Below are positions 1-63,200 of a stretch of DNA of 63,200 nucleotides, in pieces. The translations under genes and the position numbers were made by a program. The DNA comes from Bacteroidales bacterium (GTDB taxonomy: Bacteria > Bacteroidota > Bacteroidia > Bacteroidales > VadinHA17), in the NCBI GenBank assembly GCA_007132995.1, contig SLNP01000009.1, positions 1-63,200 on the forward strand, given 5' to 3'. A model generated the notes under the pieces. The model was not told where the DNA came from, did no database searches, and saw nothing but the letters and a program-made list of their open reading frames with translations. Position 1 is the first letter of the stretch. Each line of letters opens with the position of its first letter.

Positions 1-111
1 ATCAACACACTTATGGGCTGGGAGATTGAGCTGGAAAGAGGAGGCAGTGAGCGACGACCTGCAGCGGTAACAGCCTTCAGATCAGGACTCATAACGATAG
101 ATCGCAAATAA
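1..111 (+). CDS. 3' end of a gene truncated by the window edge (hypothetical)
   Basis: Frame 1 is open from base 1 (INTLMGWEIELERGG...ITIDRK) to TAA at 109-111. Confidence 0.6.
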   Translation: MNTLMGWEIELERGGSERRPAAVTAFRSGLITIDRK

Positions 112-124
112 AATCGAGCCGGCC

Positions 125-152
125 TGTAACTTTTCCATACCACCCTTCGTCT
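125..152 (+). promoter_or_regulatory. Candidate ECF-sigma promoter
   Basis: TGTAAC (125-130), 17 nt, CGTC (148-151); resembles the ECF -35 AAC / -10 CGT consensus, ~40 nt upstream of the ORF at 192. Confidence 0.4.
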
Positions 153-191
153 CACATCAAAAAGAGGTTTAATCTAACTAAGATCGAAAAA

Positions 192-1121
192 ATGCGAAAA
201 GCAGCAGCTATCACAATTGTGGCCACCATAATCTGCACAGCAGCAATGTCACAGGAGAGGGTTGACACACTCGGTAACAGAGAGAAGTCATCTTCCGGGC
301 CAAAAGGAATAATCTATTACAGTTCATCAGAAGAGGGTAAAAAAATTGTAGCCGGCGGCATCGATCTGCTTGAGATACTGGAGACGGGCAGCTGCAGGGC
401 CCTGCAGCCTGCCCGTAATGTACAGAAGAGTATAACCATAGGGGGCTCTTCCCTCTCCGGTTCAACAACAATGCGGGTGCGGCCCCGAACAAGGTTCTCA
501 GGCAACTGGAGCGGCCTTGAGCTGGGGTATAACGGATATCTCATGCCCGACGGAAGTCTCGACATAACCGGCGAGGCAGAGTTTATGAGACTTAACGAGG
601 GGAAGTCCGTAAACTTCAACCTCAACTTTTGCCAGATAGATATCGGAATAACGCGCCACTTAGGATTTGTAACCGGCATGGGACTTCACTTCAGCAACTA
701 CCGGTTTGCGGGCAACAACAACATAACAGTCAGTGATGAGGGTAATATAGTGCCCTCATACCCGTCAGACGATATCAATTATGAAAAGACGAAGCTTGTA
801 ACAAAATATCTTACAGCGCCTCTCTTTCTTGAGCTTCAGATACCAACCTCGTCACGCCGCAGGGTCAATGTGGCAGCCGGTGTTGTTGGCGGGCTTAAGG
901 TAGGAGACCACACCAAGGTTGTATACCGTCAGAACGGCAGGCAGAAGCTTAAGGATCGTGGCGACTTCAATCTCAACAGGTTCCGTTACGGGTATACCAT
1001 AAGGGCAGGCTACGGATCTCTGCAGCTGTACGGCACAAGATATGAGACTCCCCTTTTCAGGGAGAACAGGGGCCCGGAGCTATACCCTTATGAGGCAGGC
1101 ATTTCGTGGACCATTTTTTAA
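192..1121 (+). CDS. Outer membrane beta-barrel protein (PorT/OMP_b-brl_2-like)
   Basis: Signal peptide, alternating amphipathic strands (YLTAPLFLELQIP, YGYTIRAGYG), C-terminal aromatic residue. Confidence 0.75.
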   Translation: MRKAAAITIVATIICTAAMSQERVDTLGNREKSSSGPKGIIYYSSSEEGKKIVAGGIDLLEILETGSCRALQPARNVQKSITIGGSSLSGSTTMRVRPRTRFSGNWSGLELGYNGYLMPDGSLDITGEAEFMRLNEGKSVNFNLNFCQIDIGITRHLGFVTGMGLHFSNYRFAGNNNITVSDEGNIVPSYPSDDINYEKTKLVTKYLTAPLFLELQIPTSSRRRVNVAAGVVGGLKVGDHTKVVYRQNGRQKLKDRGDFNLNRFRYGYTIRAGYGSLQLYGTRYETPLFRENRGPELYPYEAGISWTIF

Positions 1122-1147
1122 ACCATGTTATCGATACCGTAACAGGC

Positions 1148-1174
1148 AAGGCACCGTATGATGGTGCCTTTTTT
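1148..1174 (+). terminator. Intrinsic terminator
   Basis: AAGGCACC-gtatgat-GGTGCCTT followed by a T run; TATCTTTG (Bacteroidota -7 motif) follows at 1177-1184. Confidence 0.7.
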
Positions 1175-1210
1175 GTTATCTTTGTATTGCAACCAATCGC
1201 TAAAGAGAGC

Positions 1211-1933
1211 ATGGCACAAATATTAAGCGACAAAGAATTGCGAAGATATTCCCGTCAGATAATGCTTGAGGATGTCGGTGTAGAGGGACAGGAGGCGCTG
1301 AAAGCAGCCTCTGTTCTGGTTGTGGGCGCCGGAGGTCTCGGCTGCCCGGCACTGCAGTATCTCACCGCAGCCGGAATAGGCACCATAGGCATAGTTGAAT
1401 TCGATATGGTGAATGAATCGAACATTCACAGACAGATACTCTATGGCGCAAACGATATTGGCAAGCTGAAGTCGATAATTGCCAAAAGTATTCTTCGGAA
1501 CCGGAACGATAAGGTAAACATAGAGATCTTCAACCTGCGGCTTACCGGGGAAAATGCGGCCAAAATATTTGCACCCTACGACATTGTTCTCGACGCAACA
1601 GATAACTATGAAACCCGTTATGTAATTGATGATGCCTGTAGCGAGTCGGGGAAGCCGATGGTTCATGGAGCAATCTATAAGCATGAGGCACAGGTCTCTG
1701 TCTTCAACTACAACGGGGGGCCTTCCTACAGAGGCTATAACCCCCCGGAGGGTGCAAAGAGGGACAATCCCGATCCGTCTCAATTAGGGCTTTTCGGAGT
1801 GCTGCCCGGAATAGCAGGTGTGATGATGGCAAGCGAGGCCCTGAAAATTGTAGTAAAAGCCGGTGACATTCTGTCGGGAAGGGTTCTTATATTCGATCTG
1901 ATGACCAACAGATACTACACCATAGATATCTGA
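1211..1933 (+). CDS. moeB: HesA/MoeB/ThiF family adenylyltransferase
   Basis: RYSRQI, VVGAGGLG, SNIHRQ and DATDN motifs; start moved to ATG 1211. Confidence 0.85.
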   Translation: MAQILSDKELRRYSRQIMLEDVGVEGQEALKAASVLVVGAGGLGCPALQYLTAAGIGTIGIVEFDMVNESNIHRQILYGANDIGKLKSIIAKSILRNRNDKVNIEIFNLRLTGENAAKIFAPYDIVLDATDNYETRYVIDDACSESGKPMVHGAIYKHEAQVSVFNYNGGPSYRGYNPPEGAKRDNPDPSQLGLFGVLPGIAGVMMASEALKIVVKAGDILSGRVLIFDLMTNRYYTIDI

Positions 1934-1979
1934 CAGGAATAAGTTAACTATAATGTTTTCAGCAACAGGAGAGATAATT

Positions 1980-2705
1980 ATGAGACTACTGCTAATTAGC
2001 AATTCAACCAACGCCGGAGAGGAGTATCTGGGCCATCCCAAAGAGAATATCCGGGAGTTTCTGGGCAAAGAGAGGGTCAAGGCGCTCTTTATTCCCTATG
2101 CCGGAGTAACCATCTCATTCGATGATTATGAGAAGAGGGTTAGCGAGCGATTCAGGGAGATAGGGCATGAGATAACCTCAATACATCACTCCAGCGACCC
2201 TGTGACCGCGGTGAGGGAGGCAGAAGCCATAGTTGTTGGCGGTGGCAACACATGGCAACTGCTCAGGATGACGCAAGATAATGGACTTATTGATCATGTA
2301 AGGGAGAAGGTGCTCTCGGGAACACCATACATAGGGTGGAGTGCGGGCGCCAATATGGCCTGCCCGACCATCAAGACCACAAACGATATGGCCATTACAG
2401 AGCCCGGCTCGTTTGAGGCTTTCGGTCTGGTGCCGTTCCAGATCAATCCTCACTACCTCGATTCAAATCCGGAAGGCCATGCAGGAGAGACCCGCGAACA
2501 GAGAATCAACGAATTTACCGTTGTAAACCGCGGCATCTATGTTGTAGGGCTCAGGGAAGGAACCATGCTGATTGCAGAAGGGGGGAAGATGAGACTTGCC
2601 GGCCCCAAAAACGCACGACTCTTCTTCGGAAGCAGCCGACCGGTTGAGGCCGGTAGCGGTGACGACCTCTCATTTCTGCTCAGAGAGGAGCAGTGGAGGG
2701 TATAG
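1980..2705 (+). CDS. pepE: Dipeptidase E (peptidase S51)
   Basis: LLLISNS, GGGNT, GWSAG, QINPHY, GHAGETRE motifs. Confidence 0.95.
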   Translation: MRLLLISNSTNAGEEYLGHPKENIREFLGKERVKALFIPYAGVTISFDDYEKRVSERFREIGHEITSIHHSSDPVTAVREAEAIVVGGGNTWQLLRMTQDNGLIDHVREKVLSGTPYIGWSAGANMACPTIKTTNDMAITEPGSFEAFGLVPFQINPHYLDSNPEGHAGETREQRINEFTVVNRGIYVVGLREGTMLIAEGGKMRLAGPKNARLFFGSSRPVEAGSGDDLSFLLREEQWRV

Positions 2706-2748
2706 AGGCCTCCGCTAATTTGAAGCCACATCATACTTTTTCGGTGTT

Positions 2749-5361
2749 ATGTTCAGACTCATCCGGCAACTTATAAAATACACGCTGCTGGTCATTCTGA
2801 TAGTGACCTCGCTGCTGACAGGTCTCACCCTTGCATACAGGGAGCGGGTTGCGACCCTTTTTATTGAGGAGATTGGCAGCAGAAAAGATATCGACATAGA
2901 GTTGTCGGGAGCCAGGCTCACCCTCTTCAGGCGGTTCCCCCGTGCATCATTTGAGCTTAACGGGGTGGTTGTAAAGCCACTTACAGGCGAAAGCATCAAC
3001 GACACCCTTCTGGTTGCGGAGAGACTTTCTCTCGACTTTAGCCTGACAGATCTGCTGAAGAGAGACTACACCATTGAGCGCATTATCGTTGAAAACGGAG
3101 AGCTCAATATAGTTGTTGACAGCGCCGGAAGGGCCAACTATCCGTCGCTCTCTCCCCTCAGCAGCAGTGAGAGAGATAACTTAAGCATAAACATTCAGCA
3201 GATAAGGCTCAGCAGCGTGGGCATATCTGTGTCAAACAGGGTAAAGAATATTACCGCTGCCGCCGAGATAGAGTCAGCCCGCCTGAGTGGAGAGATTGCC
3301 GGCAGGGAGATAGGTCTGAAGGCAGATGCCGGTTTCAACATCGTCAGCTTGCTCTATGATGGCATTGAGCTGCCCGAGGCTCTCGCAATAGATCTCTCTC
3401 TCGACCTGTTCCGCTCCGACACCACCCTGACACTTAAGAGTGGGAGGATGGTACTGGAAGGGATGAGATTTGATGTCAGCGGCGACCACTCGCTTCTGTC
3501 AGGAGAGACCCATGTTCTTCTGAAGTCGGAAAATGCCGATATAAGGGTTCTGGCCGGATTCCTGCCAGATGACTACAGCTCAGCCCTTCTGAAGTACCGG
3601 CCATCGGGCAAGCTCGATGCAGAAGGAGTCATAAGCGGAGTTTTCAGCCGTACAACACGGCTCAACTACACCTTCGGGTTCAGGGGCCGTGATATCAGAG
3701 TCACCCTGCCCGGCACATCACTCACTCTCTCTGACGGCTCATTCAGTGGCAGATTCAGCAACGGCAGGCTCAACAGCGCACATACCACAGAGCTGCTGTT
3801 AAGCGACATAGATGTGAGAAGCCCCCTCTCGGAGGCTGGTGGCTCACTGCACATTAAGAACTTTACTGATCCTGTTGTCGCTGCAGACATTACGATCGGG
3901 GCCGATGCGCAGGAGCTGCTTTCACTCTTCACCGATCCGCCTGCCACCAACGCTTCAGGAAGGTTACGGGCCTCTGTAAGGGGAGAGGGTCCCCTCCCCT
4001 CGTTCAGCGATTTCAACAGCGATCAGCTGCTTGCGATGGGCCCCTCAGGCAATGTCACCCTGAGCAACTTTGGCTTCACCAGAGAGGGTGCTGAATTCTC
4101 GCAGATCAGCGGAGATCTTATGCTTCTTGAAACTTTGTGGATAGACTCACTTCTGGTAACACTGAACGATCAGCACTTTCTGATAAATGGATCGGCAGAA
4201 AGGTTCGGATCACTGCTTAGGGGAGAGGGTAGAGATGTTACACTTAAGGGGGTGGTAATGGCAGACCACCTTGAGCCCGGGCTGCTGCCCCGCGCCTCAG
4301 GCCGGGGCGAAAGAAGGGAGGGGCGTTTCACACTGCCCGAAAATCTGGAGGCGGACCTGGCCTTTGCAGCGGCCAGCTTCAGACACAGAACCTTCTCAGC
4401 ATCAGATATAACGGCAACAGTGCACTATTCCAACAAGAGGGCAACCCTTTACAACGCATATGTCAGGTCAATGGGAGGCGAGGTGAGCGGAGAGATAGTG
4501 ATGGAGGAGCTGCCTGAAGGGGGTTTCCTCACCGAGTGCCGTCTTGTGCTTGAGAACATAGATATTAACAACGCCTTCACCTCGTTCAACAACTTCTCAC
4601 AAGAGTTTATCGGATCGGACAATCTGAGCGGCATATTGAGTGGAACCTACGGCATGGCGATGAATCTTGACCACGATCTGAGACCCGACCTCCACTCAAT
4701 CAACTCGGAAGGCCACTTTATTATCGCCGATGGCGAGCTGATAGATTTTGAGCCGGTACTGAACCTCTCACGCTTTATAGATATAGCAGAATTACAGCAC
4801 ATTAAATTTTCAAGACTTGAAAACAGGTTCTTTATTAACGGGGGTGTGTTTTCGATACCCCATATGGATATAAGCTCGTCGGCGGCAGATCTTGGTATCA
4901 GCGGCACACACGCCTTTAACGGCGATTACGACTACCGGCTTAGAGTTCTTCTGTCGCAGCTTCTTAGCAGGCAGGCACCCAGGCGAACCCCAAACAACGA
5001 GTTTGGTATAGTTGAAGATGACGGGCTTGGAAGAACATCGGTATATCTGAGAACCCGGCGCGAAGGCGACAACGAGAGTATATCGTGGGATGCTGCTGCC
5101 ACCAGGGCCCATATAGTAGATGATATTCAGCGCGAGCGACAGACCGTCCGTTCAATACTCCGTGAAGAGTATGGCCTCTTCAGCAGCGATACCACAATTC
5201 TGCCCACGGAAGAGGAGGTCAGAAGGCCCCCTGTACGAATAATGTGGGATGAAGCCATTATACCGGGTGGGCCTGCTGACACCATCAGACAGGACACAAC
5301 CCGCAGAGAGAGAAGAGGTAATCCGATAAGAGATCTGTTTAACAGGATAGTAAAAGGGTGA
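2749..5361 (+). CDS. AsmA family protein
   Basis: N-terminal TM anchor, long beta-taco-like repeats, AsmA-like C-terminus (IPHMDISSSAADLGISGTH). Confidence 0.75.
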   Translation: MFRLIRQLIKYTLLVILIVTSLLTGLTLAYRERVATLFIEEIGSRKDIDIELSGARLTLFRRFPRASFELNGVVVKPLTGESINDTLLVAERLSLDFSLTDLLKRDYTIERIIVENGELNIVVDSAGRANYPSLSPLSSSERDNLSINIQQIRLSSVGISVSNRVKNITAAAEIESARLSGEIAGREIGLKADAGFNIVSLLYDGIELPEALAIDLSLDLFRSDTTLTLKSGRMVLEGMRFDVSGDHSLLSGETHVLLKSENADIRVLAGFLPDDYSSALLKYRPSGKLDAEGVISGVFSRTTRLNYTFGFRGRDIRVTLPGTSLTLSDGSFSGRFSNGRLNSAHTTELLLSDIDVRSPLSEAGGSLHIKNFTDPVVAADITIGADAQELLSLFTDPPATNASGRLRASVRGEGPLPSFSDFNSDQLLAMGPSGNVTLSNFGFTREGAEFSQISGDLMLLETLWIDSLLVTLNDQHFLINGSAERFGSLLRGEGRDVTLKGVVMADHLEPGLLPRASGRGERREGRFTLPENLEADLAFAAASFRHRTFSASDITATVHYSNKRATLYNAYVRSMGGEVSGEIVMEELPEGGFLTECRLVLENIDINNAFTSFNNFSQEFIGSDNLSGILSGTYGMAMNLDHDLRPDLHSINSEGHFIIADGELIDFEPVLNLSRFIDIAELQHIKFSRLENRFFINGGVFSIPHMDISSSAADLGISGTHAFNGDYDYRLRVLLSQLLSRQAPRRTPNNEFGIVEDDGLGRTSVYLRTRREGDNESISWDAAATRAHIVDDIQRERQTVRSILREEYGLFSSDTTILPTEEEVRRPPVRIMWDEAIIPGGPADTIRQDTTRRERRGNPIRDLFNRIVKG

Positions 5362-5365
5362 CATT

Positions 5366-6562
5366 TTGAATTTTTACAGAAGAAAACAGCTTATAAAGAG
5401 GGCTCTGGTACTTACAGCCATACTGCTTGCTGTTCTCTCACAGCGCTATACCGCCACTCTGGTTGAGCACCTTAAGCAGGAAGAGCGCCACTATGTTGAA
5501 TTGTGGGCAAGGGCAACCGAGCGACTCATTACCGCAACCGGCCAGGAGGATGGCGAATACGAAATTATCGCCATGGTTCTTGAGAGGAATCAGACCATCC
5601 CCCTCCTTCTTACCGATGGCGATTCGAATATTCTCTCGTCACTAAACTTCCCCCCCGGTAAAGAGGCCGATTCACTCTTTCTCTATACCGAACTGGAAAA
5701 GATAAGAGAGAGGCGTGACCCCATTGAGATAGATCTTGGCGACGGACAGTACAACTACATTTACTATAAAGAGAGCATAATATTGAGGCGAATCCGCTAC
5801 TTCCCGCTGGTTCAGATAGCGGTGGCAATACTATTTGCAGGTGTTGCATATATGGCCTTCAGCACCTCAAAAAGGGCTGAAGAGAACAGGTTATGGGCGG
5901 GCATATCGAAAGAGACAGCTCATCAACTGGGCACACCTGTCTCATCGCTGGCGGCCTGGACAGGACTTATAGGCGAAAGGTATGGTGACAAGAGAGTTAC
6001 CGCAGAGATGGAGAAAGATATTGCCCGGCTTACGAAGATAACAGAGCGCTTTTCACAAATAGGCAGCAGGCCCGATCTGGCGCCTGCCGACATAGCCGGG
6101 CTGATTGAAAGCACGGTCTCATACCTGCGGGCAAGAGTATCATCGAGGGTAGAGATAACCGTTTCCGACCTTCGGGAAAAGATATCTCCCGCCATGGTGA
6201 ACAGCGAGCTTATGGAGTGGGTAACAGAGAACCTTATAAAAAACAGCATTGATGCCATGGGGGGAGAGGGCACCATCTCTATCACCATAAAGAGTGTAGC
6301 CAGAGGTGTGACGATAGATTTCTGTGATACAGGTAAGGGCATTGCAAAAAGAGATTTCAAGGCGGTCTTCAAACCGGGCTACACCACAAGACAGAGAGGC
6401 TGGGGTCTGGGACTCACACTGGCCAAACGGATAGTAGAAGAGTACCACAACGGGAAAATCTTTGTAAAGAGTTCAGAGCCCGGTAGGGGGTGCTGTATGA
6501 GGGTTATTCTCAACAACAGGGCACGTAGGGGGCCTCTTATCAACATAAACAGAGTATTCTGA
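5366..6562 (+). CDS. Membrane sensor histidine kinase
   Basis: Two TM segments, KETAHQLGTP H-box, ENLIKNSIDA N-box, DTGKGI, GWGLGL. Confidence 0.9.
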   Translation: MNFYRRKQLIKRALVLTAILLAVLSQRYTATLVEHLKQEERHYVELWARATERLITATGQEDGEYEIIAMVLERNQTIPLLLTDGDSNILSSLNFPPGKEADSLFLYTELEKIRERRDPIEIDLGDGQYNYIYYKESIILRRIRYFPLVQIAVAILFAGVAYMAFSTSKRAEENRLWAGISKETAHQLGTPVSSLAAWTGLIGERYGDKRVTAEMEKDIARLTKITERFSQIGSRPDLAPADIAGLIESTVSYLRARVSSRVEITVSDLREKISPAMVNSELMEWVTENLIKNSIDAMGGEGTISITIKSVARGVTIDFCDTGKGIAKRDFKAVFKPGYTTRQRGWGLGLTLAKRIVEEYHNGKIFVKSSEPGRGCCMRVILNNRARRGPLININRVF

Positions 6563-6565
6563 CAG

Positions 6566-7819
6566 ATGAGAAGGGAAGATTTTGAAATAATGGCACCCGC
6601 CGGATCGCATGAGGCACTTGTATCGGCCCTCGATGCAGGCGCTGATGCGGTCTATTTCGGTGTAGACAAGCTTAATATGAGAGCCGGGTCAGCAGCCAAT
6701 TTCTCCCTCTCAGATCTTGAGCAGATAGTGAAGCTGGCCCACGGCAAAGGGGTTAAATGTTACCTCACTGCCAACACCGTTATTTATGATCAAGAGGCAG
6801 GTGAGATGAGATTGGTAATTGAGTCTGCCATGCATGCCGGCATAGATGCTGTAATAGCCACCGATATGGCTACAATAGAGTTTGCGCACGGCATCGGTAT
6901 GCCTCTTCATCTCTCAACACAGGTCAACATAACAAATTGTATGGCGGTAGAGTACCACTCCCGCCATGCAGATGTTATGGTATTGGCCAGAGAGCTCACC
7001 CTTAGCCAGATAAAGCATATCAGCGACTATATAGCCAGTAACGACATCAGAGGGCCATCGGGCAAACTGGTCAGGCTGGAAGCCTTTATACACGGAGCAC
7101 TCTGCATGGCCATCTCCGGTAAATGTTACCTCAGCCTCCACGAGCACAACAGGTCGGCAAACAGAGGGCTCTGTTACCAGACCTGCAGGAAGGGCTATAT
7201 TGTTACAGAGAGAGAGAGCGGATACCAGCTGGAGATAGATAATGAGTACATCATGTCGCCCAAAGATCTGTGCACCATAGGTTTCATAGACAAAATAGCA
7301 GAGGCGGGCATAACAATAATGAAAATTGAGGGGAGAGCCAGGCCCGGAGAGTATGTCAAAACTGTTACCAGATGCTACGATGAAGCTCTGCACTCTATTA
7401 TTGACGGAACCTATGGCGAAGAGAAGATTGAGGGATGGCGTAAAAGATTGTCAGCGGTATTCAACAGAGGCTTCTGGGATGGATACTATATGGGGAAGAG
7501 GCTTGGTGAATGGAGCCACCGCTACGGTTCGTCAGCAACCAGAACAAAACGGTATCTGGGCAAGGTTACCAACTACTATACAAAGAAGAGAGTTGCTGAG
7601 ATAACCCTTGAGAACGGAGACCTGCAGCCCGGTGACCGCATATATATAGCGGGTCCTACCACAGGTGTAACCGAGATGGTTGCAGAGGAGGTAAGGGTAG
7701 GCATGGAACCGGTAGAGAAGGCTCACAAAGGCGAGGTCTGCTCTATACCGTCAGAGCTCTTCCTGCGCAGATCTGACAAGGTATATCACATAGTTGAGAC
7801 GGGGCGCGGCGAGGGGTGA
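6566..7819 (+). CDS. Peptidase U32 family protein (TrhP/PrtC-like, probable Fe-S RNA hydroxylation protein)
   Basis: EIMAPAG, GADAVYFG, HGALCMAISGKC, NRGLCYQTCR, KIEGR. Confidence 0.9.
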   Translation: MRREDFEIMAPAGSHEALVSALDAGADAVYFGVDKLNMRAGSAANFSLSDLEQIVKLAHGKGVKCYLTANTVIYDQEAGEMRLVIESAMHAGIDAVIATDMATIEFAHGIGMPLHLSTQVNITNCMAVEYHSRHADVMVLARELTLSQIKHISDYIASNDIRGPSGKLVRLEAFIHGALCMAISGKCYLSLHEHNRSANRGLCYQTCRKGYIVTERESGYQLEIDNEYIMSPKDLCTIGFIDKIAEAGITIMKIEGRARPGEYVKTVTRCYDEALHSIIDGTYGEEKIEGWRKRLSAVFNRGFWDGYYMGKRLGEWSHRYGSSATRTKRYLGKVTNYYTKKRVAEITLENGDLQPGDRIYIAGPTTGVTEMVAEEVRVGMEPVEKAHKGEVCSIPSELFLRRSDKVYHIVETGRGEG

Positions 7820-7830
7820 TCTCAGCTCTT

Positions 7831-10728
7831 TTACCCCTTTTCTGCTGCCGATCCGAAATATTTAAGAACCACGCGGTTAATATGTTCCGGCCTTGCCGGC
7901 TTGGTTATAAACTCAGCTATACCCGAGAGTTCACACTTCTTTCTGCTCTCGGGGAGGTTATCGGCCGTAAGAGCCGCGATCACAACCTCACCCTTCATGG
8001 TCAATATCTGGCGGGATGCCTCATAGCCATCTATACCGGGCAGCATCAGATCCATAAAGATCAGGTCGTAGTCGCTCTTCCTGACCATATCGATCGCCTC
8101 CTCTCCGCTTGCCACTGCATCATGCCTGTACCCCAGCGACTCAATTATCGAACCTATTACAATGCGGTTCAGTTTATTGTCTTCCACCAGCAGCATCTTC
8201 AGGTCGCCCGATGATGGACCGGGAGTCTCCTTCTCCCTCCCCTCAATATGAGGAAAGAGATCTGTTACCGCATCTGCTATCTCCTTGCTGTCGAATGGCT
8301 TTACTATAAAGGCGTCAACCCCCATGGTCAAAGATTTAAGATAGCTCCCCTTCTGTTCAGTGCCGCTTACCATTATGATGGCATACTCTGTATGGAGCGA
8401 CTCTGCCACCAGTGCATCGCCCACCTCAAATCCATTAATATCACTGCCATCTGTTATCACCAGCAGGTTGTACCTCCGGTCAGAGCGGCTGTAGTCTGCC
8501 TTTATCTGATTAATTGTCGCCTTGGTATACCCCGTTACAGAGGGCTTGACGCCCGCCTTATGAAGAGCCTTTATCACATCATCATCGCGATCGTTTACAG
8601 AGGTAACAACCAGGCCCCTTATATCCCCTATGCTCTTAACCGACTCAGAATCATAACTCTTCTCTATTCTCTCGTTCGAATAGACCTTAAAGGTGAACTC
8701 AATTTTCACTCCCGGCATATCGGCATTAGCGGAGAGTCCCGAGGGTGAAGTTGCAGTAAGTGAGCCACCCATAAGCTCTATCAGGTGTCTGGCAAGTATG
8801 GTGCTCAGTATAGAACCATCTTTTTTACCCCCCGAAAGGCCCTGCTCCTGTATCAGATCGCCGAATACCGCCTTCAGCCGGGCAGGAGGGTACCCCTTCC
8901 CGTTATCTCTGATGGTAACACCAATGGTGAGCTCTCCCTCATGCGTCGACACCTTACGACACATAAGCTCTATTACCCCGTCACCAACTATACCCTGCAT
9001 TGAGAACTGTATCAGATTGGTAAACACCTGCCTTAACCTGAAGGGGTCGCCCACAACGCTTTCCGGCACATCGTCGGCCACATCTACATCTATTTTTATG
9101 TTGCGCCCCTCAATGTTGCTCTGTGCCAGATCGAAGCAGTACCCCAGCTCCGCCCGGAGGTTGAAGGGCACCTCATCGAGAATGATTCTGCCTGACTCTA
9201 TCTGCGAGAAATCGAGAATATCGCTGACTATGGCAAGCAGCACCTCGCTCGACCGCCTGAGAATAGAGACCATCTCTGCAAGCTCACTGCTCATTTGATG
9301 CCTTCCAAGCATATCGGCTATGCCAATAATGCCATTAAGAGGGGTTCTTATCTCATAGCTCATACGGGCCAGGAATTCAGACTTGGCGATATTGGCCTTA
9401 GCCTCCTCTTTCCTGGCCGATTCAAGCATTGTAACATCGATAAGTATCTCCATGGTAACATCTTCACCGGCATAGGTTACCGGAATACTGCTGCGGAAGA
9501 GTACAATTTCACCCTGATCACCCATTATTACCACAAACTGGTCCGGCGTAAAAGTGCCCCCCAGATATTTCGAGAAGTAACCTGTCTGATCTGTGGTATG
9601 CGACTCCGGATAGATCTTGCCTATCATATCGCTCTCGTCAGCATATGAGTAGAGCTGCGAGGCAATTTTATTAGCCTTGAGAACCTCTCTCTCACAATTA
9701 TATATTATAACACCAACGGGCATATCTGCTATTATGCGGTCAAGCATCTCTTCCGATTCACGGGCATCGATCATCCTCTTGCGCTGCTCTTTAAACGCCC
9801 CTGTGAAAACCGCTATTATTACACCTATCAGAAGCAGGGTTATACCCACTATTACCAGAGAGTTCCTGACAACATAGATCTGAAAAAACTCGATGGGGGC
9901 AGAGAAGACAACTCCATAATCCATGCCTGCAAGAAGACTGACAGGAAAATAGGATGATACTATCGAGAAAGAGCTCCCGCCTGCTTCGGCCCGGTGGGTA
10001 AAATTACCGGTAGAGCCATCTCTTACAGCTTCGGTAATATGGTCAATGTTCCTGTACTCTGTTATTCCCTCAGGGTGGCCTGTATAGTTGTCCTGAATAA
10101 TATTGCCCTCTTCATCTATAAGCCACTGCCACTGATACTCGGCACTGCTGAAGCGATCGAACAGAGCGGAAAAGAACCTTCTGTGGTCGACTGTAATTCT
10201 GAAATTGGCAACAACATTGCCTTCAGAATCAATTATGGGATGATAGTATATATACCTGCTACCATCGGGCACCACCGCCTCATGGTTGAATATCTCCATC
10301 TGATCGTGGGTTCTGAAGAGGTCGGTAAGCCAGTACTCATCATCATCATATATAAAACCGCCCCTCGGGGCATCTCTTGTCTCATCTACAGAGAGGGTAA
10401 ACATATGGCGATCGTCGCTTATGATGGCCAGTCGCACTATAAAATCCTGATATTTGGTGTAGTAAAGCTTGATCCTGTGCATGGCGTCGTCCCGCACACT
10501 GCTATCGATAAAAAAGTTGGATATAGAGTGGGTAAGCCCTATCCTGGTAAGATCGCTCGAGAAGAAGAGGCTGAATTCATCGACCTCCCGTCCGGTCTCC
10601 CTCACCTGCCGGTCAAGCTGTGTTGTAATAAACTCGATCTGCTTCCTGTGAAAACCACTGTAGTACCAGTAGTTAATCGCTATTATGGCTACAACGGCGA
10701 TCGCTGTAATTATCAACGCTCTTCTCAT
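7831..10728 (-). CDS. Hybrid sensor kinase/response regulator with a degenerate kinase core
   Basis: TM-periplasmic-TM, PAS-like region, HisKA-like FLARMSYEIRTPLNG, HATPase-like region, two receiver domains; start moved to ATG 10728. Confidence 0.85.
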   Translation of the reverse strand: MRRALIITAIAVVAIIAINYWYYSGFHRKQIEFITTQLDRQVRETGREVDEFSLFFSSDLTRIGLTHSISNFFIDSSVRDDAMHRIKLYYTKYQDFIVRLAIISDDRHMFTLSVDETRDAPRGGFIYDDDEYWLTDLFRTHDQMEIFNHEAVVPDGSRYIYYHPIIDSEGNVVANFRITVDHRRFFSALFDRFSSAEYQWQWLIDEEGNIIQDNYTGHPEGITEYRNIDHITEAVRDGSTGNFTHRAEAGGSSFSIVSSYFPVSLLAGMDYGVVFSAPIEFFQIYVVRNSLVIVGITLLLIGVIIAVFTGAFKEQRKRMIDARESEEMLDRIIADMPVGVIIYNCEREVLKANKIASQLYSYADESDMIGKIYPESHTTDQTGYFSKYLGGTFTPDQFVVIMGDQGEIVLFRSSIPVTYAGEDVTMEILIDVTMLESARKEEAKANIAKSEFLARMSYEIRTPLNGIIGIADMLGRHQMSSELAEMVSILRRSSEVLLAIVSDILDFSQIESGRIILDEVPFNLRAELGYCFDLAQSNIEGRNIKIDVDVADDVPESVVGDPFRLRQVFTNLIQFSMQGIVGDGVIELMCRKVSTHEGELTIGVTIRDNGKGYPPARLKAVFGDLIQEQGLSGGKKDGSILSTILARHLIELMGGSLTATSPSGLSANADMPGVKIEFTFKVYSNERIEKSYDSESVKSIGDIRGLVVTSVNDRDDDVIKALHKAGVKPSVTGYTKATINQIKADYSRSDRRYNLLVITDGSDINGFEVGDALVAESLHTEYAIIMVSGTEQKGSYLKSLTMGVDAFIVKPFDSKEIADAVTDLFPHIEGREKETPGPSSGDLKMLLVEDNKLNRIVIGSIIESLGYRHDAVASGEEAIDMVRKSDYDLIFMDLMLPGIDGYEASRQILTMKGEVVIAALTADNLPESRKKCELSGIAEFITKPARPEHINRVVLKYFGSAAEKG

Positions 10729-10795
10729 ACAGGTTAATGCTTTATGCGGGTAAAAGTAGTCAGAATAATGTAGACTCAAAAACAAGCCCGGCGCT

Positions 10796-11722
10796 CTACC
10801 TGTACTTGGAGCCACTGTCTTCCAAGAGGCTGAGGTAGCTGCGATACCGTGTCGCAGCAAGCTCACCGCTCAAAAGAGCAGCCGTTACAGCACATCCCGG
10901 TTCGTCGCGGTGCAGGCAGTTGTGAAATCTGCACCCTGAGGCAAGCCTGAATATCTCCGGAAAAAAGTGGTAAATCTCACCCCGCTCCAGATCTATCACG
11001 CCAAAGCCCCTCAAACCGGGAGTATCGATTATGGCTCCACCGGAAGGCATCATATACATCTCCGGGAAAGTGGTGGTGTGTCGTCCCTGCTTATGGTACC
11101 GCGATAACTCAGCTGTTTTGATATTAAGAGATCTGTCAAGCCGGTTAATCAGTGATGATTTACCCACACCACTGTTGCCGGCTATTAGTGCTATTCCCTC
11201 TTTTACCAGCTGCTGCACCCGCTCCATATTGCTCCCCTCCTTTACCGATAACGCTATTGTACTGTATCCGGCATGCCGGTAGAGGCTCTCCATCTCAGCA
11301 AGTCTCTCAAGATCCCGGGCGCTGTATATGTCGGTCTTGTTGAAAATGATGGTTGCAGGAATGCTGTAGGCCTCTGCCGTTACAAGGAACCTGTCCAGAA
11401 ACTCAACCGGTGTTGCCGGCATAACCAGTGTGGCCATAACCACAGCATTGTCTATGTTGGCGGCTATTATCTGGGCCTCACGGCTCAGGTTTGAGGCGCG
11501 ACGGATGATATAGTTTCTCCGCTCTTCAACATCGACTATTATTCCCGGTGATGATGCTGTGGGGGGCGTGTAGGTTACATTGTCACCCACCGCCAGAGGG
11601 TTGGTAGTCTTTATATCCCTGACCCTGAACCGCCCGCCGATTATACACTCAACTTTATCGCCGTGCAATGAGAGAACCCTGTAGCTCTTCCCTGTCGATT
11701 TTATTATTACTCCCTTCTCCAA
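10796..11722 (-). CDS. rsgA: Ribosome small subunit-dependent GTPase A
   Basis: NKTD, GNSGVGKSS, GRHTTT, DTPG and C-terminal CRFHNCLHRDEPGC zinc finger. Confidence 0.97.
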   Translation of the reverse strand: MEKGVIIKSTGKSYRVLSLHGDKVECIIGGRFRVRDIKTTNPLAVGDNVTYTPPTASSPGIIVDVEERRNYIIRRASNLSREAQIIAANIDNAVVMATLVMPATPVEFLDRFLVTAEAYSIPATIIFNKTDIYSARDLERLAEMESLYRHAGYSTIALSVKEGSNMERVQQLVKEGIALIAGNSGVGKSSLINRLDRSLNIKTAELSRYHKQGRHTTTFPEMYMMPSGGAIIDTPGLRGFGVIDLERGEIYHFFPEIFRLASGCRFHNCLHRDEPGCAVTAALLSGELAATRYRSYLSLLEDSGSKYR

Positions 11723-11793
11723 AAGAAGATATCATTAATAGGGCAAATGTAACAAAAAACGGTAACCACCTCGCCGGGGAACAGATATCTCCA

Positions 11794-13470
11794 CTACCGG
11801 TTAAATAGTTCCGGCCGTCTGTCATTATGATCGCTCAAACGCTGAAATGCAGCGGCTACTGCCAGCGCGGAGGCCTCATCATAGAGATTGCTCAAAAATG
11901 AGATGCTGGCCGGAGTTCCTCCGTCACGAAATCCTGAAGGAACAACGACGCAGGGATGACCGGTAAGGTTTGTTACCAGTAGCTGGGCACCGCCGAAGCT
12001 GGGTGTAACAACCACATCGTAATCTTTCATTATCTCATCCATTCTGTGCATAAGCAGGGTTCTGAACCTGTTGGCCTGAATATACTCTACCGCAGGAATA
12101 AATCGTGATGCCCGGAAAATATTTGGCCAGTCGCCCCTGTTCTGGCCGGTCAGCAGGGTGTCACGCCTACTTCTTGTAAGCTCATCAAAGGCGGCGGCAG
12201 CTTCGGCATTCAGTATAATTCTGAGAGAGTTAACAGGTATTCCGCTGAAATCAAAGTCGACCGGTTCAGGATCTGCCCCCGCCTCGCGCAATATGTCGAG
12301 TACCGCCATATCGAGAGGGCGTGTCTCGTACCGGTTTCCGAAGTAGCTTGCCACATAGCCAATTCTCATACCACCTATATCTGCACCTGTACGGCTGAAG
12401 TAGGGGTAGTCATTAACAGAGAGGTCTTTACCGTCGCTTCCCCTTATATACTCCAGAACTATTGCACAATCTTCTGCCGATCTGGCCATTGGTCCGACCT
12501 TATCCATCGTCCAGCTCAGAGCCATGGCGCCATACCTGCTAACCCTTCCAAATGTGGGTCTTAGCCCCGATACACCACAGCGGGTTGAGGGAGAAACTAT
12601 AGAGCCCAGTGTCTCCGTTCCTATGGCAAAGCCAACCAGTCCGGCCGCCGTTGCCGCTGCTGAGCCGGCAGATGAGCCGCTGCTGCCCTGAGAGAGATTC
12701 CACGGATTGCGGGTGCGCCCGCCATACCAGAGATCGCCCATAGCAAGTGAGCCGAGGGTGAGCTTGGCAACAAGAACGGCTCCGGCCTCTTCCAGCCTCG
12801 CCACCACGGTGGCGGTAGCATCAATAACCTGATCGCTGTAGGGAGCAGCACCCCATGTGGTCGGATAACCGGGTGTCGCAAAAAGATCTTTCAGGCCATA
12901 GGGTATACCATGAAGCGGCCCACGGTATATACCTTCTGCCAGCTCTCTGTCGGCCCTTTCGGCCTGCATAAGAGCCAGATCTTCGGTAATTACCGCCACA
13001 CATCTGAGAGTATCGTCATATCTTCTGAGGCGCTCAAGGTATATATTGGTAAGCTCTACAGAGGTGATCTTTCTGTCACGGATAAGAGCTGCAAGTTCGG
13101 TCACCTTCATAAAGGCGATATCCACATTACTTTCCGGGCGCTCTATATTGTCAGGTATCAGCCATGAGGAGTGGTTGAACAGAGGCTCACGCACACCGTT
13201 CACCACCGGGTTGAAGAGCGTTGCCGGAGCAACAGAATTATCGAGGTCGAAACGCCTCATCTGTTCGTAAGAGCGGAGGTTGCCTGTCAGATTACCCGTC
13301 ATCATGGCAACAGAGGCTGAGTCAAAGCGGAGGCCTGCCAGGTTGCTGGCTTCTGTAATAAGAAGGGTGTCGAACTTATAGTCATCGACCTCCTGTCTGG
13401 CAACATCATTACTTCCGCAAGAGCAGCATATAAGCAGGGCTGCAGAGAGCAAAAAAAATAGCGATCGCAT
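11794..13470 (-). CDS. Amidase-signature family lipoprotein
   Basis: GPLHGIPYGLKD, GSSGSSAGS, GTETLGSI; N-terminal lipobox-like CCSC. Confidence 0.9.
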   Translation of the reverse strand: MRSLFFLLSAALLICCSCGSNDVARQEVDDYKFDTLLITEASNLAGLRFDSASVAMMTGNLTGNLRSYEQMRRFDLDNSVAPATLFNPVVNGVREPLFNHSSWLIPDNIERPESNVDIAFMKVTELAALIRDRKITSVELTNIYLERLRRYDDTLRCVAVITEDLALMQAERADRELAEGIYRGPLHGIPYGLKDLFATPGYPTTWGAAPYSDQVIDATATVVARLEEAGAVLVAKLTLGSLAMGDLWYGGRTRNPWNLSQGSSGSSAGSAAATAAGLVGFAIGTETLGSIVSPSTRCGVSGLRPTFGRVSRYGAMALSWTMDKVGPMARSAEDCAIVLEYIRGSDGKDLSVNDYPYFSRTGADIGGMRIGYVASYFGNRYETRPLDMAVLDILREAGADPEPVDFDFSGIPVNSLRIILNAEAAAAFDELTRSRRDTLLTGQNRGDWPNIFRASRFIPAVEYIQANRFRTLLMHRMDEIMKDYDVVVTPSFGGAQLLVTNLTGHPCVVVPSGFRDGGTPASISFLSNLYDEASALAVAAAFQRLSDHNDRRPELFNR

Positions 13471-13750
13471 AAAATCAAGTTTAGTAAGCTATACCGGGAA
13501 ACCCAATAGCCACCCGGGCTGACCGGGAAGGAGCCTCCTCTCAATATCAGAGATAAAAATAGTCTAAATAAATTTATGGTCAATTACTTTCTGTGGCAGT
13601 GGTATTAATATTTCACAAAAACCAACTCTTCACCTATCCGGCAACAGCAGAGGGCGATGCGCCGCTTATTTCGGATATGAGCGGGGACAGGCAGGGCGGT
13701 GAGGCCACATAATTAATAAATGTTTACCTTTGCCAGCCTGAGAGGGAGAT

Positions 13751-14227
13751 ATGAATAGTGAAGCGAGAGTAGAGAGGGCCTTGAAATCATTCCGCGGGGG
13801 CTACGGATGCGCCCAGTCTGTTATGCTGGCCTACAGCGATATATATAGCGAAGAGCTTACGGCGCTGCTGAAGATATCATCAGGCTTTGGTGGTGGTATG
13901 GGCAGGCTGCAATCATACTGCGGGGCGCTTACCGCAATATTTATGATAGCCGGAATGGAGGAGGGCTCTGTCGAGCCGGGAGACGACAGTAAAGATATTC
14001 TGGCCTCTGTCATACAGGAGGCCACACTACTTTTCGAAGAGATGAACGGCTCATCTGACTGTTACCAACTGATAGATCTCGATCTTAATAATGCAGATGA
14101 GCGCCAGCTTCATAAAGAGGGAGGTATCCGTCAAAAGGTTTGCGAAAAGTGCGTTGAGAGCGCCGTGCAGATTGTTGATATCATATCTCTTCACAAAAAA
14201 GAGATCGCCAATGGAGAGAAGCAGTAG
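13751..14227 (+). CDS. C_GCAxxG_C_C family putative redox protein
   Basis: GCAQSV, GFGGGMG...CGAL, later C and CxxC; TACCTTTG upstream. Confidence 0.85.
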   Translation: MNSEARVERALKSFRGGYGCAQSVMLAYSDIYSEELTALLKISSGFGGGMGRLQSYCGALTAIFMIAGMEEGSVEPGDDSKDILASVIQEATLLFEEMNGSSDCYQLIDLDLNNADERQLHKEGGIRQKVCEKCVESAVQIVDIISLHKKEIANGEKQ

Positions 14228-15173
14228 CGATAAGAGTGGCTCCGGCATGGTTGTTACAGTAACCGGAAGCAGCGGACTTGTGGGCAGAAGGCTCACAGAA
14301 TTACTCAGAGAGAGAGGGCACACCGTAAGGCACCTGACACGCAACAGGCGGAGAGCGGCCTCGAGCCGGGAGACATTTCACTGGGATCCGGCACGCGACC
14401 AGATAGACGCCGGGTCGCTGCAGGGAGCCGATGCCATCATACATCTTGCCGGCGAGAACATTGCCCGCAGAAGGTGGAGCAGAAGGGTGAAGAAGAGAAT
14501 CGCAGCCAGCAGGGCAGGCAGTACCAGACTGCTTTACGACACAGTGATGAAGAGCTCCTCGCGGGTAAACCACTTCATCACGGCCTCGGCAACAGGCATA
14601 TATGGTAGCCAGATTACTTCCAACATCTATGATGAGGCTGATATTTCGGAAGATGAGGGTGACTTTCTGGCCATCACATGCAAATTGTGGGAAGAGAGTG
14701 CCGATCTGTTCAGAAGCTCCGGCATACGGTCTGTAAAGATACGAAGCGGCATAGTCGTAGCCCCGCGGAGCGGATTTACCGGCAAAATCGCACCGGTTGC
14801 CAGATTGGGTTTTGTACCTGTTATGGGGAGCGGTGAGAACTACCTCTCATGGATACATATTGACGATATCTGTAACATCTACCTCAAGGCGCTTGAAGAT
14901 GAGGAGATGAGCGGGCCCTACAATGCGGTATTCCACGAGCATACAACCCAGAAACAGTTTATGGAGTGCTACGCCGCACTGCTGGGAAGTCAGGTCAATA
15001 CCATACATATACCCGAAAGGCTTATCCGCCTGGTTCTGGGAGAGATGTCTACTGCAGTACTGGGAGGCAGCAGGATATCGGCAGAGAAATTAAAGTCTGC
15101 CGGATATCAATACCTCTACCCCACTATGGCCGATGCCCTAACCGACATTATAAACCGCCGGTCCGGCAAATAG
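14211..15173 (+). CDS. TIGR01777-type NAD-dependent epimerase/oxidoreductase
   Basis: TGSSGLVG, IIHLAGENIA, SASATG-like motif, SWIHIDD, GPYNAV; start ATG 14211 or 14247. Confidence 0.9.
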   Translation: MERSSSDKSGSGMVVTVTGSSGLVGRRLTELLRERGHTVRHLTRNRRRAASSRETFHWDPARDQIDAGSLQGADAIIHLAGENIARRRWSRRVKKRIAASRAGSTRLLYDTVMKSSSRVNHFITASATGIYGSQITSNIYDEADISEDEGDFLAITCKLWEESADLFRSSGIRSVKIRSGIVVAPRSGFTGKIAPVARLGFVPVMGSGENYLSWIHIDDICNIYLKALEDEEMSGPYNAVFHEHTTQKQFMECYAALLGSQVNTIHIPERLIRLVLGEMSTAVLGGSRISAEKLKSAGYQYLYPTMADALTDIINRRSGK

Positions 15174-15208
15174 TCAAGCTGGCTGCCACCCACCCGGAGT
15201 ATCACATA

Positions 15209-16543
15209 TTAGCTTCCTCCTATCTGCAGCTCTGCGACCCTGAATGTTGGGGCGGCAAAAGATCTGTTCATGTCAATGTCATTGCCCATCATATCTATGC
15301 CATTGAGAATTGCATCGGCACTGCCTGCTATTGTGAGGCCCATAACAGGATGGACTATATTCCCATTTTCAATCCAGAAGCCTGATGCTCCGGCACTGTA
15401 GTTACCGCTTACCGTATCAATGCCCTGTCCGGTAGCTCCGGTCAGAAGAAGCCCCCTCTCTGTTGCAGCTATTATCTCATTACGCGAGTAGCTTCCAGGC
15501 TCAACCCACACATTGTGCGTGCCTATGCCGGGCAGCGATGTAAACCCTCCCCTGCTGGCATTTCCGGTGCTTTCGGTTCCTGCCCTTTTCGCTGCAGAGC
15601 TGTTGTAGATAAAGCTTTTTACCACACCATTTTCGACAAGGGTATTTCTTCCGGTAGGAAACCCCTCGCCATCGAAAGGCCTGCTTGACAAACCCTTGGC
15701 CACGGTTCCATCATCATGTATGGTTAAATTGGCTGAAGCGAACTTCTCCCCCATAGAGTCTCCCAGAAAGCTGGCGCCCTGCAAAACAGTCTGTCCGTTA
15801 AGGGCTCTTATAACCCCTCCGAGAAGCGATGATGCCACCCTCGGATCAAAGATAACGCTGGCCCGCTGGGTTCTAACCATAACCGGATCTATAAGCTCAT
15901 ACGCCCTTCTCGAAGCGGTTGCCGCAATCTCGTCAACAGGCAGCAGATCTGCAAAAAAACGGCGTGAACATGACTCGCCACCGGTATTTCTCTGCTGACC
16001 TTTTTCAGATACAACACTTACACTCAAAGAGCATGATGATCTTTTAAAAGACTTTGAAATACCATGAGAGTTGGCTATGAAAATCTCGCCCTCACCCTCT
16101 CCAAAGCCGGCTCCTGAGCTCATAGATACTCTTGGATGACGAAGGGCGATAGCCTCAAGCTCCTTTGCCATCTCAATCCTCCTTTCCATTGGCACCTCCG
16201 TGATCTCCGGATCGTAGAGACCCTCTACCTCTGTGATGCCGGGATCTGAAGGAAGAACATTATGCTCCTCGGGGGTTGTCAGTTTGGCAAATGCTATAGC
16301 CCGCTTTATTGTTTCATCGAGCGATCGTCTGTTAAAGTCATTGGAGTGACTGAAGCCGAGTTTCCCGTCAACTATAACCCGGAATCCCACCCCTGAGCTG
16401 GAAGACTCCTGTATGGTATCTATCTCCGAATTAAGAATCCTGATTGAAAGGGTCCTGCCTGTCTGTATATAAACTTCGGCAGCATCTGCTCCAAATCTCT
16501 GACATCTGGTAACAAGTGTCTCGGATAATCTTTTGTAGTTCAT
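15209..16543 (-). CDS. pmbA: TldE/PmbA family protein
   Basis: PFDGEG, STGNASRG, SGNYSAGASGFWIENG; no HExxxH; adjacent to tldD. Confidence 0.9.
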   Translation of the reverse strand: MNYKRLSETLVTRCQRFGADAAEVYIQTGRTLSIRILNSEIDTIQESSSSGVGFRVIVDGKLGFSHSNDFNRRSLDETIKRAIAFAKLTTPEEHNVLPSDPGITEVEGLYDPEITEVPMERRIEMAKELEAIALRHPRVSMSSGAGFGEGEGEIFIANSHGISKSFKRSSCSLSVSVVSEKGQQRNTGGESCSRRFFADLLPVDEIAATASRRAYELIDPVMVRTQRASVIFDPRVASSLLGGVIRALNGQTVLQGASFLGDSMGEKFASANLTIHDDGTVAKGLSSRPFDGEGFPTGRNTLVENGVVKSFIYNSSAAKRAGTESTGNASRGGFTSLPGIGTHNVWVEPGSYSRNEIIAATERGLLLTGATGQGIDTVSGNYSAGASGFWIENGNIVHPVMGLTIAGSADAILNGIDMMGNDIDMNRSFAAPTFRVAELQIGGS

Positions 16544-16648
16544 ATCTCTCTCTTTTTCTGTTAAAACATAACACCGGTTACGCTCCCATCACCCACAATC
16601 TTCTCTGGCAGGAGATGACCGTAGAGAAGAGGTACACCGGCATCAGAC

Positions 16649-18172
16649 TCAGCCACGGCTGCCTCCGACATTAATTCCCCGTATTCTCACTGTGGGCTGA
16701 CCCACTGTTACCTCGGCGCTCTGCCCGCCTTTTCCACATACACCGGGTCCGAAATCGAGGTCATCACCTACCGCATCAACATTTGAGATCACCTCCAGGC
16801 ATGACCCGATAAGGGTGGCACCCCTTACCGGCACAGTTTTCCTGCCATTCTCTATCAGATAGGCCTCACGGCAGGTGAAATTGAATACACCGGTTACTGA
16901 GTTAACGCTTCCTCCGCTGAGGCTCTGAACATAGAGTCCACTTCGGGTAGAGGAGAGGATATCTTCCGGTTTACTCTCTCCTTTATCAATGTATGTATTG
17001 GTCATACGCGGTATGGGAATATTCCTGAACGACTCTCTTCTACCGTTTCCGGTACGATCCATATCCAGCTGTTTGGCTGAGAGCACATCTGTCATATACC
17101 CTTTCAGTACACCTTTGTCAATAAGAACATTTTTGCGGGCCTGTACACCTTCATCATCCCAGTTGATAGTGCCCCGATAGTTTGGTATTGTACCATCATC
17201 TACCATGGTGAATACATCGCTGGCCACCTTCTCACCGACCTTGCCTGTAAAAGCCCCTATACCTTTGGCAATATTGTCAGCCTCAAGGGGGTGTCCTACT
17301 GCCTCATGTACAAGCACTCCTCCCCAGCCATTCTCCATTACCACATCCATAATACCAGCGGGGGCATCCTCGGCCTTGAGCATATCTATGGCCTCGCGGG
17401 CCGCTTTTCTTGCAACCTCCTCCGGGGGTGTTGTGTCGAATATCTCAAACCCCGAGTGCTGACTTATCCGTTGCCTGGCCATATGGCGCGCACCGCCCTC
17501 CTGTCCCATCGCCTGGACTATAAAGAAGAGTAGCGGGAGTTCGTCGCGGAGATATACCCCCTCGCTTGTGGCAATAACCCTGCTTCTAACCTGGTCGTAG
17601 TAGTCAATCATCGCCATCCTTATGCGATCGTCATAGTCAAGGGCGGCCTGGTTAGCCCTCTCTATAACCTCTATCCGCTTGCTGTCAGCTATCTCTTCAA
17701 GAGGTCTCTGTACTGTCACGAATGTGTCGCGGTCGGGGGTTTCAAGAGCTACTGCTCCGGCCGAGATGCCGTTGGTGGCCACATAAGAGGCGACCTCAGC
17801 GGCACGCATCAGATTTTCGGTAGTAACCTCATCTGTGTAGGCATATCCTGTCTGGTTGCCGGCAATAACACGCACCCCGGCCCCCTGGCTAACACCGTAA
17901 AGACCGCTTCTGAAGCGCGACTCCTGCATCACTATCTGCCGGGAGTTGCGACCCTCGATATATACATCTGCATAATCACCACCCTTCTCCAGAGCCTTCG
18001 CGATCACCCTCGAGAGCGTCTCCCGGTCAAGATCAAGGCCGGGAGCGACACCGGTACCGCATGAGACAAGCTGAGACATTATGGCAGGTGTTGCCGCCAT
18101 TATCAAACCTCCTTTAGCGCTCATCTCCAAAAACTTGCGTCTTGGAATGTCCCTTACACTGAATTTTTCCAT
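16649..18172 (-). CDS. tldD: TldD metalloprotease with Tat/lipoprotein signal
   Basis: HEAVGHPLEAD, DDEG, TGNGRRES, PRMTNT, GVCGK; N-terminal PRRKFL and LVSC. Confidence 0.92.
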   Translation of the reverse strand: MEKFSVRDIPRRKFLEMSAKGGLIMAATPAIMSQLVSCGTGVAPGLDLDRETLSRVIAKALEKGGDYADVYIEGRNSRQIVMQESRFRSGLYGVSQGAGVRVIAGNQTGYAYTDEVTTENLMRAAEVASYVATNGISAGAVALETPDRDTFVTVQRPLEEIADSKRIEVIERANQAALDYDDRIRMAMIDYYDQVRSRVIATSEGVYLRDELPLLFFIVQAMGQEGGARHMARQRISQHSGFEIFDTTPPEEVARKAAREAIDMLKAEDAPAGIMDVVMENGWGGVLVHEAVGHPLEADNIAKGIGAFTGKVGEKVASDVFTMVDDGTIPNYRGTINWDDEGVQARKNVLIDKGVLKGYMTDVLSAKQLDMDRTGNGRRESFRNIPIPRMTNTYIDKGESKPEDILSSTRSGLYVQSLSGGSVNSVTGVFNFTCREAYLIENGRKTVPVRGATLIGSCLEVISNVDAVGDDLDFGPGVCGKGGQSAEVTVGQPTVRIRGINVGGSRG

Positions 18173-18197
18173 AGTACAATTACATTTTTACTATCAA

Positions 18198-20120
18198 CTA
18201 TCTTACTACAAACTCTTTGGGTTCCAGTATTCCACCTCTTGTGGTCAGGACAGAGGCCCTGCCTGTTACGGTGGCATCACCATAAACCCTTATGTTATAT
18301 GTTACAGAATTGGTAGCACCGCCGTCTGTATAGCCGACGCTTGCTGACAATCTTCTCTGCTGCACCGGTCTGGCCACGCCGCCAGTTCTTCTTCTTCCCG
18401 GAGCTATCTCGTCTGAGATAACACCAAAAATAGTAGATCCGTCGCGCGGAATATCGAACTCTACAACTATGAGATCCTCACGAACAATCTTAACCAGGTC
18501 TGCCTGCTTGAATGCGGTAGGCAGTTTTCCGGCGTTTTTAAAGGTGACGGTTATACGGTAGTCTGTCGAGTCACTCCCATACGAACGCACTCTGCTGATA
18601 TCGATATCTTCCCACTCGAGCCTCGGAAGGTGTTTCACCATCTCAAGGTTAAAGAGTGCCTGATTTGCGGCCCATGGCTCCATTATTCGGGCAGGGGGAT
18701 TCTGAGAGAAAAATTTAAAATCCCATCCGCCTATTTCGATATCACCAAGATCAGGATGTTTTGCCGGAGTCCAGTCAGAAAAACCCATCCCGTCATTGTA
18801 ACGGTCATCCCATTCAAAACGGTCAAGTATATCTATTACCCCGTCATTGTTGAGATCTTCGGTTATTCTTCCTCCGTCCCAGAGCTCATCTCCGTACCAT
18901 ATTGCTCCATAGTACCAGTAGCCAAAGTCGGGGCCATGGCCAAAGAGGGGTCGTCCCCTGCCGTAGTCCCAGTAAACATCACCTGCACGGCCATAGCCTG
19001 TAATGCTGTCACCAACCCGGTCAAAATAGCGGTACCATTCCAGGTCTTCCGGATACATTCTCTCTTCAGAAGCCGATGTAGAGGGAGGCCTGAGGTGCAT
19101 TGGCACCCGTGTATCCATCGAGTTCACCACATAGATATGGGGGTGGCTCAGCAGGAAGGTTACAACCGAACGGGTCTCTATCTCGCTGATGGGATAGTCT
19201 CCGGCTCCCCTTTGTGTCCATCCGCGACCGGTTGCCTCATGTTCCGGCATGGGTCGCCAGTTTTCAGGATAGTTACGGTGAAGATCCAGACCACCGATGC
19301 CATCTTCGTTAATACGCCCGTCGCCATCATTGTCTATTCCCTCCTGATGCATATTGTAGCGGCCCTGACCGGCAGGTACGCGAACCATATTACGCCCGGT
19401 AGGATCACGGGGATCTATTATCCAGCTACCGTTGATTGTATCTTTCCAGCGCATCCGGAGTATTTTCCCGTCACCATCTATATCATCGGGGGCATCCTCA
19501 TCCAGCAACCCGTCGCCATCACTGTCATAGGGCCTTACTGTACTTCTGTTGCTCTGCGCCGTATGCATGTAGAGATTGTGGCCATCGGGATTGTTGATCG
19601 GACGCAGATAGAATGTGTTGTGGTCAACCACCCTTGTTATTTCGGGATCTTTTCCGTAGTTCTCAAGCAGATGCTGCATAAGCCAGAGAACTGTTTCAGT
19701 ACTCGTCACCTCGCCACTGTGTCTGTTACCCTCGAAAAAGGCGGCCGGTTTATCGGTATGCCGGCCAATATTTTTGTTGGTAATGGTCATCTGTATTATG
19801 GGGCGTCCCTCATAGCTTTTCGCCACCTCGTAGAGATCGACCAGATCGGGATACTGCTCTGCATACCACTCCATCCAGTAGAGTGCAACACATGCGGTAT
19901 GGTAAATATCAAATGTAAGCCTTTCGCCCGGCTCATACTCAACATGTGGATGCCTCACCTTCGGGAAAAAGCTTACCCCGTGGCGGTATCCCTGTACGGT
20001 ATAGAACTGTGTTGTGCTGTCCTGTTCAGGGAACACAAACTCTGGTAGTGGCCTGTAGCCCTGAGCCATAACCGCCAGGGTGGTAAAAAAACAGGCTGCG
20101 ATAGTAACAACAAACTTCAT
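18198..20120 (-). CDS. Secreted M14-family zinc carboxypeptidase-like protein
   Basis: Signal peptide, KSYEGRPI, HSGE, PINNPDG, DLHRNY, SEIET; several DxDGDG motifs. Confidence 0.85.
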   Translation of the reverse strand: MKFVVTIAACFFTTLAVMAQGYRPLPEFVFPEQDSTTQFYTVQGYRHGVSFFPKVRHPHVEYEPGERLTFDIYHTACVALYWMEWYAEQYPDLVDLYEVAKSYEGRPIIQMTITNKNIGRHTDKPAAFFEGNRHSGEVTSTETVLWLMQHLLENYGKDPEITRVVDHNTFYLRPINNPDGHNLYMHTAQSNRSTVRPYDSDGDGLLDEDAPDDIDGDGKILRMRWKDTINGSWIIDPRDPTGRNMVRVPAGQGRYNMHQEGIDNDGDGRINEDGIGGLDLHRNYPENWRPMPEHEATGRGWTQRGAGDYPISEIETRSVVTFLLSHPHIYVVNSMDTRVPMHLRPPSTSASEERMYPEDLEWYRYFDRVGDSITGYGRAGDVYWDYGRGRPLFGHGPDFGYWYYGAIWYGDELWDGGRITEDLNNDGVIDILDRFEWDDRYNDGMGFSDWTPAKHPDLGDIEIGGWDFKFFSQNPPARIMEPWAANQALFNLEMVKHLPRLEWEDIDISRVRSYGSDSTDYRITVTFKNAGKLPTAFKQADLVKIVREDLIVVEFDIPRDGSTIFGVISDEIAPGRRRTGGVARPVQQRRLSASVGYTDGGATNSVTYNIRVYGDATVTGRASVLTTRGGILEPKEFVVR

Positions 20121-20230
20121 AATTCAGGTTTTTATTGAAAAAGATAAGATTAATTGCAGTTTGGTAAAGTAGTTGATTTATTCCAATTATGATACACCAG
20201 AAGGGATGTTCTGAAACAGAACGGCAGATG

Positions 20231-20926
20231 TTACCCTCTTTTTGCAAGCAGGTCGAGCTTCTCCATATCGATTACCTCTATCATCTTCCCCTCTGCATTT
20301 ATTATTCCCTCTCTCTTAAAGTCAGAGAAGGTGCGGATAACATTGGCCGTACTCATGCTTATAAAGTCGGCAATCTCCTTGCGTGAGACAGGCAGGTCAA
20401 AAACCTTTGAGGAGTACACCTCCCTTGCAAAAAAGAGTATCACAAATGCCACTCTGCCAACAAGGTTTTTGTTGCGTATTTCGAGCGACTGTGTTATTAT
20501 ACCCTCATTAACCCGGGTAACCCTTGCCAGAAGGCCCATTGCCAGATTTGCATTACCGGAGAAAAGCTCTCTCATATAATCGAGCGACACATGGCATATT
20601 GTAGAATCTTCAAGTACCGATATGGAGTAGGTGTAACTGTTCCTGGTAAAGAATGAGACATTACTGATAAACTCAAAAGGGCGCGTAATGGTCACTATCT
20701 GTTCGGTGCCATCAGAAAGGGTACGAAACACTTTAACCAGCCCCTTTTTAAGATACTTGAAGTCTGTTATCTCTTCGCCCTCCCGGTGAATGATTTCGCC
20801 TTTCCTGTAATGGCTTTCACTCTTATTGGCGCAGAGCTCGTGAACCTCTTCGTCTGTAAGGTGAGGGAAGATCACCTCCCTGAACTCACAATTTTCGCAA
20901 ATACATATACCTAACCCACCAGCCAC
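20231..20926 (-). CDS. Crp/Fnr family transcriptional regulator
   Basis: N-terminal CICENC, cNMP-like domain, HTH region SRKEIADFISMSTANVIR; start codon (GTG) uncertain. Confidence 0.9.
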   Translation of the reverse strand: MAGGLGICICENCEFREVIFPHLTDEEVHELCANKSESHYRKGEIIHREGEEITDFKYLKKGLVKVFRTLSDGTEQIVTITRPFEFISNVSFFTRNSYTYSISVLEDSTICHVSLDYMRELFSGNANLAMGLLARVTRVNEGIITQSLEIRNKNLVGRVAFVILFFAREVYSSKVFDLPVSRKEIADFISMSTANVIRTFSDFKREGIINAEGKMIEVIDMEKLDLLAKRG

Positions 20927-20930
20927 TTTG

Positions 20931-20975
20931 AATGATTTTTGTCACAAAAATAACATAATAGTGACATATATCGCA
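20931..20975. promoter_or_regulatory. Two Crp/Fnr-like boxes
   Basis: AATGA-N6-TCACA (20931-20946) and AGTGA-N6-TCGCA (20960-20975), close to TGTGA-N6-TCACA, directly upstream of the Crp/Fnr gene. Confidence 0.5.
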
Positions 20976-21263
20976 ATATGGAATGAATTAGTTTCCCATT
21001 CCGGCATCAGGATTATTGGCTTAGTATGCCGGAGAGCCGGCAAAAGCACCTCCATTTGTTATTTCCAAATTTTTCAGCCTACTTTGAGCTATATTAGCTG
21101 ATAAAAAGGTCTCTGCCCCGAATATCAATGACGAGATAATGAAGACTCTGCAGAGATAGAGGTTGAAGTTTCATCAGGCGATGTACCGGGTATCAACAAC
21201 AAAGAACTATAGACCGGTTTTACAGGGGTTAGTAAAAGTACAATGGGAGCACACCGAATCCTG

Positions 21264-21462
21264 AACCGAGACTGGCGGAGCCAGACGAGCTCGCGACCGC
21301 AGGGAGCTACCGAACACTTCTCTCCGCTTTCCGCTCTACGCTCTACGCTGCGAACTGCGCCAGCAGCGAGCCCATGCCCCATGCCCCATGCCTGCGAGCG
21401 ACAGCGAGCAGAGGCGGCACCAGCCGCCTTTTTTTACCGAATACTGAACACTGAACACCGAA
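21264..21462. repeat. Modular intergenic repeat cluster (REP/BIME-like)
   Basis: Modules shared in reverse complement with 60795-61275 and 62677-62891, and in the same orientation with 45700-45782; tandem 7-mers ACGCTCT, ATGCCCC, ACTGAAC. Confidence 0.8.
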
Positions 21463-21468
21463 AATCCT

Positions 21469-22281
21469 ATGTCAAAAGCAGATTATCACATTCATACCCT
21501 ATTCAGCGACGGCAAGTCTGAGCCCGAAGAGTATATCAGGGCTGCCATAGAGAACAACCTTACGGAGATGGGGTTCAGCGATCATCTTACACCGTCCGGA
21601 GAGCAGCAGTCGTGGAGCATTATTCCTGACCGGCTACCCCTCTATTTTGATACAATTGAGCGACTTGCCCGGAAGTACAGAGATCAGATAACCCTGCTTG
21701 CCGGTATTGAGGTTGACTATCTGCCCGGCCATATTGATGAAACCATCAGCTATCTGGAAAAATATCCGTTCGACTATGTTATAGGCTCGGTACATTTTAT
21801 GGGCAGCGACCCTGTCGATCTCGGCCGCAGCTTCTATGAGGGAAAAGATATTGCCAAACTCTTCACCGACTACTTCCGTCTTGTTGAGGAGGCAGCATCT
21901 ACCGGCCTCTTCGACATAATGGCTCACCCCGATCTGGTAAGGGTTTTCGGGCACAAATATCCGGGCGATGCCACCCCCCTCTACAGGAAGCTCGCGGCTA
22001 CATTAAAGAGGTACGATGTAGCCTTTGAGATCAACACCAACGGCATGAACAAGCCTCTGGCCGGATTCTACCCCGACCCGGGCTACCTGCCTCTCTTCGC
22101 CGAAGAGGGAGTATCCCTCTGCATAAATTCCGATGCACATACCCCTGAAAGGGTGGCACAACACTTTGATGAGGCCTACAAATTGGCGGCAGAAGCCGGC
22201 TTCCGTGAGGTGGCGCATTTCAGGGAAAGAGAGAGAAGGCCCCGCCCGATAGAAGAGCAGGCAACCGCTACTAAGCGATAA
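21469..22281 (+). CDS. PHP-family histidinol-phosphatase (HisJ/HisK type)
   Basis: DYHIHT, GFSDH, GIEVD, IGSVH, AHPD, EINT, SDAH. Confidence 0.9.
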   Translation: MSKADYHIHTLFSDGKSEPEEYIRAAIENNLTEMGFSDHLTPSGEQQSWSIIPDRLPLYFDTIERLARKYRDQITLLAGIEVDYLPGHIDETISYLEKYPFDYVIGSVHFMGSDPVDLGRSFYEGKDIAKLFTDYFRLVEEAASTGLFDIMAHPDLVRVFGHKYPGDATPLYRKLAATLKRYDVAFEINTNGMNKPLAGFYPDPGYLPLFAEEGVSLCINSDAHTPERVAQHFDEAYKLAAEAGFREVAHFRERERRPRPIEEQATATKR

Positions 22282-22834
22282 AGTGTGCTGCCACTATCTG
22301 AATGCCTATCGCTATAAGCAGTATTCCACCGGCCAGTTCCGCCCGGGGGCCTGCCTTCAACCCGGCAAACTTGCCAATCCTTATTGCCACCATGGCAGCC
22401 ATAAAGGTAACAAAGGCGATGGCCATCCCGACCAGCCAGATATTAATCTGAAGAATGAAGGCGAAGCTGAGCCCTACCGCAAGGGCGTCCATGCTGGTGC
22501 TCACCGCAGCAGTAAGCAGACCTGCCGGGGTGGCAAGGTCACTTTTACGAGTCTTGCCGGGTGGTTTGGTAGCGTTATGAATCATCCGCACACCAAGCAC
22601 CGTAAGAAGCCCCATAGCGATCCAGTGGTCAAAAGAGCTAAGCCAGAGGCTCACGGTAGCTCCCATATAATATCCTGCAACGGCAAATCCGCTCTGAAAC
22701 AGAGCCAATATTACAGCAACCACCAGTGCAGATCTGAACTTAACACGATATTCAACCGCACCATAAGAGAGTGATACCGCAAAGGTGTCGAATGAGAGTG
22801 CTATCGCGATTCCAAACAGGGTCAAAAGTTCCAT
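22271..22834 (-). CDS. mntP: Manganese efflux pump MntP family
   Basis: ALSFDTFAV, DHWIA, STSMDALAVG, ELAGGILLI; start moved to ATG 22834. Confidence 0.9.
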   Translation of the reverse strand: MELLTLFGIAIALSFDTFAVSLSYGAVEYRVKFRSALVVAVILALFQSGFAVAGYYMGATVSLWLSSFDHWIAMGLLTVLGVRMIHNATKPPGKTRKSDLATPAGLLTAAVSTSMDALAVGLSFAFILQINIWLVGMAIAFVTFMAAMVAIRIGKFAGLKAGPRAELAGGILLIAIGIQIVAAHFIA

Positions 22835-23075
22835 GGCCTGAAAATATCTGACAAGAAATGTGGCAAAATTATCCTTTTTATAACTCACCCCAAACCTCGC
22901 CTGCCAAATAGCTCCGGATCGGCATCAATTACCGCCATTTCACAGGGAAGCCCGGCAGGCTAAAGGGTATGATCCGGATGTATCAAAGGTAGCGGCATCC
23001 GAAAAACGGAGCCGGGGCGGTCTGGTTTACCGCAGAACTATTTACTATTTTAGCAACATTTCAACCGCAGGTAAT

Positions 23076-23528
23076 ATGAGAGTAGTTATTCAGAGAGTAT
23101 CAAAGTCAGGAGTGTCTGTAGGGGGTGAGTTGCTTGCATCGACAGGCAGGGGCCTTCTTGTTCTGGCAGGTTTTACTGCAGATGACACCACAGAAGATCT
23201 TGACTGGGTGGCAGGGAAGATCATAAGGCTGCGCCTTTTCGACGATGATAACGGAGTAATGAATCTTCCGGTTACAGAGGTAGAGGGCTCAATACTTGTT
23301 GTGAGCCAGTTCACCCTGCATGCCCGTACCAAAAAGGGTAACCGCCCCTCATATATTGAGGCGGCACCTGCTGAAGTATCGGAATCTCTCTACAACCAAT
23401 TTGTTGAAATAACAGAGAGACTGCTGCCCGGCAGGGTCGGAACCGGTCAGTTTGGGGCCAAAATGGATGTATCACTTGTCAACGATGGTCCTGTCACCAT
23501 AATAATAGACAGCAAAAGAAGGGAATGA
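23076..23528 (+). CDS. dtd: D-aminoacyl-tRNA deacylase
   Basis: MRVVIQRV, SQFTL, GNRPS, NDGPVT. Confidence 0.97.
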   Translation: MRVVIQRVSKSGVSVGGELLASTGRGLLVLAGFTADDTTEDLDWVAGKIIRLRLFDDDNGVMNLPVTEVEGSILVVSQFTLHARTKKGNRPSYIEAAPAEVSESLYNQFVEITERLLPGRVGTGQFGAKMDVSLVNDGPVTIIIDSKRRE

Positions 23529-24916
23529 ACAACAGATCTTTGAAGAGGCCTGTCCTCATAATAGCGGCCCTCTCTTCCTTTATGGCGCCATTTATGGGGT
23601 CGGCGGTCAACCTTGCGCTGCCTGAGATTGGAGAGGAGTTCGGTGCAGATGCCATCGGCCTCAACTGGATAGTGAGCAGCTATATTCTCGCATCGGCAAT
23701 ACTGCTTCTCCCCGCGGGCCGGATGGCTGACAGGGTAGGCAGGAAGGCTGTCTTTACCGCGGGCATATTGATATTTACCCTTTCGACCGTTGCCATACTG
23801 TTCTCAAACTCTCTCTCCTACCTTCTATTTATGAGGGTAGTACAGGGTGCAGGTAGTGCACTGCTATTCAGTACTTCGCTTGCCATAGTAACGGCTGTAT
23901 TCCCCCCGGGAGAGAGAGGGGCGGCTATGGGAATTAATGTCACAGCGGTCTACGCGGGTCTCTCAGCAGGACCCTTCATAGGAGGGTACCTGACAGCCGC
24001 CTTTGGCTGGCGAAGCCTCTTTCTGTTTCTTATACCCTTTGGCGTGTTATGCATGCTGTTAATTGCCGGCTATCTGAAGAGAGAGGAGTGGTCTGGCGGA
24101 GAAAAGGGCAGGTTTGACTGGCCGGGTTCGATGCTTTACGGGGTATCGCTCTTCCTTCTTATGTATGGTTTTTCACGGCTTCAGGAAACCACGGGTCTTA
24201 TAATGACAGGCTCGGGAGTGGTAATCTTCCTGCTTTTCCTCCTTTATGAAAAGGGTATAAGCAATCCTGTGCTCAACATCTCAGTGATAACCGGCAACCG
24301 GGTGTTTGCCTACTCCTGTCTCGCCGCATTCATTCACTACTCTGCAACCAGTGCAACCGGTTTTTTTATAAGCCTCTATCTTCGTTACATAAAAGAGACC
24401 GGCCCTGAAAAGGCTGGCCTCATCCTTATGGCCATGCCGGTGGCAATGATGATATTATCGCCCTTCTCAGGTCGACTTTCCGACAGACACGACCCCGGCA
24501 TTATCGCATCATGGGGAATGGCCATCACCGCAGCCGGTATAATCGCCATGCTATTCCTTACCGAAGACACAACTGTTTCGGTTGTTACAGCCATACTGCT
24601 TGTTATGGGTACTGGTTTCGCCTTTTTCTCTTCGCCCAACACAAACGCCATAATGAGCTCTGCAGAGAGTCGCCATCTGGGGCTTGCATCGGCTGTAACG
24701 GGAACAGCACGCATGACAGGCCAGATGGTTAGTATGGGCATATCGATGCTGCTTTTCGCCCTTATTATAGGCAGAGAGGCTATAACCCCCGATAATCATG
24801 CTGATCTGATGGGTGCAATGAGAGTAGGCTTTTCAATCTTTGCCCTCTTATGTATAGGAGGCCTCTTCGCCTCACGGGCACGCAACAGGGGGCACCGGCA
24901 CCGGAAAGCCCGGTAG
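23525..24916 (+). CDS. MFS transporter (DHA2/EmrB-QacA-like)
   Basis: Many TM segments, GRMADRVGRK motif A, FPPGERGAAMG. Confidence 0.9.
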   Translation: MNNRSLKRPVLIIAALSSFMAPFMGSAVNLALPEIGEEFGADAIGLNWIVSSYILASAILLLPAGRMADRVGRKAVFTAGILIFTLSTVAILFSNSLSYLLFMRVVQGAGSALLFSTSLAIVTAVFPPGERGAAMGINVTAVYAGLSAGPFIGGYLTAAFGWRSLFLFLIPFGVLCMLLIAGYLKREEWSGGEKGRFDWPGSMLYGVSLFLLMYGFSRLQETTGLIMTGSGVVIFLLFLLYEKGISNPVLNISVITGNRVFAYSCLAAFIHYSATSATGFFISLYLRYIKETGPEKAGLILMAMPVAMMILSPFSGRLSDRHDPGIIASWGMAITAAGIIAMLFLTEDTTVSVVTAILLVMGTGFAFFSSPNTNAIMSSAESRHLGLASAVTGTARMTGQMVSMGISMLLFALIIGREAITPDNHADLMGAMRVGFSIFALLCIGGLFASRARNRGHRHRKAR

Positions 24917-25097
24917 CATAAAAGTCCGGGCAAGCCGAAAAGACATAATATTCCTTAAAAAAGGGGCATACCCACACCTCCGTCACAAAAGACAACCCTC
25001 TGTTTAAAAAGGTGACCAACTATTGCAAAACCAAAATAGCTGTATATTGGAGATCTGAAACAGGCCTCTTCATATATAATTAAAGTACTGACAGACA

Positions 25098-25973
25098 ATG
25101 AGCAAGCTATACGAAAAAATGATAAAGAGTCGCCCCTCTTTTTCCCCGATGCAGAGAGAGCTTCGCTCTTTAACAGCTGAAGTGACCAGGCAGCACCCCG
25201 GCGGTGACAACTTAAAGCAGTTATTCCGCTCTCTCGACATAACATCGCTGAGTTCGCTCGACACAGAATCATCGATATACTCTCTCTGCACAAAGGTCAG
25301 GGTGGTGCCCAAAAGATTCCCCGGAACCCCTGCCGCCGCAGCGGTATGTGTCTATCCTGCATTCACCCGGCAGGTAAGCTCACTGCTGAGCGAAAGCGGG
25401 GTCAGAACAGCCGTAGTGGCAGGTTCATTCCCCTCTGCCCAGACATTCAGGGAGATACTGACTGCTGAAGTCTCTATGGCAGCAGGCCACGGAGCCGATG
25501 AGATAGATGTTGTGATGCCTCCCGGCCTAATAAAGGAGAGGTACTACGATGAGGCCGCAAACATAGTTAAGGATATCAGGAAAGCGGCCGGCAACAGGGT
25601 GTTGAAAGTTATTATAGAGTCGGGGGTTCTGGCAGATCCTGCCGCTGTTTACAGTGCTGCCGTAATAGCCATGGAGGCGGGTGCCGATTTTGTAAAGAGT
25701 TCAACAGGTAAGGAGCCTGTGTCCGCTACCCCGGAGGCGGCATGGGTTATCTGTTCCGCCATAAAGAGATATCACGAAGAGACCGGCATAAAGGTGGGCT
25801 TCAAGGCTGCCGGAGGGATAAGCGATCCGGGAACAGCACTGCTTTACAGAAGCATAACAGCATCTATTCTGGGAGACCATTGGCTAGGCCCCGACCTGTT
25901 CAGGATAGGTGCAAGCAGGCTGGCAAATGCCATTCTCTCATCTGATAGCGAAGAGAGTCTCAATTACTTTTGA
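25098..25973 (+). CDS. deoC: Deoxyribose-phosphate aldolase
   Basis: AAVCVYP, GADEIDVV, LKVIIE, FVKSSTGK, GFKAAGG, RIGAS. Confidence 0.95.
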   Translation: MSKLYEKMIKSRPSFSPMQRELRSLTAEVTRQHPGGDNLKQLFRSLDITSLSSLDTESSIYSLCTKVRVVPKRFPGTPAAAAVCVYPAFTRQVSSLLSESGVRTAVVAGSFPSAQTFREILTAEVSMAAGHGADEIDVVMPPGLIKERYYDEAANIVKDIRKAAGNRVLKVIIESGVLADPAAVYSAAVIAMEAGADFVKSSTGKEPVSATPEAAWVICSAIKRYHEETGIKVGFKAAGGISDPGTALLYRSITASILGDHWLGPDLFRIGASRLANAILSSDSEESLNYF

Positions 25974-26003
25974 TATTTTTGCCCCTCAGCATAGCCACAC
26001 AGT

Positions 26004-26678
26004 ATGTTCGAGGGTATCCCTATTTATGACGATCCGCTAAGGGGTGACTGGATTCTTTATGTCCATGTCATTTCACTCATACTATTCCTTCCCCTTATTA
26101 CAGGAGGAACCGGAGTCTCCCGGTTAATAAAAGGTCTTGCGATTCGAAAACCCTACAGCGGTAGCACAGCATCTCCAACTCCTGTAAGAATATGGCTTAT
26201 TCCTCCTCTTACAGGCTCGGTGTTGCAGATTGGACTTCTTCTGATGCATATTGAAATGCTTGCAGAAGATAGTAATACGCCGGACGGAGCACTCTTTTCG
26301 TTATGGTACAGCATAGCGGGCACCCTTGCACTTCTGGTAACAGGCCGCCTGATACTGTGCGAGATTTTGGGCAGGGCAACCGCATCGGGTAAGCTATTCC
26401 GCGACTACCTGCTAAACATAGTCGTACTGTATCAGATAGCAGGAGTTGCCATTATACCGCTGAACATAGCGGTAACATATATGCAGGGGGTTGACAAGAC
26501 CGTATTTATTGTGCTCGGGGGGGCAATCGCTATACTGCTCTACATCTTCAGATTAATTAAGCTGGCTGCAACTTTTAACCATAGAAATATTTCGATTATC
26601 TACTACATTTTGTACATTTGTGCGCTGGAATTGTTGCCCATAACGCTTCTTCTGCGCATCGAATGGCCGTTCCGGTAA
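26004..26678 (+). CDS. DUF4271-like membrane protein
   Basis: Multi-TM protein ending YYILYICALELLP, upstream of hemD as usual in Bacteroidota. Confidence 0.75.
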   Translation: MFEGIPIYDDPLRGDWILYVHVISLILFLPLITGGTGVSRLIKGLAIRKPYSGSTASPTPVRIWLIPPLTGSVLQIGLLLMHIEMLAEDSNTPDGALFSLWYSIAGTLALLVTGRLILCEILGRATASGKLFRDYLLNIVVLYQIAGVAIIPLNIAVTYMQGVDKTVFIVLGGAIAILLYIFRLIKLAATFNHRNISIIYYILYICALELLPITLLLRIEWPFR

Positions 26679-26724
26679 AGGCCCGTTGGCAGGGTATCTG
26701 GAAGTCAAACCAAAAAATGAAGCT

Positions 26725-27477
26725 TTGAAAATCAAAAAGGTACTTATATCGCAACCCGAGCCCAGCAATCCAAAGTCACCTTATTATGAGCTGGCAAAGA
26801 AATATAACCTCAAGATAGACTTTAAGCCTTTTATTAAGGTGGAGGGTGTATCGTCGAAAGATTTCCGCCAGCAGAAGATAGACCTCACCAGTTTCAGTGC
26901 TGTTATCTTCACCTGTAAAGCTGCCGTTGATCACTACTTCAGAATCTGTGATGAGCTCCGAATTACTGTACCGGACTCAATGAAGTACTTCTGTATTACT
27001 GAAAATGTAGGCTTCTACCTTCAGAAGTATATTGTCTACAGAAAGCGGAAAGTTTTTCATGGAAAATCTATCTTCCAGGATCTTATACAGACTGTGCTGA
27101 AACATCGAGATGAGAAGTTCTTTGTACCACTCTCTGATCCGCATAATGCGGAGATACCGGAGCTGCTTAAAAAGAACAGGCTCAAATTCAAGGTCGGTAT
27201 CATGTACCGCACCATCAGTAACGACTTCTCCAATCATAACAGTTTCGATTATGATTTGCTGGTATTCTACAGCCCATCGGGCATTAAATCTCTTAGAGCG
27301 AATTTTCCCGATTTTGTTCAGGGCGATGTTAAGATAGGGGCCTTTGGTCCTACAACCACCCAGGCTGTTATTGACGAAGGGCTTCGCCTGGATATTGAGG
27401 CGCCCGGCCCTGAGGCACCGTCCATGACCATGGCTCTGGACAACTACCTGAAAGAGTATTCCAAAAACTCAAAATAG
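26725..27477 (+). CDS. hemD: Uroporphyrinogen-III synthase (Bacteroidota type)
   Basis: KIKKVLISQP, YLQKYIVYRKRK, FYSPSGI, APSMTMAL; likely TTG start at 26725. Confidence 0.88.
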   Translation: MKIKKVLISQPEPSNPKSPYYELAKKYNLKIDFKPFIKVEGVSSKDFRQQKIDLTSFSAVIFTCKAAVDHYFRICDELRITVPDSMKYFCITENVGFYLQKYIVYRKRKVFHGKSIFQDLIQTVLKHRDEKFFVPLSDPHNAEIPELLKKNRLKFKVGIMYRTISNDFSNHNSFDYDLLVFYSPSGIKSLRANFPDFVQGDVKIGAFGPTTTQAVIDEGLRLDIEAPGPEAPSMTMALDNYLKEYSKNSK

Positions 27478-27545
27478 TCTGCCTGCCGGACAGACTCACC
27501 ATAATGGTTGTGACATTTTTATGCAGCCATTGAATTTTTCGCCTT

Positions 27546-27959
27546 ATGCCAGCAGAGAGGCACTCCTTTAAAAAGGAAGAGAGATTGCGAAGCCGCAAAG
27601 ACATTGAAACCCTCTTCTCGCGAGGCGAGGTCGCTTACTCCTATCCCCTCCGGTTAATATACCTTGTAAAAGAGCCGGGCGACAATCCGCCTGCAAAAAT
27701 GGGAGTTGCAGTCAGCAGAAGAAACTTCAAAAAGGCCACCGACAGGAACCTCATCAAGCGGCGTATAAGGGAGGCATACAGGCAGAACAAAGAGATTCTC
27801 GTTCAGCCGCTGCGCGAAAGGGGTGTCTCAGCCATACTGATGATTCAGTACACCGCTAAAAAGATATTGCCATATTGCGATATCGAGGTGGCCGTCAAAG
27901 AGCTTCTGCAAAAAACAGGCAGGGCTCCTGAGAGTCGCCCGGAATTAAAGATTACATAA
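27546..27959 (+). CDS. rnpA: Ribonuclease P protein component
   Basis: FKKEERL, VSRRNFKKATDRNLIKRRIREAYR. Confidence 0.95.
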   Translation: MPAERHSFKKEERLRSRKDIETLFSRGEVAYSYPLRLIYLVKEPGDNPPAKMGVAVSRRNFKKATDRNLIKRRIREAYRQNKEILVQPLRERGVSAILMIQYTAKKILPYCDIEVAVKELLQKTGRAPESRPELKIT

Positions 27960-28034
27960 AACCGGGCACTGACAATCAGTTCATGCCACTAAATTGCTAT
28001 TTTCGCAACAGCCGGTAATTAAGATCTCAATATT

Positions 28035-29714
28035 ATGCAAAGGTATTCCCGTCACACAATAGCTCTCGTCATATTAGCAGCATTGCTGACCATAGCGGTC
28101 TCTCTTCCCAGGTCAGACAGCAGAGATTTCAGGATAGCAAGGAACCTGGACATTTTCATCTCACTTATCCGTGAACTTAACACCTTCTATGTAGATGAGT
28201 TCGATCCAGACAAGCTTATAACAAGTGTTATAAGAAGCACGCTCAACACACTCGACCCCTACACGGTCTACTATCCTGAAGAGGATAGCGATGATATAGC
28301 CTTTATGACCACCGGCCAGTACGGGGGTATCGGGGCAATGATAAGGGAAGATGGCGATTTAGCGGTTGTAACCAGGGTTTATAAAGATTTCCCGGCTCAT
28401 AAGGCAGGTGTCAGGGCAGGTGACAGGCTCAAAAAGATAGATGACAAATCGCTCAAAAATTATGGTGCATCTGCCATAAGCGATCTGCTCAAGGGCGAAC
28501 CCGGCTCTGAAATAGAGATTACCGTAGAGAGGCTTGGCAGAGACACCCTGTTTCAGATAAGGCGTGAGAGGGTCGCCCTTAAGGCGGTGCCCTATTATGG
28601 AATGCTCGACGATGGGGTGACAGGATATATAAGATTTACAAACTTTACCCGCAACTGTGCCGGCGATGTGCGCGGCGCGGTTAAGTCACTCATTGAAAAT
28701 GATAATGCAGAGCAGATAATACTCGATGTAAGAGGCAATCCGGGTGGCCTGCTTAACGAGGCCACCGAAATAGTCAATATATTCGTAGATCCGGGAAATG
28801 AAGTGGTATCTACAAGAGGGCGGAATGAGCAGTTCGATGCTGTTCACAAGACAAAGAATAAGGCTCTCGATACCGACATACCACTTGCCGTGCTGATAAG
28901 CAGCGGATCGGCATCTGCAGCAGAGATAGTGGCAGGAGCCATTCAGGATCTTGACAGGGGGGTAGTAATAGGTCAGCGCAGTTTCGGCAAGGGGCTGGTG
29001 CAGATAACCCGACCGTTAAGCTATAATGCCCAACTTAAGGTTACAACCGCTAAGTACTATATACCCAGTGGCAGATGCATACAGGCGCTCGACTATTCCG
29101 ACAGACGGGAAGATGGCAGTGTAGGTAATATACCTGACTCTCTTATCTCGGAATTTACCACCAGAAATGGCAGAATAGTAAAAGATGGCGGTGGTATAAT
29201 GCCAGATATAGAGATAGAGCCACCACTAATCGGAAGGCTGGCTACCAAACTCTATGTTCAGCAGTACCTTTTCAATTTTGCCACCAGATTTTACCACGAT
29301 AACCCCGATATTGAGAGTATCGCACAGCTTACCGCCAGAGAGGATATTTTTGAAGAGCTCATAGCATATCTTGCAGAAAATGAGTTTTCTTATACAACAT
29401 CAACTGAAGCGGCACTGGATAACCTTATAGATGCGGCCCGTCAGGAGAGCTACTATGATATGCACCATGAAACCTTTAGCCGGTTAAGGGAGACTCTCTC
29501 CTCAGATAAGGCGACCGATATGGAGCTTGCCAGGGAAGATATTATAAGGCTGCTGTTGAGTGACCTTGCAGGCAGATACCTCTATGAAGAGGGTGAAATA
29601 AGGATGATGATATCTGATGATGCCGTTATAGAAGAGGCGCGCACTGCTCTCAGCGACAGGGAGCGGTACACCACCATACTTTCTCCGGCAACGGGAAGCA
29701 CAAGCATTCAATAG
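28035..29714 (+). CDS. S41 C-terminal processing protease
   Basis: LDPYT, PDZ region, DVRGNPGG, SASAAEI, FGKGLVQ, TTAKYY. Confidence 0.93.
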   Translation: MQRYSRHTIALVILAALLTIAVSLPRSDSRDFRIARNLDIFISLIRELNTFYVDEFDPDKLITSVIRSTLNTLDPYTVYYPEEDSDDIAFMTTGQYGGIGAMIREDGDLAVVTRVYKDFPAHKAGVRAGDRLKKIDDKSLKNYGASAISDLLKGEPGSEIEITVERLGRDTLFQIRRERVALKAVPYYGMLDDGVTGYIRFTNFTRNCAGDVRGAVKSLIENDNAEQIILDVRGNPGGLLNEATEIVNIFVDPGNEVVSTRGRNEQFDAVHKTKNKALDTDIPLAVLISSGSASAAEIVAGAIQDLDRGVVIGQRSFGKGLVQITRPLSYNAQLKVTTAKYYIPSGRCIQALDYSDRREDGSVGNIPDSLISEFTTRNGRIVKDGGGIMPDIEIEPPLIGRLATKLYVQQYLFNFATRFYHDNPDIESIAQLTAREDIFEELIAYLAENEFSYTTSTEAALDNLIDAARQESYYDMHHETFSRLRETLSSDKATDMELAREDIIRLLLSDLAGRYLYEEGEIRMMISDDAVIEEARTALSDRERYTTILSPATGSTSIQ

Positions 29715-29851
29715 GGCTATTCCCGGCATGGGAAAGCGGTATTACTAATTACCGGCCGGCCTGTGCGCTATGTCATTGTTGCGAAAAACCGGGCAGGGGT
29801 CACTGTAATAAGCAAGAGAGGTTTTGTGATGGTGGGCAGAGAAGGTCAACC

Positions 29852-30280
29852 CTATCGCCATCTGTGTGTGTCATCTTCGTAAATCTCTCTCTTCCATATC
29901 GGCAACCGCTCTTTCAGCAGTTCCAGTGTCTGCCGGCATGCTCTGGTGGTCTGATCGCGGTGACCGCCGGTAACAACAATCAGAAGAGCCATCTCGCCCG
30001 CCTTCACGACACCTGTGGAGTGCACAACCCTTACGCTTTTAACATCGGGGAAAGCCCGCATAACTATCTCAACAACCTCGTTGCACTCTTTTCCGGCCAT
30101 CTCCTCATAGGCTGAGTACTCAATAGCCTTCACCTTCCCTCTCTCGTCTTCATCGGCCCTCACCTGACCAGCAAAAACAGAGACGCCACCCCTGTCATCA
30201 AAGGCTGCGTCAGTGGCCATAATATCAGCAACAAGCCGGTAGGGTAGAGGTCCGTCGTAAAGTAGTTCTTCTCTGCTCAT
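29852..30280 (-). CDS. moaE: Molybdopterin synthase catalytic subunit
   Basis: FAGQVR, EYSAY, HSTG, GHR, LKERLPIWKRE. Confidence 0.9.
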   Translation of the reverse strand: MSREELLYDGPLPYRLVADIMATDAAFDDRGGVSVFAGQVRADEDERGKVKAIEYSAYEEMAGKECNEVVEIVMRAFPDVKSVRVVHSTGVVKAGEMALLIVVTGGHRDQTTRACRQTLELLKERLPIWKREIYEDDTHRWR

Positions 30281-30353
30281 ATCAGCTACCTTTTATCATT
30301 TTACAATCACAATGTAAGTTCCGGGCCCTGTCCAGCGGAAATTGTTTCAGTCG

Positions 30354-30602
30354 CTACCCTCCGGCAAAAGGTGGTAGGAAGGCCACCTCATCGCCCTCTT
30401 TTAGCTGAAGCGTCTCACTGACCATCTCTCTGTTTACAGATATCCTGTAACTCAGCTTCTCCAGACCCGGCAGCGACTCAGCAACCCTCTTTCTGAGTGC
30501 CTCAGTATCGGCAACTCCTTCATAATAAAGCTCTTTTGCCCCAACCTTCTCAGCAATTATGCCAAAAAAGAGAACCCTTATCCTATCTCTACTCTCACCC
30601 AT
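30354..30602 (-). CDS. moaD: MoaD/ThiS sulfur carrier
   Basis: Ubiquitin-like size, ends GDEVAFLPPFAGG. Confidence 0.9.
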   Translation of the reverse strand: MGESRDRIRVLFFGIIAEKVGAKELYYEGVADTEALRKRVAESLPGLEKLSYRISVNREMVSETLQLKEGDEVAFLPPFAGG

Positions 30603-30651
30603 ATAACAGATATTTAATCATTTCAGTAATTATAATTTAACAGAGCGATTA

Positions 30652-33468
30652 TCAATGCACCTCAAGCCAGTTTTTGCCTGTGCCTGTTTCTACTACCATA
30701 TCTACCTTAAGCTTTACTGCACCCTCCATCTCATCTCTTATCAGGGCCTCTGCCGCCCGGGCCTTGTCAGGCTCTACCTCGAACATCAGCTCATCATGAA
30801 CCTGCAGTATCATATACGCCCCGGGCATCTCCCCGGCAAGCCGCTCATATATATTTATCATGGCAATTTTTATTATATCTGCCGCCGACCCCTGAATAGG
30901 TGCATTAATAGCGTTCCTTTCGGCATTACCCCTTACAACCTGATTACGCGAGTTAATATCTGGCAGGTAACGCCTCCGCCCGAAAATGGTGGTTACAAAT
31001 CCCTTTTGACGAGCCTTTGCAATCGCCTCATCCATATATCTTTTCACATCGGGATATGATGCAAAGTATCCGTCAATAAGCTCTTTGGCCTCACTCCTGC
31101 TTATTGAGAGACGCTCAGATAGCCCAAACGCGGAGATGCCGTAGATGATGCCAAAATTTGCTGTTTTTGCACGGCTACGCATTTCGCGGGTAACTTCACT
31201 CTCACTAACACCGAATATCTTGGCTGCGGTAGCGGCATGTATGTCGCTGCCCGCCCTGAAGTCAGATATCATATTGGCATCACCACTAAGGTGGGCCATA
31301 AGCCTCAACTCAATCTGAGAGTAGTCGGCAGAGACGAGCAGCCTGCCCTCTTCCGGCACAAAGGCACGCCGTAGCTCCCTGCCCCTCTCGTCGCGAACAG
31401 GAATATTCTGAAGATTGGGGTTGTTGCTGCTGAGACGCCCCGTAGAGGCAACTGCCTGATTAAAGCTGGCATGTATTCTTCCTGTTACAGGTGAAATCAA
31501 CTTTGGAAGGGTCTCAACATATGAGGAGAGCAGCTTTGTCAGCCCCCTGAATTCCAGCACCTTTTCAATTATAGGGTGTCTCTTCACCAGCCTCTGCAGA
31601 GTCTCTTCACTGGTGCTGTACTGGCCACTCCGGGTCTTTCTGGCCTTGCTCTCAAGCTTGAGCTCTCCGAAAAGAACATCACCGAGCTGTCTGGGCGATG
31701 CAATATTGAACTCTCTGCCTGCAAGCTTCCATATCTCATCCCGCTGCAGGGCGATCTCCTCTCTAAGTTGCTCCGCGTAATCAGAGAGACCATCCTTGTT
31801 AAGACGGATGCCCTTGCGTTCCATAGAAGAGAGAACTTTTACAAGAGGCATCTCAATCTTTTCAGCCAACTGCTTCATGCCACGCTCTTCGAGCATGGGT
31901 GAGAAGAGCCGGTAAAGCTGCCAGGTAATATCTGCATCTTCAACGGCATACTCTTTCAACTCTTCCGGGGGAACCGTCCGCATGCTTCTCTGATTTGCAC
32001 CGCGCGATCCGATGAGAGCATCGATTGGTACCATGCTGTAGCTGAGAAACACCTCAGAGAGGAAGTCAAGTTTATGTCTGTTGTCGGGTTCGAGCAGGTA
32101 GTGTGCTATCATAGTGTCGAAGAGCGGGCCGCCAACATCAATGCCGTAATTGCCCAGAACCTGTATGTCAAACTTAAGGTTATGGCCAACCTTAATCTGC
32201 TTCTCCGATCGCAGCGGCTCTCTCAGCATCTCCAGTAACCGTTCTGTCTCTCTGCGATCATCAGGGAACCTCACCATATAGCCTTTGCCCTTCTCCCATG
32301 AGAAGGCGATAGCAACAATCTCCGACTCAAGGGGGTTAATTGAGGTTGTCTCGGTATCGAAGCAGAAGGCATCATGATCGGTCAGTTTTGAGACCAGTTC
32401 AATTATAGCCTCATCGCTATCACAGCTTATATACTCATGCGGCGTGTCGGCTATGGTACTGTAGCTGCTCTGCTCTGAGATAGCCGCTGAAGTCTCGCCA
32501 AAGAGCGATCCCTGCATATTTGCACTGCTCTCTTCCCGGCTTTTCTTTGCAGGCCTGTCTTCCCTTGCTTTTTCTGCATCTCTGGCTGCGGGAAGAGAAG
32601 AGAAGATTCGTGAGGCTGTGGTACGAAACTCAAGCTCCTCAAACAGCCGTTTAAGAATTTCGGTATCAGGAAGACCATAGAGAAGGTGCTCCTCATTAAA
32701 CTCGACCGGCACATCCTGTTCGATAGTTGCCAGTCGCTTTGAGATCTCAATCTGCTCACGGTTATCTTCGATTATGCCTTTGATTCTGCCGGTCAGCTTA
32801 TGGCTGTTTTGGAGCAGATTCTCCACAGAGCCCCATTCGGCTATAAGCTTCTTAGCCGTTTTCGGTCCAACACCCGGAGCACCGGGAATATTATCAGAAC
32901 TATCGCCCATAAGGGCAAGCAGATCGATAACCTGTTCGGGGCGCTCAACCGAGAACTCTCTTACTACCTCCTCTACTCCCCACACTCTGGCCCCTTCGCC
33001 ACTGCGTGCGGGCTTATACATCATAACCTCTTCCGTAACAAGCTGAGCAAAGTCCTTATCTGATGTCATCATGTAGGTAGCATACCCCTTACCGCCTGCC
33101 TTTTTGGCAAGGGTTCCTATTACATCGTCTGCCTCAAAACCGGGCACCTCCATATAGGGTATTCCGAACCCCTCCAGCAATCTCTTTATCCACGGTACCG
33201 ACCGCTTGATATCTTCCGGTGTGGCATCGCGGTTGGCCTTATAGGCCGGAAACATCTCATGCCGAAAGGTTGGGGTGGGCGGATCGAACACCACGGCTAT
33301 ATGTGTCGGCTTCTGATTCTGCAGTATCTCTTCGAGGGTAAGCAGGAAACCGAAAACGGCAGAGGTGTTCTCGCCCCTGGAGTTGATACGCGGATTACTG
33401 ATAAAGGCGTAGTAAGAGCGGAAAATCAATGCGTAGGCATCAAGAAGAAAAAGTCTCTTTTCACTCAC
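30652..33468 (-). CDS. polA: DNA polymerase I
   Basis: 5'-3' exonuclease (EADDVIG, GDSSDNIPG), 3'-5' exonuclease FDTET, polymerase motifs DYSQIELR, KTANFGIIYG, QVHDE. Confidence 0.98.
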   Translation of the reverse strand: MSEKRLFLLDAYALIFRSYYAFISNPRINSRGENTSAVFGFLLTLEEILQNQKPTHIAVVFDPPTPTFRHEMFPAYKANRDATPEDIKRSVPWIKRLLEGFGIPYMEVPGFEADDVIGTLAKKAGGKGYATYMMTSDKDFAQLVTEEVMMYKPARSGEGARVWGVEEVVREFSVERPEQVIDLLALMGDSSDNIPGAPGVGPKTAKKLIAEWGSVENLLQNSHKLTGRIKGIIEDNREQIEISKRLATIEQDVPVEFNEEHLLYGLPDTEILKRLFEELEFRTTASRIFSSLPAARDAEKAREDRPAKKSREESSANMQGSLFGETSAAISEQSSYSTIADTPHEYISCDSDEAIIELVSKLTDHDAFCFDTETTSINPLESEIVAIAFSWEKGKGYMVRFPDDRRETERLLEMLREPLRSEKQIKVGHNLKFDIQVLGNYGIDVGGPLFDTMIAHYLLEPDNRHKLDFLSEVFLSYSMVPIDALIGSRGANQRSMRTVPPEELKEYAVEDADITWQLYRLFSPMLEERGMKQLAEKIEMPLVKVLSSMERKGIRLNKDGLSDYAEQLREEIALQRDEIWKLAGREFNIASPRQLGDVLFGELKLESKARKTRSGQYSTSEETLQRLVKRHPIIEKVLEFRGLTKLLSSYVETLPKLISPVTGRIHASFNQAVASTGRLSSNNPNLQNIPVRDERGRELRRAFVPEEGRLLVSADYSQIELRLMAHLSGDANMISDFRAGSDIHAATAAKIFGVSESEVTREMRSRAKTANFGIIYGISAFGLSERLSISRSEAKELIDGYFASYPDVKRYMDEAIAKARQKGFVTTIFGRRRYLPDINSRNQVVRGNAERNAINAPIQGSAADIIKIAMINIYERLAGEMPGAYMILQVHDELMFEVEPDKARAAEALIRDEMEGAVKLKVDMVVETGTGKNWLEVH

Positions 33469-33483
33469 GGAATCTCTCTTTTA

Positions 33484-33933
33484 TTAGCGGTTATCGTCAG
33501 CAAACCATTCGGCGAATGAGGTTGCTGTCTCATAGAGCCTGAGACTGTGCAACTCAACCCCCCGGGGCAGCCTGCTGCCTATTTTTTTTGCAAAATCCTG
33601 AACCAGGTTCTCGCAGGTTGGCTGGTAGTCGGTAACCACCGTATTGCCAAAAAGCTTCTCAAACTGCTCTATCTTTCCGGCCTTCTCAAACCTGCTAACC
33701 ACAACCGAATGGTCGAAGCGGTCAACTATCTCCCCGCAAACAATCTTCTTGAGTTCCGAAAAATCTATCACCATCCCCAGCTTGGGGTCTGAGCTGTCTG
33801 ACACAGGCTCGCCTGCAACAGTTACAAAGAGCCTGTAGGAGTGGCCATGAACATTGCGGCATGGTCCGTCATAGTTGTGCAGAACATGCGACATTTCGAA
33901 GGCAAACTCCTTGGTTACTCTTATTAGTGCCAT
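33484..33933 (-). CDS. queD: 6-carboxytetrahydropterin synthase
   Basis: CRNVHGHSY, IDF, FDH, PTCEN, LYET. Confidence 0.92.
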   Translation of the reverse strand: MALIRVTKEFAFEMSHVLHNYDGPCRNVHGHSYRLFVTVAGEPVSDSSDPKLGMVIDFSELKKIVCGEIVDRFDHSVVVSRFEKAGKIEQFEKLFGNTVVTDYQPTCENLVQDFAKKIGSRLPRGVELHSLRLYETATSFAEWFADDNR

Positions 33934-34162
33934 CCTATCCTCTATTTTACTGTCGGTGCAAAGTTAACCATTCGCTCTCTCTTTTCTTCTGCAAGATGGG
34001 AAAGAGCACACAATCTTTTTCCGAAGAGATGTTACCACAGCAGCCGGTATGCCAAAAGGGAGAGGGGGCTGATACAGATAAAAGCCCCCTCCGGTAAAAC
34101 TATTTGTACTGTCAATAGCTCATACAGGCTTGCCTCTCAGCTTGCCAGAGAGCATGCAGCTG

Positions 34163-35440
34163 TTATTCGCCAAAGACATAGAGGTAGTCTGTACCCCTCA
34201 CTATAAGCCTGTCTCTAAGCAGAACAGGCGTGGCGACAATATTATCTTCAAACTTGGTCTGATGAACTATTTCGGCACTTTCGCGAGAAACCTCTACCAC
34301 GAAGAACGAACCCTGATCACACACCATATAGAGCTTGTTGCCTGCCATGGTCGGAGAGGCGTAAAAGGTCCCTACAGCACCCTCCAGACGGGTTTGCCAG
34401 AGCTCTTCACCGCTCTCCATATCGATGCCCCATAGGTTGCCGTTAAAGGCAAGTATATAGGCCACCCCCATGGTTATTACGGGAGTTGCAACATCAGAAC
34501 CTACTCTCGATATCTGCCAGATAAAGTCCTCTTCATCCATATTGCCGGTGAGGCCGGTTCTCACAGCTGCCGTAAACATACCTCTTCCGTAGGGAACAAG
34601 AACGGCCCCATCATAGTAGACGGCAGAGGCTATTGTACGCCAGGCAGCCCTCTGTGACGGATTGAACCCACCATACTCCCAGATCATTTCACCGGTGGCG
34701 GCATCATGACCGGTCAGATGATCTGCGCCCCAAACAACAATGGTTTTGCGACCATTCTCATCAATTACGATGGGTGTGGTGTAGCTCTGGGGGGTCTCCC
34801 TGCCGCTGGTATAGTTTCTCTCAACCTTCCAGGCCACATCACCGGTAGCCTGATTGAGTGCCAGCAGATAGGAGTCGCCCTCGTGCATAACTGCGATAAG
34901 TACATTATCCTTCACCAGCACCGGGCTGGTGCCAATGTCAAAGAAGTAATAAATCTCTCCGTACTCCTCTATCAGATTTTTGCTCCAGAGAACATTGCCA
35001 TCAAAATCGAGGGCGGCAACGGTACTAGAGTGGAAAAAGACAAAAATTCTCTCTCCATCGGTCACCGGAGAGGGGTTGCTGGGTGTACCCCTTGGCTGTC
35101 GGCCACCCCTTCTCATGGGGCCAATTGTAGTCTGCCATATCAGGTCTCCATCCCAGTCGTAGCATAGAACACCATCCTCACCATCACTGCCCTCACCCAC
35201 AACAGAAGTCAATATTATGTGGTCGCCCCATACCGCCGGGGTTGAGGCACCCCTTCCGGGAAGAGCCACCGTCCAAAGGGCATCATCAGTGGCAGAGAAG
35301 TTGACCGGATAGTTGCCGGGAGTTGCTATCCCATTGGCATCGGGCCCTCTCCATTGCGGCCAGTTCTCCCTCTCCTGAGCGCAGGAGAACAGAGTAATAA
35401 GAGCAAGCAGGCTCAATAAACTTTTTGCGATTCTTTTCAT
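34163..35440 (-). CDS. PQQ-binding-like beta-propeller lipoprotein
   Basis: Lipobox LFSC, WPQWRGP, repeated xTPxx and TGxxxW blade motifs. Confidence 0.85.
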   Translation of the reverse strand: MKRIAKSLLSLLALITLFSCAQERENWPQWRGPDANGIATPGNYPVNFSATDDALWTVALPGRGASTPAVWGDHIILTSVVGEGSDGEDGVLCYDWDGDLIWQTTIGPMRRGGRQPRGTPSNPSPVTDGERIFVFFHSSTVAALDFDGNVLWSKNLIEEYGEIYYFFDIGTSPVLVKDNVLIAVMHEGDSYLLALNQATGDVAWKVERNYTSGRETPQSYTTPIVIDENGRKTIVVWGADHLTGHDAATGEMIWEYGGFNPSQRAAWRTIASAVYYDGAVLVPYGRGMFTAAVRTGLTGNMDEEDFIWQISRVGSDVATPVITMGVAYILAFNGNLWGIDMESGEELWQTRLEGAVGTFYASPTMAGNKLYMVCDQGSFFVVEVSRESAEIVHQTKFEDNIVATPVLLRDRLIVRGTDYLYVFGE

Positions 35441-35626
35441 CTTATCAGTAGTTTTCGGTTCAACAACAGGTTAATTCCGCATAGATAGAGACCTTGACAA
35501 ACCTCTCGCAACAGGAGAACTCTGTCAGCCAACCGCCAATATATGAAATATAAAGGAATATCGCCAGAGCAGATGATTACTGTTACCCAAAATAGTACAA
35601 CCGGGTAACCGGTCATAAGTGATATA

Positions 35627-35885
35627 GCTGATGCTGCCCATGGCGATTGTACTGCTACTGGTTGCTGCTGGTACCGGGCTGCCGCTGATGATGATACTGC
35701 CGGTGCTGCTGCCATTGATTCGTGCTGTTGCCGGGCTGGCTCTGATGCCCTGATGCTGCTTAGTGCTTGTGATTCCATTGGTTCTGCTTACTGTTTATGG
35801 CTCCATTGGCTGGTGCTGCTGCCATTGATTCGTGCTGGTACCGGGCGCTGCTGATGCTGATACTGCTGGTGCTGCCGCCGCCGCT
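35627..35885. repeat. Degenerate GCT/GAT-rich repeat region
   Basis: 26-nt identical block at 35702-35727 and 35812-35837; further shared blocks at 35666/35833 and 35684/35850. Confidence 0.7.
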
Positions 35886-36029
35886 TCCGGACAGACCCGA
35901 TTACCACAACAGGTATTCAGGGGTTAACCAATGCCGCCGAACAGAGAGAGAGGGTGATATGTGCAGGTTAGGCTTTCACTGTTTCCAAAATAGAGTAACT
36001 TTGTGCGCCGTACATAAAGAGGGTAGATA

Positions 36030-37658
36030 ATGAGAGAATATCCGGGAGGAGTAACATTAAAATCTCTTTTAGAGAAGAGTATTGAGGAGCACGGTGATTC
36101 GGCCGCCTTCGGGTTTGCCGGGGAAAAGCCCATGAGTTACAGTGATGCCGGAAGGAGTATTGAATCGCTTATTGCCATGATGCAGAGTACCGGCACAAGT
36201 CAGGGTGACCGGGTAGCAATTCTGAGCAGCAATATGCCAAACTGGCCCGTCGCCTACTTCGCCATAGTGAGCATGGGAGCGGTTGTCGTACCTATTTTAC
36301 CCGATTTTTCAGCCTCAGAGGTGAAGAATATTATTGAGCACTCCGGAGCCAGGCTTGTTTTTGTTTCCCATGCCCTTTCACATAAGTGTAAGGGTCTTCC
36401 CGAAGGCATAACCATAGTGCCCCTTGATGACTTGCCGGAAGTGACCCCACCGGCTCATGGTCGCGGTGAGAGGCCCACGGAGGCCATCACTGTCGGCGAG
36501 AACGATCTGGCAGCGATAATATACACCTCAGGTACAACAGGGAAATCGAAAGGTGTTATGCTCACACACAGGAACATCTGCTTTACAGCTTACGGAGGAT
36601 CTCTTATTCAGCCCCTTACTAACGAAGATCGTTTTCTTTCGGTGCTGCCCCTGAGTCACACCTACGAGAATACCCTTGGACTGATACTGGCTGTCATGCA
36701 CGCCTCATCGATCTGGTATCTGCGTAAGCCACCGACCGCTCCGGTACTTCTCCCCGCACTAAGCGAGGTAAAGCCAACTGTGATGCTTACAGTACCGCTT
36801 ATTATTGAGAAGATATACTTCAACAAAATATTGCCCACAATGAACAGCAAGGCGATAACCCGCCTGCTGTTTACCTTTCCCCCGGCACGCAAATTACTGA
36901 GCAGGGTTGCAGGCCGCAAGCTGCTCCGCACATTTGGCGGAGAGCTCAAATTCTTTGGTATCGGCGGAGCCAAGGTTAACAGGATTGTTGAGAGGTTCCT
37001 TATCGAGTCACGGTTCCCTTACGCTATCGGCTACGGCCTTACCGAAACATCACCCCTTCTTGCCGGATTCGGCCCATTCCGCGGGAAATGGGAATCTACC
37101 GGCCCTGCCATGAACGGGGTTACCCTTAAGATCAACGACCCCGATCCAACAACCGGCCGGGGCGAGATATGGGCTAAAGGCGCTAATGTGATGAAGGGCT
37201 ACTACAAACAGTCCGATCTTACCGCAGAGGTGATTACAGAAGATGGGTGGTTTAAGACCGGCGACCTTGGCGCCATTGACGAGAGTGGCTATCTTTTCAT
37301 CAAAGGCCGCTCAAAGAATATGATACTGACATCGACCGGTGAAAACATCTATCCCGAAGAGATCGAGTCGGTAATCAACACCTTTAGCCATGTAGTTGAT
37401 TCGCTGGTAGTTGAGAAGAGTGGGCGCCTGGTTGCGATGGTCCATCTCAACCTCGATGAGATAGAGTCCATGTATCGCGACATGAAAGAGAATATGTCAC
37501 AAAGGCTCGACGATTTAATCAACGAAACCCTTAACGAGTTGCAGGAGTATGTAAATCAGCAGGTGGGAAAGGGAAGGCAACTGTCAGCCGTTGAGCTTCA
37601 TCGCGAGCCGTTCCAAAAGACACCCACAATGAAGATAAAGAGGTTTCTTTATCATTGA
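36030..37658 (+). CDS. Long-chain fatty acid-CoA ligase (AMP-binding)
   Basis: YTSGTTGKSKG, GYGLTE, FKTGDLG, GENIYPEEIE, KIKR; TAACTTTG upstream. Confidence 0.92.
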   Translation: MREYPGGVTLKSLLEKSIEEHGDSAAFGFAGEKPMSYSDAGRSIESLIAMMQSTGTSQGDRVAILSSNMPNWPVAYFAIVSMGAVVVPILPDFSASEVKNIIEHSGARLVFVSHALSHKCKGLPEGITIVPLDDLPEVTPPAHGRGERPTEAITVGENDLAAIIYTSGTTGKSKGVMLTHRNICFTAYGGSLIQPLTNEDRFLSVLPLSHTYENTLGLILAVMHASSIWYLRKPPTAPVLLPALSEVKPTVMLTVPLIIEKIYFNKILPTMNSKAITRLLFTFPPARKLLSRVAGRKLLRTFGGELKFFGIGGAKVNRIVERFLIESRFPYAIGYGLTETSPLLAGFGPFRGKWESTGPAMNGVTLKINDPDPTTGRGEIWAKGANVMKGYYKQSDLTAEVITEDGWFKTGDLGAIDESGYLFIKGRSKNMILTSTGENIYPEEIESVINTFSHVVDSLVVEKSGRLVAMVHLNLDEIESMYRDMKENMSQRLDDLINETLNELQEYVNQQVGKGRQLSAVELHREPFQKTPTMKIKRFLYH

Positions 37659-37743
37659 ATCTGCCTGGCAACATAAGTGTCACCCTCCTGCAAGGCGGGT
37701 CATAGTGCCAGGCGCCTGCAGAGGTCTTTGAGCGGAGTATTTA

Positions 37744-37917
37744 TCAGAAGGTTAAACCGACCCGGAGGCAGAGTCCCCTTTGTGGTTCAAAAGGTTAAAC
37801 CGACACGAGGGCAAGTTACCCATTGTGGTTCAAAAGGTTGTAAGCCGACACAGATGCAGACTCCCCTAACTGGCTCAAAAGGTTAAACCGGCAAAGAGGC
37901 AGGCTAATCTTAGTGGC
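37744..37917. repeat. Four degenerate 43-45 bp tandem units
   Basis: Units start TCA(G/A)AAGGTT at 37744, 37787, 37830 and 37875. Confidence 0.8.
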
Positions 37918-38056
37918 AGGGCAGCCCGGGTCTCATCGCCCTGACAGGTAACAGGGTCCGGGACTAAAAGCCTGCCTGTGGTGATTTTTTCTCTTACAGC
38001 ATTGGGCATCGAAAACAACACTCTAATTTCATACCTTTGCAGAAAAGGCGACCCCA

Positions 38057-38755
38057 ATGCAATCGATTCTCGTAATAGAAGATGAAGAGCGTATAGCATC
38101 TCTTATAAGGCGTGTGTTGGAAGAGAATGGATTCATGGTTACGGTGGCAGAGAGCGGAATCAGAGGGAGAGAGTACATACTGTCGAACCATTTCGATCTG
38201 GTTGTCTCAGATATTATTCTTCCCGGCATTAACGGTGTCGAACTATGCAGGGAGATCAAGAAGATCAAGCCCCATCTGCCGGTAATAATGCTGACAGCTC
38301 TTGGCACTACCGACGACAAAGTGGAGGGTCTCGATGCGGGCTCCGATGACTATCTGGTAAAACCTTTTGAGATAAAGGAGTTTATTGCCAGAATAAATAG
38401 CCTGCTGAGACGATACCAGTTGCTAACTGCCACAGACCACACCCGGATATCGACCCTCACATACGACTCTGTCGAGATAAATCTTGATATCAAAACGGTA
38501 AGGCGCGAAGGTAAAGAGATAAAGCTGACACCCAAAGAGTTCAACCTGCTTGAGTATCTGATGAGGAATCCTGAGAGGGTGCTTTCGAGGGCTGAAATAG
38601 CAGCCAATGTTTGGGACACACATTTCGACACAGGCACCAACTTCATTGATGTGTATATCAACTACCTGCGAAACAAGATAGATAAGAATTTCGAAACGAA
38701 ACTTATTCATACCCGAACCGGAATGGGGTTTATCCTTAACAGAGATGAAAATTAG
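38057..38755 (+). CDS. OmpR/PhoB-family response regulator (CusR/ArlR-like)
   Basis: IEDE, D-acceptor SDIILP, LTA, DDYLVKPF, wHTH LTPKEF...DVYINYLRNK. Confidence 0.95.
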   Translation: MQSILVIEDEERIASLIRRVLEENGFMVTVAESGIRGREYILSNHFDLVVSDIILPGINGVELCREIKKIKPHLPVIMLTALGTTDDKVEGLDAGSDDYLVKPFEIKEFIARINSLLRRYQLLTATDHTRISTLTYDSVEINLDIKTVRREGKEIKLTPKEFNLLEYLMRNPERVLSRAEIAANVWDTHFDTGTNFIDVYINYLRNKIDKNFETKLIHTRTGMGFILNRDEN

Positions 38756-40112
38756 AGTACGACTTACCATCCTCTTTGCTCTCACCACAACAGCCATTCT
38801 GCTTGTTTTCGCCCTGCTAGTCTACCTCTCATCATCCAGAATACGGGAAGAGAAGTTTTACCGGATGCTAACCGAAGAGGCGATAATAAAAGCCACTCTT
38901 GTACTTGACACTGAGATCGGGCCTGAAGCACTACAGGACATATATCGCAGGAATATGGAGTTTATGAGAGAGGTTGAGGTGGCCCTCTATGATCGCGACT
39001 TCAATCTCCTTTATCACGATGCCATCGATATTGATCATGTTCAGGAGACCCCGGAGATGATCGAAGAGATTATCAAAAGGGGTGAAATAAGGTTTTATCA
39101 AAACTCATGGCAGGTTATTGGTGTCAGGTTTAAACATGGCGACACTTTTTACGCAGTAACGGCAGCCGCTTACGATGAGTCCGGATACAGGCAGATGAGA
39201 AGCCTGCTGAAGACAATTTTCATTGCACTTGCCGGGGGCCTGCTGCTCTCTGTTGCCGCAGGCTCTCTCTTTACCAAAAAGGCATTTGAGCCGATAAAGG
39301 AGATTACCAACCGTATTGAAGAGATAACGGTAACCAATCTCGACCTGCGCCTCAGAACGGGCAGCAGCTATGACGAGCTGCATGAGCTGTCATCGACCAT
39401 CAACGAGGTTCTCAACAGGCTTGAGAACTCATTCGAATCCCAGAAAAGCTTTATACACAACATAAGCCATGAGATAAGAACCCCGCTGTCGGCATTGACA
39501 ACTGAGCTAGAGCTCTCTTTGACAAGAGAGCGAACTTCGCAGGAGTACCGGCAGGTTATTGAGAGGGCCCTCTCAGATGCAAAACGGATGAACCGGCTCT
39601 CTAACAGCCTGCTCGATCTGGCAAAGGCAAGTTACGACCCTTCGAAGATCAACTACAGACCGATTCGTATTGATGAACTGTTGCTCGATTCGCGAAAACA
39701 TCTGCAGGGCAGCAATAGCGACTATGCCATAGATATTGATTTTGAGGGGAGGTCGGAAACTGACGCGGAGATCACTGTAAATGGCAATGAATACCTCATT
39801 AAAACTGCCTTTATTAACCTCTTCGACAACGGGTGCAAATTCTCAGATGATAAGACATGCAGGCTTAAGATATCGTTCACCAACAGGAATATAGTTCTTG
39901 CATTCACCGACAACGGCATAGGTATACCCGAAGAGGAGATACCCCATATTTTCACCCCCTTCTTCAGAGGAAATAACAGCGGTGGCATTGAGGGTGACGG
40001 TATAGGGTTATCTCTTACAAAAAAAATTATTGAACTTCACGGAGGAACCATAAATGTGCTCTCTGAACCAGACAGAGGAACCCGCTTAGTTGTAACCCTT
40101 CCCCATCTTTAA
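38745..40112 (+). CDS. HAMP-containing sensor histidine kinase
   Basis: Two TM segments, HAMP, SHEIRTP, NLFDNGCKF, DNGIGI, GDGIGL. Confidence 0.95.
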   Translation: MKIRVRLTILFALTTTAILLVFALLVYLSSSRIREEKFYRMLTEEAIIKATLVLDTEIGPEALQDIYRRNMEFMREVEVALYDRDFNLLYHDAIDIDHVQETPEMIEEIIKRGEIRFYQNSWQVIGVRFKHGDTFYAVTAAAYDESGYRQMRSLLKTIFIALAGGLLLSVAAGSLFTKKAFEPIKEITNRIEEITVTNLDLRLRTGSSYDELHELSSTINEVLNRLENSFESQKSFIHNISHEIRTPLSALTTELELSLTRERTSQEYRQVIERALSDAKRMNRLSNSLLDLAKASYDPSKINYRPIRIDELLLDSRKHLQGSNSDYAIDIDFEGRSETDAEITVNGNEYLIKTAFINLFDNGCKFSDDKTCRLKISFTNRNIVLAFTDNGIGIPEEEIPHIFTPFFRGNNSGGIEGDGIGLSLTKKIIELHGGTINVLSEPDRGTRLVVTLPHL

Positions 40113-40276
40113 GTCGCCGAGAGGCAGCAGCACAAATCAAAGTGAAATAAGACCCGGCCTGTTGTAACCCTTCCCTATCTTCTACCCATACCGCCCCCCA
40201 ACAGGTGGGCACATTTAAAGGGAGGGCAGAACTGAACCATTCAGAGGATTGCAGGAGATTAACAACGAAGCTCCGT

Positions 40277-40307
40277 AATTCTAATGAAATTCTAATAATA
40301 ATCTATT
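40277..40307 (+). promoter_or_regulatory. Candidate OmpR-family direct-repeat operator
   Basis: AATTCTAAT at 40277 and 40288 (11-bp period) plus a degenerate third copy, upstream of mgtE. Confidence 0.45.
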
Positions 40308-40403
40308 GGTTCTATAATGGGTGACAAACTCTTTGCTCACTATTTTTGCACCCGCCTTTTCAGGCACTGAAGATGCAGGAGGACAATCACTGGAGGAGAT
40401 GAT

Positions 40404-41780
40404 ATGGAGACACATGAGATGATTGAGAAGGTTGCCGGTTTCGAAGATATACAGGATGTAGTGGCCATGGTGCCTGCCATGCGAAAACTCCCTGTGGTAG
40501 AGGTTGGTGAAATTCTGGGCACACTCGATGAGACATGGCTGCCGGGGATACTGGAAAAATTCACTCCCGAACAGCAGGGTCTTATAGTTTCAGAGTTTCC
40601 GGTCGAAAAACAGATAGTTCTATTCCAGTCGGTAAGCAAGAAACGGTTTGCCCCCGTATTTATCAACATGCCATCGGAGCTGAGGGCAGACCTTTTCCAG
40701 AAGCTCACCAGGCAGGAACAGATTGCCATCTTGCCGTTCCTTCCAAAAGTGGTGAGGGAAGATGTCATTCATCTTGCAAGCTACCCCCCAGAAACCGCGG
40801 GTGGGATTATGAGCACCGATTTTGCCACAGTGCAGCGTGACATGACCTGTGCGGAAGCCCTCGACAAGGTTCGCTCCGACAACCCATCGAATAAGACAAT
40901 ATACTATATCTATGTGGTCGACGATGATCAGCTGCTTCAGGGTTTCATAACCCTCAAAGATCTGGTAATAGCGACCCCCGAAACCCCCGTACCAACAATT
41001 CTGCATGATGAGTTTGCATTTGCATATGCAGGTGAAGACCGTGAGGAGGTGGCAAAAAAGATAGAGAAGTACGACCTGGTGGCAATACCTGTTGTCAACA
41101 AACAGAATCAGCTTGTTGGTATTGTAACTCACGACGAGGCTATTGAGATTATCAGGGCCGAGCATACCGAAGACCTTGAGAAATTCATGGGTATGGTCCC
41201 TGCCAAAGAGGTGATGAACTATGAGCGCACAACTGTATGGAGACATTTTCGCAAGCGCGTTGTATGGACCTCTTCGCTTGCTGTTGTGGGGCTGATATCG
41301 GGTATCATAATACACAGCTATGAGGAGGCTCTCTCGTCGCTTATTATACTTGCCCTCTATATGCCCATGCTTGCCGATACCGGAGGCAACACCGGCAGTC
41401 AGGCAGCGACCGTAATAGTAAGGGCTCTGGCACTTGGTCAGGTCTCTCTCAAAAATTGGTTTGCGATTCTGTTCAAGGAGGCCAGAATATCTATTCTGAT
41501 GGCTGCCGCCCTGGGGCTCATCGCTTTCGGTAAAATACTGTTCCTCTCATGGGAGACAGATGTTCCCGAAGGCTACACCCTCCTATTCCTGGCAACAGGC
41601 ATTTCGCTGGCGTTGAGCATTCAGGTTGTATCATCTACAATAATAGGCGCAGGTCTGCCAATGCTGGTTAAAAGGCTTGGCGGCGACCCTGCGGTAGCTG
41701 CCAGCCCGGCTATTACAACAGTGGTTGATATTACCGGTCTGCTGATCTATTTCGGAATGGCCACAATGCTTTTCTTCTGA
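40404..41780 (+). CDS. mgtE: Magnesium transporter MgtE
   Basis: TAGGIM, CBS pair, TGGNTGSQ, DPAVAASPAITTVVD. Confidence 0.95.
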   Translation: METHEMIEKVAGFEDIQDVVAMVPAMRKLPVVEVGEILGTLDETWLPGILEKFTPEQQGLIVSEFPVEKQIVLFQSVSKKRFAPVFINMPSELRADLFQKLTRQEQIAILPFLPKVVREDVIHLASYPPETAGGIMSTDFATVQRDMTCAEALDKVRSDNPSNKTIYYIYVVDDDQLLQGFITLKDLVIATPETPVPTILHDEFAFAYAGEDREEVAKKIEKYDLVAIPVVNKQNQLVGIVTHDEAIEIIRAEHTEDLEKFMGMVPAKEVMNYERTTVWRHFRKRVVWTSSLAVVGLISGIIIHSYEEALSSLIILALYMPMLADTGGNTGSQAATVIVRALALGQVSLKNWFAILFKEARISILMAAALGLIAFGKILFLSWETDVPEGYTLLFLATGISLALSIQVVSSTIIGAGLPMLVKRLGGDPAVAASPAITTVVDITGLLIYFGMATMLFF

Positions 41781-41931
41781 TCTGTCTTATGTGGGCCGGG
41801 AGGCCGGAATGAGAGCAGCCACCCGGGCGGTAGCCAATACTGGTTATATACGGTTTGGGCCTGCTTTTTTCCGGACAGAGCCATCCGGTCAGGCTCTTGC
41901 GGTAAAACTGTTTGTCAGGCGGCGGGGAGTA

Positions 41932-42537
41932 TCAGAGGCTCTCTGACAGGGCTATGTGACAACCCGCCTCTGCCAGATTTCGTCTCACCTCATCGAAGGC
42001 ACTCCTCTCGATTGGCCGGGTGGCATCTTCCAGCAGCACGGCTTTAAAACCTTCACTCAGGGCATCCTCTATGGTGTAGCGCACGCAATAATCAGCTGCA
42101 AGACCACAAAACCAAAGCTCCTCAGCCCCTCTCTCACGCAGATAGCCCGCCAGTCCGGTACTCTTCCTGCGACCGTTATCGTAAAACCCGCTATAGCTGT
42201 CAATATCGATCTCAACGCCCTTCCTGAATATTGCCTCTATTCTGCCGGTTGACAGATCATTATGAAAAGTGGCACCATCACTGCCTATTACGCAATGGTC
42301 GGGCCAAAGCACCTGCTCAAGGCCTTGCCATTCGATAGTCTCAAAAGCCTTTTTTGCCTGATGCGACGAGGCAAAACTCATGTGGTTGGCCGGATGCCAG
42401 TCCTGGGTAGCCACAACAAGGTCAAACCTGTCTATAATACCGTTAATAACCGGCACTATACTATCACCGCCGGGCACCGCGAGAGCTCCTCCCGGCATAA
42501 AGTCATTCTGCAGATCAACAATTACCAGTGTCTTCAT
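41932..42537 (-). CDS. pncA: Nicotinamidase/pyrazinamidase
   Basis: DLQNDF, QDWHP, WPDHC, DSYSGF, GLAADYCV. Confidence 0.95.
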   Translation of the reverse strand: MKTLVIVDLQNDFMPGGALAVPGGDSIVPVINGIIDRFDLVVATQDWHPANHMSFASSHQAKKAFETIEWQGLEQVLWPDHCVIGSDGATFHNDLSTGRIEAIFRKGVEIDIDSYSGFYDNGRRKSTGLAGYLRERGAEELWFCGLAADYCVRYTIEDALSEGFKAVLLEDATRPIERSAFDEVRRNLAEAGCHIALSESL

Positions 42538-43940
42538 CTCTCTCTCCTCTCTTTTTGTACCATCTCCCGTTCGCCCTTCAGCCTGGCGGTAATACCCACC
42601 TTGTACTTGTGGGGGTTACTGAATCTCTTGTACTCCGGTGGCAGATCTCTGATTCTGGTGGCACAGTACTCTGCCAGTTGTCGCAGATCATCCCCCTGCC
42701 CGGTGCGTACACCGTCTCTCATTACGGCCTTCAGAAGGGGCTCGCGGGTGCATTGGGCAACGCTCATGGATTTGGCGATATCGTAGGGGTCATATACCAT
42801 ATCTATATCACTCTCAGCCTCAATCGCCATAACATCTATGCCGCGCCACTCACCGCTGCCATAAGTTATTCTGTAAACCTGCTTGGCGCAGGGAATAGTT
42901 ATCTTCTCAATATTCTCCGTAAGCTTCATGCGAGGTTTACCTCCTGATACGGCCATCTTATAGACGCCATCGAAGGCGGCATCGGGGCTGCCCGTAACAA
43001 CACTGGTGCCGACACCAAAAATATCGATAGGAGCCCCCTGCTCCCTGAGACTCTTTACAATATATTCGTCAAGCTGGTTAGAGACAGCGATCTTTACCTG
43101 GTCAAGACCGGCATCATCAAGAGCCCTGCGGCTCTCTTTGGCCAGATACGCGAGATCGCCGCTGTCAAGCCTTATGCCTGCGAGGCTCTCTCCCCGCTCT
43201 CTCATCTCGAGGCCTACCTTTACAGCATTGGGAATACCGCTTCTGAGGGTGTCGTAGGTATCAACCAGCAGTACGGTGCTGTCGCCGTGCGTTGCCGCAT
43301 AATCTCTGAAGGCGGTAAGCTCATCGTCATAACCCTGAATAAAGCTGTGCGCCATGGTGCCCGATACCGGAATGCCAAAATCGATGGCAGCACGCACATT
43401 GCTTGTCGCATCAAACCCTCCTATTAAGGCTGCCCTTGAGGCATAATAGCCTGCCGGCCCGGGGGCGCGGCGCAGCCCAAAATCAACCAGCCGGCAATCT
43501 CCTGCGCTCTGCCTGATTCTGGATGCCTTGGTGGCAATTAACGACTGATAGTTTACAATATTAAGCAGTAGTGTCTCAATAATCTGAGTCTCTGCCAAAG
43601 TGCCTTCAACACGCATAACCGGTGCGGAAGGGAATACCACCTCTCCCTCGTGGCAACTGTAAATGGTTCCACCGAAACTAAAATCAGCCAGATAGTTAAG
43701 AAACTTCTGGTCAAACCCCTGCTTTTTCAGGAAACTGAGCTCATCAGCCCTGAAGCGCAGACCTTCAATAGCCTGAAGCGCTGTCGCGAGGCCGGCAAAA
43801 ACGGCATAACCACCTGCGAAGGGAAGTTTGCGGAAGAAGTAGTCGAACAGAGCCCTCTCGCTGGCATCCCTTTTCAGATACAGGGTTTGTGACATGGTAA
43901 GCTGATAGAGATCGGTATATGTGCCGCTATAATCGATCAT
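42534..43940 (-). CDS. pncB: Nicotinate phosphoribosyltransferase
   Basis: TDLYQLTM, DFGLRR, GTMAHS, LVDTYD, RLDSGD. Confidence 0.95.
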   Translation of the reverse strand: MIDYSGTYTDLYQLTMSQTLYLKRDASERALFDYFFRKLPFAGGYAVFAGLATALQAIEGLRFRADELSFLKKQGFDQKFLNYLADFSFGGTIYSCHEGEVVFPSAPVMRVEGTLAETQIIETLLLNIVNYQSLIATKASRIRQSAGDCRLVDFGLRRAPGPAGYYASRAALIGGFDATSNVRAAIDFGIPVSGTMAHSFIQGYDDELTAFRDYAATHGDSTVLLVDTYDTLRSGIPNAVKVGLEMRERGESLAGIRLDSGDLAYLAKESRRALDDAGLDQVKIAVSNQLDEYIVKSLREQGAPIDIFGVGTSVVTGSPDAAFDGVYKMAVSGGKPRMKLTENIEKITIPCAKQVYRITYGSGEWRGIDVMAIEAESDIDMVYDPYDIAKSMSVAQCTREPLLKAVMRDGVRTGQGDDLRQLAEYCATRIRDLPPEYKRFSNPHKYKVGITARLKGEREMVQKERRER

Positions 43941-44461
43941 AACATATCGCTGAAAGCCTCTTGAAATACCTTAAGGTCATCGGGCGAAAATAGTACCATC
44001 CGTACCAGCCTGACATGTCTTAGACGGGGTATGATTTCCGCTATGGCACCTGCAGCAACTGTAGCAGCCGGGCCCATCGGATAACCAAATATTCCTGTTG
44101 AGATGGCGGGGAAAGCCACAGACCTGCATCTTTTCTCATCTGCCAGCAGCAGTGAGTTTTTGTAGCAGTTGGCAAGAAGGCGTTCTGAAGGCAGATCGCG
44201 TTCATATACCGGCCCCAGTGTGTGAATAACAAAGTTGTTGAGCAGATTATGGCCACCGGTAATGACTGCCTCGCCGGGCTTAATGGGGGCTTTAGCGCTG
44301 CACTCCTCAGCCAGTCCGGGGCCGGCGGCGCGGTGAATGGCACCTGCCACACCTCCACCTGGCAGCAGTCGTGCGTTGGCGGCATTTACAACCGCATCTA
44401 TTCCAGGCTGATCGGTAATATCACCTGTAATGCATTCGATTGTGACGCTCTTTTTTCCCAT
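43937..44461 (-). CDS. Macro domain protein (YmdB/MacroD-like ADP-ribose hydrolase)
   Basis: GDIT, VNAAN, GGGVAGAIH, HTLGP, FPAISTGIFGY; start moved to ATG 44461. Confidence 0.92.
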   Translation of the reverse strand: MGKKSVTIECITGDITDQPGIDAVVNAANARLLPGGGVAGAIHRAAGPGLAEECSAKAPIKPGEAVITGGHNLLNNFVIHTLGPVYERDLPSERLLANCYKNSLLLADEKRCRSVAFPAISTGIFGYPMGPAATVAAGAIAEIIPRLRHVRLVRMVLFSPDDLKVFQEAFSDML

Positions 44462-44523
44462 CGCATAAAGATAAATGTAGTGGTCTGAGCGCAATTTAAG
44501 CTAAAATGAGCGGAATACAAAAG

Positions 44524-44545
44524 GGTGCGAGCGTAAGCGAGCACC
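44524..44545 (+). repeat. Single GCGAGC hairpin module
   Basis: GGT-GCGAGC-GTAA-GCGAGC-ACC. Confidence 0.65.
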
Positions 44546-44551
44546 TACCCA

Positions 44552-45610
44552 TTAATACCTCCTCCTGTTGGCAAAAGCCACCAGCGAAAGCATAACGGGA
44601 ACCTCAACCAGAACGCCAACGACCGTTACCAATGCAGCGGGTGACTGCAGCCCGAAGAGCGCAATGGCCACCGCCACGGCAAGCTCAAAGAAATTACTGG
44701 CACCGATCATAGCCGCAGGTGCGCAGACGGCATGACTCAGTTTCAGCTTCCTGCCTCCGTACCATGCCACGAAAAAGATAAAATAGGTCTGTATTACCAG
44801 CGGAACCGCAGCAAGAACTATTATAAGCGGGTTATTAATGATATTCTGTCCCTGAAAAGCAAAGAGCAGCACCAGTGTCACCAGAAGCGCAACTATACTT
44901 ACTGGCTTCAGGCGAGGCAGAAAGACTCCCTTAAACCACTCTATCCCCCTCCTGCGCAACAGAATACGCTGGGTAATTACCCCCGCAACCAGGGGCACCA
45001 CAACAAAAATCACCACACTGGCCACAAGGGTATCATAAGGTATAGTTACATCGGTAATACCAAGCAGCAGGCCCACTATGGGCACAAACGCTACCAGTAT
45101 AATAAGGTCATTCACTGATACCTGCACCAAGGTATAATTGGGGTCTCCATTTGTGAGGTACGACCAGACAAAAACCATGGCAGTACAGGGGGCAGCCCCT
45201 AGTATTATAGCACCTGCAATATACTCACCGGCCATCGACGGATCGATCCATGCAGAGTAGATCTTCGAAAAGAAGATCCAGGCGAAAAAGGCCATCGTGA
45301 AAGGCTTTACCGCCCAGTTTATAATAAGCGTCCATACTACCCCCCGGGGTCTCTTGCTAATCTGCCTTATGCTCCCAAAATCGACCTGCAGCATCATTGG
45401 ATATATCATAAGCCAGATCAGTATTGCAACCGGTATGTTGACACGCGCAATCTCCCACCGGCTTATCACCTCAATACCATCACCGAAAACAAGGCCCAGA
45501 ATAACCCCGGCAATAATGCCAAGGGCAACCCAGACCGTCAGGTACTTCTCAAAAAGTCCGATCTTCTTTGCCGAAGCAGGCTCACCACCTTTTTGCACTC
45601 TCTCAGTCAT
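44552..45610 (-). CDS. acr3: ACR3-family arsenite efflux transporter
   Basis: MIYPMM, NWAVKPF, APCTAMVFVW, SNFFELA, GVLVEVP. Confidence 0.96.
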   Translation of the reverse strand: MTERVQKGGEPASAKKIGLFEKYLTVWVALGIIAGVILGLVFGDGIEVISRWEIARVNIPVAILIWLMIYPMMLQVDFGSIRQISKRPRGVVWTLIINWAVKPFTMAFFAWIFFSKIYSAWIDPSMAGEYIAGAIILGAAPCTAMVFVWSYLTNGDPNYTLVQVSVNDLIILVAFVPIVGLLLGITDVTIPYDTLVASVVIFVVVPLVAGVITQRILLRRRGIEWFKGVFLPRLKPVSIVALLVTLVLLFAFQGQNIINNPLIIVLAAVPLVIQTYFIFFVAWYGGRKLKLSHAVCAPAAMIGASNFFELAVAVAIALFGLQSPAALVTVVGVLVEVPVMLSLVAFANRRRY

Positions 45611-45699
45611 CTCTTCCTTGTTTTTGTGTTAATATTCATCGCTTACTCTTGCTACTATCCTGCCGCTATACTGAACCGCGGTCCGTTTTTAGCCCTATT

Positions 45700-45782
45700 C
45701 TGCGAGCTGCGTCAGCAGCGAGCCCACGCCATATGCCTGCGAGCGTTAGCGAGCAGAGGCGGCGCCAGCCCGCTCCCATGCG
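45700..45782. repeat. Modular intergenic repeat (same family as 21264-21462)
   Basis: GCGAGCTGCGTCAGCAGCGAGC, TGCGAGCGTTAGCGAGCA and GAGGCGGCGCCAGCC modules. Confidence 0.8.
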
Positions 45783-46205
45783 CTACTGTGCCCTAATCTC
45801 ATCACTATAAAGCCGCCAGAATGCCTCCCTGATCTCATCCCGCACCCTTATAAACTCACTCCATATAAACTCCTCCGTTCCAATGACATGTGACGGATCA
45901 TCAAAGCCTATGTGAAGCCTCTTCTTTACCTTACCCATAAACACCGGGCAATTTTCGTTCGCGCCACCACAGACTGTTATCACATAATCCCACTCCTCAT
46001 CAAGGTATTTCTCTACCCCATCGGAGGTGTGATGACTGATATCAATACCCACATCTTTCATCGCCTCAACAGCCTTCCTATTAAGCTGCCCGGAAGCCTC
46101 AGTGCCGGCCGACCTCACGGTGAGACTCTTATCGAACGACTGCAAAAAGCCGTGAGCCATCTGACTACGGCAGGAGTTACCAGTGCATAATATAAGTACT
46201 TTCAT
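45783..46205 (-). CDS. arsC: Thioredoxin-dependent arsenate reductase (LMWP family)
   Basis: CTGNSCRS, TVC...NCP, FDDP. Confidence 0.95.
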   Translation of the reverse strand: MKVLILCTGNSCRSQMAHGFLQSFDKSLTVRSAGTEASGQLNRKAVEAMKDVGIDISHHTSDGVEKYLDEEWDYVITVCGGANENCPVFMGKVKKRLHIGFDDPSHVIGTEEFIWSEFIRVRDEIREAFWRLYSDEIRAQ

Positions 46206-46223
46206 CTCTCTCTATGTTATGCT

Positions 46224-46595
46224 TTAACAATACGCCTCTTCTGTATCAATGCGCGAAAGTAGCTCTTCAGAAGCTACTTTTAATGCTTTAATACCCGATG
46301 GGCTGAGACAGTAGTTCTTCCTCACACCCTCAACCGTACCTTTTATCAGCCCGGCACCACGCAGTTCTTTAAGGTGCTGACCAACAGTGGTACGACTTAG
46401 CGGAAGCTCACCGGCAACATCACCGGTCATACAGCTCTCCATCTCCGACAGATGGTACAAAATGGCAAGCCGGGCCGGATGTGCAAGCGCCTTGAAAAGG
46501 CTTGCCTGTCTGTACAGTCTATCGCTGAATCCGGCTTTCAATTCTTCCCCAACAAGGGTATCGCCGCTACTCTTAATTCTGCTCATAAGAATCAT
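46224..46595 (-). CDS. arsR: ArsR/SmtB family regulator
   Basis: FKALAHPARL, LSRTTVGQHLKEL; first gene of the ars operon; exact start uncertain. Confidence 0.9.
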   Translation of the reverse strand: MILMSRIKSSGDTLVGEELKAGFSDRLYRQASLFKALAHPARLAILYHLSEMESCMTGDVAGELPLSRTTVGQHLKELRGAGLIKGTVEGVRKNYCLSPSGIKALKVASEELLSRIDTEEAYC

Positions 46596-46614
46596 TTTTT
46601 TTGAGTGCACTGAT

Positions 46615-46666
46615 ATTATGACGCAAATTTACGACATATGTTCAATTATGACGCAAATTTACGACA
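46615..46666 (-). promoter_or_regulatory. Duplicated operator/promoter of the ars operon
   Basis: ATTATGACGCAAATTTACGACA at 46615-46636 and 46645-46666; imperfect palindrome; reads TAAATTTG on the minus strand. Confidence 0.65.
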
Positions 46667-46943
46667 CTTTTTTACCAAAACAGAGTAGCTGACCGAACAC
46701 CGGGCAGGCGCACAGATTTGCAAAGAGAGGAGTTCATCCTCTTTTCCGGCTTGCATATAACCACATTGAACAGGCTAAAACCGCCATCCGGAGGGAAAAA
46801 AGGGGCACCCATAAAGATACTCTTCAATCTGGCAGAGGCTATCTGCTACTTTTGCAACCTGAAAGCTACCCTGACAACATGGCTGAGGCGACCTGCCGCC
46901 CCACAGACCGGGTGGCAAACAGTAAACAGATAAAAATGAGAAT

Positions 46944-49307
46944 ATGAATCTTATAAAAACGGCAATAACGGCCATTCTGCTTATTATCATAACCGGGCCG
47001 GCTCCTGCGCAGGAGCTTACCCAGACCCTGCGCGGCAAAGTTGTTGACGCCTTCACCGGACTACCCCTTCCGGGGGCCGCCGTGGTCATAAAAAACAGCG
47101 ATCCGGTAAGAGGCGTCGGCACCGATCGCGATGGCAATTTCCGGTTCAGCAATATGCCGCTGGGGCGGGTCGATATAACAATAAGCTCTATCGGTTACAG
47201 ACCTGTCACAATGAACAACCTGCTTCTCACATCAGGGCGGGAGCTGGTTCTTGAGATAAGGCTTGAAGAGCAGGCCCATTCGATAGATGAGGTAGTGGTT
47301 CGCCCGGAAATCCGTAAAGATATCCCCTCTAACGAGATGGCCCTTGTCAGCGCCCGCTCATTCACCATAGACGAAACAGAGAGGTATGCCGGCAGCCTCG
47401 GCGACCCGTCGCGCATGGCCACTAACTTCGCAGGAGTGGTATCGGTAAACGATCAGCGCAACGATATAGTTATCAGAGGCAACTCACCCATCGGTCTGCT
47501 ATGGCGACTGGAGGGTATTGAGATACCCAATCCCAACCATTTCGGATCGCTTGGTTCGACCGGCGGACCGGTAAGCATGCTCAACAACAATCAGCTGGCC
47601 AACTCCGATTTCTACACCTCAGCCTTCCCAGCAGAATTTGGTAACGCCCTTTCAGGTGTTTTCGACCTGCGGCTGCGCAACGGCAACAATGAGCGTCACG
47701 AATTCACCGGTCAGATGGGATTTAACGGCTTTGAGCTTGGTGCCGAGGGGCCCTTCTCAGAAGAGAGCCGCGCATCATATATGGTAAATGGTCGCTACAG
47801 CACCCTCGAGGTGCTCCATGCCCTCGGCATGAACTTCGGCACCGGTGCGGCTATACCCAAATACAAAGATTTGTCGCTCAAGCTCAACTTCCCAACCAGA
47901 AATGGACGCATATCGTTTTTTGCACTTGGCGGTGACAACAACATAGCGATGCTCGACAGCGAAGGCGATGAGGCGCAGTACGGATTTTCAGGTACCGATC
48001 TCTACTACCGTAACCGCATGGGCGTGGCTGCCCTTACATGGGTAAGACATCTGCCGGGCGATGCACGGCTTACAACAACAGTTGCAGCATCGGGAATAGA
48101 GGGCGGTGCCGACATATACGAGCTCTCAAACGGCGATCGTGCCAGATCAATTGAAGAGATTCTGTACGAGGTAAAACAGACCCTTACTGCAAAGTACAGC
48201 CGCCGCTTCAACTCACGCAACTACCTCAACAGCGGGGTAATTTACGACCACTTCAGCGTTAAATATTATGGAGAATTCTACAGCGAAAGCCGCGACCAAT
48301 ATTTCCACTATCTCAATTCAAGGGGGAACACAAGCCTTGCAAGGCTTTTTGCAGAGTGGCAGCACAAATTCAACGACCAGCTCACACTAAGCACCGGTAT
48401 TCACTCATCATACCTCTTCCTTAACGGCAGTTATGCCGTTGAACCCCGCACAGGCATTAAGTGGGAGTTTCGTCCCGGCCGCTCTGTAAGTCTCGGTGCC
48501 GGTATGCATAGCCAGACGCAGATGAAGGGCGTCTACTTCTCTCAGCGCCTGGTCGATACCCTTAACATGGAGTATGAGCTTACAAACCGCGACCTTGACC
48601 TCACGCGCAGTCTGCATCTGGCAGCATCTTACCACCATATGCTGGGTCACGAACACAGGCTAAAGGCCGAAATATATTACCAGAAACTCTATAATGCCCC
48701 CGTAGCAGCATCGCGACCCGAATTCTCAATACTCAGTCAGGGCGCAGGCTTCAACTTCACGGTATTCGACTACATGGAAAACAGCGGCGAGGGAAAGAAT
48801 ATGGGTGTTGAACTCACCCTTGAAAGATTCCTTAACCAGGGTTTCTACTACCTCTTCACCGCCTCACTCTTCGACTCACGGCAAAGAGGATATGACGGCA
48901 TATGGCGCAACTCCGCCTTCAATAACCGATTTGTCTTCAATGTACTGGCAGGTTATGAATGGAAGCTGGGTAGCAGTTCGCTGCTGTCGGTCGATCTGAA
49001 GACGGTTTATGCCGGCGGTAACCGCTACCTTGAGATAGACGCAGAGCGATCGCTGCAGGAGGAGGGCACACGCTACAAATGGGACGAGGCCTACTCTAAA
49101 CAGTATCCCAACTACTTCCGGCTTAACGGCAGGATTACCTTCCGCCTTAACAGACCGGGACATAATCATGAGTGGGGAGTCGATCTGCAGAATATCACCA
49201 ACCACCAGAATATCTTCACCCAAAACTGGAACAGCGACAGCGAAGAGATATCAACCTCCTATCAGATGGGATTTATGCCTATGATGACCTACCGGATACA
49301 TTTCTGA
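46944..49307 (+). CDS. TonB-dependent receptor with N-terminal CarboxypepD_reg-like domain
   Basis: Signal peptide, LRGKVVD...PLPGA, plug (NDIVIRGNSP, NPNHFG), barrel ending in F. Confidence 0.9.
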   Translation: MNLIKTAITAILLIIITGPAPAQELTQTLRGKVVDAFTGLPLPGAAVVIKNSDPVRGVGTDRDGNFRFSNMPLGRVDITISSIGYRPVTMNNLLLTSGRELVLEIRLEEQAHSIDEVVVRPEIRKDIPSNEMALVSARSFTIDETERYAGSLGDPSRMATNFAGVVSVNDQRNDIVIRGNSPIGLLWRLEGIEIPNPNHFGSLGSTGGPVSMLNNNQLANSDFYTSAFPAEFGNALSGVFDLRLRNGNNERHEFTGQMGFNGFELGAEGPFSEESRASYMVNGRYSTLEVLHALGMNFGTGAAIPKYKDLSLKLNFPTRNGRISFFALGGDNNIAMLDSEGDEAQYGFSGTDLYYRNRMGVAALTWVRHLPGDARLTTTVAASGIEGGADIYELSNGDRARSIEEILYEVKQTLTAKYSRRFNSRNYLNSGVIYDHFSVKYYGEFYSESRDQYFHYLNSRGNTSLARLFAEWQHKFNDQLTLSTGIHSSYLFLNGSYAVEPRTGIKWEFRPGRSVSLGAGMHSQTQMKGVYFSQRLVDTLNMEYELTNRDLDLTRSLHLAASYHHMLGHEHRLKAEIYYQKLYNAPVAASRPEFSILSQGAGFNFTVFDYMENSGEGKNMGVELTLERFLNQGFYYLFTASLFDSRQRGYDGIWRNSAFNNRFVFNVLAGYEWKLGSSSLLSVDLKTVYAGGNRYLEIDAERSLQEEGTRYKWDEAYSKQYPNYFRLNGRITFRLNRPGHNHEWGVDLQNITNHQNIFTQNWNSDSEEISTSYQMGFMPMMTYRIHF

Positions 49308-49347
49308 TTAACAATTAAATGGGGTGTTGGCGCCCGTGTCAGAATAT

Positions 49348-49387
49348 GGTTATGCGGTTATGCGGTTATTCGGTTATGCGGTTATCT
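49348..49387. repeat. Tandem octamer GGTTATGC (5 copies, 2 degenerate)
   Basis: Read directly from the sequence. Confidence 0.8.
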
Positions 49388-49495
49388 GATTATTGTTGAG
49401 GAGTTGAGGAGTTTAGTGTGCTCGTTTCACTTTGTTTTAATACATCGAACAGACAAACCCAGTGCCATTGGAGCAGGATTAAGCTCTGCGAAACT
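49372..49495. repeat. 124-bp direct repeat, left copy
   Basis: Matches 52911-53034 with 6 mismatches by manual alignment. Confidence 0.9.
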
Positions 49496-50020
49496 TAGTG
49501 AAGGACTCATATAGAGATGTCGTGCTGATGGGGATTGCATACCGCTGTAAGATGTCGATGTCCACCAAAACCCCAAAAGGTCGCCATCATCAAAGCCATA
49601 GGCTGGTGCATACTTCCCACCCGGTAAGGCAGCAAAACCAAACTGATCTGTCCCATTACCATTCTTCTGCCAGCCATCTGCCGCCTTCAGCATTAAAGCA
49701 GGTCGGCTACCAGCATGATTAAGCAACTCCTTAAAATCTTCATATGAAGGTAAGCGCCAACCGGCAGGACAAACTGTCTGGGCACTGTTCCAATCGTACA
49801 AATATCCATATTTCTCGACATATGCATCCCTGTTCCTATAGGACCAATAGAGTCCATCATCAGGTTTCCATGCAAGGTTTTCAGCCATCCAAACCTGCTC
49901 TCCTATCTCAACCCATTTGTATTCATTACCATCTCTCTGGTCAGTAAAAGTGCCTGTAGACTGAGCACCTGCAACAGAAAGGAGGCTAATTCCAATAATA
50001 AGCATAAGTAACTTTTTCAT
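49427..50020 (-). CDS. Fibrobacter succinogenes major paralogous domain (FISUMP) secreted protein
   Basis: Signal peptide, FTDQRDGNEY, QVWMAENL, YGYLYDW, VCPAGWRLPS, GFAALPGG, GLSVRCIK. Confidence 0.9.
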   Translation of the reverse strand: MKKLLMLIIGISLLSVAGAQSTGTFTDQRDGNEYKWVEIGEQVWMAENLAWKPDDGLYWSYRNRDAYVEKYGYLYDWNSAQTVCPAGWRLPSYEDFKELLNHAGSRPALMLKAADGWQKNGNGTDQFGFAALPGGKYAPAYGFDDGDLLGFWWTSTSYSGMQSPSARHLYMSPSLSFAELNPAPMALGLSVRCIKTK

Positions 50021-50095
50021 AAATCATCAATTTCATTTAATATAATAAGCAGAAATCACACACAAAGGCAGCTGAATTCTAACGAAGTTGAAAAG

Positions 50096-50131
50096 TGTGG
50101 TGCGCACAAATAATAGTTTGCACGCACCACA
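50096..50131 (-). terminator. Probable terminator hairpin after the Cys-rich small gene
   Basis: TGTGGTGCG...CGCACCACA inverted repeat; the A run at 50091-50094 gives a T tail on the minus strand. Confidence 0.55.
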
Positions 50132-50149
50132 TATTTCAAACAATCATGA

Positions 50150-50458
50150 CTAATGCTGTTCAGGATTACAGATAGGACAAGTCTCCTCTTCACATGGATT
50201 ATCAGGACTGCACTGATAAGCTATGTCTTGAGAGCCCATATCATCTGGAGTCCACTTTCCGCAACACACATTAGGTGCAAACAACCGCCAAAGTGTTTTG
50301 TAATAGTTGTCATTTGCTACTTCACATTGAGGACCTAGACACTCTCCGCTAGGCCCATCTCCTCCTGCTGGCTGTGCCATTGCAGGAGTAATAGAGCTTG
50401 ACAACAGAAATATGAAAACCGTTGTCAGGGCGATTAAAGAATAGATCGATTTCTTCAT
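50150..50458 (-). CDS. Small secreted Cys-rich protein
   Basis: Sec signal ending AMA; 8 Cys in the mature region. Confidence 0.75.
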   Translation of the reverse strand: MKKSIYSLIALTTVFIFLLSSSITPAMAQPAGGDGPSGECLGPQCEVANDNYYKTLWRLFAPNVCCGKWTPDDMGSQDIAYQCSPDNPCEEETCPICNPEQH

Positions 50459-50530
50459 AAATAATTCATTTTTAAGTTAACCATATATATAGGACGTCCG
50501 TTATCTATATAAGGTTATCAAATTGGAATG

Positions 50531-51745
50531 CTATTTATCCTTAATAGAGTATACAATCAGAAAAGGATTCTCTTTGCCTGTTACATCAAGATAGCCATAA
50601 TCTTCACTCAACTCGGACAATTTCTTGACTTCTGCAGCCTCTGCAATCGCCAGGAAGCTATTATCCTCATACCGACTTACTGTTACAGACACCGGCAATA
50701 AGCCCAACTCAAAGCACCTGGTAAGGTCATAGCTATTACCGGTTTTAAATGAGTGTATTACATTTACCGGCTTTTCTTCCAGAGTATAAACAATCATCAG
50801 AAAATCACCAGCTTTCTGAATTGCAGCAATTGAACCAACCCGCTCCCCACTGGAGGACAGTCGCATCTTCTCTTCGTCCGATAAACGGTTGAGTTCATCA
50901 GGGGTGAATGAGTATTTGCCAAAATCAAACCGATAAACCGGCTTAGCACTGTTATCCTCTATCCTATAGACATTGTAGTCATAGGGCGCTACCAGCATGA
51001 TCTCATCACCTAGACTGAAAGGACTTGGTAAAATTGCCGGGTTTCTGCCATTAATGACAATATCCAATCTATTTGCACTTGTAAAGTAATCTTTATAGAT
51101 AGTATACTGATAGAGCTCTCTAAGCCCTGTAGCCGGCGAAACATCAGTTTTTGACATGTCATGATAGACAAGCAACCTATTATCATCCAACACCCTGAAA
51201 TCATTTAACATTACTGTATCAGGCCAACGTCTGGAATCGACAATATTAAGCTCAGTATCGAGAGTGATTAATGACGCCTGTCCAAAATCCACAAGCAAAA
51301 TATTCCCACTTGAGCGATCAATATCAAATGCGTATGGTGTAATAATCTCTCCCGGCCCACGCCCTCTCTTTGTCCTGCACAAAAACTCCCCCTCGTCGCT
51401 GAATAGATAGAGGGTACTGGTTGTCCATGTATCCAACAGATAGAACCGCCCGTTATGATACCTTAATGAAAGGTAATTATATATATCACCCAATAGTGAG
51501 CTATCGGTGACCTCCAATGGAATTATCCGTTCAATTATCACTTCGGGAACAGGTCCGTCATCCCTGTCGGGATCAATAGCTATGACTTTAACCCCTTCGG
51601 GCAGATCAGCTTTGGTACGACACGAATAATTGACAACAACCAAAAACCCTACGATAGCCAGGAGAAGTATCTTATTACTGAGCATTGGGGTGCCGATTGA
51701 GTATACGCTTGTTTTTGCATCCATAATTCTTCTGTATTTTTTCAA
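50531..51745 (-). CDS. 6-bladed beta-propeller lipoprotein (DUF5128/BF3164-like)
   Basis: Lipobox-like NYSC, IIPLE, GRGPGE, YRFDFG motifs; true start may be downstream. Confidence 0.75.
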   Translation of the reverse strand: MKKYRRIMDAKTSVYSIGTPMLSNKILLLAIVGFLVVVNYSCRTKADLPEGVKVIAIDPDRDDGPVPEVIIERIIPLEVTDSSLLGDIYNYLSLRYHNGRFYLLDTWTTSTLYLFSDEGEFLCRTKRGRGPGEIITPYAFDIDRSSGNILLVDFGQASLITLDTELNIVDSRRWPDTVMLNDFRVLDDNRLLVYHDMSKTDVSPATGLRELYQYTIYKDYFTSANRLDIVINGRNPAILPSPFSLGDEIMLVAPYDYNVYRIEDNSAKPVYRFDFGKYSFTPDELNRLSDEEKMRLSSSGERVGSIAAIQKAGDFLMIVYTLEEKPVNVIHSFKTGNSYDLTRCFELGLLPVSVTVSRYEDNSFLAIAEAAEVKKLSELSEDYGYLDVTGKENPFLIVYSIKDK

Positions 51746-52383
51746 TTAATTCTTTCAAAGAATTCTGCTATACGTTCCAGATATTTTTGATTCTGAATCT
51801 CATCATCTCTACTATAAGGCAGAATAACCTCAAAATCCGGCCTAATAACCAGATAAAAGGGCACATCATTATCGTAATTCTCAGATTGCAAAGGCACACC
51901 TAATGGGAAAGTGTAATTATATGCAAGAAATGATAAGCTATAGGAGTTTATCATTGCCTTAAAGGAGCGACTTGAAGAGTAATTACCAACTGCTATTATC
52001 TGCTCTGGTGGCACCCTCTTACTAAGCTTTTTTAATGCCTCAATATCTTTGATTACACAATCAATGCAAGATGATTCTGAAAATCTGTAAAGAAGTAGAT
52101 GCTTCCCGGTAATACTACTCAACAAAACTGTGTCCCCACTAATAGCCTCGACCAATTTGAGATCAGGAATGATTGAATGTGCTGTCCGAAGCTCTAGCAT
52201 TTCCTTCCTCTTAAACCCAACAAGTCTTGTCTCAGCCAGAATCAATCTGGCATCAATTTCTCCCGTTGTCTGATAATACTGGTCCGTTATTGAAGCTAAA
52301 TGCTTTCTGTGTGCTATCACCCTCCCCAAAAGAATAATAGCAACTATTGCAAGGCCAACAGAAATCAAATGGACTTTTTTCAA
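51742..52383 (-). CDS. Membrane-anchored hypothetical protein with CxxC (thioredoxin-like)
   Basis: N-terminal TM, YRFSESSCIDCV, PFYLVI. Confidence 0.65.
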   Translation of the reverse strand: MKKVHLISVGLAIVAIILLGRVIAHRKHLASITDQYYQTTGEIDARLILAETRLVGFKRKEMLELRTAHSIIPDLKLVEAISGDTVLLSSITGKHLLLYRFSESSCIDCVIKDIEALKKLSKRVPPEQIIAVGNYSSSRSFKAMINSYSLSFLAYNYTFPLGVPLQSENYDNDVPFYLVIRPDFEVILPYSRDDEIQNQKYLERIAEFFERIN

Positions 52384-52910
52384 ACCTATATCTCTCTCTT
52401 AACATAGCAGTTGGAGCTTCAGTAGTTTTCATTTTGTCTTACTAACATAATGCTATTCTCAAATAATACATAAAGAATAAAATCTCTTTTGTAGCTTTTT
52501 GCGACACCGACTAACCTTATAACCCATCAGTAATGAAACAACACACTAGTTCACTGTTATGAAAAACTAACAGTCTCCTACCAATAAATCATATTCACTG
52601 ATTTTGAGGAATCGCGGTAAAACAAGCGGCTTTTTTACACATAAATAACTCTTAATCAACTGATAGATTAACACAAGCACTGTCAGTAAGGTTAACACAA
52701 AGAATGCTTCTCTTCACCAACATCCAGCATTCCGTTAGCAAACATAAAAAAAAAACGGACCAGGCAAATGTTTTTTTATGTTTCGCAACATGTTTTCTTG
52801 CATCCTCAACTGCTTATAGCATAAAACCTGCATCAAACCAGCCCTATTCCAGGTGTCCCATACACTATCATAAGACAAGCGTCTCCGCGATTGCACGTAA
52901 TTCTCTTATT

Positions 52911-53034
52911 GGTTATGCGGTTATCTGATTATTGTTGAAGAGTTTAGTAGTTTAGTGTGCTCGTTTCACTTTGCTTTAATACATCGAACAGAAAAACCCA
53001 TTGCCATTGGAGCAGGATTAAGCTCTGCGAAACT
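52911..53034. repeat. 124-bp direct repeat, right copy (orphan variant 3' end of the FISUMP gene)
   Basis: Minus strand reads SFAELNPAPMAMGFSVRCIKAK*, versus SFAELNPAPMALGLSVRCIKTK* in the gene. Confidence 0.9.
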
Positions 53035-53091
53035 AATCACTATAATTCTCTCTTTTTTTCCATTAAATTTGCAGTAGTACAAAAAAACTAT

Positions 53092-54309
53092 ATGTCAATG
53101 ATCAACTACAAAGAGAGCCGAAAGATTTGCACGGAACAGAGCCGTTTGACGGAGAAGGTGTTCGACAATTTTCTCATGAACTACGCAGCCTCCAGGAACA
53201 GTCTTGAAAAAACGATGGTAAAGGAGTTTATGAAGTATCGCCATATTCTTGACTCACTTCCGGAAGATTCCGTCAGCCGGTTTATGGCCCAGTATATAGC
53301 TCACAAACTATTTGGTAAAGACGGGAACATCAATAAACTGATAACTCATGCCGAACTGAAACATCTCGACAGTGAGTCGATGCAGTTTCTGCAGCGACAA
53401 ATTGAAAATCCGTGGCGATTCTCTTTCAGCGTCATAACCTCAAATCCGCAGAAGGATTTCTTTCTTATGGAAGATGTGTTTACGCAAGATGAATATCTGC
53501 TCTACTCGCCCGGTATAACGCAAACTATTGAAGAGAGGCATCCATGGCTCTGGTTTAACCTTATAGCCTTCAACTCTCACTGCTGGCAGACATTTGGTCC
53601 CATAGCAGGCTATATGTCATTCTCTCCCGACGATATCTTCTTCTTTGCAACTGAACTTGACTCTGGAATAGAGAGTGATGAAGAGCTGCTTGAACATATC
53701 AGCAGTAATCCAGTGCCTTATATGATGCTTATCTCTGAATCAGATCTTCCGGCAATTAAACAGAGAGATGATATGGCGATTCACTGCATTTCTGAGATTG
53801 AAACAGAGATGCCATCAAGGCTGGGACCACAGAACGGATTCCGGAAAGAGTACAACAAAAATGTTTACAGGTTCTCTATGAAAGAGTGGAGCGATTTCCC
53901 GCACATGGCTCACGCTTTTTACGATGAGAGTAAAGGAATAATGAGGGTTTCTGCGATGACTGAACGGGGTTATGATGCTATTGCCCGCGCCATTAATGAA
54001 GCGGGATATCACCTTCCGGTTGAATCGGATATCCGCGTCAGCACAACAATGGTTATAGCTGCATCAAAAATAACCGGCAGACCGATAAATATTTCAGAGT
54101 ATGAAAATCTGTTTGTAAAAGAGAGCACCCCCGAGGAGGAAGAGACCCTCGAAGCTCTGAACAGGTTTATAGAGCTTATAATGCCGGAAATAAATTACGG
54201 GAGAAAACCGGACATAGATAAGATGGCCGCTGCTGCCGGACTGGATATTGAGAATGCCCGGGGCATATATGAACAGATATCGAAAATGGATTTCGGATCA
54301 CCTGAATAG
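53092..54309 (+). CDS. Hypothetical protein
   Basis: Long ORF; start moved to ATG 53092, after TAAATTTG at 53064. Confidence 0.75.
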   Translation: MSMINYKESRKICTEQSRLTEKVFDNFLMNYAASRNSLEKTMVKEFMKYRHILDSLPEDSVSRFMAQYIAHKLFGKDGNINKLITHAELKHLDSESMQFLQRQIENPWRFSFSVITSNPQKDFFLMEDVFTQDEYLLYSPGITQTIEERHPWLWFNLIAFNSHCWQTFGPIAGYMSFSPDDIFFFATELDSGIESDEELLEHISSNPVPYMMLISESDLPAIKQRDDMAIHCISEIETEMPSRLGPQNGFRKEYNKNVYRFSMKEWSDFPHMAHAFYDESKGIMRVSAMTERGYDAIARAINEAGYHLPVESDIRVSTTMVIAASKITGRPINISEYENLFVKESTPEEEETLEALNRFIELIMPEINYGRKPDIDKMAAAAGLDIENARGIYEQISKMDFGSPE

Positions 54310-54334
54310 TAGAGAGACAAAGGGCTTACCGCTT

Positions 54335-54829
54335 ATGAAAAAGATAGCCTTTATCGGACCAAACAGTGAAAACTGCAGCGACCAGCTCTATGATTTTGGG
54401 GTTGAGCTTGGCAGGGCGGTGGCGACAGCCGACACGATAATTATCTGCGGTGGGCGTGGAGGCTTTATGGAGGCTGTATGCCGTGGCGCCAAAGAGTCGG
54501 CCGGAACATTTAAGGGACAGACCCTCGGAATTCTGCCCGAAGCGACAGCCGAAAGTGCAAACCGCTGGGTCGATGTAACCATTCCGACGGGGATGGGTCT
54601 GGCGCGTAATGCAATAATAGTAAACAGCGGAGATATAATCGTGGCAGCAGGGGGCGGTACCGGAACGCTCTCAGAGCTGGCATTCGCATGTCAGATGGGC
54701 AAAAAGGTGCTATGCATTACAACATTTGACGGGTGGGCAGCCAGACTGGCAGCTGCAGATGTCGATGCAATATCACCGGGGCTGCTGATTCCGGTTGCAA
54801 CAATCGAAGAAATATTGGGTCATCTTTAG
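54335..54829 (+). CDS. LOG/TIGR00725-family Rossmann-fold protein
   Basis: CGGRGGFME, GILP, PTGMGLARN, GGGTGTLSE. Confidence 0.88.
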   Translation: MKKIAFIGPNSENCSDQLYDFGVELGRAVATADTIIICGGRGGFMEAVCRGAKESAGTFKGQTLGILPEATAESANRWVDVTIPTGMGLARNAIIVNSGDIIVAAGGGTGTLSELAFACQMGKKVLCITTFDGWAARLAAADVDAISPGLLIPVATIEEILGHL

Positions 54830-54840
54830 ATCTCATCCCC

Positions 54841-54907
54841 CGCAAATAGTTCGGGACTATTTGCGATGAAACAGAAATGACTCGCTGAACCTGTCAGGGA
54901 GTTTTTT
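54841..54907 (+). terminator. Two hairpins, the second with a T tail
   Basis: CGCAAATAGT-tcggg-ACTATTTGCG, then ACTCGCTGA-acctg-TCAGGGAGT-TTTTT. Confidence 0.5.
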
Positions 54908-55028
54908 GTTTATACTTTTGATTTAATTTTTAAGCAAAGCAAAGGTAGTAATAGAGAAGTCCCGGGAAAATAAGGATATTGTATCTATAAAGTTGAGTTC
55001 CGGACAGTAAAACTGAAGAACAGGAGCG

Positions 55029-56396
55029 ATGAAGGAGGATATTATCAGGCAACGAATAGAGACACAGAAAGCTTTTTTTGCCACAGGCACAACGCGTAAC
55101 ATAAAGTTTCGCAAGGAGATGCTTCGTAAATTACGCGATGCAATAATCAATAATGAGAAAAAGATAACCGATGCTGTTTACAGTGACCTGCGCAAATCGT
55201 ATCAGGAGGCCTATTTGACGGAGATAGGGCTGGTGCTGGCTGAGATAAGGTACCACCTCAGGAAACTACCTCGATGGGACCGGCCCGGGAGGGTTCCCAC
55301 CCCACTCTACCTTCTTCCCTCGCGCAGCAAAATTGTAGCAGAGCCTCTGGGAGCATCGCTTATAATAGCACCCTGGAACTACCCCTTCCAGCTTCTTATG
55401 GCTCCGCTGGTCGGTGCCATCTCGTCAGGATGCACAGCCGTACTGAAGCCCTCACCCTACACTCCCGAAACGGCAAAAGTTATAGAGGAGATCATAACCG
55501 CCACATTCCCTTCTGAATATATTACGGTAATACGCGGAGGCAGGGAGACCAACCAGATGCTTCTGAATGAGCGGTTCGATATCATCTTCTTCACCGGAAG
55601 CTCCGCGCTCGGCAAAGTGGTAATGGAGGCCGCCTCCAGGCACCTTACACCGGTGGTACTGGAGCTTGGCGGCAAGAGTCCATGCATTGTCGACAGCGAT
55701 GCCGATATAAGCAAAGCGGCAAAACGGATTGTCTGGGGTAAATGCATCAATGCAGGACAGACCTGCATTGCTCCCGATTATATTCTGACTCACATATCCG
55801 TGAAGGAGAGACTGGTTGAGGCTTTAAAGGGTGAGATAGCACGAACCTACGGCGACGACCCCTCAAAGAGCAACTGGTATCCGCGTATCGTTAACGGAAA
55901 GGCCTTCGATCGCATTAAGGGATACATAGATGGAGGCAATATAGTACACGGCGGCAGAACCATTAAGGATGATCTCTACATCGAGCCTACTATAATCGAT
56001 CAGCCGCCGGTCAACTCCCCGGTAATGCAGGAAGAGATATTCGGTCCGGTTCTGCCAATATTGACATTCGAGAAGACCGGTGAGGCCATCAATTTCGTCA
56101 ACAGCCGCGAAAAACCGCTGGCTCTCTACTACTTCGGAAAAAACAGAAAGGCACAGGAGGTAGTTGACAAAACAACCTCCGGAGGGGGATGCATAAACGA
56201 CACACTGATGCATGTCACCAACCACCACCTCCCCTTCGGAGGTGTAGGTAACAGCGGCATGGGAAGCTACCACGGAAAAGAGAGCTTTCTGGCCTTCAGC
56301 AACAGGAGGGCGGTGGTAACCACCCCTACATGGATAGACCTGCCATTCAGGTATGTACCATTCAAGCTGTTCAGTGCAGTTAAAAAGGTTCTCTGA
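55029..56396 (+). CDS. Aldehyde dehydrogenase (ALDH3-like)
   Basis: PWNYP, FTGS, LELGGKSP, NAGQTC, EEIFGP, PFGGVGNSGMG. Confidence 0.96.
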   Translation: MKEDIIRQRIETQKAFFATGTTRNIKFRKEMLRKLRDAIINNEKKITDAVYSDLRKSYQEAYLTEIGLVLAEIRYHLRKLPRWDRPGRVPTPLYLLPSRSKIVAEPLGASLIIAPWNYPFQLLMAPLVGAISSGCTAVLKPSPYTPETAKVIEEIITATFPSEYITVIRGGRETNQMLLNERFDIIFFTGSSALGKVVMEAASRHLTPVVLELGGKSPCIVDSDADISKAAKRIVWGKCINAGQTCIAPDYILTHISVKERLVEALKGEIARTYGDDPSKSNWYPRIVNGKAFDRIKGYIDGGNIVHGGRTIKDDLYIEPTIIDQPPVNSPVMQEEIFGPVLPILTFEKTGEAINFVNSREKPLALYYFGKNRKAQEVVDKTTSGGGCINDTLMHVTNHHLPFGGVGNSGMGSYHGKESFLAFSNRRAVVTTPTWIDLPFRYVPFKLFSAVKKVL

Positions 56397-56580
56397 TAAG
56401 GACATACAATTTTCTCCTTCCCAAATCTGCCAATCTGCTAAAAAAGGGTCTCCGTCGACACCATATCAAAACTTGAAGCTGAATAGTTTATCTTTATGCT
56501 CTCTTTAAACAACCTCATAAACAATGTTCTGATTATTCTGTTATATGTTTGTAAGGTAAACGGTATCCGGTGCATCCATT

Positions 56581-57612
56581 TTGAATAAAGAGGCAAAAAT
56601 ATTCCGCGATCTTCCCCTCGATAGCAGGGTAAAGACTCTTGTTTGCTACTCTGCTGTCTATGGAGATATCACTTCAACAGACTCTATTGCACTTAGAATG
56701 AGAGACCACGCCCCAGAGGAGATAGAGCGGGTGCTTGAAACCCTGTTCGAAGAGGGGCGAATTGTTTTAAGGGGTGGATATGTATCCCTCCCCTGCCTTG
56801 AGGATATCATTCCCCGGAAAAACAGTAATCAAATAAAAAGCGAGGCTATAATCGGTAAAAGGAGCAGAGCTATTAAACTACTGGGGAAGCTCCCGGTTAT
56901 TAAACACATTGGTGTATCAGGGTCTCTGGCAGCAGGAAACGGCACTCCTGACAGAAATGACATAATAGATGTAGACCTGTTTGTTATTACAAAACGCCAC
57001 TGCTTCTGGCTCTTCTACATCCCTCTGGCCATATACAAGAACATATGGAAAAAGAAGAGAGGCTATAGCTTATGCATCAATTACATAATCGACGAAACCG
57101 ACCTCACCATATATAACGCCAACATATATACTGCGCATGAACTCTTCTTCCTCCTGCCTGTGAAGGGAAAAAAAGGATATAGCCGGTTTGTAGAGCATAA
57201 CCTGTGGATAAACAACTTTTTTCCCGGATTTGCAGAGACGACTTCTCCCTCCAGGCAGAGAGATGCATCTGTGGGAACCATCAATAAAATATTCTACCTT
57301 GCGTATAACCTTGTAAGAAGCGTAAAGCACTTCTCAATAAAGCCGCTGAGCGACTCATCGCTAAGGCTCGATCCGTACCGTAGCATAAATCCAAACAGGG
57401 CAACATCTCACTATGGAGGCTATCAGACATTGGTAATGAAAAAGTTTTGCAATATTGCTGAGAAACACTTCCCTGAAATATTGACTCAGGATATTATTAC
57501 TGCCATGTTTCCTGACGAGCTTAGCAGAGCCATTTTAAGCGGAGAAATTGATGCTCGAGAGCAATTGATGGAGGAAGGGTTTGGGGTACCGGATATAAAA
57601 AAGTATGGTTAA
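56581..57612 (+). CDS. Hypothetical protein with a Pol-beta-like nucleotidyltransferase motif
   Basis: GVSGSLA...DVDLFVIT, plus LCINY and YTAHE. Confidence 0.65.
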   Translation: MNKEAKIFRDLPLDSRVKTLVCYSAVYGDITSTDSIALRMRDHAPEEIERVLETLFEEGRIVLRGGYVSLPCLEDIIPRKNSNQIKSEAIIGKRSRAIKLLGKLPVIKHIGVSGSLAAGNGTPDRNDIIDVDLFVITKRHCFWLFYIPLAIYKNIWKKKRGYSLCINYIIDETDLTIYNANIYTAHELFFLLPVKGKKGYSRFVEHNLWINNFFPGFAETTSPSRQRDASVGTINKIFYLAYNLVRSVKHFSIKPLSDSSLRLDPYRSINPNRATSHYGGYQTLVMKKFCNIAEKHFPEILTQDIITAMFPDELSRAILSGEIDAREQLMEEGFGVPDIKKYG

Positions 57613-58414
57613 AGAGAAGTACTATACAAGCGTGGCGGAGTATTATGATGCAGATGCTGGCACCTTTGACGAAAGATACAGCGTAAACCCCGTACTGCAG
57701 AAAATACGCTCCGCTTTCCGGGAGGAGGTGAGCAGACACTCCTTTAAAACCATACTGGAAATTGGCTTTGGTACAGGCATAGATATCTGCTATTTTGCTT
57801 CAAAGTACCCAAATGCCGAGGTCTGTGGCATTGACATATCTGAAGAGATGCACCGTAATGCTGAGAAAAAGGTTCATGAAAAGAACCTTGATAATGTTAC
57901 TCTTAAAACCGGAACCCCTGAGCAGATACAAGAGCTCTTTCCAGGTAAGAGTTTCGATCATATATTTGTATTTTTCGGAGCCCTCAATACCGTTGCCGAC
58001 CTTAAAGAGACAGCTAAAATACTAAGAGAAAGCGTCTCGCCGGAAGGTGCAATGGTGATATCATTTGTCAATAAATGGTATCTGGCAGACATGCTGATTC
58101 ACATTGTAAAGTTGAGGCCCTCAATTGCATTCAGGCGCCTCCGTAACATCTGGGGTGGCTACTCAGACCTCAAGAGACTCGAGAGTCGCTGCTACTCAAC
58201 AAGCGATATAAGGCGAGCTTTCGGAGAAGATTTTGTCATTACCGGCAAAAGTGGTTATTCGATACTCTATCCTGCATGGTACAGGCTTAGCCTGCTATAC
58301 CGACTCGGGGAAAGAGTGAGCAACCTTCTCTGGAGGGCAGATATGCTTCTTAACAAAACACCCTTTCGCAGGTTTGGCGAGTACTCCCTATATACCTTCA
58401 GGCCCCGGCAGTGA
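57605..58414 (+). CDS. Class I SAM-dependent methyltransferase
   Basis: ILEIGFGTG, GIDIS, FDHIF, FGALN. Confidence 0.9.
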   Translation: MVKEKYYTSVAEYYDADAGTFDERYSVNPVLQKIRSAFREEVSRHSFKTILEIGFGTGIDICYFASKYPNAEVCGIDISEEMHRNAEKKVHEKNLDNVTLKTGTPEQIQELFPGKSFDHIFVFFGALNTVADLKETAKILRESVSPEGAMVISFVNKWYLADMLIHIVKLRPSIAFRRLRNIWGGYSDLKRLESRCYSTSDIRRAFGEDFVITGKSGYSILYPAWYRLSLLYRLGERVSNLLWRADMLLNKTPFRRFGEYSLYTFRPRQ

Positions 58415-59336
58415 TATCCAAGTTCTTCTCAACCATCGATCTTACAGTGGGATATTTGAAAGTGTAGCCCTCAATAAACCCCTTATTCACAGTAGAAGCG
58501 TTAAGAGAGAAGGTAAATGCCTTCCAAACAGTATCGCCATACCTCTTTCGGACCTCACTACGGTTAAAAACTCTCAACGGTAGTCCGCTGATATCGGATA
58601 GCAGTGACGCGAACTCCCTCTGCTCAATAGCGGCACCCGGCACAAACAGGTTGTAGTTTTGTCCCGGCACACCACTTGAAGCCGCAAGCTCAATAAGTCC
58701 CGCACAATCTGTCACATCTATAAAACTCATTATGTTTTTACCATCCCCATATTGCGGCACAAAACCAAAGCGGCTCATTGTATCGAGATAATAGCCTTTA
58801 AACCATGATGCCGTTCCCATAACCCAGGGCGGTCTAAGCATCGAGACAGGCACACCCCCTTTCGCAGACTCTTTGATAAAAGGCCTTTCAGCAAGTATAT
58901 ACTGACTTGCAAAAGCGGTGGGATTAAGGGGCTGCTCTTCTGTAACAGAACCCCTTCCGCAATCGCCATACATTAATGTGCCGCTAACATACAACAGGCG
59001 TGGAGGCGCCTCTCTTCCCTTCATCCACGATAAGAGACGCCTGTTTGCCCTTGCACCCTTCTCAGCCGCCAGCAACCGCCCAAGAGCGCCGCTCCCCCTG
59101 TTTCTTGCCATATGCACAATCAGATCAGGGTTGAAGCTTTCTGCCGCCCTCAGGTCAAACGAACCCAGGCTGCCCCGAATAGTTTCAAAATGCTCCAAAC
59201 TAACGGCTGCATCTGTTCTGTTAACAAGAACCAACACATTGTAGCGGCTATCAATACTTCTAAGCGTTGCCAGTAGTTCCGACCCTATAAAACCGGTTCC
59301 TCCCAGAACAAGAATATTTTGTCTCCTCCCCATCAA
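58398..59336 (-). CDS. NAD-dependent epimerase/dehydratase family protein
   Basis: LGGTGFIG, extended SDR features (LRPPWVMG, FIDVTD). Confidence 0.85.
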   Translation of the reverse strand: MMGRRQNILVLGGTGFIGSELLATLRSIDSRYNVLVLVNRTDAAVSLEHFETIRGSLGSFDLRAAESFNPDLIVHMARNRGSGALGRLLAAEKGARANRRLLSWMKGREAPPRLLYVSGTLMYGDCGRGSVTEEQPLNPTAFASQYILAERPFIKESAKGGVPVSMLRPPWVMGTASWFKGYYLDTMSRFGFVPQYGDGKNIMSFIDVTDCAGLIELAASSGVPGQNYNLFVPGAAIEQREFASLLSDISGLPLRVFNRSEVRKRYGDTVWKAFTFSLNASTVNKGFIEGYTFKYPTVRSMVEKNLDITAGA

Positions 59337-59459
59337 CAGCTTTTCTATCTAAGATCGCAATTTACAACTTATTGTCCGGCAACCGGCAATTCCAGTGTTA
59401 TAGCACAATATCAAGCCCTTTAAACCAGTAAATACCATCACTTTTACTAATATTGCACT

Positions 59460-60803
59460 ATGACAGCCGCTCAGCTAAGCACCATAATCATAGCTTCGGT
59501 AACGGGACTCTACTCTCTGTTACTGCTTGGGGCATCAATGATATCACTGGCAGAGAGGCAGAAACGGGCGGCAGCCATACTGCTCGCCATAGCCCTGCTG
59601 ATGGCACTGGCCGGCTGGGCCGCAGCCACCTTCAGCTATCCGGGCAAGAACTTCCTGGCTCTGCTGCTGCTGGCCGACATAGCCCTGCTTCTCTGGCTGC
59701 TGTTAAAGCCTCCCGCCGGCGAAAAGCGCGACAGCGGTTACCGCTTCATGCCGGCCAGAGTGGTCGACGAGAGAGACACCATCTTCGCCCGCATGAAACT
59801 GAAACCCGGAACCACAGAGTATAATAACTACTACACCGCGCGCCCGGAGAGCAGATCTCCCGACGATGAGGCGAGGAGTCTGCCCGGGCTCCTCTCTGCC
59901 GGAGGAACAAAATACCACCCGCTCAACTTCGCAGCCGCCGAAGCCAATTTCACCCTTATCGAATATATGCACAAGGCAATCGGTCAGCCGGTAAGTGCTA
60001 CAAAAACAGAGATAGCGGCTCCGGAGCTGACACGATATATAAAAAAGTGGTTATCGACACTCGGCGCACACTCCTCCGGTATTACAGAGCTGAAAGATTA
60101 TCATCTCTACACCATCAGGGGCAGAGGCAGTGAGAGAGGCAGGCCGGTAGATAAACGCCATCGGTACGCTATAGCTTTCACTGTAAAGATGGATATGCGC
60201 AATATAGCCACGGCACCCGCCTCACCGGTAATATTTGAGTCATCACAAAGGTATCTCGACAGTGCCAATATGGCGCTGCAGGTGGCGGGTCTGCTCAAGG
60301 GACTCGGCTACGATGCCCGTGCCCATATTGACGGCGACTACGAGCTTATCTGCCCGCTGGTGGCACATGACGCGGGGCTGGGAGAGATTGGGCGGATGGG
60401 GCTGCTTATGACCCCCGATGCCGGTCCGGCCGTGCGTATCGCAGTGGTTACCACCGAAGCGCCCCTGCTGCCTGATATGCCGAAACCCGACCCCACACTT
60501 ATTACCTTCTGCCGCATATGTCAGAAATGCGCCGATTGCTGTCCGGGACGATCAATACCCTATGGTGAGATGGAGCGCGCAGGAGGTGTGCTGCGATGGA
60601 AGATCGACAGCGAGAGCTGCTACCGCTACTGGTGTATTACGGGCACCGACTGCGGAAGGTGCATCGCCGTCTGTCCCTACAGTCACCCCGACAATATCAT
60701 GCACCGCATGGTGCGGAGAGTTATCAGGCGGTCGCACCTGGCAGCCGAAGTGGCCTATATGGCCGACGACATCCTCTACGGCCGTAAACCGAAGGCTCGC
60801 TAA
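59460..60803 (+). CDS. Reductive-dehalogenase-like 2x[4Fe-4S] protein with N-terminal TM helices
   Basis: Three hydrophobic segments, DERDTIFAR, LGYDARAH, AGLGEIGRMG, GPAVR, CRICQKCADCCP, C...CGRCIAVCP. Confidence 0.8.
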   Translation: MTAAQLSTIIIASVTGLYSLLLLGASMISLAERQKRAAAILLAIALLMALAGWAAATFSYPGKNFLALLLLADIALLLWLLLKPPAGEKRDSGYRFMPARVVDERDTIFARMKLKPGTTEYNNYYTARPESRSPDDEARSLPGLLSAGGTKYHPLNFAAAEANFTLIEYMHKAIGQPVSATKTEIAAPELTRYIKKWLSTLGAHSSGITELKDYHLYTIRGRGSERGRPVDKRHRYAIAFTVKMDMRNIATAPASPVIFESSQRYLDSANMALQVAGLLKGLGYDARAHIDGDYELICPLVAHDAGLGEIGRMGLLMTPDAGPAVRIAVVTTEAPLLPDMPKPDPTLITFCRICQKCADCCPGRSIPYGEMERAGGVLRWKIDSESCYRYWCITGTDCGRCIAVCPYSHPDNIMHRMVRRVIRRSHLAAEVAYMADDILYGRKPKAR

Positions 60804-60832
60804 CGCTCGCTGGCATAGGGCATGGGCTCGCT

Positions 60833-61171
60833 GCTCATAACACGGGTTGTGTTGCGAGCATGTAAGAAAGAGCTATCTAATTAGCAATACTGCGTAATCA
60901 GCGAGTCGCTTGAATTTGGCCTTAAGCGGGTTCGGGGTAAGAGTCTGATCGGAGGGCAGCAATATCAGTATGCTGCAAATATGATATACGGTTAGCGTTA
61001 CTGTTTGAGGGCTGCGCAGCAGACCGAGTTGTAACGCGGTGTGCTGCCCGCAGTGAAGACTCCCCGAACCCGCTTTAGCCTTGACTTTGTTGCTTCCGTC
61101 CGGTCGCGAGCTCGCCCGGCTTCGCCGACCTCGGTTGGTCACCTTTTTTTGGTCCAAGCAAAAAAAGGTGA
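60833..61171. other. Structured non-coding element, copy A
   Basis: Nested inverted repeats; homologous to 62931-63200 with compensatory changes. Confidence 0.75.
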
Positions 61172-61463
61172 TAGAGAAATGTTGGTCAAGCAAAAGGTGA
61201 AAAGCCAAACCTTTGGTCAAGGTCAAAAGTTGAGAGACAGCGACACCCGATGGCTCGCTGCTGGCGCAGCTCGCAGCGGAGAGCAAAGAGGTGGGTGCTT
61301 GGGAGTATCGATTCATGTTTAAGAGAGGGGGCGAATGCCGGCTGGAATTGCTTGCCGGTTAAAGCTGCTCACCACCGCAAATAAACCTATCGACCCTGCA
61401 ATCTGAAACTTTACTTTTCAATTTGCATTGTTATTTGTACATTTGTAAAAAAGTATCCCGTTT

Positions 61464-62660
61464 ATGATCAGGAGAGAGAGGTTTCAATCGCTAGTTAGAG
61501 CGTTAGAATCAATGCCTGTTGTTGCGTTGATTGGGTCAAGGCAGGTAGGGAAAACAACACTTGCCCTTGAGGTTGCCAGGGAAATTGATAAACCTGTAAC
61601 CCATATCGATTTGGAATCGGATGCTGATTTTAACAAACTGACAGATGCAGAAGCTTACCTTGGAAGGTTCGACGGGCAACTGCTTATCATTGATGAGGTG
61701 CAGCGTAAGCCAGACCTGTTCAGGTTACTTCGTGTAATAGTGGATGAAAGGAGGAGGAAGGGTGAACGCTCATGCCATTTTTTACTGTTGGGGTCAGCTT
61801 CCAGAGACTTACTGCAAAGATCATCGGAGTCGTTAGCGGGCAGGATCAGGTATATGGAGCTAACCCCATTTACGGTAACCGAGTTGAAAGAGAATGAGCA
61901 GGCCGGGTTTGATTTGGAGCTTTTGTGGCTAAGAGGAGGTTTCCCCGACAGCTACCTTGCGGAGAGTGATCAGGCAAGCTGGGATTGGAGAAGGGATTTT
62001 TTTACCACCTATGTGGAGCGGGATATTCCGTCGATGGGTGTTGGGGTATCTGTACCTCAGCTTAAGCGCTTCTGGAAAATGCTGGCACATTACCATGGTA
62101 ATCAAATCAACTTAAGCGAATTTGGCAGAAGCCTTGAGTCCAGTCATACCACAATAAGGAATTATCTGGACACACTAACTGATTTCTATATGGTCAGGCA
62201 GTTATCTCCCTGGTCAGGAAACATAAAAAAACGGCTGGTAAAAACGCCTAAGATATATATTCGCGACTCGGGTATATTACATAGTTTACTGCTGTTACCA
62301 AAATTTGATGCTTTGCTTTCCCACCCCATAATAGGAGCAAGTTGGGAAGGATTTGTGGTTGAAAACATTATTAACCAATTGGATGAGAGGTGTGAGTGCT
62401 GTTACTACAGGACAGCAACAGGCGCTGAAATAGATTTAGTGATTCATACCCCGGATAATGAGATTTGGGCTGTAGAAATAAAGCGGAACCTTGCACCAAA
62501 ACTAACCAGGGGGTTCCACGAGGCTTGCAAAGATATCAAAGCAACGCATAAATGGTTGGTCAGTGCAAAAACCGATCGTTATCCATTAACCGGGGGGGTG
62601 GAGGTAATAGGGCTGTCAGAGTTTTTAAAATTGTTAAAGGACAAATTTTCAGGCTTGTAA
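61464..62660 (+). CDS. AAA_14 ATPase with DUF4143 C-terminal domain
   Basis: GSRQVGKTT, IIDEVQ, LLGSAS, ESLAGR, RGGFP, KTPKIYIRDSG, EIDLV...EIK. Confidence 0.92.
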   Translation: MIRRERFQSLVRALESMPVVALIGSRQVGKTTLALEVAREIDKPVTHIDLESDADFNKLTDAEAYLGRFDGQLLIIDEVQRKPDLFRLLRVIVDERRRKGERSCHFLLLGSASRDLLQRSSESLAGRIRYMELTPFTVTELKENEQAGFDLELLWLRGGFPDSYLAESDQASWDWRRDFFTTYVERDIPSMGVGVSVPQLKRFWKMLAHYHGNQINLSEFGRSLESSHTTIRNYLDTLTDFYMVRQLSPWSGNIKKRLVKTPKIYIRDSGILHSLLLLPKFDALLSHPIIGASWEGFVVENIINQLDERCECCYYRTATGAEIDLVIHTPDNEIWAVEIKRNLAPKLTRGFHEACKDIKATHKWLVSAKTDRYPLTGGVEVIGLSEFLKLLKDKFSGL

Positions 62661-62676
62661 TCTTGATTTTAGTGGC

Positions 62677-62891
62677 GGGCATGGGCTCGCTGCTGAAGCA
62701 GCTCGCAGCGTAAAGAAGTGCTCGCTAACGCTCGCAGGCAAAGGGCATAGGGCATGGGGCATGGGGCATGGGGCATGGGGAGCGGGCTGGCGCCCGATGG
62801 CTCACTTTGCTCGCCATTGTAATCAGTGATCAGTAATCAGTAATCAGTAAAAAAAGGCGGCTGGTGCCGCCTCTGCTCACTGACGCTCGCA
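62677..62891. repeat. Modular intergenic repeat cluster
   Basis: GCTCGC...GCTCGC modules, (G/A)GGGCAT tandem, GTAATCA tandem, GGCGGCTGGTGCCGCC. Confidence 0.8.
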
Positions 62892-62930
62892 CTAAAAAAA
62901 AGCTTTAAGATGTTTCGGGAAATAATGTAC

Positions 62931-63200
62931 GCTCACAACCAGCACGGGTTGTGTTGTGAGCATGTAAGACAGACCTGTCTCTTTAGCAGTTCTGTGTAAT
63001 CAGCGAGTCGATTAAAAGGCCGGCGTAGGCGAAGTCCGGGAAAAAGAGATGGCTATGAGTAAAGCAAATTACGACACTAACCCATTAGACAGATGAGAGC
63101 GTTGATGTTTGAAGTTCTGCGCAGCAGAACAAGTTCAACGCGGGTGCTTTACGAAGAGCCATATCCCCGGACGGAGGCTAGCCGGGGGCTTTGTTGCTCC
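62931..63200. other. Structured non-coding element, copy B (cut by the window end)
   Basis: Same block order and helices as 60833-61096. Confidence 0.75.

Follow-up and report, generated by a model that had tools for sequence, protein, structure and literature searches.

A composite intergenic repeat with a conserved, covarying hairpin in environmental Bacteroidales

Results

Two copies of a modular element at a contig end

The DNA analysed here (the window, 63,200 nt in full) derives from a soda-lake bacterium of the order Bacteroidales, whose assembly comprises 134 contigs and is 94.5% complete. Towards position 63,200, two divergent copies of a modular element, referred to as A and B, can be resolved into the following features:

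60795–60841, plus strand: upstream repeat module with GCTCGC boxes and GGGCATGGG, overlapping the stop codon of the ORF at 59460–60803; the motif is found again at 62716–62742 and upstream of other copies
60842–60908, plus strand: module U of copy A, a conserved block of ~67 nt with the 3′ end TAATCAGCGAGTCG, delimited by module blast
60909–61085, plus strand: hairpin H of type A, with nested helices and a GCA apex
60995–61037, plus strand: core of H in copy A, consisting of GCGTTAC/GTAACGC around the TGTTTGA / GAGTT internal loop, plus the apical helix; covariance model R1 scores 66.7 bits here
61086–61136, plus strand: module T1, a palindromic repeat rich in GC (GGTCGCGAGCTCGCCCGGCTTCGCCGACC), with CTTTGTTGCT in front of it; in congeners it also occurs alone and in tandem
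61137–61172, plus strand: module T2, an A/T palindrome hairpin (CACCTTTTTTTGG-TCCAAG-CAAAAAAAGGTG) with equivalents 3′ of H in other genera
61173–61285, plus strand: further short A/T-stem hairpins followed by a GCTCGC-type module, from sequence and from blast matches of query positions 348–431 to other copies
62672–62884, plus strand: repeat tract upstream of copy B, with GCTCGC modules, heptamer arrays and a hairpin
62743–62780: heptamer array (GGGCATG)5.4 within this tract
62819–62850: heptamer array (GTAATCA)4.6 within this tract
62853–62874: hairpin within this tract, reading as a minus-strand terminator
62885–62916, plus strand: lead module L (GCACTAAAAAAAAGCTTTAAGATGTTTCGGG), 91–100% identical among copies
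62944–63010, plus strand: module U of copy B, delimited by module blast
63014–63188, plus strand: hairpin H of type B, with its core at 63094–63146; the contig ends 12 nt 3′ of the hairpin

Copies A and B flank an AAA_14/DUF4143 ATPase gene. As this gene is single-copy in the genome, a link between it and the element was rejected.

A preliminary description of the locus had listed nested helices in both copies, and all six helix pairs for which it gave coordinates turned out to be exact reverse complements (60924–60937/61062–61075, 60954–60961/61042–61049 and 60995–61001/61031–61037 in copy A; 63034–63040/63166–63172, 63059–63066/63145–63152 and 63099–63105/63135–63141 in copy B). The helices GAGTCT/AGACTC and ATGGCT/AGCCAT are present as well, AGACTC sharing one C with the adjoining helix. 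Likewise, the sequence blocks described as common to both copies—TAATCAGCGAGTCG, TGTTTGA, CTGCGCAGCAG and CTTTGTTGCT—occur once per copy and in identical order, at a mean column identity of 73% between A and B. The limits initially proposed for the element (60833–61171 and 62931–63200) lie within the repeat, but the real unit is longer because repeat modules also occupy 60795–60841, 61173–61285 and 62672–62943; copy B is truncated by the contig end at 63200. Nor do the two copies, though both real, form a pair: they are two of ~30 in the genome.

The unit is interspersed through the genome

A genome-wide copy search, as suggested in the preliminary description, returned 96 blast matches and revealed a composite intergenic repeat of ~30 copies with fixed module order. 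Module clusters numbered 69; their modules kept one order throughout, and most of the clusters lay at the ends of contigs, ~60 of 134 contigs being affected. The covariance model matched 30 times. Lead module L is followed by one to three U blocks, hairpin H, T1 and A/T hairpins, with H being a ~165-nt hairpin that comes in three sequence types (A, B and C) with the same helices. Nested insertion as the origin of tandem U blocks was rejected, since the rest of the type A hairpin was not found downstream.

Comparison of filled and empty sites, carried out at a single locus (C63) against four congeners, supported the initial view of a repeated element behaving like inserted DNA. At C63 the unit is carried as extra DNA, the intergenic distance being 1081 nt here vs. 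133, 123 and 199 nt in three congeners (G004, G001 and G005, respectively), and the flanking ORFs abut in the fourth (G003). At a second locus, C91, synteny is not kept in the congeners. With respect to classical criteria for miniature inverted-repeat elements (MITEs), the termini are variable and the congeners' empty sites at C63 are too diverged to be aligned for target-site duplications.

Hairpin H covaries around a nearly invariant internal loop

Folded as RNA, element A reached –142.9 kcal/mol (z –5.0; 0 of 100 shuffles as good), and the hairpins alone, under DNA parameters, yielded z values of –6.75 and –6.01 (0 of 200 shuffles as good). In a full-length alignment of nine hairpins chosen from the ~30 copies (four of type A, two of type B, two of type C and one from a congener), 92.1% of the 304 cells in 34 pairs were paired, compared to 78.8% in shuffles (reached by 0 of 500) and 32–42% with slid partners. 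Together with changes on both sides in 15 of the 34 pairs, this bears out the conserved, covarying fold that had been proposed from copies A and B. Among 53 distinct core sequences, in an alignment fitted to the model, pairing amounted to 93.0% vs. 70.4% in shuffles (0 of 500 reached this value), and 12 of 14 core pairs changed on both sides. The first core helix (7 bp) was 99.5% paired; two of its positions alternate (AU:34/GC:18 and UA:31/AU:22) without a single unpaired cell. Between this helix and the apical helix, both of which covary, the internal loop TGTYTGA / GAGTT is nearly invariant.

Conservation of H is concentrated near the apex, not at the hairpin foot. The termini are its least conserved part and the most variable between types and genera, a pattern opposite to that of a classical inverted-repeat transposon. 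In the clear cases H spans 95–170 nt, and its feet, by reading of the sequence, are GGCC, TTTTGGGG or TTACGGG. The remark on GNA triloops in the preliminary description was borne out as well; across the family, 21 of 43 apical loops are triloops, nine of them C(GNA)G, and GNRA and UNCG loops occur once each. The core helices contain only 11 G-U cells.

H is older and more widespread than the composite unit

Within the Bacteroidales family to which this bacterium belongs, H was detected in 44 of 151 genomes, covering 10 of 20 sampled genera. A sample of 150 other genomes from across the order contained seven carriers, and a few other families are represented by single genomes. A strict pattern retrieved 12 loci in eight Bacteroidales MAGs among 185,579 species. 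Copy number bursts, taken as independent, are seen in at least four genomes, two of them closed (e.g. 30 copies in the present genome, G000, 33 in G011 and 22 in G416). H is older than the composite unit. The 5′ modules are unrelated between genera. On its 3′ side, H usually has TTGAnnTTTTTTGG and then an A/T palindrome, including in genera whose other modules are unrelated. At least eight T residues within 15 nt 3′ of H were counted in 37 of 55 copies, compared to at least eight A residues before H in 2 of 55. For this genome the script returned a T-tail count of 0 of 8 with the hairpin end misplaced; H is in fact followed here by TTGACTTTGTTGCT or TTGACTTTTTTTGC.

No recurrent neighbour gene emerged across genomes (41 loci from other genomes, 38 of which had a core by pattern). 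In two MAGs, H lies 74 nt upstream of the same RuvA-like ORF, with outer stems that differ at seven pairs, all of them compensated. In G416, 15 copies are arranged in one orientation within 40 kb; the genes between them include primase-like and isoleucyl-tRNA-synthetase-like ORFs, as read from their N-termini.

Strand, orientation and expression

In this genome, 32 fragments lie on the G-rich and 37 on the C-rich strand, and pooling 19 other genomes gave 24 vs. 20 (44 copies; seven windows in which the pattern found no core were left out). Individually, G053 has 20 of 23 matches on the G-rich strand, and G416 has 22 of 22 on the locally C-rich strand, with a patchy skew profile. A replication-strand rule was rejected: strong in two closed genomes but with opposite signs, it vanished in the 19 others. 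Orientation relative to neighbouring genes is near random, the upstream gene being co-oriented with the element in 15 and opposed in 19 cases here (n = 36, two of which reach the contig end), in 11 vs. 10 in G416, and in 9 vs. 12 in G053.

In 65 of 71 windows (~4 of these being chance matches), folding favours the written strand over its complement, and G-U pairs number 222 vs. 124 in mirrored folds; strict helices gave 11 vs. 3 in the core and 4 vs. 6 in young copies. The better folding is partly due to composition (G 2990 vs. C 2171), and fold energies are a weak guide to strand choice. Neither strand of the element in the window contains the Bacteroidetes-type promoter motif TAnnTTTG, which the neighbouring ATPase gene does have (at 61438). 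In a metatranscriptome run from the same sample, a fraction of 0.13 of sampled words of 57600–63200 was present, providing no evidence of transcription. A simple terminator scan did not flag H because it counts stems of at most 20 pairs and loops of 3–8 nt.

These data bear on the possibility that the many copies are genes of one family, encoding a structured ncRNA with transcription of its own, and that each composite unit is a small transcription unit. Its internal loop would then be a protein-binding, K-turn-like RNA motif with tandem G.A pairs. RNA-binding proteins usually read hairpins near the apex, where the strong covariation around an invariant asymmetric loop is found; H and its T-rich tract look like an intrinsic terminator; and the conservation of module L, as well as the folding and G-U advantage of the written strand, fits such a reading. 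A K-turn combines a bulge of three nucleotides with tandem sheared G.A pairs next to it; by sequence reading, the loop of H can be drawn with G.A/A.G beside helix 2 and a 2-nt bulge. We nevertheless consider independent transcription unlikely, given the lack of a TAnnTTTG motif in the element in the window, the lack of a consensus fold for module U (40 true copies aligned), the near absence of GNRA and UNCG loops (2 of 43), the rarity of G-U pairs in strictly defined helices, 5′ modules that are unrelated between genera, and the compositional share in the strand's better folding. A cis-acting RNA role is further disfavoured by an upstream gene that is co-oriented in only about half of the elements.

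Perfect compensation in palindromes can also arise from template switching at replication, without selection. H could be neutral palindromic DNA, kept perfect by template-switch mutation and gene conversion and functionless for host and element alike. In line with this, G-T mismatches are not commoner than A-C mismatches in young copies of this genome (4 vs. 6), so that there is no sign of strand-specific purging; orientation is random relative to genes and skew; and one copy (C13) has cleanly lost H between U and T1. However, 10 genera and several families share the ~30-nt core in spite of changes in the helices on either side, the asymmetric loop persists though template switching would tend to erase such loops, and the set order of H, T tract and A/T palindrome is seen again where the other modules are unrelated. 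Neutrality therefore seems very improbable.

Searches for related families and mobilising enzymes

The element had initially been assigned to no named family, and no Rfam 15 model reached its gathering score anywhere in the window. With relaxed thresholds (E ≤ 10 on 60700–63200; E ≤ 5 on eight loci from other genomes), nothing covered a core; the sole overlapping row was an S10-Clostridia leader at 63094–63180 (E 5.2; 15.7 bits vs. a cut-off of 35.1). Plasmids, phages and viral contigs gave no match to the repeat, and a limited literature collection contained no described palindromic repeats in environmental Bacteroidales. Nor is the element mentioned in the accessible portions of two preprints from 2026 that use language models to discover non-coding elements. 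The repeat fits no described family.

In agreement with the preliminary description, no cognate enzyme is present in the window, and Y1_Tnp, the TnpB domain, IS110 and RVT_1 had no match in the genome at the 94.5% completeness of its assembly; repeated genes are often missing from such bins. Y2_Tnp had no match in five high-copy genomes (the control likewise matched no genome), and the integron integrase model TIGR02249 reached at best 133 bits vs. a cut-off of 265 in five genomes. Only two XerC/D-like matches were found in G000. Two IS110 copies in G416 share 1.56 kb, which does not include H.

Several known systems were rejected on these grounds: IS110/IS1111 bridge or seek RNAs, which are located within the IS beside a DEDD recombinase gene (no IS110 in G000; H outside the stretch shared by the G416 copies), retron ncRNAs (no RVT_1 match in G000; no recurrent neighbour gene), integron attC sites (no integrase above cut-off in five genomes), IS200/IS605 derivatives (PATEs; neither Y1_Tnp nor TnpB in the genome, no general lagging-strand bias) and REP/REPIN–RAYT systems (H of 95–170 nt, its feet as read being neither GT[AG]G nor CGTC; Y1 genes absent or non-adjacent).

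The proposed connection to HUH/Y1 enzymes deserves closer consideration. H might be a substrate of the REP/REPIN or IS200/IS605 type, cut on the lagging-strand template by a Y1 HUH transposase (RAYT or TnpA). A folded-strand element with many copies and lineage-specific bursts would suit such an enzyme, as would the frequent C(GNA)G triloops, the occurrence of Y1_Tnp in 102 of 151 family genomes and the sense strand's preference for the G-rich strand in G053. Moreover, the accessible text of a paper on RAYTs describes a Bacteroidetes-specific subclass (2.6) flanked by 'atypical secondary structures' (PMC6006769). Yet Y1_Tnp has no match in G000 or G011, both high-copy, nor in four of five congeners carrying H, and the co-occurrence check suggested at the outset found it barely commoner in genomes with H (33 of 44) than in those without (69 of 107), the genes not being adjacent. 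Among eight genomes with both (coordinates by hand), the smallest distance is 1.3 kb, in G020 and to one side only, and all remaining pairs are at least 8 kb apart or on other contigs. Considering also the length of H, its lack of a GT[AG]G foot as read and the missing general strand bias, a Y1 substrate is improbable.

Discussion

The repeat is probably a polar, non-autonomous interspersed repeat family rather than a single gene, an assessment that concerns this account as a whole and neither its DNA nor its RNA branch. The written strand would be the one that must fold, with the internal loop as a putative contact point for a protein. As to the working form, single-stranded or extruded DNA, used by some enzyme in the element's own spread, has close to an even chance; the triloops and the few G-U cells in the core point in this direction. 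The T-rich tail and the conservation near the apex point to RNA, in which case a sense-transcribed copy would form a long-stem terminator-like or end-protecting hairpin; this is a substantial, if slightly lesser, prospect. That both forms or neither apply is unlikely.

More tentatively, and with considerable doubt, we propose that H is the folded-strand recognition site of an undescribed Bacteroidales system. If acting as single-stranded DNA, it would represent a new kind of mobilisation, independent of the HUH, integron and IS110 enzymes described so far; if acting as RNA, it would define a new structured RNA class with a dedicated protein bound to the invariant internal loop. In either case, the A/T palindrome usually located 3′ of H might provide the second half of the recognition site.

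By analogy, the repeat family appears closest in behaviour to the ERIC, BOX and REP class of bacterial repeats. ERIC (IRU) elements are imperfect intergenic palindromes of enterobacteria, ~100–170 nt in length, found in either orientation, conserved across genera and ranging from a few to hundreds of copies between related species; they are not known to have an enzyme of their own. H shares their approximate length, intergenic location, palindromic nature, either orientation, variable copy number and multi-genus distribution, but differs in its sub-apical internal loop with covarying helices, its fixed partner (T tract plus A/T palindrome) and its confinement to environmental Bacteroidales. 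BOX elements of Streptococcus pneumoniae are modular repeats with a fixed order in which one module varies in number, reminiscent of the one to three U copies here; their modules are unrelated to ours, and among the modules of the present unit H stands out as by far the oldest and most widespread.

Integron attC sites, too, are sequence-variable, structure-conserved hairpins that work as folded single strands, and the one-orientation series in G416 (15 copies within 40 kb) is reminiscent of them. In contrast to attC, there is no integrase above cut-off, recognisable housekeeping genes are among those between copies, and H is conserved near its apex instead of its foot. With intrinsic terminators, H has in common that a hairpin containing GC pairs precedes, on one strand, a tract rich in U. 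Its stem, however, is ~10 times longer than usual and contains a conserved internal loop, and in only about half of the cases does H point the same way as the upstream gene; according to the accessible part of one study, 3′-end stem-loops of Bacteroidota deviate little from typical terminators (PMC13613805). As far as the accessible sections of the REP literature go, REP/BIME and REPIN elements are likewise many-copy intergenic palindromes that cluster with other short palindromes, and the substrate is a folded single strand; REPs, however, measure 20–40 nt, carry a GT[AG]G or CGTC foot and flank a RAYT gene (PMC6006769, PMC3733652, PMC3333891), whereas H measures 95–170 nt, is conserved near the apex and has no RAYT link.

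Palindromic repeats scattered through the genome are well known from proteobacteria and firmicutes. The one described here is a clean case: several genera share its ~30-nt core, the flanks of this core covary, and at least four genomes show independent bursts. Since two of the burst genomes are closed, pull-down or phylogenetic profiling can be used to look for a partner protein or enzyme. The repeat is also the main cause of the break-up of this bin into 134 contigs, and a covariance model for it would aid the annotation and scaffolding of related genomes.

A composite repeat family in the source genome

The two stretches near the end of the contig (copy A, ~60833–61171; copy B, ~62931–63200) are members of a genuine repeat family, strongly structured and not filed before. 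Every helix to which the preliminary description assigned coordinates is an exact reverse complement. The blocks shared by the two copies occur once in each, in identical order, and the copies as a whole have 73% column identity. The "two divergent copies" reported there are both real, but they are not merely a pair, since they belong to a family of ~30 copies of a ~165-nt hairpin (H). In the source genome bin (2.32 Mb in 134 contigs, 94.5% complete; the window is the whole of contig C68), BLAST with copy A gave 96 matches, and BLAST with eight modules gave 69 clusters on ~60 contigs, mostly at contig ends; the composite repeat therefore breaks the assembly. Metagenome runs containing the stretch derive from soda lakes and alkaline sediment.

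Module order is invariant: a lead (L), sometimes U0, one to three ~67-nt blocks (U), H, a GC-rich palindrome (T1) and then at least one A/T-stem hairpin (T2), with heptamer arrays and GCTCGC-rich modules on the flanks. In front of each additional U stand the initial 22 nt of a type A hairpin. H comes in three types, A and B in the window and C on other contigs. Features at the locus and related arrays are as follows.

59460–60803: 4Fe-4S dicluster protein gene, 5′ neighbour of copy A
61086–61136: T1 module GGTCGCGAGCTCGCCCGGCTTCGCCGACC, a separate short palindromic repeat
61464–62660: AAA_14/DUF4143 ATPase gene, between copies A and B
62743–62780, 62819–62850, 21371–21392: heptanucleotide arrays
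Contigs C46, C63, C2, C91: heptanucleotide arrays upstream of elements
62853–62874, minus strand (opposite to the element): canonical terminator-like hairpin with T tail

Copy B lies 3′ of the ATPase gene and is truncated by the contig end. The ATPase gene is single-copy, with a TAnnTTTG promoter motif of its own at 61438, and the composite repeats on its two sides are in direct orientation. The 4Fe-4S protein gene has its stop codon within a repeat module, GCTCGCTAACGCTCGC (60795–60810), also present at 62716–62735, so that the last codons of this gene seem to be supplied by the repeat.

The heptanucleotide tandem arrays beside composite repeats include (GGGCATG)n, (GTAATCA)n and (CGGAGAG)n; intergenic heptamer arrays are known from cyanobacteria and Beggiatoaceae. 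At least three copies (copy B, C46, C113) have the terminator-like hairpin in their 5′ region; together with H and its T tract, it would stop transcription from either side. T1 also occurs alone, often in tandem at 42–59 nt spacing, in five of five congeners and one other genus (loci L032–L047 of G001–G006). Far from all hairpins, the window holds a solitary 36-nt match (45714–45749, minus strand; 92%) to the GCTCGC/GGGCATG module upstream of copy A. A 43-nt tandem repeat (37744–37890; 3.4 copies, 75% matches) and an 8/16/24-nt array (49348–49394) are unrelated to the hairpin repeat.

A conserved fold with compensatory change

Folded as RNA, element A reached a z-score of –5.0, and the hairpins alone, under DNA parameters, –6.75 and –6.01, equalled by no shuffle. 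In a full-length alignment of nine H hairpins, selected from ~30 and representing only four independent types, 92.1% of cells over 34 pairs were paired, compared with 78.8% in shuffles (0 of 500 reaching the observed value) and 32–42% when partners were slid. Both sides had changed at 15 of the 34 pairs, bearing out the earlier proposal of compensatory change in a conserved fold.

A covariance model of the ~30-nt core (helix 1, internal loop and apical helix), trained on 18 of the 31 cores known at that stage, gave 63 matches in the 45 sources supplied, 53 of them distinct. Helix 1 was paired in 99.5% of cells across these 53, in an alignment that was fitted to the model and hence favours its structure, with full switches that include A-U to G-C (34 vs. 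18) and U-A to A-U (31 vs. 22). In the apical helix each of the seven pairs varies on both sides, and the internal loop between the two helices, TGTYTGA/GAGTT, is almost invariant.

Two metagenome-assembled genomes (MAGs) of another family both have H 74 nt upstream of an ORF that they share, RuvA-like by our judgement of its N-terminus. Seven pairs of the outer stems differ between the two, and all seven are compensated; this could hint at selection on that copy, or could stem from template switching or from the copy having been replaced by another.

Distribution beyond the source genome

The covariance model detected H in 44 of 151 same-family genomes (10 of 20 genera), usually at 1–8 copies, with bursts in the source genome (30) and in same-family genomes G011 (33) and G416 (22). 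When the order was sampled with roughly one genome from each family, 7 of 150 others had matches; in four of these, best E-values were 8e-5 to 6e-4, and only one of the seven, the closed genome G053 of another family (23 weaker matches), was inspected. Another, G064, has seven matches of up to 59.5 bits. A strict element-derived pattern was found at 12 loci in eight MAGs of uncultured Bacteroidales among 185,579 species and did not match viral contigs; BLAST against plasmids and phages gave no match.

Outside the source genome the 5′ modules are unrelated, and H followed by TTGAnnTTTTTTGG and an A/T palindrome recurs in the three genera read, the outer pairs of this palindrome differing among genera. 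Of 55 such copies, 37 have a T-rich tail after H and two have an A-rich tract before it. G011 carries an H variant with helix GCGATCC/GGATCGC and a C-GAA-G apex; four of its loci (L153, L155, L156, L159) are short tandem runs of a ~380–440-nt unit of H, T tract, A/T palindrome and GC hairpin. G416 holds 15 hairpin cores on a single strand within 40 kb (C1, 1330840–1369901; L135–L137), amid housekeeping-type genes.

Insertion behaviour and partner genes

At the C63 locus of the source genome, a divergent gene pair is spaced 1081 nt apart, compared with 123–199 nt in three congeners, and the flanking ORFs abut in a fourth. The extra DNA consists of the composite unit and flanking arrays, the empty sites having diverged beyond a reading of exact ends; the composite unit thus behaves as inserted DNA. 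At a second locus compared, synteny was lost in the congeners. One copy (C13, 13750–14147) has L, U, T1 and T2 and lacks H, its junction reading GAGTCGCTTAAGCCTTGAC, which represents either clean palindrome loss or an unfilled site.

At 41 loci in other genomes, of which 38 had the core by pattern, no neighbouring ORF recurred except through one genome counted twice. The suggested link to an HUH/Y1 enzyme was not supported: Y1_Tnp, present in 102 of 151 family genomes, occurred in 33 of 44 with H vs. 69 of 107 without (lists matched by hand), and is absent from both the source genome and G011, with 30 and 33 H copies. The source genome likewise had no match to TnpB domain, IS110 or RVT_1. In five high-copy genomes, no integron integrase exceeded the cut-off and Y2_Tnp gave no match, the control for the latter search being silent in every genome as well. 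Two IS110-family elements (96% identical, 1.56 kb) lie in the G416 stretch with 15 cores, yet their common 1.56 kb excludes H.

RNA or DNA as the working form

The element may work as RNA, as suggested by the terminator-like T-rich tail and conservation near the apex. Of 71 windows, 65 fold better as the written strand; this lends weak support, because that strand is G-rich and given the counts of G-U pairs in the mirrored folding (222 vs. 124) and in strict helices (11 vs. 3 in the core, the 11 being G-U cells; 4 G-T vs. 6 A-C in source-genome copies). Scarce G-U pairs in strict helices are also consistent with a putative DNA form, as are triloops in 21 of 43 apical loops, nine of the 43 being C(GNA)G compared with one GNRA and one UNCG. 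The TAnnTTTG motif at the ATPase gene is absent from the element in the window, and upstream gene orientation is near random (same/opposite 15/19 here, 11/10 in G416, 9/12 in G053; by hand count ~19/~11 in the remaining genomes), both pointing to DNA.

Strand counts of 32 vs. 37 here and 24 vs. 20 in 19 other genomes argue against a replication-coupled single-strand mechanism. In G053 (closed, 4.87 Mb, C1), 20 of 23 model matches, or 14 of 20 by a pattern census of windows, lie on the G-rich strand, called from the sense strand relative to the skew of the sampled window closest to each match; genes in G053 are oriented in close agreement with skew, and the exceptions form two local clusters. 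In G416, all 22 H lie on the locally C-rich strand, in a patchy skew profile.

In behaviour, the repeat is nearest to ERIC, BOX and REP elements, from which it differs in its inverted conservation, with a variable foot and an invariant sub-apical loop, and in its fixed downstream partner. The best account is of a non-autonomous element with a folded single strand that a protein would read.
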